Source: Chrysomallon squamiferum (lineage: Eukaryota; Animalia; Mollusca). From it: a DNA stretch of 64,000 nt. The stretch is taken from contig CM022678.1 in NCBI GenBank assembly GCA_012295275.1, forward strand, positions 3,968,001 through 4,032,000, in the 5' to 3' direction. Both the position numbers and the translations under genes were made by a program. The notes under the pieces are model-generated. The model saw only the letters and a list, made by a program, of their open reading frames with translations. It was not told the DNA's origin and did not search any database. Positions 1 through 64,000 of this stretch are shown piece by piece; the stretch's first letter is position 1, and the number at the start of each line of letters is the position of its first letter.

Positions 1-6492
<6,492 letters not shown>

Positions 6493-6500
<8 letters not shown>

Positions 6501-6620
6501 CTTGCTGAAGTAGCAAGTTAACCTTCAAAAGCAAAACAAGACGACCACAGCCGAAACTTCCGCTAAAGATATCCAGTACCGCAGTAAATATGTTATCGAC
6601 AGTGGTGTGGTCTAAAACCC
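6493..6620. promoter_or_regulatory. Putative NDUFV1 core promoter / 5' UTR
   Basis: YY1-like CAAGATGGC (minus strand) overlaps the ATG and an ETS-like ACTTCCG lies at about 6557-6562. The region is locally enriched in CpG. Motif-based inference only. Confidence 0.45.
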
Positions 6621-7320
6621 AAACATTAAGTATTTTGAAATTAAACTGCTAACAGTTTGTGATGGATTCGCATCACGTTAAAGAACTTACAATTAATAGA
6701 TTAGATAAATGAATAATTTTAGGGTAATTTTCTATTTCTTGTTTAGATATTACAGGCAGAAAACTCGCTGATTCCAATCAGTTGATTAAGTAGAAGGTCA
6801 GCTATTAAGGCATATGTTTTATAAATTATAGCCCATAGACACGAAATCATGCATATGTCACTGCCTTTGTTAACTCGTTACGGTAATGCAAAGGAAAAGT
6901 GACCTTTGCGTGAAAGGACGAATTTATCGATCTGCGACTCTTCACTCCTCTATGCAGCAGTGCTGCAGTTATTTAATTAACGTAGCGCGCACGTGCGCAC
7001 ATAACACACACACACACACACACACTCACACACAGAGACAAGCATATATGCATATACAAATTATGTATTTATGAATGTGTGCATGAAAGCATGTATTTAA
7101 ATATATATGAGTGCTTATGAGCCTGTGTATGCATGTTCGAACGTATGCTATTTTTTATTTATTTTTTTAAACTTTGTTAATCATTAATACTTAGGTATGT
7201 GTATGAATGTTAATGTATGTACGTAAATGTTTATATATGTATGTATGTATAATTTCGGTTTTGTCTCCTTTTCCAGCTGTTTTTCTATGGAAAGTAAAAC
7301 GATATTAACTCATTCATCCG

Positions 7321-7323
<3 letters not shown>

Positions 7324-7410
<87 letters not shown>
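7324..7410. repeat. (CT)n microsatellite
   Basis: Perfect dinucleotide run. Confidence 0.95.
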
Positions 7411-7414
<4 letters not shown>

Positions 7415-7803
7415 ATATATATTTTTTTTATTATAAAGGTCATTCCTGAAGAAGGAAAATCTTGCAGGAACTGCTTGCTGAGTTGAAGTTAATGGAGTAC
7501 ATCGTGCTGGTTAAATTAGATTTTTATACGGTGCAGTTTTTTGTCTCCCTCTGAAATAGTTTACTGGATTCTTCAATTGACCGCAGAGTGTTCTGTCTTC
7601 TTCTTTTTTTAAATTTCTTTTTATTCTTTCAGGTCGCCCCAGCACGATATCAGAATATCAATAAAAATGTCTAAGTCGTAGCCATCTAGTGAGAATAAAC
7701 GAGTTATGGGACTTGTCACGAAGACGTTGCTTTTAGACCAAAAACACTCTGTGTTAATTAAAATAAATAATCAATAAAATTAATATTAATGTCATGAAAT
7801 GCG

Positions 7804-7853
<50 letters not shown>

Positions 7854-10800
7854 TCAGTATCTTCATCATCGTTGTCGTCGTCGCTGTTGCTTTCAAACAC
7901 ACATATAAATGTGTGTGGCTATGTTTTCTTAATGACAATGCATTTTTTTTTTTTTCTTAACTTAACAAAGCAACAAGTTATTCTTTATATAAACAACAAC
8001 AACCTTTATAGCATCAAACACATTTTTGGACTGAAATCCCAATGTCTTCACGACTCTTTCAATGCAGCATTAATTTCGGAAGCAGCATTAATAATAACAA
8101 AAACAAGACATGTATTTTTTTTTTTTTTTTATTTTTATATTCCATTCAGTATTTATTATGAATGTCCAATGTTGAGTTAATCGGTAAACAAATACAGTTA
8201 ATATTTACAGATTCTAATAGAAGATACTTGCAGAAAGATCTGTAAATTGAAATGTACCGAATTCAATTTTTATTTATTTATTATTATTATTATTATTATT
8301 TATTTTATTTTATTTTTATTTTTTTTTTGATATCCCTCAAGGGAAATTATTTAGAGTACATTTTATCCAATAGACTCTAAAGAAGCTATCAGTTGTTGTC
8401 GACATTTCCCACTAATAATGTTTTGTGGGAAGGTACACATATATTATAACTGCAACTAACAGAATGAGGAAAGTTTAAAAAAATAAATAAAAAATAAAAT
8501 GCAAGAATTAACATAGCTTCTTTCAACTCAAAAGGTCTTGGCGTTTAGACCAAATATATTATTTCATACGTTAAACAAAAATACTTGCCTCTCGATGCTT
8601 TCACGTAATGTAACAGTTTAAAATCATTTATTGTTCATAAGCTTAAAATATTACCTATTAATATTATTATTATGTTTTTAATTTGAAAATATAATATGTT
8701 ACTGCGGACCTATGATCTGAATGAACATCCGGAGTCCTTGACATTGTATTAATTTTCCTACAAAGGAAATGACAGCATGCTTTTCTGAGTGACAAATACA
8801 TTGAATGTGATTATGGCTGGATAATCATTGTCGCAGGTAACCATTTTATTTCCAGATATTTGCGTTACTGGATTTAGAAATAACAGTTGGAAAGACAGAC
8901 GGTATTTTTTTTTCACTGAATTTTACTGAACAGATGTTATGATTCAATTTATTACAATTTACGAAAATAATAAAATAATAGAATAAATAATATTAATAAT
9001 TGTCTTTATAGTTTATTGAAAATATTTTTTAAGGTGAGAAATCGAATTTCAGATTTAATTTCAATTTCTTCTGTTTTATTTAATCATTTAACGCTATAAC
9101 TTATTCATTAATAACATGAATTCGGACAATTCTGCTGTTATAACATTGACAGGTGTTTTATTTATTTATTGATTTATTTATTTTTACACGGTGATTCACA
9201 ATACTAATAGGTCGTAAAATAAAAATATTTAAAAAATAATTTATGAAAATCCTCTGCTGATATGGCACGCATGGTAACAGATATGCAAGTTTTATTTATG
9301 TTTTGTGAAATTACGTGATTTTTAACATCATGTTAATTGTTATATGCAACAGACTGAATTAGATTTCATATACAGATAACAAGGATATTGTATTTGGATT
9401 CCATAAATTTACAGTTTTAACACACTAAGCTGATATTATCAGGATAATAATATAAAGAGATAGTAGAACAGTTTGTTGCCATAGCATTAATATTTTTACT
9501 TTTTTATTTATATATTTATTTATAGTGATATAGGATTATCAGAATATTCCTAAATAGGAATGTTATTTGTTTGTCAGATAAATGTATAACATTAAGTAGT
9601 TACTTTCTACTGCATTAATAAAACTATTATCAATATTAAAAATATTTACTGGGTTTTGTTATGTGCTCTTTCTGTCACACAGTCTGTCTGTCTGTATCAC
9701 TTTTCTTCCATCTTTTTTTGACATGGGCAAAATTTATAATACAAATAAAAGCATAATATTGGTAATATTTGATTTGAAGTGTTGTTTAAAAAATATATTG
9801 TTACGGGAAAGTTTTATTTTTCATTTTTATTTATTTTTATTGCTTATTGTTATGAACAATAACAGAAGATAAATACTGAATGTTTATTTCAAATGTAGTC
9901 ATTAATTTGACTATTTTCTAAATCCAGTAACTGCACATAACTTGATATTTTCTTTTAAATGAAAAATATCCATGTTACATGGAGTTTGAAATCAAATTAT
10001 TTCTGAGAAGAATGTTACTATTACATTTCTTAATTTTTGGTTATTTAGTTATTTTTATTTTTTCATTTCTGTTGTTGTTTCAGAAAATGTAAATTAACTA
10101 TTTTATGTGTTGTTAATACTAACTGCAAATATGATTATTTAAGAAATGAGTCTAAATATATTTTTAATTAATTTTTATTTTTTTATTCATTACCCTTGTT
10201 ATTCTGTTTTTAATCTTATCACAATATTTAGTAATAACTATTTCTAGCAAAAAAAATTTTTTTTTTTAAATAATTGTTCAACTATGTCTCATTGCATTTT
10301 GAAGCAGCAATTATAAATGGTTTTTTTTAACATTTTAAAATTTTAATTTTTTTTATACTTTATTATTAGTTAAATAAAAAAAAAAACCAAGTAACTTGTA
10401 ATTTTCCAAGATATGTTATGTAGTATCATTTAAGATACATATTAATACTAATAATGAAAAAATTAATTGTTTTTAACGAAACTCCACACCATTATTGCTG
10501 GATACGATACAATATTATTAGGTTGTATTAACATTTTAATATTAGGAATGGTGGTACTTAAGTGTTTTAAACACTTCATTATTAGTTATAACTAGTCAAC
10601 AAACACAAATCAATAAGTTGAAAATGAACAAAGCTCTTGTAAGTGGTATCATGAAAAATTACATTTTAATACAAAAATAGAAACTGTTGTTTGAGTCTGG
10701 AGAAGGAAAAGGTACAGGAAATGTGATTTTTCACCTGTTTGTGATTTTCTAAACACCTGCAGTTATCACAATCTCAATTTAGAACAATCCACTCGAAAAC

Positions 10801-11159
10801 AACAGTAACAATGTCTCAGTATGTTCTTCCTCATTTTCTTTTTTTCTTTCTTTAAACCGAAAGAAGGAAAAAGTTTCTTCATTTATATATTTTTTTTTCA
10901 TTTTTTTTTTTTAATTGGTATGTTGAAGACAGCCTGAATTTTATCTTTTAGTATTTTAAAATTTACTTTGGTTAATGTATGTTGAATTTTTGTCTTATGG
11001 AATATGTTGTTTAATAATTAAAAAAACAAGAAAAGAAAAATAGAATGTTTTAATTCAAAGGTTATAGAGAGCCTGCAGGTGAAATATATTTATTATTATT
11101 TTTTTGCTGAAATTGTTTTTATAATTTCTCAAATGGTCACTGAGTGGGATCCGAAGCAA

Positions 11160-11725
11160 AAGGTTAGAGTTGTTTCTTAGTTAGTTACTAGTAAATTTAT
11201 TTTTCAAACAGAGGCCAAAGGAATTTTTTCAGAAACAAAAGGCAATTTCTCTTATTGCCTGAAATTAGGGGTTTGTCTTTTCAGTTTTTGAGAAACTATA
11301 AGTCATTTCTAAACAGGGCACTATGAGTTCTTTTCAATTTTTGAAATTTTTTTATTTCTTTGTCATAAACTAGTAATTATTTATATACTTGGAAATTAGA
11401 AGTTATTTCATATCAGAAAAAAAGAGTTATTTTTAACATTTTGAAAAAAGACAAAATTTTTAGTCTCAGTCAGAAACAAAACATTAATTCTGAATTTGAA
11501 ACAAGAATTCATTTCTACATCAAAAACATTTAGTTAGTGATCAGTTAGAAAATGGAAGTCATTTCTTAACAGAAAAAAAAAAAAAAAAAAACACAGAAAA
11601 GAAAAAAGAAGAGCTAATTTTCAGATTAGTAGAAATAAAGATTTATTTCTCTCAAACAAAGATTTATTTCTCTCAAACAAAGGGTTATTTCTCAGAAACA
11701 AGGAATATTTTCCCAGTCAAAAACT
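11160..11725. repeat. Degenerate short-period repeat (gaaacaa..gagttatttctc-like units), including near-perfect 21-bp copies at 11640-11710
   Basis: Recurrent GAAAC/AGTTATTTC motifs every 20-30 nt; ttatttctctcaaacaaag occurs twice in tandem. Confidence 0.55.
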
Positions 11726-12029
11726 AGTAACAGACTAAGACAAATGAACATCCTCAGTCAGTGGCAATCACCAGCTAGCTGGAGGGTGTGTTCGAGTAAA
11801 GTATACACTCACCAGACACTGATTTACTGAATGAAGCCCAGAAATGTAACTGCTCCTTCCTTTGTCAGGAAATGCCTCTACCCAGCCGTTTCCATGCAGA
11901 ATATATTACTTGTTTTGTGTAAGGTAAAAACTGTGTTAATACAGAACACATAACTCCAGATAGATCTGTCACTGAATGTCTGTGGACAAAGCGTACTTTC
12001 TGTAAAGAAAGTATTATATTGTGTCGTAC

Positions 12030-13800
12030 AGTAACTGCTGTATTTTCTAATGAGAATGTCCGTTTGTTATGCACGTAGGTGAGAGGTTATAGTATTTTCT
12101 TTAAGAATATTTTTGTTTATTATATAGATGTGTGGGTTTGAAATATTTTGTACTAAGAATGTTACTTTGTTATATATATAAAAAATTAGTTTAGATATTT
12201 TGTATTTTACTAAGAATATTATTAATGTTTATTTGCTATGTAGACATGTTTGTAATGTTTTTTGTGCAGAATTAGTGTGTGTGTGTTTTTGTGCAGAATT
12301 TAATTTATTTTGTGTGTGTGTGTAAAAAAAAAAAAAAAAACTAGATATTTTATTATGTTCTAATTTTATTTTATTTTAATTCATTCAACATACTATCAAC
12401 AGAAAACGTTAGTAAATGTAAATACAGTATTTAGTTTCATTACAATTAGTTATTGTAGAGTATTTTATTATGTAGGGATCTATACAAAACAAAAATATTC
12501 ATCTTTACAGTTGCTGTGTTTTTCAAGCATAGTTTATTTACATAAAGGGCGTATGAGTGTGAGAGAAATAATAATATTTTCTATACAAATATATGTAGAT
12601 TTTTTTTAAATAGATTTTTAAAATTATTATTATGTGGATAATCTGGTCTTCACTTTTTTCCAGTGACATATTTTATTTATGTTAAGTGGACATTAAGAAA
12701 GAGAGTATATACTATTTTCTATACAGAATATATTTTTTTATTATAATTGCATGGATATGTAATTTAAAAATCATGGTCATTACTATTTTCTAAGCCTAAT
12801 TTTATTTATATTAAGGGGTCCTTGATATGACAAAATGTTACACAGTATTTCCTATGTAAAATATTCATTTCAAATTTATTTTTTTTTTTTTTTTTTTTTT
12901 AATGTTAATATACAATTTAAAAATCTAGATCTATATTATTTTCGTAACATTATATTATTTACATTAAGTAGATCTTAAACTTGAAAAAAGGAAACAGTAT
13001 CTTGTTTACAGAATATTTTATTGTGACATAACTAGGTGAGGTGATAATCCAGGTTTATAGTATTTTCTGGACTGAATATATTATTTATAGTAAGTAAACT
13101 TACAGCGTAAGATAGGATATGTAGTATTTTCTGTGTAGAAATTTTATTGTGACATAACTAGGTCAGGCGATATCAAGATTCGTACTGTTTACGAAACTGA
13201 ATATTTCATTTATATTAACTTATTAAGCAGACCTTAATAAAAGATAAAGGGTTTTATTTATGTCACATACATTGACCTGAATGTGAAAGAAAGGAAACAA
13301 AATATTTTCTAAGCAGAATATTTTATTTATGTTAGATGATAATGTGGAAGAAAGATACAGGATATTTTTTAAGGAAAATAATTTTACTGTTACATTGCTA
13401 CATATGAGACAAAAATCTGGGTTTGTACTATTTTCCAAACTGCATATTTTATTTATATTACACAGACCTTAAAGTGGAAGAAGGATACACAATATTTTTT
13501 AAGCAGAATAACGGGACACAAAAAATCTGGATCTATACTTTTCTCCAAACTAAATACGTTATTTAAATTAGACCTTAACATCGAAAAAGATACATATTTT
13601 CTCATTAGAATATTTTATCTAATATTAATTTCAGTGGACCTTAATATGTAAGAAACAATATATAATATTTTTCTCAGCAGAAGAATAGTGTTACGTAGCT
13701 GTACGAGACAGAAATCTGGGTCTGTACTATTTTCCAAACTGCATATGCTATTTACATGACAGGGACTGGAGAGTGACAGAAAGGTCGAGGAAATGCTGAA
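12030..13800. repeat. Old, degenerate minisatellite with a unit of about 120 bp
   Basis: Recurring blocks (atctgggt..gtactattttccaaactg..atatt..atttatatta..gaccttaa..tattttct..cagaata) at about 12640, 12930, 13050, 13180, 13415, 13525 and 13715. Confidence 0.6.
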
Positions 13801-15436
13801 TTTCCCACACACAATATACTGCATTATGTAGGTATGTGACAGGGATGTCTAAGTGAGAATATATTACCTGTGTCAGGGGTAGGGGTCATCGTGAGTCATG
13901 TATAGTTTAAAACAGAATGAAGGTAAGTACAGAGATGTGACATGGGACGTATTGAAAATAATTCAGTAATTATTGTAATGTGCTGATTCGGAACAAACTC
14001 TTTGTTAAAGAGAAGTTCAAAGACAGTGTTTAAATATCTGTATGTAGATTTATTCAGCCTCATTGTGCTATTTTCTGAATGTGTGCGTATATATGTATAT
14101 GTATATATCATATATTTCAGTCGATTGTGAAATGAAATCACGTATTTATTTTTATTTATTTATTTTAATGTGTCATCTGTTATGGTCCTTTATTATATGT
14201 ATATATATATTTTTTTTTTTTCTGCCAGGTTTATATATGTATTGAAAAGATTTTAATAGCAATTTTAATATATTTATGATCATTATTTCTAAATTTGTTT
14301 TAGTTTTTATTCTATGCTCATTTTCTGTCATCTTTCTCATGTGTGTGCATGGATGAAAGGTTTCGTAATTTTTTATATATAGTTATTACAGTTTTAAGTG
14401 TATTTGTTAATTTTATTTTCATCATTTTTAAAATATATATATATTTGTATTCAGAATTTATTGTTCAGATGTCTCTGTATGTATGCCATTTTTAATTTTT
14501 GATTTCAATATTAATTTTTTTTATAAAACTGCTGAAATATTGTTGAATAAATATTAATTCAATTTGATTGTATAAAAATGTAATTTTGAAGATACTAACT
14601 ATGTTTTGAATAGTGTGAATTATTTTTATATTGGTTTCGTGCACATACCGACAGGAAAGTCTTTTCCAGCTAAATCCGTAAATCTAGATTAGATGGATCA
14701 TTAGCAAGGATGGGCGAGATATAATATTATTCGTAAATACCGCGAGACAAAGGTGATTAACAGAAAATAGAGAATGCGATATCTTCTTGAGAAGACTTAT
14801 GAATATTAATTAACTCACCTGTGATGTAATATACAATGCAGCTAACTAACACTGAAATAGATAGGGCTAACGACCGTGTATTCATCCATTCACCTGTAAG
14901 TCTGGACATACACATAATAAAATCCTGTTTGTTCTTATTTGTGTAGGTGGATAGTTAGTCAGGGTAGATAGGTAGTATAAAAAAAAAAAAATGGGCTTGT
15001 GAATGTGAAAATATTTTTGTTAACGTTGTCAAGATTTGAAGTTACAGCTTTGTGATAGGAAAACAGACATTGAGGGCTTTTATAGGAATCTGGTAATTTA
15101 GTTTAATTTTAATTTTTAAATGTACTTATTTGTTCACATACTTTTTTTTTTTAGACAATTTTTGTTTGTTTCATCCATTGTTTATTTTCAGGATGTGTTA
15201 AATTTATAATATTTATATACTAATTTATATGTCAGAGATACTGGCTGGTGTTTTCTTTTCAAGAGAGATTTAAACAGTTATGAAGTTAAAACATCATTTT
15301 GAAAAATAAAACATTCATGAGCAAGAATCATTATCACTGTTATTTTCTTCAACTTTTTTTAAATTTGTGTTGATGCTCGTCTTCATTTAAATATGTATGT
15401 TGAATTCAGTTGATCTAGTGTATTTGAAATTTGAAA

Positions 15437-15474
<38 letters not shown>

Positions 15475-15573
15475 CATAAAATGTTTATGCATTGATGCAC
15501 AAATATAATTGTATACAGTTTGCATGGAAAGATATAACACCAAGATGAATAGAGATACACAATATGAATACTT

Positions 15574-15614
<41 letters not shown>

Positions 15615-16427
15615 TCATTTTTTATACAAGAAATACAAAAAAAAAATAAACACACATGTCCATCCATTTATCCATATTATGTACAAAAAATTCGATATCT
15701 GGAAACATACCTTTCTAAGCTCTTGTATATGCTATTTTTTATTTATTTATTATTTTATTTAATTTTTATTTTATAATAATAACAATAATATTAATAATAA
15801 ATAAAAAATAAAAACAAGTACATGAACTTTATATTCATATGCAGCAGAGTCTTTTACAAGTTAAAATGTTTCGCTCTGATAAACATGTATAAGAATCTTG
15901 CCTGTTTATTTTTATGTATTTCAAAGTTAAGACAGATGTACAGGTGTTGAAGTTTGTTATCTTTCAGGTGAACTAAAAGCACTGAGTACATCCACTTCAG
16001 TATGTCAGCTTAATTTTTCTGTTTGTTTTAGACTTATTTTTAAATCTGTTTTATTATGTTAGTTTATATTTCAGCTTAGATGCTATCTATAATGTACTTG
16101 TATTACTTGTATTGTCATTAATATAATTTTATTGTATGTATTTTTGTTCATATTTTGGTATGTATTTGAAAATGTGTGTTAATTTTTTTATTTTATTTTT
16201 TTTATTATCTTTTTTTTGGTAGGTAGGTAGATATATTTGAATATTTTTGTGTGTGTATGCATGAATGGAAGTATGTATGTATGTATGTATGTATTAATGT
16301 ATTTGTTTATGTTTATGTACACACCTTTTAAAGTCTTTATTTTTTATTTTTTTTTTTTTTTTTTCAGCACTGAAGAATGACTAAGACAAATATATTTAGT
16401 GATTAATTCTGCAGATGTTTTGATCAT

Positions 16428-18314
16428 ATGGGGAACCTCTGTCAATGGACATTGCAATCAGGTATCTAGATGTTTTCTCTAAACAACAAGTCATGTCTTG
16501 GAACCTGTGCTGTAATTTTGGGATCTTTGTGAATTCATGGAATAAGTTTTTGTCTTGTAACATTAATAGTGTTGATCATATATGGTCAATACTTTAGAAA
16601 AATAATAATAAAAAAGAAATAAAAGATAGGCATAGTGCTTTATTATCAGTTTGTAGTATATAGCTGGCAGAATAACATACATACCTTCATGATTGATTTT
16701 TATTATTCTGTATTAGAATATTAAGCACTTTGATCATTTCTTACATAGAAGGTGTTAAATTTTCTCAGTGTGGTTTTTCATATAGGTCTTCTTGATAACA
16801 ATTCATTATTATAAACTATTAAAAGTATTTTATATGTTTCTTTATTATTTTGGTTTTAATATTTTATTTTTACTTTTATATTTAAATTTGTTTGCATGTG
16901 GTGCCAGTGTTCAAAAAAGAATTTACACAATAATTATTATAATTGTTTTATTTATTTATTTATTATTTCATTTATTTGCTTATTCACTTATTTATTTATT
17001 TATTTATTTATTGATTGTTTAGTTACTTATTCACCTATATATTTATTATTTTAAATATTTATTTAGTTTTGTTTTGTTGTATTGTATTGTATTGTATTGT
17101 ATTATTTTATTTTATTTTATTTTATTTTATTTTATTTTATTTTATTTTATTTTATTTTATTTTTTTATTTTATTTTTATTTTATTTCATTTTATTTTATC
17201 TATTCACAAACAGGTAATGCTCTCCTCTGTCTAGTACTCATTCTTCTGATTCAAACATGTCTGCAGCCAGCGACGGTTGTTGCAACCACAACCGCCTCGT
17301 CAGCCTCAACCATTCAGCCAAGTTTCACCACACAACCAGATAACAATGACAGTGTCTCAGCCAACAATGAAACCAGAACAAACAGTGCAAACTTCTCTCA
17401 TTCCATTCTGACTACACCTGCAGCTAGTCCTGGACAATTTAGCAGCAGGATTCTTTCAAGTGTATTCAACACAACCAGCAGTGTTTTCCACACGACTAAC
17501 TCAAATTTAATAAGCACAACATCTGAGTGCTGTTTCTAGTAAACCAGCTAATCATCCAGGCACTCCACTGGCTGATGCCAGCGAACAGGTTTTGACGTCG
17601 ACCACTGTGAGAAATGGAAACGGGAGTTGCGTAGGGAACGAGACGGGTTGCCCGGAGTACAGAGGTCACAGTGACATGGCCTTGCCAACGGGTGCTGTTG
17701 TAGGGATCGCGGTTGGAGCTGCAGTAGTTGTTATCATTGTCGGTGAGTTTTGATGCGTCGTTGTTTGGAGAAGAGCAAAGTCAGTTGTTATCTGTTTGAC
17801 CTCTTCATACTGTTGAGTTGGGTTTTAGCAGCATAAATTTAAATTTCAGTACTGTTTATTATACAGTTTCAGTGAGAATGGGGTAAGACATAGAAGAGGT
17901 TTGTTTTTAATTTGGGTTCAGGGGAGGTAAAAACTTGACACAGATCTAACAGTCCTTAAATCTACCTGGGAGGTTAAGTTAAATTTGTGAAGCTTTAACC
18001 CATTTTAAGCAGCAAAACTAGGGTTGATTTAAAACTTGAATTTCCCCAAAGATGTAAATGTTGATGTGTTAATGTTGCAGTGGAAGAGAGATAACTATTG
18101 CAAGTAAATTTTATGAACTTGTGTTGGAGTTGCCTCTCTTATGGTTTTAAATTAATTTGATAAAGGGAAACAACTTGTTTTTAAATAGTTTTATTTCATA
18201 TAATCATTCAGTTTCCTCCCTTGTTTAAAAAACACACACCTTGATCTAAAGGGAAATAACTTTAAATGAATTTTGAAAATATATTATTTCACCCTTTCTG
18301 TATTTGTTAAGTAT

Positions 18315-18349
<35 letters not shown>

Positions 18350-19065
18350 TTCAGATTAAAAGTTAATGCTGAAGGTAATTGTATTAATGATCTGTTTAAT
18401 TTATTTTTTGCATTGTTTATCAAAATTCTTTTCAGTTTCGTGTTTGGTATTTTTCTGTCGATCGCGGCAGAGTTTGTCAGGATCCAAAGCAGATTTGTCC
18501 AACTACTGGGATGACAATGTCACACTCAGCTACATCAACGGCCATGTCGATTTTCCAAAAGTAAAGTTTAAATTTCTTTCAATAATGTAGTTAATTTCAA
18601 AACATAAATGTTTTTATTATAATTTTATTCACACATTTTAATTTGACAAAAAGGGAGAGAAAAAAAAGAAAAAATCCGTTTTTATTTATTTTTTCATTTG
18701 CAATTTTATTGTTATCCTGGCTTTCCAAAATTAGGATTTATTTTTTTAAATTTTATTAATGTTATGGACTTTCAAAATTAAAATATTTTTTTATCATAAA
18801 TTTTACAGATATTAAATTTATACACTGCATTTATTTTAAACTGTGCATAATATAATTTACATACTTTTAATTTTACATTTTAATTCAGCAAAGATGGGGG
18901 GAAAAAAATGAAAATCCTAATTCATTAATTTTTTTTCATTTATGATTTTAGGATCAACCAGATGAAATGATTTCACTGGATAATGATTCTTTTCTGAACA
19001 GTTTAGACAACATGTCGTTTACCAATGTTTGGACAGCTAATGCAGCCAAACACACCAATTTTTAA
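16428..19065 (+). CDS. Uncharacterised mucin-like single-pass type I membrane glycoprotein (about 266 aa; one apparent frameshift)
   Basis: Phase-compatible exons 16428-16461, 17214-17742, 18436-18560, 18952-19065. It encodes a signal peptide (NALLCLVLILLIQTCL), a Ser/Thr-rich ectodomain with many N-x-S/T sites, a TM helix (GAVVGIAVGAAVVVIIV+VSCLVFFC) and a cytoplasmic tail with YWDDNVTLSY ending HTNF*. A +1 shift between 17514 and 17536 is needed to join the ectodomain to the TM. Confidence 0.8.
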
Positions 19066-19807
19066 AAAAAACACTGAGTGGGTTTCACTCATCATGTGGA
19101 AAGAAGCAGAACAGCGAAGCTGTTGAGATGGCGATGTTAAGGGTAATATAGTAGTGCCTTGATGATGTAGGTACCCACAATGCATTTTTCTCAGCAGCTG
19201 GAACAATGACTGTTACAGTGTATGTTTGTATGAGTGTGTTAATGAATATTCATGACAATTAAATGTATGTGTTAAAATAATATATAATGTTATTTAAAAT
19301 AATAAACAAAAAAAAACCCAGAAAAATATCAGTGCTAGTATGTTTTAAAGATTAATTTAATTTGATTTTTGTGATATTTTATTTGTTATTATTATCTTAC
19401 AGAAAACAACAATAATTTATTTATTTTTTAAATATTTTATGAATTACCAAAACCACAGTAAATATATTTTCTGTGTGACCACAGCTATGCATAGATCATC
19501 AGTATCTATTAGATCAAGCATAAATATGATGAAAAAATTAATTTACTTTATTGTAATAATTGTAAATGGATTTTGAAAAAAAAATAAAATGATCCAACGC
19601 ATTTATAACAGCATTTTTCTTCTTTCTATATTATCTATTTATTTCTTTTCGAAATTTTTAAATTTTAAAATTTTTTTTTTTTTTAACTATTTAAAGCTCT
19701 ATATTTGTTACTCAAGTTTACTGGTAAAAATATTATTTATTTTATTTATTACTATTATTATTATGTCATAAGGTTTTGTCATTCAGTATTTCTGTTGTGA
19801 ATAATTT

Positions 19808-19880
19808 TACTATCAGCTCATTTGTTAGAGCACAAGACTGTAAAACTGACAACTCTGGTTCAAATCCTTCCAGTGGATGC
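19808..19880 (+). pseudogene. Degenerate tRNA-like relic (Tyr-GTA-like) or tRNA-derived SINE head
   Basis: A-box-like agctcatttgttagagca, anticodon-loop-like gactgtaaa and B-box ggttcaaatcc, followed by a poly-T run. The stems do not fold into an intact cloverleaf. Confidence 0.55.
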
Positions 19881-20160
19881 TAATAAACTTTTTTTTTTTT
19901 TTTTTTTTAATTTGTTAATGTTGTGCATTGTTGTGATATTGTTTTGAAAATATTTTTGATTTTTTTTTTTTTTTTTTTTTTACAACCAGGATCTGAATAT
20001 TTTTCATATCATTTTATTAATATTTTTTTACCTCAACTTTTTAAAGAAAATTATTGCATTTACTTTCTTTTGTCTCAAAATTGTTGCATATCTTTCTTAT
20101 GACTTTTATTTATCAAAACAGTTTTTAAAATATCAGTAATGTACTTGTTACAGCGTGTTA

Positions 20161-20200
<40 letters not shown>

Positions 20201-20631
20201 CATATACACATACACACACATTTATAATGTCTTTATGAAAGAAATTCTTTAAAATTATTTTTAAGAATATTTCTTATTTGCAATATACTATTACTGTTTA
20301 AATTTATTTAGACTATTATTATTTATTTAGATTATTAATATGTTTTAAATTATTTTTTGTACTTTATCATCTTATAGTTTTTGTATTTTGTATTTTTTGT
20401 TATTATTATTATTATTATTATTTAATGTAGTTCTAACTACTCTGTGTGCCATATTAATTATAGTGATGTGATTTTATTTTTGAAACTTGTTGTTTCTGAA
20501 ATACCACACCCCTGTCCAAGCTTACTCCTAGACTGTATATTTAGCTCTAATGGAATAGATTAATTTATTTTAAATAGACAAACACTTAGAAAAGTTATTT
20601 TTCTCAGTGAAATGAAAGTTAACATACTCTT

Positions 20632-20662
<31 letters not shown>

Positions 20663-21825
20663 TTCAATAACAAATTCACACGTTTACTAAAAACTATTAC
20701 ACACCTTTTACAAAAAGAAGTTAAAACACATTCTGAAGTACTGAACAGAATAATTATAAATTATTTTATTATGATAGGTATCTTTATTTATCATATACTT
20801 TTTAATTTTTTTTTTTAATTAATATTTTAATTTAAAAAAATTAGAATAAAAAATAATATATATATATTTTTCTATTTATGACCATTCCTAAAAATATCAA
20901 CCTACTTACAAACTTGTTTGCAAGCTTTAATAATTTATCATTATTCAGTTAAAAATGCCAAAGATTTCAATTATATCTTCCAAAAAAATATTTCGTTTTA
21001 TTTTTGTTACTACAAGACATTAAATTTTATTATCTAATTTTATTTTTACTCTTTGGAAAAACAATAATTGCTGAATTGCATGATAAGTTGATCACAAATT
21101 AATATTTGAGAATCTTTTCTTATTTCTTCTTCTTCTTCTTCTTCTTATTATTATTATATTTTTTCTATTTTATTCGAAATAAAAAATCAACAAAGTATTA
21201 TTAAATGATGTTTTCTATTTTCAATATTTTATTATATTTTATTTTATTAATTGTATTATTACTGTTTTTATTATTTTGTTTTGTTTTGTTACTATGTTAG
21301 TATTTTACTAATTTATCCCTTTAAAATGATCATTACATGGTTTTAGTGGAGTTTTATGAAATCTGCTTTTAATGTATTCCATTTGACACTTTCTATCATT
21401 TCAAAAATATTCTATCATTCAGATTATCATGTTCTATAAATTTTAACAGTTACCGAAATAATTTATCAAATTCTGTTGTGTCAAAATATGTAGTAAGACG
21501 AGAAAATAATGATAATAATAAAAGTAACTGTTTTATTTTGATTTCATAGTCATTATATGTATAAAATAACCATGAATCTAAAAAACCATATTATTGCAAT
21601 ATGTTTATTTATTATTTCATTTGCAATATATTTATATTAAAATTATTATTATTATCTTTTTCTTGTAATAATTCTTGATTATATTTTATCCAGCCATATC
21701 TTGTTTTGTCCATGTTGAAGTATTTTAATATTTTATTCTTTCAATTCTGTGTTTATGGTATATATTTTGTACTACAGGTGTTACTTAGTTAAATGTTTTA
21801 TATATATTGTCTATAACTATCATGA

Positions 21826-21869
<44 letters not shown>

Positions 21870-22105
21870 TTCTTTCATAATACCATTGGGAACGGATAAT
21901 ATTCTGACTTAGTTAATCATTGTTGTTATTTTTATTTTATTTATTTATTTATTTATTTATTTATGTTCATGTGGTTGTGTCATTGGGTTATTAATATTTG
22001 ATACTTTTTTCTTTTCATTTATAAAATATATTTTTTTTTGTCTTCAAAGAAACTACCACTGGATTAGGACTGTGTCAAGAAATGATATTATTATTATGGA
22101 TTTTG

Positions 22106-22147
<42 letters not shown>

Positions 22148-22837
22148 TAAATCAGTTATTTTTAAATGGTTAACATCAAATTGTTGTAACCAAAACATTT
22201 CGTATTTCTTAAACAAAATACAGAACAAGAAAGGATACAGTTTTAAAAATACTTGAGACTAGCTTATTTATCATTTTCTAATAACAACTGCAAAGGTTTC
22301 TACATAAATATGTAGAATATACAATGAATATGTTTGTATGCAATGTGCAATAATGTAAACTTTACAGTTTAAAGAAAATTTTGAATATGCGTAAGTACAT
22401 GCATACATACACACAAATTGTAAAATGTATAGATATATAGATGGCATCTAAAATTATAACACTTATGAACATATCAAGAAAAGGAAATGCTGTATATACT
22501 AATTTTCTCTCTCTTTAGTATTATTTTGGCTGTGATTGTTTTTTGTTTTACAGGGTATTACTAAACAGAACTGATCTGCTGTCTTGTACAGAAACATATT
22601 TTGTATTGATAACAAATGGTATTTAATTTTTGAATTTCTGGCAATGATCCATGATGAAGTCTATAGTAACTAGTTTTCTATTGTTAATACTACTATTGTA
22701 GGCCTAGTTTAAGCTGTTCCAGTCTGAAAACTTTTTTTGCTTTTGGCTATCACTGCACATTATCAAGACAGACTCATTCTTAAGTGATGATTCATTTAAA
22801 GGAAGCATTTTCTACGATTTTTTTTAGGCATTTCAAT

Positions 22838-23062
22838 CAGTCTAAATGGACTTTTTTTTATTATTTATTTATTTATTTTTTTTTTTTTTTTTTTTTTTTA
22901 AAATTAATTTTACTTTGACAATCGTTACAAATGAAGTCTGAATGGACTTTTTATAAGGATTAATTTTATTTTTTTTTTTTTTTTCCAAGATTAATATTTA
23001 TTTTTTATTTATTTAAATTTTTTTTTTGTTTTTTTAAAATTAATTTTACTCTGACAATCGTT
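22838..23062. repeat. Local direct duplication (two copies, 90-125 bp)
   Basis: agtct(a/g)aatggacttttt...aaaattaattttact(t/c)tgacaatcgtta occurs twice. Confidence 0.7.
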
Positions 23063-25106
23063 AGATAATGAAGATATTACGTTTGCATTCTCTGCATTGT
23101 GTTCCAGCCGAATGTAAAATATGCCATCAAAATATTTGATAATTCAGTGCAATTTTTAAAATGATTAATCTTATTATTAGCGGTAAATAATCTTTGACAT
23201 ATCTACCATAATGGAGTTACTTCTCTGGATTTTTGATTTCATGAAACCTTGTATAGCTTGCATATAAACAGGTTTTTATTGTATAAAAAAAAAAATAGGG
23301 CAACAATATCAGCAATCTTTGATACATACCATTTTATAATGTTTCATTTTTGCTACATCTTGAGCATTGAAATGTTTCATTTTTGTTATTAATTCCAAAC
23401 AGAAGTGTTTCATTTTATAAGACAAATTCTTGTTTGAGTAATTAATGTGTACATGACTGCTTGGTATATGTATATATATATACACACACAAGATAGACAT
23501 AGGAATATCAATCATATTTAATCATAATTCCACATCTCATTCTAACATTCCATGTATATTGCACACTTCAGTGTATGCAAATGTATATTTTCCTACATAT
23601 TCTTTTATGTACAAACAATAAGTACATGTATGTATATATATATATATTTAGTTGTTGTATTCTTGTTTCTGTTATATACTTTAATATATTTTACTTGTTA
23701 CTATGTTTCAGAATATAGTTGTAGTCATAATTAAATGCGTAATATATTTATTATGGAGAAAATATTTTTGGGTCTGGAAATTGTTTTTTTTTCTTTTATT
23801 GAAAATGTTTATGAAATTTGTATCTAAGACATATTTAGCACAAAAAAAATTCAATTCATCATCAATTTCTTGTTTGAAAACAGTGAATATATATATATTT
23901 CTGTTCTTTCTTCTCATATCATCCACAATGTAATATTGCAATATGATAATCTCATCATAATTTTAAATATATATATATATATATATATATGCCCTAGATG
24001 TATTTCAGACACTTTATTTTTCTTGGTAAACAGCTGTGTCATAGGCCTTGCTTTTATGAAACTCAGATATATAATCTCCATCACATTCCTATGTAAAGTT
24101 AAGATGACACAGAAACCCATTAAAAAACTGAATTGTGAATGTATTTTCTCCACGAATACACACACACAGATTAATGGAATGGAACACATGCAAAAAATTT
24201 TCCTTCAAAATTTAAATATAAATAAAATAATGGAAAACTAGCATAAATAAATCATTTACATAAAATCTTTTTTTTTCTTCAGTTATTTAATGCGTTATAT
24301 TGCGTTTTTTCTTTTGTTTGCCTCACCTTTATTTCTTTTTTAATTTAATTTTTGTTCCCCTTAGTATTCCTTCTACATTTTCACTAAAAAAATTGATTGA
24401 GCTGCAACAAGCATAATGCAATATATAGCAATTTTTCGTCTGTTTATCACAAGGTTGTGTTATACTTTGTTTGTTTATTTATTTATTTATTTATTTATTC
24501 ATTTATTGTGTGTTCTCCTATGTGATTTTAGTATATTTCCGATTAAAATCATTGTGACAAATATTAACAAAATTAATGAACAAAACACATCCAAATTATT
24601 ATTATTATTATAATTATTATTATTATTATGATTATTATTATTATTGTAATTATTATTATTTCTATCATCTTCTTCTTCTTCATCTTCTTCTTCTTCTTCT
24701 TCTTATTATTATTATTATTGACCCACATGCTTTGGAACAACCTTCAAAACTTTATTTCTTATGCAAACGATCATTTCTGTGTTGTGAACTTTTTACACTA
24801 AATACATTATTATTTATTTCTCTTTTTTGTCGTGTGTGTATATATTACATTTATTCAGATTCTGCTAGCTTATTTTATTGTTATTTTAAAGCATAATTAC
24901 CCAGAGCTGCAGAGACACAAACAGTGATTGTGTGATTAATGTTATGTTTGTACATTTGGTGTCTGTATATAACTGTATACTGATCGTATCATTGCCTATT
25001 AAAGTAATCATATCTACAACATCGCTATGAATTTTGTGTTCTTTCTGTGTGTGTGTTTATTTGTTAGGTAAGTGAAATAAACATGTTCTTTTGTCATTAT
25101 TGTCAT

Positions 25107-25168
<62 letters not shown>

Positions 25169-26769
25169 GTAGTACTAGCACTATCACCATCATCATTTAT
25201 CTTCTTCTTCTTCTTCTTCTTCTTATTATTATTATTATTATTATTATGATTATTATTATTTAAACGTTTTTGTAAACAAAATAATCAAATGGTTTAAATA
25301 ATAATAATAAAAAAAAAAAACATCCAAAAATATAAAACGGAGTATTTTGTTTATACCTTCAATAAAGAAAGAAAGATGAAAAAAAAAAAAAAAAAAAAAT
25401 CTCCGTGTTACGCTTAAACATCCAGTTCGTCTCCCCCACGTTTCCGATTTTGGTACATCTGACGAAACAAGATAAAAGGCATAAAAATAATGAGACAGTT
25501 TCTGCAAAAGGAAACATTTTTTTCGGTCGATTCTGTAACTAAAAATAAATAACAGTTGCAGACACTTCCTCATGGAAGTCAAAAGAAAAGAAAATATTCT
25601 GTCATTAAATTGCGGAAGAAAGGTACAAAAGGAGGGAAATGATTTTAAAAAAAAAAAAAAAAAATAATTTTATAAATAAACACACACATACACACACATA
25701 TTAAAATAGATAGAAAAATACACACCGATATACACGTATACACACAAATACAAACGGACACACACACACTCAGACACAAAACACAATCGTAATAACATGA
25801 ACCGCCATAAACACTATTACAGCAGTTTTATTTCCTTTTTCATTTCGACTCAATTTCACCACAGCTTTTGCTTAAATTACAGCCCGTGTCGAGCCCAGTC
25901 TAAGCTGACAGCTTCAAAAAATAAAAAATAATGTCTGACATGTTTTAAGAACTCTGTGCCGTTTACAGAATTACAAATCTGAAACCCGTTGCAGACGACA
26001 CTATGGGGTTCACTTAGGTCACGATTTTCTCAAACTCAAAACGTTTCTTTTGTTGTAAATAGAGAAATATTTATCGATTGGTTAGTCCTAATTCTAGCTA
26101 CGTTATAGAAGGAGTAATGTCGTTATTACGTTATCAGCTGGAGTTGAAAAATTTAAAGACAGTTTATTCACTTACTTTTACATTAGACACACATACACAT
26201 ACATAGGTACACACACACACACACACACACATATATAACACTCACAAATACACATATGGTCAAACGTACATATATATATATATATACACAAAAAAAGGAT
26301 ACACATTCACACTAACAAATACACATATGGTCAAACATACAAAATTCATTCATACATACAAAAAATACATTGTCATAACTCACTGCCATACAAAATGTAT
26401 TTATACATACACATATATATACATACATGTCAAACATACCTACCTATATATATATATATATATATATATGTACATACTTACATACATACATACATACATA
26501 CGTATATATACGTACGTACATACAAACATAATCAAACATCAATACATATTATTCTTTCTCTTCCAGTTTAAGAAATTCTGTTTAACCTGTTTTTTACCTT
26601 TTTTTTTTTTTTTTTGTACTAAATTTTTTTTAAAAGTTTCATTTCCTAATCTCGATACCACAATCTTATTAAATTTTCTTTTCGATTTGCCGAGATAAAC
26701 ACCATTTGCACGGAAACCAATTCCACAAACAAAACTCTCGGCTCAATCCGCAAAATGTTTAACCTTTTT

Positions 26770-27076
26770 AATATTCACGTGGGAATGATCACGTGACATT
26801 GTAATAGCCAATAACTGTCCTCGGCGGTATTCGTGCAGTGGATAGTAATTGAAAATTAGACTTTAAGAGCATTGTTTTTCGCCTTTAGAAGACAATATGG
26901 CAGCAGTAGTTTAAAACTTATGACCTTGGGTGTAATAAAGTTTTGCGAGAATAGAAAAAGCGCATCATTTATTTAAAACAAAACTGTTAACTTACGACAG
27001 GGAATATTTAGAAAAGTGGATGTCACAGGAAACTGGTAAACGTTTGTTCTACATTATTTCAAATTATTCAACTTAG
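26770..27076 (+). promoter_or_regulatory. Putative promoter and non-coding first exon, probably of the DUF229-like gene
   Basis: Two CACGTG E-boxes (26775-26781 and TCACGTGAC at 26789-26797), CCAAT at 26808-26812, YY1-like AATATGGC near 26895, and a donor AG|GTAAAG at 27076/27077. A matching acceptor (tttcctctcacag) at 32745 precedes the GC-rich exon. Confidence 0.45.
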
Positions 27077-27355
27077 GTAAAGAACTAAATCTGTCTGTTT
27101 GTATTTATGTATGTACATGCGTACGTCCGACACATCGTCTGTCTATTACATACATCTGCCTTACTCTGTCTGTTTGTATGTCTGCCTGCTTGCCTACGCA
27201 TCTATCTGTCTGTCAGTCTTTCGGTCTGTCTGACTGTCTGTGTCTATCTAGCTATCTCTCCATCATATATATATATATATATGTACGTACATAATTGCTT
27301 GGACACAGTTATCTTTCTACCTCTATACATCTGTGTTTGTTACTATGTTCTCTTG

Positions 27356-27411
<56 letters not shown>

Positions 27412-27739
27412 CATACATATGTATGTATGTACGTATGCATATGTGTGTGTGTATGTGTGTATCAGTCTGTCTGTCTCTGTCTATCCGTTTGTCTCTCTAT
27501 GTCTGTCTATGTGTCTATCCATCTGGCATTATATATACTATTCACCTCTTTCTCATGTTTTTTTTCTGAATTTAAAAAAAAAAAAAAAAAAAAAGTATGA
27601 AAGAAAAAAAAAAGAGATTATTTTAAATTGAGTTTTCCTGTTTACTTATTTATTTATCGAATGACTCTTTCTTTCTTCTTTAAATACTAATTTCTTTTCT
27701 GAAGCGTTTGCAGTTGTAAAATACATAAAATAAACAACT

Positions 27740-27832
<93 letters not shown>

Positions 27833-28936
27833 ATTTTGTTCTTTAAAAAAGAACACAAAAGAAAAGACGAAAAAATGAAGAAAAATAATATGTCAGCAGT
27901 TTTGTGAAACGAGTCTCTCGATTTTCATTTGTTAAACTGATGTGTACAGCTGTTGTGTGACACAGACAGTAAATTAAAGACGTTAAAAGGATTTATTAAA
28001 TTATAAAAATAAATTCAGTTTTTTATTTCACAGCTTGTCTTGCAATTTCGTTAAATTGATATTTTTTTTTTTTCTTCTGTTTTTAAAAGTATTGCAAATT
28101 CAGATATTCGAAAAGGAATTGCTATTTTAAAATTGTGTTTGTCATTATTATTTCATTTCTTTCGGGAGTTGATATTTTCAATAAAATTACTTTTTTGTTT
28201 TTATTTGTAAAAATATGTTTCTTAGGATCTTTTTTTTTTTTTTTTTTCTTCTTTCTTTGATTCTTCCCTTTTTTGGTTTTTATCATTTTTTTCTCATATT
28301 CCTTTTTTCCTTTCTGTCGATCCTTTTTCTTTTAATTTGTTTCTTTCTTTCCTTTTTTGTAATGTTTCATTCTTTTATCATTTATTTCTTCTGGCTGTTC
28401 TTTCATGTATTTTTTTTTTTTAATTATTTAAAAAATATTTTTAATTCTTAACTTTCTTCTTTGCTTTTTTCTATTTATTCGTTATTGTTTATTTTTATAT
28501 TTTTTTTATATATTTTCCTGTACAATCCTCAAAGGTCAACGACCGGTCTCAGGTGTCATGTTATATTGCAGTTATTGGTTTTAATAAAGAGTCACAGCAT
28601 GAAATAATCTCTTTTTATAAATTAGATTTTCCTTATCAATACAGAAATGTGATCTGTGTGGTGAAGATTAAATGAGAAAGTAAGAAAGGAAGAGACTGGA
28701 TTAAAAAAAATAAAAAAATAATTCACAACAAAGTTAATATTGAAAAAAAAAAAAAAAAAACGTTATTAAATTTAATCTTACAGATGTTAGGGAGGAAAAA
28801 AAAAAATATAGAAATGAAATGTCAAAATAATTACAAGCGTAAGTACATGTGTACTTTCTTTACTTGTAAGAGATAGATAAATAGATAGATGTATTGATTT
28901 ATGAATAGACTGATAGATAGATAGATAGATAGATAG

Positions 28937-28938
<2 letters not shown>

Positions 28939-29026
<88 letters not shown>
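28939..29026. repeat. (CT)n microsatellite preceded by (GATA)n
   Basis: Perfect dinucleotide run. Confidence 0.95.
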
Positions 29027-29029
<3 letters not shown>

Positions 29030-29693
29030 CGTTCACCTCATTTATTTTGACTAAAGATATCGATCGAATACGCACACCAGCATCGAATGCTCAGTGTTTT
29101 TGCTATTTTGGAAATCAGTGATACTCTTAAATGTTCAAAATCGGCTTTGGAATTAGCAGAATTCAGGAAGGAGAGAGAGAAAAAAAAAATAAAAAAACAA
29201 TTGTGTGACGAAATTAACCCACTGATTATAGAACATTTTCAAGATCACATGATATGAATGAAATAACCCCTTTCTACTTGAACTAACGAAAAAGAATATA
29301 AAGAAGGTAAAAAAAAAAAAAAAAAGAACACGATGGTATGGAAGCAAAAGTAGAAAAAGAAATAGATGTAAAGGAAATAATACATACTGAAAAAAATTTA
29401 GAAAATCAAAAAACATTTTAAAAAAAGCATAAAAAGATGTAGAAAATGAATAGAAACAAAAGATTAAAAGAAAATAGAACGTCAATCGAAAAACAGAAGT
29501 AGAAATACAAGACAATGACGAGAAATAAAACTGAAAAAGTTAAACAACAACAAAAATACTGTTAGCATATGGAGATCAATATGGAGATCAATAAAAAGGA
29601 AAGACAGATTAGGAAGTAAGAATAGATCAAGAAGAACAGAATCAGAGAACGTAAGGATATACTGAAAAGAAATAAGGATAGATCAAGACGAAG

Positions 29694-29750
<57 letters not shown>

Positions 29751-30069
29751 AGAAAAAGTAACTGAAATTTTTATATCATTTTTAACGTTCATTCGTCTTT
29801 CTTTTTGGCCGAAATGTAAGAACCCCACCCCAATCACCCATACCCACCTTCTCAGTACTTTGGATCTGCCCTGTAGGACTCTTTGAATTTGTGTCTGTTT
29901 GACCTATCTGTCAAAATAATCAGCCCTGATTAGTGAAAGGGTTCCAGTTACAACTCTGCTAATTATCCATAGACGAGTATATCAAAGTTATCTCCACAGG
30001 TTTTGTGTGCGCTTCAAATGTTCAGAGAGAAATCGATAGAGTAGAGAAAGGTCGAGGATTTTATGTGAA

Positions 30070-30085
30070 TGTGTGTGTGTGTGTG

Positions 30086-30167
<82 letters not shown>
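30070..30167. repeat. (TG)n(AG)n compound microsatellite
   Basis: Direct reading. Confidence 0.95.
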
Positions 30168-30171
<4 letters not shown>

Positions 30172-30505
30172 ATATATGCAAATACAACTGTGTATATATC
30201 TGTCTATCTATCTATCTATTATCTATCCTTAAATCTGTTTGTCTGTCTGTGTTCCTGTCTTTCTGTATATCTCTCCATCTGTCTGTTTGTCTCTAAGAAA
30301 GACAGAATGAAAGTATAACATCAGTCACTATCAGTAATATTTTTGGTTATTGACTGATACATTCATACATAGCCTCGACCAAGTAAGAAAATCGATTAAA
30401 ATAAATAGTTGAATTAAATAAAAAAGTAAATAAAATAAAACAAGTAAGCGAAGCAATGAAGAATGGATGAATGAATAGAAATAACAAAAAAAATTAATTT
30501 GCTTC

Positions 30506-30510
<5 letters not shown>

Positions 30511-30582
<72 letters not shown>
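30511..30582. repeat. (CT)n microsatellite
   Basis: Direct reading. Confidence 0.95.
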
Positions 30583-30588
<6 letters not shown>

Positions 30589-31179
30589 TATTAATTTTAA
30601 TAAACGTGCCTGCTGCCTAATAACGTACCACTGATAATAATTTTTCTTCTTTGACATTTAGATAAAGATTATGCAACATCGATCTCTATAAACAGCAGAC
30701 TAATTTCACCAACAAAAAAAAAAAAGTATTAACCATACGACTTATCGTCATTTGTGGGGTTTTTCAGGTCAAGGTATTATGTTGTTTTGTGTTATAAACA
30801 GGCTTTGAAGGAGCGAGTTATATCTTAGCTTGACAGAAGGAAAGAAAAGTGATAACAAAGACTGTAAAAAGAGGGCAAATTTTTCGTATTTTTATTTTTG
30901 AATTTAAAAAAAAACATAATAATAAATTATAACAAGAAAATAATAAATAAATAAATAAATAAATGAAAGAAAATAGAAAAAAAAATAGATATAAAGATAT
31001 ATAAGGTTTTGTGACTGAATCAAAATAAAAATTTAAAAAAAAAACACACAAAAAAACCACATAAAAAACACAAAAAAACCACAATCATTATAATTGAAGA
31101 AAGAAAGAAAACTGAAAAAGTACAAAAACAAAACAAAACAAAGGCAGAGATATCTTTCCTCTTTAAAAAAAAAAATAAC

Positions 31180-31210
<31 letters not shown>

Positions 31211-31825
31211 AAATAAAAAAAGAAATTAAAAACAGAAAACTTAGTAAAAAGAAAAAAATATATATATATAATTAAAAAAAAATTAAAAATAAGAAAAAAA
31301 ATCCACATTCATATGTTTTCCATTTTTAAATTCTGTTTTATTTTAAGACTGTTGGATAATTGGCTGACTTCAAAGGTTTCGATTTCATCTGACGACGAAA
31401 TGACCCTATTACAGCATTTACATCTGCCTCTGATTCAGGCAGCTGGCATTAGCCGTAAAGAAGATACTATCTTTACCAACCAATGATAATTGGCCTAACC
31501 GGAAGCCATTTCCAATGAACTAATGATAAAAAACGCCAGAATCGGTAGCCCCTGGTTACGAAACAAAACCTTCCTTTGCCAGATTTATAAACATTGATTT
31601 ATTTTATTATGTGAAGCGATACACAACATAAAAATGTTTTAATGTAAATTAAAAAGACTGAAAATGAGGTTTCTTGCGTAATATTTTCAAGAACAGATCG
31701 ATCGTTATGTGACAGGTGGTGACGTAAATTCATCAAGCTACTTGATGAAGCCTAAATGCTAGATTATTTTTAATGATGTTAAAATGGATAACGTCAGTTA
31801 AAATAGTGAAAAAAAAAAAATAATA

Positions 31826-31858
<33 letters not shown>

Positions 31859-32025
31859 AAAAAAAAAAAAAAAAATTAATAATAAAAAAAAATTAGAGCG
31901 GAAAAGAGTAGAAAATATAATTAACATCTGACAGTGGAGAAAAAATTAATATATTTTAAGAATATTTAATTCATAGCCTTTTTCTCTCTGTCTGTCTGTA
32001 TAGCTATATGTTTATCTGTTTATCA

Positions 32026-32077
<52 letters not shown>

Positions 32078-32469
32078 GTCAGACATTCTTTGGGTCTATT
32101 TGTCAGTCTATCTGTCTATCAATCAGTCAGTTAATCTATCTATCCATCTGCGTAACTATCTCTGCGTATGAATTCATGTATTAAAAACGCACACATACAG
32201 TATTCACACATACGGACTATTATACAGAAACATACACTATCTCACAGACATTTCAGTTTATTGCTCTTCAGTTTTATCAATACTTAGTTCTTTGATATTT
32301 TTTGTTTCATTGATTTTTGTTTGTTTGTTCCTTTCTTTCTTTGTGTGGTCATTAATTCACTTGTTGATTTTTTGCCACAGATAAACTCAGTCTCTCTATC
32401 AGTCTTCATCTCACTGATCGATATATTTAATGGCTCATATAAAATCTCTCTCTCTGTTTCTCTGACTGT

Positions 32470-32727
<258 letters not shown>

Positions 32728-33127
32728 GTATATTTCCTCTCACAGATCAATATACTCAGCCACGCGTAAACACATCGACGCTATCTTTCAGAACGCGGAC
32801 ACGTTCCCACAGAATCCTGTAACTCTTGTTAACGACTGACACAGACGGTCGTAAAGAAAGTCCCACGTAACAAGCGCACGGCGAACGGTCTCGTACACTG
32901 GCTGCCGGATCGGCAAGACCCGTATCAATTGTCCGCGAATTAATGAGTAGCGAAGTCTTCTATTAGCCGACGTGATGGGATTCGTTAATAGGCAGGAATA
33001 TCCACGCGCGTTCTTTCGGCTGCTTTCCGCATCGCTCGGCGCGTCTGACGAAGAAGAGTCCGTTATTCGGGGAAACAGTGTAATATTTATGGAGAACTAA
33101 CAGCCGAGGAAAAAAGTTTGCTTCGCA

Positions 33128-35343
33128 ATGGAGAAAAGTTTGACCGTGTCGGTTTTAATGGCTTTGTTGATCGGAGTGTTTTTCGTCGTTTTGTTTACCG
33201 ATCGTTTCAACGGAGTGAGTTTGAGTACGAATTCGCGGCTGGTGGGAAATTACGAGGGTAGACTCACGAAGAGGTCCGAACGTCATTCGGGTTCAGAGAA
33301 GTACCATCGGGGTTCGTGTACACTTCTGGAACCTTCGGAAGACGACCTGCTTCTTCTTGGAAAAACTGTTTCGAAACCTTCTTGGGCTAGCGACGCGAAA
33401 CCAGGTGTCGTCTGCTACTTAAATGTGTCGTGTCATTTAGAAAACGGCCGTGTATCGGCTGAATGTTCTTCTCGCTCCTGTTCGGCCGTTTCCGTAACAT
33501 TTAAAGGTTCTAACGTGACTAAGTCGAACTTGAGTATGAAAATGTTGGCCGAAATGATAGAGATTATGAACGACATGGGAACGGTAAATATCAACAACAG
33601 ATTATTAATTTTCTGTGACGACGGTTCCGATTCAGAAGAGAAAATTAAAAACGAAGTGAAGTTCCGGCTGGATTATCTTGGAACTGGAAACTGTGCAAGT
33701 AATTCGGAAACTATCGGATCACCGGTGCACGTAAATATTTTCTTCTTTCGTTTCCTCTCCAGACATGCACTTTTGGCTAAAATGAAGTCGCTAGCGGCAG
33801 CCATTAATGACGATTTTAACAGTGAAGTTCTGGATTTTACGAAGTACCAGAGTACGGAGTGGAAATTTCAGAAAAGTCTGTCATTGTTTCTCCAGGGAAA
33901 CGACATTTTTAATATCTCGAACCCTTCGTTATTAACGTTAGCCAGGGATTTAGGATTTGATGTGAAGCTTTTAAACACCGCTATCGAAAAGGCGTCCAGT
34001 CATGAAGATTTCCTGAAACTAATCTCGAAGCAAGTTAATGCGTCTTGCTCCGATTCGGACCAGTCGTTTAGAAAATGCTGTTTACGGCTTTTCACGGAAG
34101 ACGCCGAAATTGAGACGACACTTGACGATTTCAGGGAGTGCGTCTTGACCGAAGACAAAAGACCCGTGTTTCGTGTTTCTTTTCTAAATTACGTTGACTA
34201 TTCACGCGATATATCGATGCTTGACGACGTCTTGACCGACGTCATAAAACAACTTTCCAGACGACAGAATTCGGTCATCTTTCTTCTGAGTGACGTAGGC
34301 GATCCCATTTTCGCGACACTGGCGTCTAGTTTATTTTTGCAGACGGAACCGTCGAATCCGTTTTGTATTTATTTATTCCAAACCGTCTCGGCGGTTCTGT
34401 CACCAGCAACAAAATACGGAGGACAGCTAAAGCTAACACGAAGCAAATTATCAGTCTGCTTGACATTCACGAAACTGTTAAAGACGTTCTATATCTGTTG
34501 TCCGGAAGAGACGATAATGAACAAGCGAAAATAAAACCCGTGGTCACTAATCGTCGATCGCTATTTACGGAAACTCGGTGAGGTGCCAAACCCTGAAGAT
34601 ATCTCCCCCGGGCCTGTGCATTTGCGAGAACGATTTTGCGCTTTATCCCAACGATACCATACAAGTCGCCTTCGCAGAGGTAGCGCTGGGACTCGTCAAC
34701 AACAGGATCCTCGATTACGTCACGAAACGATTCGGGTACAACGCCAGAGATTTATCTCCCTTGTTGCGCGGGAAGTCGTTCTCCAAAGTGCGCGTGCGGC
34801 AACGTAACAACAACGTACAGCAAAGGATCATGGATATTTCCTACGTCTCGGAGAACACTGGCCTCAACTCAAACGTTAATTAACATTAGCGTGAACTTTG
34901 ACCCCGTTGTTAAATCATGCTCGCTGGACTACGTTGACAGGCTGTTTTTAGAAACCCATTTTTCAACGATCATACGTCACATCAGCAGACTTTATTCACC
35001 CGAAAAGCTTCTGTCGTCGTCTTCTGCCCGGCACGGACTGTCGGGGAAACACTTCGGTGTTACTCCCAAAGAAATTGCGATCCACCAACGCTGCCTGGTC
35101 TTGTTCAAAACGGACTTCATGGACGCCGCCACCTTCGAGATTGGAAACGTCTGCAACGATCGAAAGTACAGCTTCACTTTCGATTCCAATCTGTTGGACA
35201 CAGTATCACTCGTCGCTCTGCCCGTTTCCGTCAACCTCGGTCCCGGAGACTTTCGTTTCTTGACTTCGTTTGTGAAGAGCTCTTATTTAGTCAAACATGG
35301 CAGGTTCCATTATGAAACAGACTATGAAGTGACGTATTTGTAA
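33128..35343 (+). CDS. DUF229-like (alkaline phosphatase/sulfatase superfamily) type II membrane protein; single coding exon interrupted by three frameshifts (about 738 aa when joined); gene with consensus errors or a young pseudogene
   Basis: N-terminal TM anchor (LTVSVLMALLIGVFFVVLF). Joining ORFs 33128, 34363, 34578 and 34891 gives VIFLLSDVG...EPSNPF/LYLFIP...ANTKQIISLLDIHETVKDVL...RRSLFTE..RCQTLKISPPGLCICE, which follows the DUF229 motif order (SDHG, PFL..lP, N..rL....DiH.Tl, SLF, C...C.C). Family recognised from memory of motifs, not from a search. Confidence 0.7.
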
Positions 35344-35389
35344 GACAGATATATTTTTATATATTTGTTTTTTTTTTTTGTGTTTTTTT

Positions 35390-35586
35390 AACGTTTGAAA
35401 GTTGATTGCAATTATCAGAGATTCTGCAAGGGACGCTGCAATAGGCGGGAAAGGGAGACAACTGGTCCCAAAACGTTTGTTGGACTAAAACTTACTATAC
35501 ATAATTTGTTATTATTTTATTATTATTATTTCTAAATTATTTAATTATGAATGTATGGATGAGAGAAAAACGAAATTAACACAAAT

Positions 35587-35592
<6 letters not shown>
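35390..35592. repeat. About 200-bp direct repeat, copy 1
   Basis: gattctgcaagggacgctgcaataggcgggaaagggagacaactggtcccaaaacgtttgttggactaaaac... is nearly identical to 36971-37165. It is preceded by poly-T and followed by (AG)n. Confidence 0.93.

Positions 35593-35668
<76 letters not shown>
35589..35668. repeat. (AG)n microsatellite
   Basis: Direct reading. Confidence 0.95.
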
Positions 35669-35669
<1 letters not shown>

Positions 35670-35909
35670 ATACCGATGTTGTAAAATCAAAAGCAACAAT
35701 GTAATAAATTATAAATTACAATTTTTAAAATATTTTATTGAAATATAAATGTTCGATTTTTGTTAATACCCAGCTATGTTTTTAAATACTGATTATTATG
35801 AGGTTTTGTCATATCGAGATTGCAATTAACCAAACATTGCTTTTAATCTCTTTCTGATTCAGTTTATCATATATCATAACACAGTATTATCGTGAAATAA
35901 AAACAGTTA

Positions 35910-35952
35910 GCCCACGTAGGGACTCGGACCCTAGACCCTCAGATTAAAAGTC
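35910..35952 (-). pseudogene. tRNA-Lys(TTT) 3'-half fragment (5'-truncated pseudogene)
   Basis: The minus strand reads GACTTTTAATCTGAGGGTCTAGGGTCCGAGTCCCTACGTGGGC, closely matching the anticodon, variable and T arms of metazoan tRNA-Lys(UUU). The D-arm/5' half is absent and the T-loop is mutated (GGTCCGA). Confidence 0.8.
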
Positions 35953-36004
35953 ACAGGCTTCATGTTCGAATGGTTCATCATTTTCACTGTAAATGAAATT
36001 TTTA

Positions 36005-36136
<132 letters not shown>

Positions 36137-36459
36137 GCACATACAAACACGTGCACTCTGTCTGTAAGATGTTCTCTATTTATACAGAATGTGATTTCAA
36201 AGATATGCATTTAACAAATTTACTGTTTTATAGTGGACATGCAGTTTGTAAATATTCTGTTCAAGTTTTTGCTGTTACGTTAATTTTGTTAATTATTGTT
36301 TTGTTATGAATACCTGATTAATAAAAAAATGTCTAAAATTTCAATGGTATTTATTTTATAGTTCTTCTTCTTCTTTTTATTGTTATTATTATTATTACGT
36401 TATTTTAATTATTTTATTATTATTCGATCTCTTCTATTTATTAATCTTATAAGAAAAGA

Positions 36460-36779
36460 AGGTACCGGACCAAATTATCCGGCATCCGGAAATCCGGAAA
36501 GACGAAAAAACCGGACGTTTTTTCCGACGCTATTTTCATAGTTCATGCGCGCTTGTTTTGTCCTCACCAGATCGGAACTACTCTTTCAAGCCGCGTGGCG
36601 TTCATTCACTCGCCGCATTGTTTACGTGTCGAGTCGCCACAGTTGTATATCGTCAGTTTTCTTTATGTGTCTAATTTTAAAATGTTTATGCTTAATTATT
36701 TACGTATTTAGATGCCTTGGTGCCAGAAAACCGGAATGCCTCAGGCCCCAAGGAGCCCGGATAATTGGTCCGCTACCTG
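36460..36779. mobile_element. Non-autonomous DNA transposon (MITE), pogo/Tigger-like, about 320 bp
   Basis: Terminal inverted repeats aggtaccggaccaaattatccgg / ccggataattggtccgctacctg, a TA next to the right end and subterminal ATCCGGAA repeats. The layout resembles Tigger4/Zombi ends. No transposase ORF. Confidence 0.85.
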
Positions 36780-36970
36780 TACCTTACAATTATTACTTTT
36801 ACTAATAATTCCTGCTACAACAACAACTACGTCCTATTAGTATTACTTTTATTATTTTTGCTACTACTACAACTACTACTAATACAGAACATACTATTTC
36901 TGTGACCACTACACTAAAAGATTATGCGTTTACTACAGCAATTACTATTTTTTTTTTTTTTTTTTTTTTT

Positions 36971-37165
36971 AACGTTTAAAAGTTATTGTAGTTGTCAGAT
37001 TCTGCAAGGGACGCTGCAATAGGCGGGAAAGGGAGACAACTGGTCCCAAAACGTTTGTTGGACTAAAACTTACTATACATAATTTGTTATTATTTTTATT
37101 ATTATTTCTAAATTATTTAATTATGAATGTATGGATGAGAGAAAAAAATTAACACAAATAAAGAG
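36971..37165. repeat. About 200-bp direct repeat, copy 2
   Basis: Near-identical to 35390-35592, with the same poly-T and (AG)n flanks. Confidence 0.93.
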
Positions 37166-37174
37166 AAAAAGACG

Positions 37175-37279
<105 letters not shown>

Positions 37280-39086
37280 GACTTTTATTATTATTATAAT
37301 GACGACAGCTGTAAATAGTTATATTAATATTATACTACTACTACTACTATATTACTACTACTATTACTATTATATTACTATTACTGCTACTACTACTACT
37401 ATTATATTACTACTACTACTACCACTACTACTACTACTACCACTACCACCACTACTACTACTACTGCTAATGCTACTACGGCCACTATACCAGAAGATTT
37501 GGAAGATATGTATAGTTATTCAGAAGGAATTTACATTATACAGTTAATCAGGTATTACGAAATCCAAATCTCAACTCAGATGTGATTCTGATAGCTACGT
37601 GATTGCATATTTCCAGTATCTGTGTAATACATGCTGTAGCTAATTACGTGTTATGCAACGCTAGTGTTTCCTCAGAAAAAGGGCTTAGATAGGCTTAAAG
37701 AATTCTGCCCAGAAGAGAAAAATATTAGCATTTGCCTGACGAAAATATGAAAACTAGTCGTCAACAATGCAGATATGTAAATTACTGATTACATACATAC
37801 ATACATAAATTTATATATCTATATCTATATATATATATATATATTCAACCACATATTATTATTACACACATGTATAAATGTATATGCATGCGTGAGTACA
37901 TACATACATACATACACACAAACACACACACATATATACAAACACATACATACATACATACATACATAGGCACACATACATATACTTTTAATTTTAATTA
38001 TAAATTATTATTTTTTTTCCGCTCTACTTTTATATATTTATCATCGACCAACATTTTGTTCCCTGGCTCTGTACCTTCTAGCTCAAACTATTTTTACTGC
38101 GTGCTTAAGCCGATGTGTTGTTAGCCAGGAAAAAGCTAATTAATCCACAATATTTTAGTAATAACAATAGAGCGATCAACGAACTTTTGAGTTGTAAAAG
38201 AAACCAAGATACATTAATTACTTTCGACGGTCGGGTAACGGTCGGAAATTACCAGATGAAAATATTAGACTTTCTTATCAGCAACACCAGATAGGAAGAG
38301 AGAAATAAATCAATAAATTGTTCTATTAGTTTGTTTATGAATATTATTATTTAGAATGGAAATGTGTTGCTGGTTAGACTTGGTTTTTGATTTGATGGTC
38401 TTGTGGTGATGTCGTCTTCGTTGTCGTTGTTGTTGTTGTTATTACTGTAAAAGTCATGATAATGATGTTGAATGTCGCTATCGTCGTTACACAGAAATTA
38501 TCTTCATTATCATCGTTATGATAAATATGACCGTCGTAAGTGTGATCGATAAAGAATCATTAGAGTATTATCTGTCATCACTGACGTCATCATAGTCCTA
38601 ATTATTACGCGCATAATCATCACAGTTAATCATATTATCATGATAAAGAGCATCGTCTTTCTAGGTATAGCATTATCGATTGAACATCATGATCAGAAAC
38701 ATTATCATCGAAATCCTGATCATGATACCGTAATCATCATCATCATCATCATTAAATAGACATTATCACCACCGTCCTGATGATATTACTATCATCATGA
38801 TAATCACAACATTATCACCACGATCATCATCATCATCTTATAACACCATCATCAGCATTATCATCATCGTCGTCATCATCATCATCATATAAGCCATCAC
38901 CAAATAACAATAATATTTTCGTCTTCATCACAAACATCACAGCAGCAGTAGCAACAACAACAACAAACAACAACAACAACAACAACGAAAACGACATTCA
39001 AACAATTTTTTTTCTTTATTAACCACTGAAACCGGTTATACAGCTTCAGCTGTCAATTAACATTTCCATTTAATTAACGAAAGATT

Positions 39087-39121
<35 letters not shown>

Positions 39122-39549
39122 CCACTATGGCTTCGGGCTACCACCTTACTGACAGTCATTTCCCAATTACGTCTCAATGATGTCAGGTCATTTAGTCACA
39201 GCCCGTGCGGTCAACAGTGTGCGATACAAGAAGCACAATGGGTCCGTGGAATCAATGCGCTGGGGAAACAGAAATCGAGAGACACCGGTGAAAACAAATC
39301 AGAAATGCATTGCCAATCATGAAACCTTGTAAATCCCGCGGCCGATCAATGACAATTATTCTTTACAAATGACTTGGTGATTGCGATCAACAGCCAGCAC
39401 TGGCGAGACTTCGAGGTGAACTGAGGGTGTGGGGAATCAGACGCTGGAGGTTAGTCGGGTCGATTCTTATGAGCAGAGTGATTGAACGTTTTTGACCGAG
39501 AGTGGAAGAAAAGATACAAAGTCTATATATATATATATATATATATATG

Positions 39550-39592
<43 letters not shown>

Positions 39593-40314
39593 GTACACAC
39601 ACACATGTATGAATCTTATGAATCTGGTTTCGTTTAATTTATCTATCTTCAGTAAAATCAGATGATGTTTTAATTCACATATGATACATACACTCACACA
39701 TCCGTCCTGCATGTTCAATATCTACACTGACACAAACATTCATAAACGTAAAAAAAATCTAAGAACAAAAAAAAATTCTAAATAAAACCAAACAACGAAA
39801 ATAATAATAAATAAATAAAAAGTAATTAAATGAAATAAAAAGAAGAAACAATAAAAAGAAAAAAAAAAAAAAATGAAAATGGAAAAACTGAAAATAAATA
39901 AATAAAATAAAACAGTACGAGATCTTGTATAAATTTCTTTTCGCGGCTATTAAGAAGAATTTCTATTAGAACCAAATTACTCTATCGACACGAGGTTTTG
40001 TACACACAGCATTCTTCAAACGTAGGAGAGATAAAAGTGCCACGAATAAACGTGCTCCCCGATCGACATCAAGATCGATTCCAAACGACGCCACCGTTTC
40101 TTGAAGAGGTCGAGGATCGTGACTGTTTGAAAAGCCAGACGAAATGAGCCGGACACTAGAACTACTCAGTGGCTTGAAGCGACACGTGAAGTCCACAAGC
40201 CGATCCCGTTATAGAATTCCCGTTTAGATGTTTCTATTTTAAACACAGACCGTAACACTTTCTCTCCGTTTTACACTTTAAGTATAAATGTATGGGTTTT
40301 CTGTGCGTCTCTTC

Positions 40315-40401
<87 letters not shown>

Positions 40402-41964
40402 GTCTATCTATCTATCTATATATATATTTATCTATCTATCTATATATATATATATCTATATATATCCGTCTGTCATTCTGTATGTCTGTCTATCTTTCTA
40501 TCTGTCTAGCTAGTTAGCTATTATCTGTCTGTCTGTCTATTTATATATACATATACACGTTTAAGTCTGAATTTGTTAATACGTCTAACGCTATCGTGTT
40601 GCATTTTCTGTGTCTTGCTCTTTTGTGTTTATTTTGTTTTGTTTTGTTAACTATATACAAAGCTCGTCAGCATCAACATGGTTATCGATTTCCATGGCAA
40701 TCCAATACTGTCTACGTACACAATGCAAGAACAGAACAGCACGAGAAATAAACAATTCATCATCAGACAAAGAAAATAAAACAATACTGCAGACGAAGGA
40801 AATGGAACAATATAAAATAGAGAAAATAAACACTGTAAAAGAAAAAACAAAAACGAAAAAAGAAAAGAAAAAAAAAGAACAATATAACACATAAAGAAAA
40901 AAAAAAAAAAAAAAAAAAAAATTGTCTCGCCAAATAGAATACTAATGGATGGTTTTAAATAGAATAAAGACTGTCAACTCAGTATCGGTTTTAAGCTTTT
41001 AATCAATATTGAAAAAAAAAAAGAAAACGTAAATGTAGATTATCATAAGAAGTACGTCCGATAAATGTGACAGTGTGTTTTCTGTTTGTCTGTCTCTTTG
41101 TTTGTCTGTTTATTTACTTACTTATGTCCATCATCTCTTTGATTACATAAGTATGCATATGTCTGTTTGTCTGTATGTATGTTTTTTTTTGGGGATTTGA
41201 ATATTCTCTGTATAATGTCCATCATCTTTCCCGATATGTATGTATGTATGTATGAATTTTAGGATTTGTGTATGTATGTATGTACGTATGTAAATGTTTG
41301 GACATGTATGTGCATGCATGTATGTGTGTATATGTTTTTGTGCGTATATATATGTGTGTGTGCATGTGTATGTATATCTGTTTATGTATATGAATGTGTG
41401 TGTATGTATGTATGTATGTATGTATGTATGTATGTATGTATGTATCTATCTATGTATTACTATCACTAATCGTTTTATCCTTCTATTCCAAAGTATAACA
41501 TAAACAAAAGTTACTTTTTTTTAACTTTAAATTTACTTCTTCCCTGCTTTTGTACAAAGTTGTATTTAGACAAGACATCAGCTCAGAAGAGAACAGAGAA
41601 GAGTAAATAAAGAAAAAGAGAGGATATTTCATTTAATGGCTGCTAGAAAATATTAATAAAACAAACGCTGAGATACTGGACGTTAAAGACAAGATGAAGT
41701 CTCCGATAAAATCCGGGAGTATTTTCTCCGCAGCAGTAAAGAATCTTTCACAAGGCTTAAGCGACTGCAATGAAATCGGGGCAACGAAAGGGAAATAAAT
41801 AAAGAAGAGAAGACAAGAAAGAGAAAATAATGGAAAAAGAAGAAAAGATAAAATAAATGAGCGGAAGGGGAAAAGGAAAGAAAAGAAAGTAAAGGAGAAA
41901 CAAATTAGGAAAAAAGAAAAAGGATGGAGAAAATAAAGACAAAATAAATGAATGAAACAAAAAC

Positions 41965-41997
<33 letters not shown>

Positions 41998-42831
41998 TAA
42001 AAAAAAAAATTAAAATTAAAAATAAACAAAAGACAAACAGCCCCTCAATTTTTTTTTTTTTAATTTACTGATAAATAACAATAAAAAAATTAAAATTAAA
42101 AAAAAAACATAAAATAAAAAATAAATGAATAAAATAAAGCAAAATGGTGCTGTGCTTTTACATACCGCAGAATGAACGAAATGAAATGTATTTAAAAGCG
42201 AAACGCTCTGCTCCATAGTCATTTTAATGTCGGACACCGTCCCAGGAGTTAATTTCATCGATCACTCTTCAGTGTGCTGGGACAGATTAACGACTTTTAA
42301 AGGAAACCAGCGTACGGACAAATTGATACTGATGATACTTAAGTGAAATAGGATAATTATTTTTAAATGTATGTTTCTGTTGACATTTTACAGTCAGATT
42401 CTGATAAACACATAAAATCGGTGCGAAGACAAAAGTGACCTCAAAGCGGAAATGACACAGGAAGTGAAACGGAGGCTTGTTTGGAAAGCTAGTATAGAAA
42501 CGTAAAAAAAAAAAAAAAAAAAAATTGGGAAATTATGGTTTGGAATTTTACGTTAAAAGCAACTCGGGGTGGGGGGTGAGAAAATTGGAGAAAACAAGGT
42601 AATAATAATAAATAAATACGAGGTCGCTGCGAGTATCTTGTTGTTATGGTCCATCGTATTTCCAGACTGTCACTGATCATAATGGCGCTGCTGTATTTAT
42701 GGGCTTCCTGTCTACTGGAACAGCGAGTAACGAAAACATGTAAGAAATGAAGAGCTTTTATCAGCGACAGAAAATAAAAGAAAAGAAGAAGAAGAAAAAG
42801 GGAAAAGCAAAATAGAGAAGGAAAGAGAAAT

Positions 42832-42975
<144 letters not shown>

Positions 42976-45900
42976 TGGGGAAGGTTTGTAAAAGACATTC
43001 CGTTGGTTAATCTTACCAGCTAATGGATTTGTATACAAAACCTATCATTTGAAATGAAAAAAATTAATTCGATAAATTATTAGAAAATGGCAGGAATGGT
43101 AAACTGAGTATTTAAAAGGTTAGATCCATGGAACTGTTATGTCTCACTACTACAGAACCATTAAGTTCATGCATACGAGAGCAGTTTAATAATATTTCCA
43201 TGATTGATTTTGAGTTTCGAAGTTAATGATAAACACAATTTAATTATCGGTATTAGCTAAGAGAAACTGATATATATATATATGTATATATACACACACA
43301 CACACACACATACAAATATGTACATACAACCATGTATACGAACATTCATTACACATATCTGCAAAGCTACATTCACACACTTATAAACATGCAGATATCA
43401 GATAATCAGTTTTGGTTATAAAGTTAAAACGTAAAATATAATTACTTCTCTTTTACGTTGAAGTAAAAAAACAAAAACAAAAACAACAAAAAATGAAGGT
43501 CTTTCTCTACATATGTAAATAAACAGAAAGGAAAATATAGGTTTTCATGTTACAGAATCTTCTGTGTGAAGTCTTCTGGGAGAAAGTTTAAATGTAGGTT
43601 AATGGAAAGAACACGAATTATGAGCGGAGCGCCGTAGCCACAGATGTTCAGAGAGTAAAAATTAATTATTATAAAGAGAAAGGCAGACAGACAGACTCAC
43701 AGAAAGACAGAGAGACAGACGCAATTACATCTGTGCTTTGTAGAATCCAAAACGACACAATCAAACTAAACGTACGTTATTCTCATGAGGTATAAAAATA
43801 ACAGTATAACTATTATATTTTTGTGACAAACGTTTAAAAATGGACGTGCATAAATTGATATATTTTTTAAACTTTCAAAACGTCATTGCTTTCAAATTAT
43901 TTTTTGATAATAATTATTAAAATGAATCAAACATATTATAAAATAATGATTAAATAAAAACAAATTAATATTTAAAAATCAATAAATATATATAATATAT
44001 TTAAAACGAAATTTTGTAACTTACAAGTCGTTCTTTATTTACAGTTCTGTTATAATCTGCATTATTTGAATAACGAAACATTACCGTTAACGCGTTTCAG
44101 AGACGAAGGGAAATAACAAATGAATAAAACGTAAAAAGGCATCACGAATTACCCCCCTTGTCGCTGTAATGTAATAATCTGCCACGACTCGATTTTATTT
44201 CAGTATTTAATTTAAACATTGTAGCACCATTAATGTCGCAATGAACAGTTTACATTTAAGTATCAGTACTTCAGTTTGGATTAGGTATATGAACATATTT
44301 TTTTTACTTTTTTAACTACATGTGAATAACGCATTAGGACACCTTAATTAAATGTATTAATTAACTACCGGCAAAATATGCAAAATATTTACTTCCTCTA
44401 ACCAAATTTATAGAAAAAGAAATTTTAAAACAAATATTACATTTATTAAGACATAAAAAGTCTATGTATTTGTTTTGTTTTAAGTCCATTTATAAGACTT
44501 AACATAGGTAAGGGAGATAATTTGTTATATCAGACCAAATACTTAACAGCTACATAAGTAATGGAACTAATTATAATTACAACAGACTTAAATATACAAC
44601 ATTTACCCAAGGGAGATTATTATTGTTAAAAGAGATTAAATACTTACCAGTGACACACATAAAAGATATTTTTTTATTTTTTCAAATATTAACATCAGCA
44701 TTATTTACTGCAACAGTTTTTATTACAAAACTGTTTTCATAGAAAAAGTATTTACCATATTCCAACACAAGTTTTAACTGATCTACATCATGACATGAAT
44801 AATGTGAAAATATATGTATATATTTTTTTGTTTCTATTAACCAAAAGAATTTTGACTATGAAATATTTAGAACTGGACAAACTAGAAGTCAGCAACAATG
44901 GTTTTTGTCATATTAGCATCATATATAAAGTTAAACAGATTTCTGTTCTTGATGTCAGTGCTGTCTAAAGTTTGTTTAATAACCAACCCATTTTGTGCTT
45001 TGAATAAATTAGTGAACTCCTATACAGATAATAAAGAGAATACAGAGAATAATACAGTTGTGTATGTGACTGATGGCTGAAGAATAAACACTTAATTCAA
45101 AATTGTGATCTGTACATGTGATAAGTTCAACACTGCATGTTATTACTGGTTCTGTTATTTATTACTAGCACACATATTTTCATCAGAGTGTTCATTTTTT
45201 GTCTCAGTTCTAGTAAGCAAATCAGATATATATTTGTGACAGATGTCATCATATACAGACATCCTCCACAGGCATAAATAAACAACTACAGACCAGTTAT
45301 ATTACGAGTATTTCAATAGAGAAGTATGTTTATATAAAATTTAAAAAATGATTATGATGATGACATTGAAAACCAATAATAGTTCTTGTAATAACAGTAA
45401 CAACAAAACCAGTGCAAACTTCTGTACCAGAGTCATGTGTTTGTGAATGGTGATAGAACTCATATACAGAAATACTCCACAAGTATTAAACATTACATTT
45501 GTATTGTTGTTGTCTGTACTTCTGATGTCTTTTACTGTACAAACCCCTCCTGGTTTGTTAACTAGACACTCTATCATCATCTCAAAGTCTGTTGGTCTGT
45601 GAGTATTTACACATTTGTGGTGGTAACTCTTTGAATTTGTGTTCTAGTTTTATTTCATCCTCTCATCTCTAATTCTAGTCTACTCCATTTTTGCCAAGTA
45701 AGTATTATTCTCAAGAACAATTAGAAAAACAAAAATTGTTGTTATCTCAATTTGTATCTGTGAACACATTGACATACTACAATTTTTTTTAAATTTTCAC
45801 TGAAAATATTTTGAGGTTTAATTGTAATTATGTCCAAAATCACTTCAAGACTGACAATACAAACACTCAACCCATGAAACAACACAAAACAAAAATCTGT

Positions 45901-46038
45901 TGTTATTTCTATCTGCAACTGCAAGACACTAACAACAACAATAATAATCATATTAAAAATGAAAATAAAAAATAAAAATAATAATAATAACAATAAAAAT
46001 AAAAAGGTCATTGATTTATTTACTTAAATTTTTCTCCC

Positions 46039-48260
46039 TCATTGGAAAACGTGATTTTTCTCACACATGTAGCTAAAGAAAAAGAGAAGATTGTCATAAC
46101 AACCATTATACGTTTCCTCTAAATACAACTCATGGTAACTGCACAGAAAATAGTACACAGCCTCGATGGTTGACAGATATGTGTCAGGTTGTTTCTCCTG
46201 TGAACGCCAGAAACAAGTCCTCTGACATTTTATTTCTACTCTCTGGAGTCCTAAAACAAATACAAACAACATTTTTAGTATTATTTTAGGTCTAATGGAA
46301 GGTCTGATTTAATACTCGTTTATAATATCAAAAAGTTAAAAATAAAAGAAATGAAATATGTGTATATCCCAGTAAACTTGATGTAGTCATTGAAATATGT
46401 TGAAAATGATTGTTTAGATTAGTGCAAGGTTGCAACCAGTCATTAAAGTTGAGAATTAAACTTCAAATAAATAAATAAGTAAGTAAGTAAATAAATAAAT
46501 AATAAAAAAATAATAATTTAAAAAAAAATTAAAAATCATGGGCATATACTTCCAATATGAAATTCAACCAAAGATCCTGCACTCTGATATTAAATATTAT
46601 TATATTGTTATTATTACTCACTCATTTTACTGACATTATTACTATTATTATTATTATCAAATAAGTCCACCTTTTTGCTGTGTCCATAGTGGGAATTGTA
46701 AGTTTCATAAATCGATGGTAAGCTACAAATTACCAGGTCCATATTTTGTGGGAACCTGTTACCAGAGAATGCTTATTTCAAATAATATTATTACTGATAC
46801 AAGTTGCAATGGAAACAGAAGATTTAAATAAATTTACTAGATGTAGGGAGAAGAAATGTATCATTCATAATAATACTGACAGATTTGAAGACAGAAAAAA
46901 GACAAGTAAGTGATAAAGTTTCATCTTAAACAATAATGCAACACAAATAATATCTTAAAAAGAATCATTTTGAGCAAATATAAAAATGAAACAGAAAAAA
47001 TTAAGAAAAAAAGAAAAAAAAAAAAAACATAAAAAAAACACCATCTGTAAACAAAATGTCACCTGATAAATATATGATAATAATGAACATTAATTCGTAC
47101 CTGATAACCTTTCATCTTCAAATATTGTCTTTGCCTGCTTCCAAGTAGAATCAATGAAAACAACTTTTGAAAAAGAAGGTGTCAGCTTAGTCTTACTTTT
47201 CTTAACACCAGTTTCAAAGTTTTCCACATTTTGACAAAAACTGTCATTACTGACACAGCCTTTTTCAGTGTGTGATGAAGAATTTACATCTTTCACTTCA
47301 TGTTTCCTTTTTCTGCATGACAGAAATTGAGGAGAGATACAGTTATCAGTTCTACATTCTGAAGTTTTCACTGTTGAACAAATGATCTGGTTGTCTTTTT
47401 CTTCATCTGATAGAAATTGCTGTTCTTTCTCTTCAGAATTGTCACCGTTTGCTTCATTTTCTGAAAGAGTTGATAGAAAATAAATAAAATTTCAATCTTC
47501 TGTCTCAGTGAAAGACGTTTATTTAACAATTTGATATTTTAAAATCAGTTAAATGCCTATAACCTAATTATTTATTTACATATCTGGCTTTCTGTCTATC
47601 TACCTGTCTTTATCTGTTTGTTGGATTAGAAAACAGACCAATTAAAATATGAGTACATTAATAGTGAAGTATACTTATGCATGCATAATAAAAATGATTA
47701 TTATGGTAAAAGTGATAAATAATAATACTTCAAGTAATAAAAATAATGATTGTACTAGTAATAGTAATAACAGCAGTTGTGTAAATAATAATAATAATAA
47801 TTATACTAACCTGTAACTGATTCTGTATTCTGAACAGCTGTTTCTTTCTGTACTAAGTTTTCTAAAGAAACAGAGCCATCTCCAGGAAAAACTAGAATAA
47901 CCTGGAATTTAATAAATAAATAAATAAAAAAATAAAAAAAAAAGAAGTGATAACTTTTTTAAAACTATAATTTAAGTCTTACTACAATCAGAACTATTAT
48001 CCTCAGTTTTATGAGCAGATAATTCCTGTTAATTGTAGTTGATACAGTTAAAATAGACATTACCAAACATCCCAGTGAACAAGATGGGAAGAGTACATCT
48101 GCTGACAAATCAGCTCTATTAGCTGGATTAGAAAATAGTTCATTTATCTTTGAAGCAAACTGTACTTAGCCATTTGACTTCAGAGTAATTTAATCAATTT
48201 TCCCTTCCTGCATAGTGATATTTCATTTGTTAATTTTCATTAAAAAAGATAACAATTAAA

Positions 48261-48301
<41 letters not shown>

Positions 48302-49112
48302 AAAAGGAAATAAAAGAAATAAATAAACATTAAATATATTTTTAAATTTTTTTTATAATAATAAAAATAAAAAACAATAATGAAATAATAATTAAAAATA
48401 AATAAATAAATAAAATAATACTGTAACAATAAAAGAAATAAAGGAGAAAGACTTAAATAAAATAAAAATGGTTCTTTCAAATTACCTTATTTTTGTTATA
48501 ATCAGGGATACAAGGATATGTGTAGATTGTGACATCGTCGTTAGCGAGGACTGCAGCATGACACGCTGTGCTCTTCCCATCTCGTTCACTGCGATGTTTG
48601 ATAATGTCTATTTTAACTGGGAGCTGAAATTATAAATTCAGCTCTGCATAATAATTAACAGTAACAAGTGTAATTAATACAAATTATTATCAGGACTTTT
48701 ACAATTAATGCTTTCAAACTGGAATTGAAACAATTAACTGTAATATATCGAGCTTAGAAAAATAAAATTCAGAATAATTGAAAATGCCATATAAATTTAT
48801 AAAATATTAATTCTTACTCCAAACATTTATTTATTGTTTAATGAATTTTTGACTATTAATATTACTTGTTGTAATGATGGTCGTAATAAAAATCTGAAGA
48901 AAAAAGATTAAAAAAAAAAGAAAAAAAAAAAAGGAAGAAGATAATACCTTGACTGATGGTATACGGTTTTGTAGAAGACCCACTGCTACGAAACATGTAT
49001 AACAAAAATATTTGCGTGATCGTCCGCATTTTGGACAAGGACTTCTCGAGTTTGCAGCTTCCAAAATATCAGTACTGTCAATTTTCAGATTTGTGAAAAC
49101 GTTTTTCTTCAT
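46039..49112 (-). CDS. DTWD1: tRNA-uridine aminocarboxypropyltransferase 1 (DTW domain-containing protein 1), about 321 aa
   Basis: In-frame GT-AG exons 49112-48948, 48623-48486, 47901-47811, 47460-47101, 46250-46039. Motifs [66 protein letters not shown] and YDNLLFFF are characteristic of DTWD1. Confidence 0.96.
48045..48097 (+). repeat. Inverted partial copy of the DTWD1 second coding exon inside the downstream intron
   Basis: Plus-strand cagttaaaatagacattaccaaacatcccagtgaacaagatgggaagagtaca matches the exon sense sequence (48619-48567, minus) at 49/53 nt. Confidence 0.93.
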
Positions 49113-49219
49113 AGTAAAACTATCTGGAAAATAAATAAAAACACATAATAATATGTACACATTAAATCTGCTAATGGGTTTTATAATACTAATCGAAAAT
49201 GTCAAACAATGTAAATCAT

Positions 49220-49500
49220 ATAATTACCGACTATGACGTCTGATTTCTAATCTAAAATCGTGGTTAAAACAAACTATTTTTATCTTCTGCACCTATCTTC
49301 ATATTAGAGTGCTCTCCCTTTAATACTTCCGTTTTAAGTTCAGTACCTGTAAATATTTTTATTTCTCGTGTATAAGAACATTGATAACTGAACATCAACA
49401 GTTAATTACAACAATAACTGCCGGTGTATGCTATTTTTTATTTCACCCTACCTCTGCAGATATTTAAGAGTGAACGAAACCTGTTTCAATGATATCGTGA
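49220..49500. promoter_or_regulatory. Putative bidirectional promoter between DTWD1 and the serine protease gene
   Basis: The head-to-head start codons are about 815 bp apart. There is a minus-strand donor near 49227 (DTWD1 5' UTR exon), a CRE-like TGACGTC near 49234 and an ETS-like ACTTCCG near 49325. Confidence 0.5.
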
Positions 49501-49926
49501 ATCGTTTTAAATTACACACTAAAAATAATTTGTACAACATTTATTTGTTTATTTATGTCAAAACAACATAAATAATCACTTTTATCTTGTTATCAGTTAT
49601 CTACTGTCAACTTGATGATAATATTCTGTAGTTAGATATATCATTTATAAAGTTAATGATCTATTTGATTTGTCTATTTTTTCTTCATATATATTTTTTT
49701 TTTAATTATTTCATTTTATTTATAATATACATGTGTATAAAATATTTTATAATATTTTTTATTTGTCTTTAAACATTTTATATTATATTTTATTTAATTT
49801 GTTTAATATTATTTGTTTAAATTTTATATATATTTTTTTTAATATTTATTTTCATTCATTTAATAATTTCACTCTTCATTTCATATAAACCAGAAACTTT
49901 TTAGCACAAGAAAAATTCTGTATATT

Positions 49927-51155
49927 ATGCTGGAACTTGATGTAGATGATCCACTTGAAGAAACAACAACACGAAGGAAACATACTGCAAATCGGAAACT
50001 GTTTATTATAGTCATTGTTTGCATTAATGTAGTTGTTCTTGGCATTGTTGCTGTAATTCTTGCTGTTGTTTTGAAAGGTAAGCATATTTTTACAGACACA
50101 TACATGTAAAGTTTAATAAAATAGTTAGTTGGACACAGAATAAAATTTTCTGAAATTGAGGGAAAAAACCCAGAAAAGTCCTGAAACTATGAATGAGGCC
50201 TAGATTGATTAGTTAGAGCTATCATATCTTTTTTAGAAACTTCATTTTGAAACCTGTATTTCAAAATGTACACACATTATAAGAAATAAACACACTTCTG
50301 TTGCATGTATAAATTAAACTGCTAATAAATTATTTAATTTAAGCTCATTATATACAAAAACATACAAACACATAAACAACACACACATGCATGAATTACA
50401 TATATATTCATGTGTATATATATATATATATACAAACAGACATAAGCTATACAGATACTCATACTTGTGCTAATGAGAAAATAATTTTTGAAAAATAAAG
50501 TCTTCAAAAAAAAAAAAAAAAAAAACAGTAATATTCTCTACTTATTTTTCAGATGAAGCAAACAATTCTGTATCAGAATCAGACAAGACACTTGAACCAG
50601 GACCAACAACATCATCATCATCACCTACCACATCATACATTTTATTTTCCACCACTGACAGCATCATCATTTCACCAACTCCTACTACACAGACATTAAT
50701 CTACACATCATCCCTGGAATCTACTGGCTGGAAAGATCTGTCTACTCTTGAGACTGTTAGCATAGAATCTTCGATGCCTGAATTTACACAGAGTGTCTCT
50801 TTAAAAGAAGATATTTCTGTGACTACAGTCAGTTTAGAAATCTCTTCAACTGTTCAGTCTACTGTTTCTACAACACCAGTAACACTTCCAGGTTAGTCTC
50901 TGGTTTTGAAAAAAAAAAATATATATAAAAAAAATATGTACAAGAATTAAAAATGTAGAAGACAGATATTGCTTTTTTTTTTTGTTGTTGTTGTCTTAAT
51001 GTGTCGGATATTTGAAAAAAATTATTTTGTTTATTTGAGTGTATGTTTATATTTGTATGTGTGTCTCATAAATATTTCCTTTTATATGTGTGTTTGTATG
51101 TATGTGCATCTGTAGTGTTTTTCTGTATACGTCTGTGTGTATGTGTGTGTGTGTA

Positions 51156-51207
<52 letters not shown>

Positions 51208-52237
51208 TCATTGTCTGTGTGTGTGATAGTGTATGTACTCAAGTTCATTTTAGAATGACATAGTTGTACTCTTAAAACAGGTGGTTGCTTTATAAAGTCA
51301 GTTTACAGCATATATGATTAAATAGAAGTATGTTCTCTAAACAAAGGTGGTTTTTTATAGCAGGTTTCACTATGGTTGTTATCTACAGTTATTCAAATTA
51401 ATGAGTTTTATTTTATCATTGTAATATATTTATTCTGTTTTTATTACATCTTTTATGTATATGAATTAATAAACAGCTATTTAATAAAATAAATGTTAGC
51501 AGGGTTTTTTTTTTTTTTTTACAGACTGCAAATTGAAGGAATTTCAATGTGAGGGTGGGGAATGCATCCCAGAAAATCAAGTTTGTGATCATGTGACACA
51601 ATGCCAGGACAAGTCTGATGAGAAATTTTGTACTAGTGAGTTAATTAATTAATTAATTAATTTATTGATTGATTGATTGATTTTTATTTAATTTTTATTT
51701 ATTATATCATTTTGTTATTATTAATTTTATTATATTTTTCTTCTTACTTCTGTTTCTTAATTTTACTGTTGTTGTTATATATTTTTTTTTTTTTTGTACT
51801 GGTTTATTTTTTTTTTTAGAGATAACATTACTGTTTAAAAATTAATTATAAAAAATAATGATAAAAGATTTGAGATTTTTATAAAATTTAAAATAGAATT
51901 TTATTCTTCAGAATTTCATTTCTTTTTTTGTTTTAGCAATCTATATTATTTTTTCCATATTAGAAATTAATTTTTGTAATGATTATCATAATTATTATTA
52001 AAATAATGTAATTATATCATCATCATCATTATTATTATTATTGGGTTGAAACACAAATTGTTAGCATTATTTCGGTACATGCCATTTCAGCATATGATTT
52101 TATATCATAGACTGATACAAGTTACATATTCATAAAATTGTACAAAATGGCACAATAACATTGAATAAATCTGTGTACAAATAAATAAATATTAGCTTTG
52201 AATTTCACTTAAAAAGTGCTATGCATGTTTGTTCCAA

Positions 52238-52299
<62 letters not shown>

Positions 52300-53368
52300 T
52301 TGTTATTACTATTATATTTTTAACACTATTAAAAAAAAAAAAAAAAAAAAAGAAAATGTTTTAATTATGGATCCATATTGATTTTCCTTAACATTATCAA
52401 TAAATAAAAATAAAATAATAAAATGTATTTTACTTTATCTCAAAGACTGTACAGGTTTTCAGTGCAGGTCTGGGGTGTGTCTGTGGGGCAATTTACAATG
52501 GAGATGTGATGGCATCTTTCACTGTTCTGATCTTAGTGACGAAATAAACTGTTGTAAGTGTTTCTCTTCAGCTTGTTATTTTGTTATTATACTTTATTAT
52601 TAGAAAAGGCTGGATGCGTGAATACATAAACAATTACAGGTGTAAATTATAAACATTTCTTTTCAGAGTTTTTATCTTCATTTAGAACTATTTTGAAACT
52701 GTTATTATACTTTATTTTTAGAAAAGATTGGATGGCTGCTATATATGAAATATGATAACAATGTCTGAGTGTATGTTAGAAATATTTCTTCTCAGGGTTT
52801 TTCTTTACATAGTTGATGAGAACTGTCATAAGCATTTTATTTATTTTATTATACTTTTGTGTTATAAGCTATCGGTTATGTACATTTATACAGAGACAAA
52901 CACACTCACATACTATATATATATATATATACAAAGTATGAATTACAAACATTTCTTTTCATTCTTTATTTTCTGTTACCATTATTTAATTGATAATGTA
53001 ACTATTTAATGTTTTTAATTTATTTCTATTTTATTTATTTATTCTCTTCAAGCACTGAGACCAGGCTACTGTTACTGTTCAAATGGAATTCAGATTCCTA
53101 GATTAAACTGGTGTGATGGTGTTGATAACTGTTTTGATAATTCTGACGAAATAGCTTGCCGTACGTTTTTATTATATATTTCCAATTATTAATAATAATA
53201 ATAAATTGGTTAATGAAATAGAAATTACAATTTGTCACATAGTTAATGATATAGAAATACAGTTCAACTTCATATTTAGCGAAACAGATATTACATTTTA
53301 TTTATTCCTTAAAAATGAACAGTAAAACAAAATGTTCAGTTTTCTTTATTTGTTTGATGGCATGCTTG

Positions 53369-53452
<84 letters not shown>

Positions 53453-54804
53453 ATATGAGCCATTAAATATACTGATCGGTGAGAGGAAAGAGATATAGAT
53501 ACACAGATAGATAGATAGATACAGAGAGAGAGAGAGTTAGAATTTACTGTCAGTTTAAAGATTATTTAATTTTTTTGCAGCTTGTGTAAATGGTCGGTAT
53601 GCCTGTCCTGATGGAAGCTGTATTCTCAGAGACTGGCTGTGTGATGGACATTCAGACTGTCAGAACGGAACAGATGAAAAAAACTGCAGTAAGAAGATTT
53701 ATAAAAATAAAACACACACACACACATATATATATATGCATTCATAAAATCCTACAGAAAATCAAATGTAAATAAACACATAAAAATATATGTTTATATA
53801 CTCATATAAATATTCACACACATACACACACACAAATATTTACATACACATTCATAAATACACACAGAAAATCAAACAGATGTACGTAAATAAACACGTA
53901 AAAATATTTGTTTACACACTCATATATTCATACAAATGTTCACACACTCACACACACACACAGAACACACATATTGCAAACATTATTGCACGAATAAGAA
54001 CAAATAAATATGAGTTCTTATTTCATACTTTAATAAACTGATATTTTAGTTTGTTGTTTTAGTGTTTTCTGTATTTTATTTTATTTTATTTCATTCATTC
54101 ATTTATTCATTCACTTATTTATTTATTTATTCACTTACTTATTTATTTAATTATTTAATTGATCTGATTGTGTATATTTGAAAGCTTTCTTGAAGCAACA
54201 ACAACAAAACACACCTTTGCCAGTTCTCCCAAGATAAAACTTATATGAAAAGAATAAATAAAACTAAATACTTATTCAGAGAATGTTATCCATACAACTC
54301 ATGCTATTTTACAGATTCCTGCAGTTCTGATCAGTTTGTCTGTTCAGATTTCACCTGTCTTAATGAATCTCAGGTGTGTGATGGTAACTACACCTGTTCA
54401 GGTAAAGAAGATGAAGCCAACTGCTGTAAGTACCTGTAATTTATGAGTTACCTGTGAATGATACCTGCATAACAATAAGTCATGTGGTTTTAGAACAAGT
54501 ATTAAAATTTTAGTAATGATTTTTGTTTTACGTTTAGATGGATATATGAATGTCTTATCTATTGATATATAAATAAAAAATAACAAAAAAATTTATCTAA
54601 TTAAAGATATCTTAAAACAAAATAAATAAAAAACAAAAAAAACAAAACAAATAAAAAAAATAAAACAAAAAAATTTTTTACACAGATTTATTCATTCATT
54701 TTCAAATGGTAAAAAAAATCACATTTGAAATGGTAATACTTTCTCAATTTTGCTAATCTTTGCAACAAATGAAAATATAATTACATTATCTTTGCAACAA
54801 CAAA

Positions 54805-54843
<39 letters not shown>

Positions 54844-55214
54844 CGTAAATATTATGATCACAATGACAATAACAGTTTAAATAAACAAATAAATAAAACA
54901 TTTGTTCAGTATTATTCCAGCATGTACATTTTTATTTTTTCAGTTGAGCTGTCCAAGGACACACTTGGTGGACGTCTGCTAATTAAATACAAGAACAAAA
55001 CATTTCCTGTTTGTGCTGACCACTGGTCATTTTCACACAGCCAGTTTGTGTGTGACCAGCATGACTTGTAAGTTTATATTTCAAATACTACTACTAATAA
55101 TAATAGCAGCAACAACAACAACAATACAAATTAGTGTGAATAACTAACAGTTATAATAATTATAATAATAATGATGACAATAATAATAATAATGACCTAG
55201 TAGTATTAGTAGTA

Positions 55215-55249
<35 letters not shown>

Positions 55250-58200
55250 TAATAATAAAAAGAAGAAGAAGACTAAAAAGAAAAGGAAAATAATAATGTT
55301 AGTAATAAATAAAATACTACAATAAAGAAGAAAAACAATAATAATAAAAAATATAATGACAACAAAATGTCACCACCACAACAGCAACAACAACAATAAC
55401 AGTAATAAAGAAACAAAACAACCCAAAACATAATACATAAATAGAACTTAAACAGCGATTTTTAAAGGAAGTAAATTTTCTTTAATTAAATTCCTCCACA
55501 GAAGCCTGAGATCCGATTCTTTTATTATTTCCACTGACAACATATCTGAAGTCTTTGCTTTGAAAAATGGTGACAGATTCACACCAGATGTGAAACCTGT
55601 GCTTCAGCATTTTCATAAAATGTAAGTGAATTTCATTAACATTTCATTTACATGTTGAAAATTATCTCAAAAACTACAGATTTGATTAAAAGTGGCTTTT
55701 TTATTTTTTATTTTTTATTATTATTATTTTTTTTTTTTTTGGCATAGATTTTGGTTTTATTTTCATTTAGAAATGCTAGGTACCAAAGGAATGATTTTTA
55801 TGATTTCTAAATGATTATTTAGCTGCCTAAATGATTGTGTTCCTTCTTGGATAATTATATTAATTTCCTGAATGATTTTACTGTGAACACTGTTAACATT
55901 ATGAATGATTGTACTAATTTTCTGAATGATTATTTTACATAAAAAAGATTACTGTATTAACCTTCTGGTTAATAGTGTTAACTTCAGCAATCATTGTCTG
56001 AACGTGTTTTAATATTTACATTAAAATTTATAAGTGGATCAGTCTTTTAAGTTCATTTGTACATGCATGGTTATACGAGTTATCTTTCCTTATTTATTGT
56101 CTTTCCTTGTTAGCTGTTATTACTAATTTTTTGTTTAATTTTGTCTTGCATCAAAGTATGTAGTTATTTGGGGTGAGTTTCTTATTTATTTATTTATTTA
56201 TTTATTTATTTTTTTTATTTTAATTTTGAACTGGATCGTTTAATAGATTATTTTTAATCTTTGCTAATACACAGTGTGTGTGTGTGTGTGTGTATGTGTA
56301 TTTCAAGGGTTTGTTTATGGGCATACACACAGAACACACACACACACACACACACTCACACACACACATACACACACACCTTCTATGGCATGATAGTGTG
56401 TATGTTTATTTATATGTGCACACATTTGCCCTACCATTGTTATATTCCAGAATCTCCAGTTTCTTCTTTTTTTTTGGTTTCAATTTGTTTCAGTTTGCTT
56501 ATTTTTTTGGTTTCATTTTGTTTCAGTTTGCTTATTGTTTTGGTTTCATTTTGTTTCAGTTTGCTTATTGTTTTGGTTTCATTTTGTTTCAGTTTGCTTA
56601 TTTTTGTTTGTTTGTTTTTAATTTGCTCTGTATTCTGTGTTTTGTTTTTGTTTATTTTTGCATGCAGGACAACTTGCCCCTCTCAACGTCTTGTTTATGT
56701 TTCATGCAAACACCAAGGTTAGAAATGTTTGTTTTCTACTAACAAACTTACATACTAACCAGCCTGTCATTATGTAGAATTAGAAATCCATTATTATTTT
56801 TTTTTTTTTTTAAAAAAATGTCATATACATGATATGTATATATGTACTTAATATCTTGGAATTAAGAAGTTAATATAAAATCTGGTTTATTTAGTTATAT
56901 ATTTATTAAATTTTATTTTATTTAAAAAAAAAAAAAAATCCTAAAACTGAAAAACATGATGAATAAAAGACATCATCATCATAATTATCATCATCAACAT
57001 TAATTTAACCATCATCATTATAATTATCATCATCAACATTAATTTAACCATCATCATTATAATTATCATCATCAACTGTTTTAATAATCATCATTTCATC
57101 ATCATCATCAATATAATCAATACCACTTCCATTATCAACATAACTATCATGGCCATATTTATCATTTCACCAGCACCATCATCATTATCATTATCATTAC
57201 AATCATTATTATTGTTATCATTATCATTATCATTACCAAACATCATTATCATTGTTATAATTATCACTTTTACCACTATTGTCATCATCATGCTCTCTAG
57301 CATTATTATAACAATATTATTCAATTTCTTTTTATAATCAAAATACTTTTGAAGAAAATCACAAAAAAAATGGCATCATCATCATCTTCACCATCATTGT
57401 CATCACAATACTAATGCCATCATCATCATCATCATTTCACCACCTTATTATCCTCATTATTATAACAATCACACCATAATCATCATCATCATCATCATCA
57501 TCATTACCATTATCATCAGCTTTATTATCATTATAGTGTTAAATTTCTTTTTTATATTAAAAAAAAAAAAATACTGTAATTCAGAATGTGGTGAAAGAAA
57601 GGCCAGTGTTCTGACTCCATTCATTGCTGGGGGTAACATGGTCAGTAGTGGACAGTGGCCTTGGGTAGCTGCAGTGACCTATCTTGGAAAGTACCAGTGT
57701 ACTGGAACTGTTATCGGTCAGCGATGGATAATAACTGCAGGACACTGTGTTGCTAGGTAACCATTGTTTGAAAATATTTAGTAGTGTTGATTTAATGATG
57801 TATTTTGTCTAAAATTTACATGATATGTCAGTATTTATTATAATTTTTAATTTTTAATTTTTAATTTTAGTTCAAAAGTATTTTCAGTTACTGATTTAAA
57901 GATGTATTCCTTATAATATTTTTTTTAATTAACTGATGATTCAAGAGTGTTTTCATTTGTTTAAAAATGATATCATTCATTTAAGTTATACAATAATATT
58001 TGTTACATTTATTAATTAATTGCTTTAGAATGGAACAGAAAAACACATACCAAAAACAAAATAATAATAATAGTAATAATAATGAAGAAAAACATAATTA
58101 TTATTTATTTTCAAAATATATGATGTACACATTTTCAAAATAATTAAATGGTGTAGATTCAATTTTGACTGGTTTGTCTTAAAAACTTACATATATTGTT

Positions 58201-60061
58201 TATATACAATGTGCTTTAATATAAATTGTTAATAAAGTCATTAATATGTTTTTAATTCATTAATTATCACATTTTGTTCTAATCTGCCAATAAATATTCA
58301 TTCATTCATCCATTCATTCAGTTGATCAATCATTCAGTTATTGTTATTTTTCTTCACTTCAATTTCAAAAACGTAAAAATATGTTTTCTTTTTTTACAGA
58401 ACAGGCATCTACAACTACACCAACACCCCTATTACTTCAACATCATCCTCGGCAGCACCAGCATCAATGACAAGGATTCAAAAACAAAGCAACAGCTACG
58501 AGTATCGAAAATTATTACGCATCCAGACATGAAACTGAAAAAATCTGGAATCACTGACTGGGACATTGCGTTGTTGCAGACAGCCGACAGCATCAACTAC
58601 ACTGACTACGTACAGCCTATCTGTTTGCCACACAGCGAAGAGACATCATTGACATCGTTTCTCTGTTTTGTTGCTGGGTGGGGAAGGTTGAATAATCAGC
58701 AGTGTAGGTTTTGTTTTGTTTTTGTGTAAAATGAATACTTTTTATTTATATTTTATTTATTTTTTTATTTTTTATTATTATTATTTTTTTTTGTTTTTTT
58801 GAATTTGTTATGGTTTGTTTTCATTTTGTTTCGTTTCAGGATATTCAAAAAAAAAAAAAAAAAATTTATTTTATTTTGTTTCTTTGAATTGAAATAAATT
58901 TCATTTAAACTTTAATTTAATTTAATTTAATTTGATTTGATTTAATATAAGAAAAAATATTTTTGCTTTTGTTTCATGCATTATTATTATATTTTTTATT
59001 TTTATTTATTTTTATTTTTTTAGCTAGCGTAAATTATTCTTATATATGTTTATATTTATATTTTTATTGATGATATAAAAATAAATTTATTATTAATATT
59101 ATATTACGTTACATTTTCATTACAATAGATTACATTAGATTACATTACATCACATAATGTTATAATACTGACACATTTTTTTATTGTGTTATATTACAAT
59201 TGTATTGTGTTTTGAACACAGACGTTATGACAGGTGATTTATTTATATTATATTATATTATATTATATTACGTTACATTATATTACATAATGTTAAAATA
59301 CTGACATGTTTGTTGTATTGTATTATAATTGTATTGTATTTTGAACACAGATGTTGTGACAGGTGATTATATTATATTACGTTACATTATATTACATAAT
59401 GTTAAAATACTGACATGTTTGTTGTATTGTATTGTATTGTATTATATTACAATTGTATTGTATTTTGAACACAGATGTTGTGACAGGTGACTTACGAGAT
59501 GCTAAGATGAGGATCTGGCCTGATTCTCAGTGTTCTACGAATGTTGTGGCCGGGGAAGCCGATGTGAACACAAACTCGACTTTGTGTGCTGGATATCTCA
59601 CAGGAGTACCTACAGCATGTCAGGTGATTGTCTGTGTGTGTGTGTGTGTCTGTGTGTGTCTGTGTGTGTGTGTGTGTGTGTCTGTGTGTTACTGTGTGTG
59701 GCTGTGTGTGTGTCTGTGTCTGTGTGTGTGTCTGTGTCTGTGTATGTGTGTGCATTGTTATAAAGATAATATTGACGGTGATATTGTTGAAGACTCTGAC
59801 TGGTTTTTATTGATCGTTATAGTGATCATCATCAATATAATATTAATAATAAAAATAAGAAGAAGAAGAAGAAAAAAATTATTATTATTAGTAGTAGTAT
59901 TATTAGTATTATTAGCATTATTATTATTGATTTTACTATTGTTATTGTTATTGTTATTATTATTATTATATTAAATTTATCATTATTATTATTATTATTA
60001 TTATTGCTATTATTGTTATTATTTTTATTATTATCGTTATTAATATTATTACTATTTTTAT

Positions 60062-60093
<32 letters not shown>

Positions 60094-60117
60094 ATACTAC
60101 TATTACTGTTATTATTA

Positions 60118-60154
<37 letters not shown>

Positions 60155-60333
60155 AGGGTGACTCTGGGGGACCACTGATGTGTCAGAGGAAAGCTGGGGG
60201 GCGCTGGTATTTGATGGGCGTGGTAAACAGCGGGAGTAACGAATGTGGGCAGTGGCTGCCAGGACTGAGAGCAAACCGATTTACCAGAGTTGCCAAAGTA
60301 GTTGACTGGATCCAAAAAGTCATTTCAGACTGA
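49927..60333 (+). CDS. Type II transmembrane serine protease (TM, mucin stalk, 5x LDLa, SRCR-like, trypsin-fold domain; corin/enteropeptidase/TMPRSS-like), about 708 aa
   Basis: Exons 49927-50077, 50553-50891, 51525-51635, 52446-52553, 53053-53160, 53581-53688, 54315-54425, 54944-55067, 55502-55621, 56668-56717, 57585-57756, 58405(or 58400)-58703, 59475-59623, 60157-60333. [27 protein letters not shown]; five phase-1 LDLa exons (CD...C...DE..C); SRCR-like VCADHW; catalytic triad TAGHC, DWDIALL, GDSGGP. Confidence 0.93.
51270..51372. mobile_element. Possible degenerate MITE end (aggtggt..ttata..aggtttcact)
   Basis: Two aggtggtt..ttata blocks end in aggtttcacta, reminiscent of TA-MITE termini. 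No clear partner TIR. Confidence 0.3.
56475..56605. repeat. 33-bp tandem repeat (about 4 copies) upstream of a protease exon
   Basis: Unit ggtttcattttgtttcagtttgcttatt(g/t)tttt. Confidence 0.88.
56971..57075. repeat. 39-bp tandem repeat (about 2.7 copies) leading into ATC-rich low-complexity sequence
   Basis: Unit catcatcattataattatcatcatcaacattaatttaac. Confidence 0.85.
59100..59490. repeat. About 125-bp tandem triplication that includes the acceptor and first bases of protease exon 13
   Basis: cataatgtta..atactgaca....ttgtattgt.ttttgaacacaga(c/t)gtt(a/g)tgacaggtga ends at about 59237, 59366 and 59490. Confidence 0.92.
59878..60153. repeat. (TAT)n-rich low-complexity intron tract
   Basis: Direct reading; it produces the spurious poly-Leu/Ile ORFs. 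Confidence 0.9.
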
Positions 60334-60559
60334 ACCGTAACATTGATTCCCATACACTCATATGGATGGTTGGAGGTTCAATTCTCAAAGGTGGCTTTAT
60401 TGAATTTTTTATATTTTTTATATATATATGTTTTATTTTATTTTTTTTAAATATTATTTTTGTTATTTGTTATTATTATTTTTGTTGTTGTTAGTATTAT
60501 TATTACTATTTTTTTAATTATTATTTTTATTATTATTACTGTTATTATCATCATCATCG

Positions 60560-60591
<32 letters not shown>

Positions 60592-61550
60592 GCCATTACT
60601 TATTTAATATTATTTTCATTATTGTCATTATTGTTGTTGTTTGTATTATTATTACTATTTTTTATTATTATTATTATTTTTTTTTTTGTATTGCCTTTAT
60701 TTACTGATAAAAAGTGTTCATAGTATTAATATCAGATCTTGCCGTCTCATCTACTCAACTGCATTTAAAAGTCTTTATGTATTCCTCAATCTGCCAAATA
60801 TATATCTAATCATCTCTATTTAATCCTATGAAAAGAATTATACCATATATATATATATTTTTATAAATGTATACATGCTTTATTTATATGTTGTATTAAT
60901 TGTACAAAAATACCATATTTATTGGTTTATAAATTTCACACTGAATCTGAAATCAATATTTAATGTTGATAACTTATTCAAGAATAAGAAAACTGAACAC
61001 CTACTATTGCCTTTTTTATATCATCCAGTTTGATATAACCTACTTATTTTACCACAAACATTTATAAGAAAGAAATGTTTTTCATCTTTGTGTATGAAAA
61101 ATATTACAATATTTTAAAAAGCTATATCTCTCATTTTAATTTACATATTAATGGCTTAATGCTACATGTAAATTGGTGTATTCACTTTTAATTTATATAT
61201 TAATTCTGCAAAAGGTTGTGTCTTGAAGATCTTTATCAGGAACAAAAATATTACGGTTGTGATTTTAAGAGTTTTGTTCTTTTATAATTTATTTTATATT
61301 TTAAGATACTTGTATTAATAATAAAATCAAAATTTCATTCCTGTATTTTTATTACTTTTAGTGTGATACTTTTATCAGTATGTATTTAATGTCTGTTTAT
61401 ATAAATTAAATTTGTTTCAGTTTTCAAAGCAGTAACTGGATTGTGGCTTAGTGTGTTATATACTGTTGCTATACATATATATATATACATATATACAATG
61501 TATATAAGTAAATACGGTAATTTTGTAATTAAAAAAAAAAAAAAAAAAAA

Positions 61551-61614
<64 letters not shown>

Positions 61615-62116
61615 GTATTAATAATAGTATTAATAATAGTATTAATAATAATTATAGTAATAATAAAATAATAATTAAAATCATGGTGCTTCACTCACTG
61701 TTATGTGTCCAAACCAAACTGGTGCTAATATTTTTTTATATTATTTTTCTGTTTGTTGTATTAAAAGCATTTTACATCAAAATTATAGAAAATATTTGAA
61801 AATATTTATTTTTCTGTTAATTAGTTGGTTGTTACTAAACATCTTTTTGATATAGTTTTATAATTTTTGTATGTATAAATTGATATATTTTTATTGTTTT
61901 TTTAATGTTTTTGTCTGTGTATTTGATTATGAATGTTTTAATTCAGTTTGTATGTGTTTGTGTGTGTGTTTGTGTTTGTGTAAAAAAGTACAAATAAGCA
62001 TAATTACATTCTTAAAAAGACAATATTTTATTTGTTAAAAGATTTTTCATTTATAGGTTGTGAAACATATAAAACATTCCAACAACAATGTTTAAATTAT
62101 TCTAATGTAGCTGTTA

Positions 62117-62147
<31 letters not shown>

Positions 62148-62312
62148 TTACTTCATGGTTGTGACTTAAGTTCCCATCAGTGGTTGTGACTTTGGTTTTT
62201 AGAACTAAATGTGTTTTTTAAATGTTGTAAATTTGTGTGGTTTTTCTGTTTCTTGCATAATAATTACGTTTTCATATTATTTTATAACTCGGTTACCTTC
62301 TGTATACCTAAC

Positions 62313-62348
<36 letters not shown>

Positions 62349-62641
62349 TTTCATAACCCAGCATCATTTGGAATGTATCAATGACCAGTATGGTTTCAGT
62401 AAAGTATATTTGTGATTCTTGGTTTTGAATATATTTTTATAATCTGTATTGTATGACTTTTTTGTTTATAGTATTTCTTTTATAAAAGTTCAGTTAAAAT
62501 GAAACAAATTTTATTTCATATATTCAAAATGTTTAGACCATAACTCAATGGTTGATTCAGTTTTTTTGTTTCCGGTTTATTTTGTGTTTTTTAATTTTTA
62601 ATAAAATGTTTAAAAAGTTTTAAAAATAAAAATAAAAATAA

Positions 62642-62680
<39 letters not shown>

Positions 62681-62978
62681 GTTATTGTTATTATTGTTGT
62701 TATTATAATTATAATTATCTTTTTTATAATATTATCATTACTGTTACTATTGATATTATTATCTAAATACATATTCTGTAAATGTTGCTGTTGCTATCAT
62801 TACTCTCATACCCGATTATTATTATTAAGCCTGTTTTATATCCACATTTTGTTATGCTTTTTTTCTGTTATAAAAATATAATACATACATATACGTGTTT
62901 GTGTATTCATTTCAAATAGACGTTTATTATTATTGATAGAAATACCAAACATCATTGTTATTTCAATAATTATATTTG

Positions 62979-63037
<59 letters not shown>

Positions 63038-64000
63038 TCATATGTAACGTAAAAAATTATCATTTAGACGATTATTTTAATTCTGTGTAAAACTTCATTT
63101 AAACTATCACCTGCAAAATTCAGTTAATTATTCTGTAACACTCTGTTAAATTTAGATTTCTAGGATTTAGCTGTTAAATGAAGCTTGAAAGTCCAAATTC
63201 GTTGGGCTTATTATTATTATTGTTTGTATTTTAGTTTTGTTTATTTATTTACTTATTTATTTATTTAGTTATTCACATACTTCCTTCCTTACTCCCCATA
63301 ATTCGTTTGTTTTTCTAACACCATTATCAAACCTCCAAAGACACCAACACTGAATAAAAAAACCTAAATCACGAAAACATGTAACGTGCGAATACACGTC
63401 GACAGAAATACCATATTCTCCATTTCTTTTTTTTTTTTTTTTTTCAAGAATTATCCGGACCCATATATCTATTTTATTTTATTTCAAAAAGGAATATTGT
63501 TTATAAAACGGCTGCAATAAGGTATAATAAGCAAACAAACAAACAAACAAATAAATAAATAATAATGTTTTTATGTATGTTACGTAATACCAATATATTT
63601 TCTCTGTCCTCACAATTACCGTAAACAACCGCTCTACTTCACCCGACCTAAACCTCTTACCACATATATATATATAAAACATTGATAGGCAAACTGAACA
63701 CAGCATTAACCTCTTATGTAATGTGCTATAAACAGATTAAGTAAGGAAACATAAATCAGAGCAAGACACGTTCATATTGTAGTACAGGAATATGGAGGTT
63801 TGATGATTCATCATGTTGAAATGTATTTCTTTATTAAAATGGTTATGTTTCCTCTAAAATTAAATGCTTGTGCTGAATATGACGATGGAAGCAGAAACTA
63901 AACAAAGAGAAATGATCGAAGGAAGAGTGTTATGAATACTGGTATGTTATTTTTAATTAAACACATAGTTTGGTGTTATTACTAGTTCTTTGTCAAACGC

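Follow-up and report, generated by a model that had tools for sequence, protein, structure and literature searches.

Intron 2 of a DTWD1 gene holds a 53-nt inverted copy of the start of the gene's own second coding exon, and this copy is probably a neutral inverted duplication born of a template switch, which is now drifting and may attract a low level of ADAR editing as a by-product. We examined a 64,000-nucleotide stretch of DNA (the window), in which a repeat search found two 53-nt arms that are 49/53 identical (92% complementary) and separated by 469 nt (Table 1), bearing out the earlier note's claim of an inverted duplicate of the beginning of the second coding exon. On the plus strand the copy reads in the coding sense, and in the pre-mRNA the same tract forms the antisense arm. 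When a 271-nt stretch around the copy was compared with the window by BLAST, the donor arm matched with an E value of 3e-17 and the second-best match had an E value of 0.17. The BLAST alignment of the arms also reproduced the mismatches previously listed for the RNA duplex, namely, two G-U pairs, one G-G, and one C-A (exon/copy: 48601/48063, U-G; 48592/48072, G-G; 48583/48081, G-U; 48570/48094, C-A), with the A of the sole A-C mismatch on the intron side. Copy and donor have thus diverged at 4/53 positions (95% interval, 2 to 18%). We found no published account of this element and no literature on RNA editing in Chrysomallon, and a search for literature linking DTWD1 with RNA editing did not turn up the element, one paper having DTWD1 only as a knockout control. 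The element itself is without a published description that we could find, but its class is known.

Table 1. Coordinates in the window of the inverted copy, its donor, the adjoining hairpin, and the parts of the DTWD1 gene
Feature	Coordinates	Strand	Evidence and remarks
Inverted copy (53 nt) of exon 2 nucleotides 5-57	48045..48097	+	Repeat search, BLAST, X1 and X2 contigs; lies inside DTWD1 intron 2
Donor arm in DTWD1 exon 2, codons VKIDII to DGKST	48567..48619	-	Repeat search, BLAST
Perfect 8-bp hairpin with 8-nt loop over the intron 1 acceptor	48621..48644	-	Folding (predicted); ends 1 nt from the copied tract
DTWD1 coding exon 1	48948..49112	-	Gene model, exon 1 search; junction in loose ends of X6 and X8
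DTWD1 coding exon 2 (138 nt, phase 0 at both ends, AG/GT ends)	48486..48623	-	Gene model; X6 and X8 contigs splice it to exons 1 and 3
DTWD1 intron 2 (584 nt, 20% GC, no CpG)	47902..48485	-	Gene model, composition
DTWD1 exon 3	47811..47901	-	Gene model; junction in loose ends of X6 and X8
DTWD1 exon 4 (predicted)	47101..47460	-	Splice signals and alignment to homologue P0002
DTWD1 last coding exon (predicted), Pfam DTW	46042..46250	-	Gene model, Pfam

The host gene is DTWD1, with five coding exons and canonical splice signals, and its product contains the DTW domain, the DSTW motif, and the KH..E.DGKST segment. A DTW-domain search returned 581 matches, the best 120 of which were compared; 119 of these carry the KHx motif, and because the residue counts given below rest on top-scoring homologues, invariance is somewhat inflated. 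The gene model shares 59% identity over 313 aligned residues with DTWD1 of Gigantopelta aegis, the closest named homologue among the 120 matches listed, and at most 52% with the next seven of the 120 homologues compared. Searching with exon 1 gave just 2 matches among 55 candidates, G. aegis and one close relative. The cephalopod context assumed earlier was not borne out: the best named homologue among the matches listed is from a peltospirid gastropod, and no cephalopod is named there. On sequence grounds, the host is likely a peltospirid or a related gastropod of hydrothermal vents and not a coleoid, with the scaly-foot snail as a candidate. The split between the scaly-foot snail and G. aegis is placed at ∼66 million years ago in the relevant section of PMC7736800.

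Based on the Pfam DTW domain and the similarity to G. aegis DTWD1, the snail protein resembles the tRNA-uridine aminocarboxypropyltransferases of the DTWD1 family, an activity predicted here from sequence. In the bacterial homologue TapT, residues N69, T70, and G71 are described as contacting SAM (PMC12630136); our guess, made unaligned, is that N69-G71 corresponds to the segment around DGKST. The DTWD1 model of Mytilus coruscus (P0001) has the second half of the exon 2 peptide about seven times in tandem. Either this exon was duplicated independently in Mytilus or the gene model is in error. In the last exon of the snail gene (46033-46060, minus strand), we observed an early in-frame stop, with an adjacent frame that ends like G. 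aegis DTWD1. This stop is likely an assembly error, a one-base slip in an A run (possible extra A), and otherwise a real truncation.

We compared contigs from 4 of the 9 listed runs with positions 48475-48700 only. Two runs are genomic (X1, possibly the source of the assembly, and X2, from another study), and two yielded RNA-derived contigs: X8, which is RNA on record, and X6, whose DNA label is a guess yet which is spliced and comes from the same sample as X1. Both genomic runs have contigs that carry the copy; each gives a reverse fit to 48567-48619 with 4 differing letters (counted, not itemized), and their loose ends are the intron 2 flanks of the copy, one base (48038) excepted. At that base, 7 nt outside the copy, the window differs from X1 and X2 alike. 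The X2 contig represents the copy and not the exon, and an X1 contig spanning exon 2 has 0 differences over 226 nt. Presence in the reads, on which the earlier note had made its reading depend, is therefore seen in the contigs of both studies, and since the copy has four differences in each, it is likely fixed or common. An assembly artefact, whether from a fold-back read or a mis-join, has next to no probability. Small assembly errors are likely nearby (the last exon may have one A too many, and the base at 48038 differs from both DNA runs), but a diverged copy with its own flanks in contigs of 2/2 genomic runs from two studies largely refutes this explanation.

Both RNA-derived contigs include exon 2, spliced to exons 1 and 3. 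Each has one differing letter, none of them listed as internal to exon 2, and we attribute this single difference to a 6-nt overhang past the donor, where one base distinguishes exon 3 from the intron. The exon 2 sequence in these 2/2 contigs equals that of the genome, for X6 in the same sample as DNA run X1, which indicates that editing of any adenosine affects at most a minority of transcripts in these two samples; the contigs have depths of 7.9 and 4.6, come from unspecified tissue, and drop minority variants. The suggestion that the copy controls editing or splicing accordingly found no support in contigs that match the genome and splice exon 2 normally, within a compared stretch (48475-48700) where a skipped isoform or the intronic arm could not appear. 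At the loose end of the X6 contig, three bases in the last 13 letters (47870-47885) differ from exon 3, none being an mRNA-sense A-to-G change. They could stem from a divergent allele or a paralogue, or from an error at the end of the contig.

The four differences between the arms allow the copy to be ordered relative to a coding change. At 48592, the exon encodes Arg (KHR for KHP), a reading confirmed by the X1 contig and by the spliced X6 and X8 contigs; KHR is genomic and expressed. This residue sets the snail exon apart from its family, as Pro occupies the KHx position in 103/119 homologues and Arg in 0/119 among the matches listed. Because homologues including G. aegis have Pro, the exon appears to have changed after copying and the copy did not follow, which supports the proposal that the copy is older than the KHP-to-KHR change. 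Two further differences arose on the copy side. One is an Ile-to-Thr change at a residue that is Ile in 119/119 homologues among the matches listed, and the other is a CGA-to-CAA transition of the CpG type, with the Arg kept in G. aegis; intron 2 has 0 CpG in 584 nt, and the observed/expected ratio in exon 2 is 1.0. The fourth difference is synonymous, and the distant loci described below give no polarity for the change.

A transition in a duplicated pair leads to G-U or A-C at equal odds, so that two G-U pairs out of three are expected with P = 0.5. From the sequence, the four differences look like drift, with the G-U count at chance level, and the divergence is what a fairly young, drifting copy would show. 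A copy of greater age, maintained by compensatory change, would be indistinguishable from it, neutral decay being deduced here from one species. Scanning metagenomes, we found no inverted copy at four distant DTWD1 loci (L001-L004; 188 to 3000 nt downstream examined), whose arm identity to the DTWD1 exon 2 tract is 33 to 41/53, all distant. We excluded two further loci, L005-L006, for want of a clear relationship (48% over a short part). A short-protein search gave 4 matches, all with KHP and none close.

The origin of the copy by inverted duplication of exon sequence, as claimed earlier, is supported, and the edges of the copy are sharp. Similarity between the flanks is no better than random, the best local scores being reached by 27 to 86% of 300 random segments of the window, and we rejected a duplication that extends into the flanks, as such similarity is within this random-segment null. 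Two short words are common to the copy flanks and the end of intron 1 and rare in the window (an 8-mer found twice and a 9-mer found three times); chosen post hoc and not beating the same null, they are a weak hint at origin. Self-BLAST of the window gave 29 rows at ∼14 places (grouped by hand), 4 of them inverted, with the copy as the strongest inverted match. Small local duplications are common in the window.

Template switching can generate inverted repeats with dissimilar flanks in one step, as set out in parts of two studies (Loytynoja and Goldman, PMC5453318; Monttinen and Loytynoja, PMC8794818). The snail copy has the features of these mutations, a short reverse-complement tract nearby with dissimilar flanks, which would yield a near-perfect hairpin in one step without selection. 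It differs from the events treated in these parts in that they are modeled at tens of bases, whereas the snail arms are 469 nt apart and the copied tract comes from a conserved coding exon. Because the spacer exceeds the short-range model (tens of bases in the pertinent section of PMC5453318), the switch may have spanned a longer range, or the copy may be a templated insertion at a break. We propose that the polymerase stalled at or near the 8-bp hairpin by the donor edge, copied the opposite strand for ∼50 nt, and then returned, all in a one-off replication event that would precede the exon's Pro-to-Arg change. Later changes would then have accumulated on both arms without compensation. The 64-kb window has 4 distinct hairpins of this type (perfect, 8 bp, GC-containing); the one at the donor edge was noticed post hoc.

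Folding of 47900-48700 recovered the exon-intron stem (z = -11.4 versus 20 shuffles). The duplex has a predicted energy of ∼-82 kcal/mol, compared with -95 kcal/mol for a perfect version and -76 kcal/mol for the opposite-strand version, and predicted pairing probabilities are at least 0.98 at 48/53 stem positions; the near-perfect exon-intron stem earlier expected on folding the pre-mRNA is borne out as a prediction. The greater stability of the sense-strand duplex than of the antisense one (-82 versus -76 kcal/mol) counts against neutrality, being in the direction that selection would favor, though it is within chance. Within intron 2, 388 nt separate the copy from the 5′ splice site and 143 nt from the acceptor. 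Since transcription reaches the acceptor 143 nt after the copy, the stem is predicted to be able to form in each transcript ahead of intron 2 splicing.

Given this fold, the stem and the acceptor hairpin could tune DTWD1 output in one of three ways: by slowing splicing, by having exon 2 skipped in frame in some transcripts, or by hyper-editing that keeps the pre-mRNA in the nucleus. The stem is predicted to bury exon nucleotides 5 to 57 and to loop out the intron 2 donor, the intron 1 acceptor is predicted to be paired at a probability of at least 0.98 in a hairpin 1 nt from the stem, and the 138-nt length of exon 2 means that the frame survives skipping. Such tuning is nevertheless very unlikely, with exon 2 and both of its junctions in 2/2 RNA-derived contigs (where a skipped isoform could not show). 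In the predicted fold the hairpin buries the acceptor AG of intron 1; the junction is nonetheless used in both RNA-derived contigs.

The same duplex might instead give rise to endogenous small interfering RNAs (siRNAs) that repress DTWD1. Hairpin-RNA genes can arise from inverted copies of their targets, and a 53-bp duplex could supply approximately two duplexes of 21 to 22 nt. We regard this as highly improbable, since the pre-mRNA that carries the duplex is nuclear and short-lived, the loop is 469 nt long, and no Rfam match was found in 45500-50000 at E values up to 1. Less probable still is a plus-strand gene, or a small antisense coding exon, that includes the copy. A 48-codon frame (48023-48166) is open through the copy and for 22 more codons, but it is without a start codon, has 0 matches at E values up to 0.001 among 1.84 billion representatives and no Pfam match, and includes the altered, otherwise invariant Ile.

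The main functional alternative is that the copy is a selected, working editing-complementary sequence (ECS) that steers site-selective ADAR recoding of exon 2, e.g., Ile-to-Val at 48611. The intronic sequence is able to pair with the exon in the same pre-mRNA, as predicted, with near-certain pairing and the classic geometry of an exon and a downstream intron. ADARs occur in all animals examined except Trichoplax, a set that includes Aplysia and Crassostrea. The GluA2 Q/R site has its ECS downstream, in the downstream intron, a geometry that the snail stem shares. The NEIL1 K/R site has its ECS in the upstream intron (PMC4053975, in the passage on this site), the common feature being an exon that pairs with a nearby intron. 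Unlike both, the snail stem is near-perfect rather than interrupted, and has no exon-side A-C mismatch; its target is a housekeeping tRNA enzyme and not a neural or cytoskeletal gene.

According to the portion of PMC4053975 on duplex structure, selective ADAR editing is typical of short interrupted duplexes, and near-perfect long helices are edited at many sites; the snail's near-perfect 53-bp helix resembles such a hyper-editing substrate, and its one A-C mismatch has an intronic A. Protein comparisons point the same way. The donor arm has 17 full codons and 22 adenosines, and 17 of the possible A-to-G edits are nonsynonymous. Among the matches listed, 14/17 would give a residue present in 0/119 homologues and 10/17 would strike residues invariant in 119/119, suggesting that editing in the arm would be mostly harmful. 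The best-tolerated edit is the Ile-to-Val at 48611, as Val occurs at this codon in 14/119 homologues among the matches listed, including G. aegis. Also against an ECS are the absence of a majority edit from the 2/2 RNA-derived contigs (minority edits being hidden at these depths), a host that is likely not a coleoid, and the fact that a search of 7 supplement files from the metazoan editome paper PMC9989829 did not find the name DTWD1, in tables that may use species gene IDs. Together, we consider a selected ECS very unlikely.

As documented in sections of PMC9989829, gastropods possess ADARs and their young repeats are heavily edited, and some editing of the snail stem is therefore likely. 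For Aplysia, the same sections give 87% of editing sites as being in repeats, with low-divergence inverted pairs as the main ADAR targets (Zhang et al., PMC9989829); a passage of PMC8382921 describes Aplysia as being without extensive recoding. The snail arms resemble the hyper-edited young inverted repeats treated in the Zhang et al. sections in being a low-divergence inverted pair (4/53) in one transcript, whereas the repeats described there are transposon families and the snail copy is a single-copy exon fragment in which editing was not observed (contigs only). Under the template-switch origin that we prefer, scattered A-to-I changes on either arm are plausible as a by-product, at most at a low, nonselected level. 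Human DTWD1 is the acp3U20 writer on tRNA, and its single knockout has little growth defect in the experiments described in part of PMC6895100 (Takakura et al.). Transcripts edited in a small proportion would therefore likely be tolerated, not purged. An improbable variant is that one template switch gave DTWD1 an intronic ADAR partner that acts as a newborn editing guide, with exon 2 recoding (for example, Ile-to-Val at 48611), or output lowered by hyper-editing or skipping, in some tissue or temperature range. Overall, the inverted origin, the predicted stem, and a copy older than the coding change stand from the earlier reading, and its cephalopod context and its suggestion of editing or splicing control found no support.

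Elsewhere in the window, we observed two long, intronless, GC-richer frames at 33101-35340 (plus strand; 477 and 219 codons, in different frames) with no Pfam match, possibly one gene split by a frameshift; features of the first resemble DUF229/sulfatase-like clusters (score, 0.95). Just downstream of these frames is a recent direct duplication (35390-35588 and 36971-37161; 94% over 119 nt, plus an adjoining 40-nt piece). Another direct duplicate, of 117 nt and 73% identical, has one copy in DTWD1 intron 3 and the other downstream of the gene (45288-45400 and 47633-47746). A gene head-to-head with DTWD1 (49926-58726, plus strand) is likely to encode a type II membrane protease with LDL-receptor class A repeats and a trypsin domain. 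At 1636-4425 (minus strand) are exons of an NDUFV1-like gene (complex I 51-kDa subunit).

As it stands, the element is an ordinary case of small inverted duplication. Because the copy keeps the older Pro codon, the switch to Arg in the exon can be placed later than the duplication; the donor-edge hairpin hints at the mode of origin. If editing or skipping proved to depend on the copy, the snail gene would offer a clean case of an ECS born in one step. If the newborn-guide reading were true, the gene would document, with a date, how an exon-intron editing structure arose in a single step in an animal other than a cephalopod.
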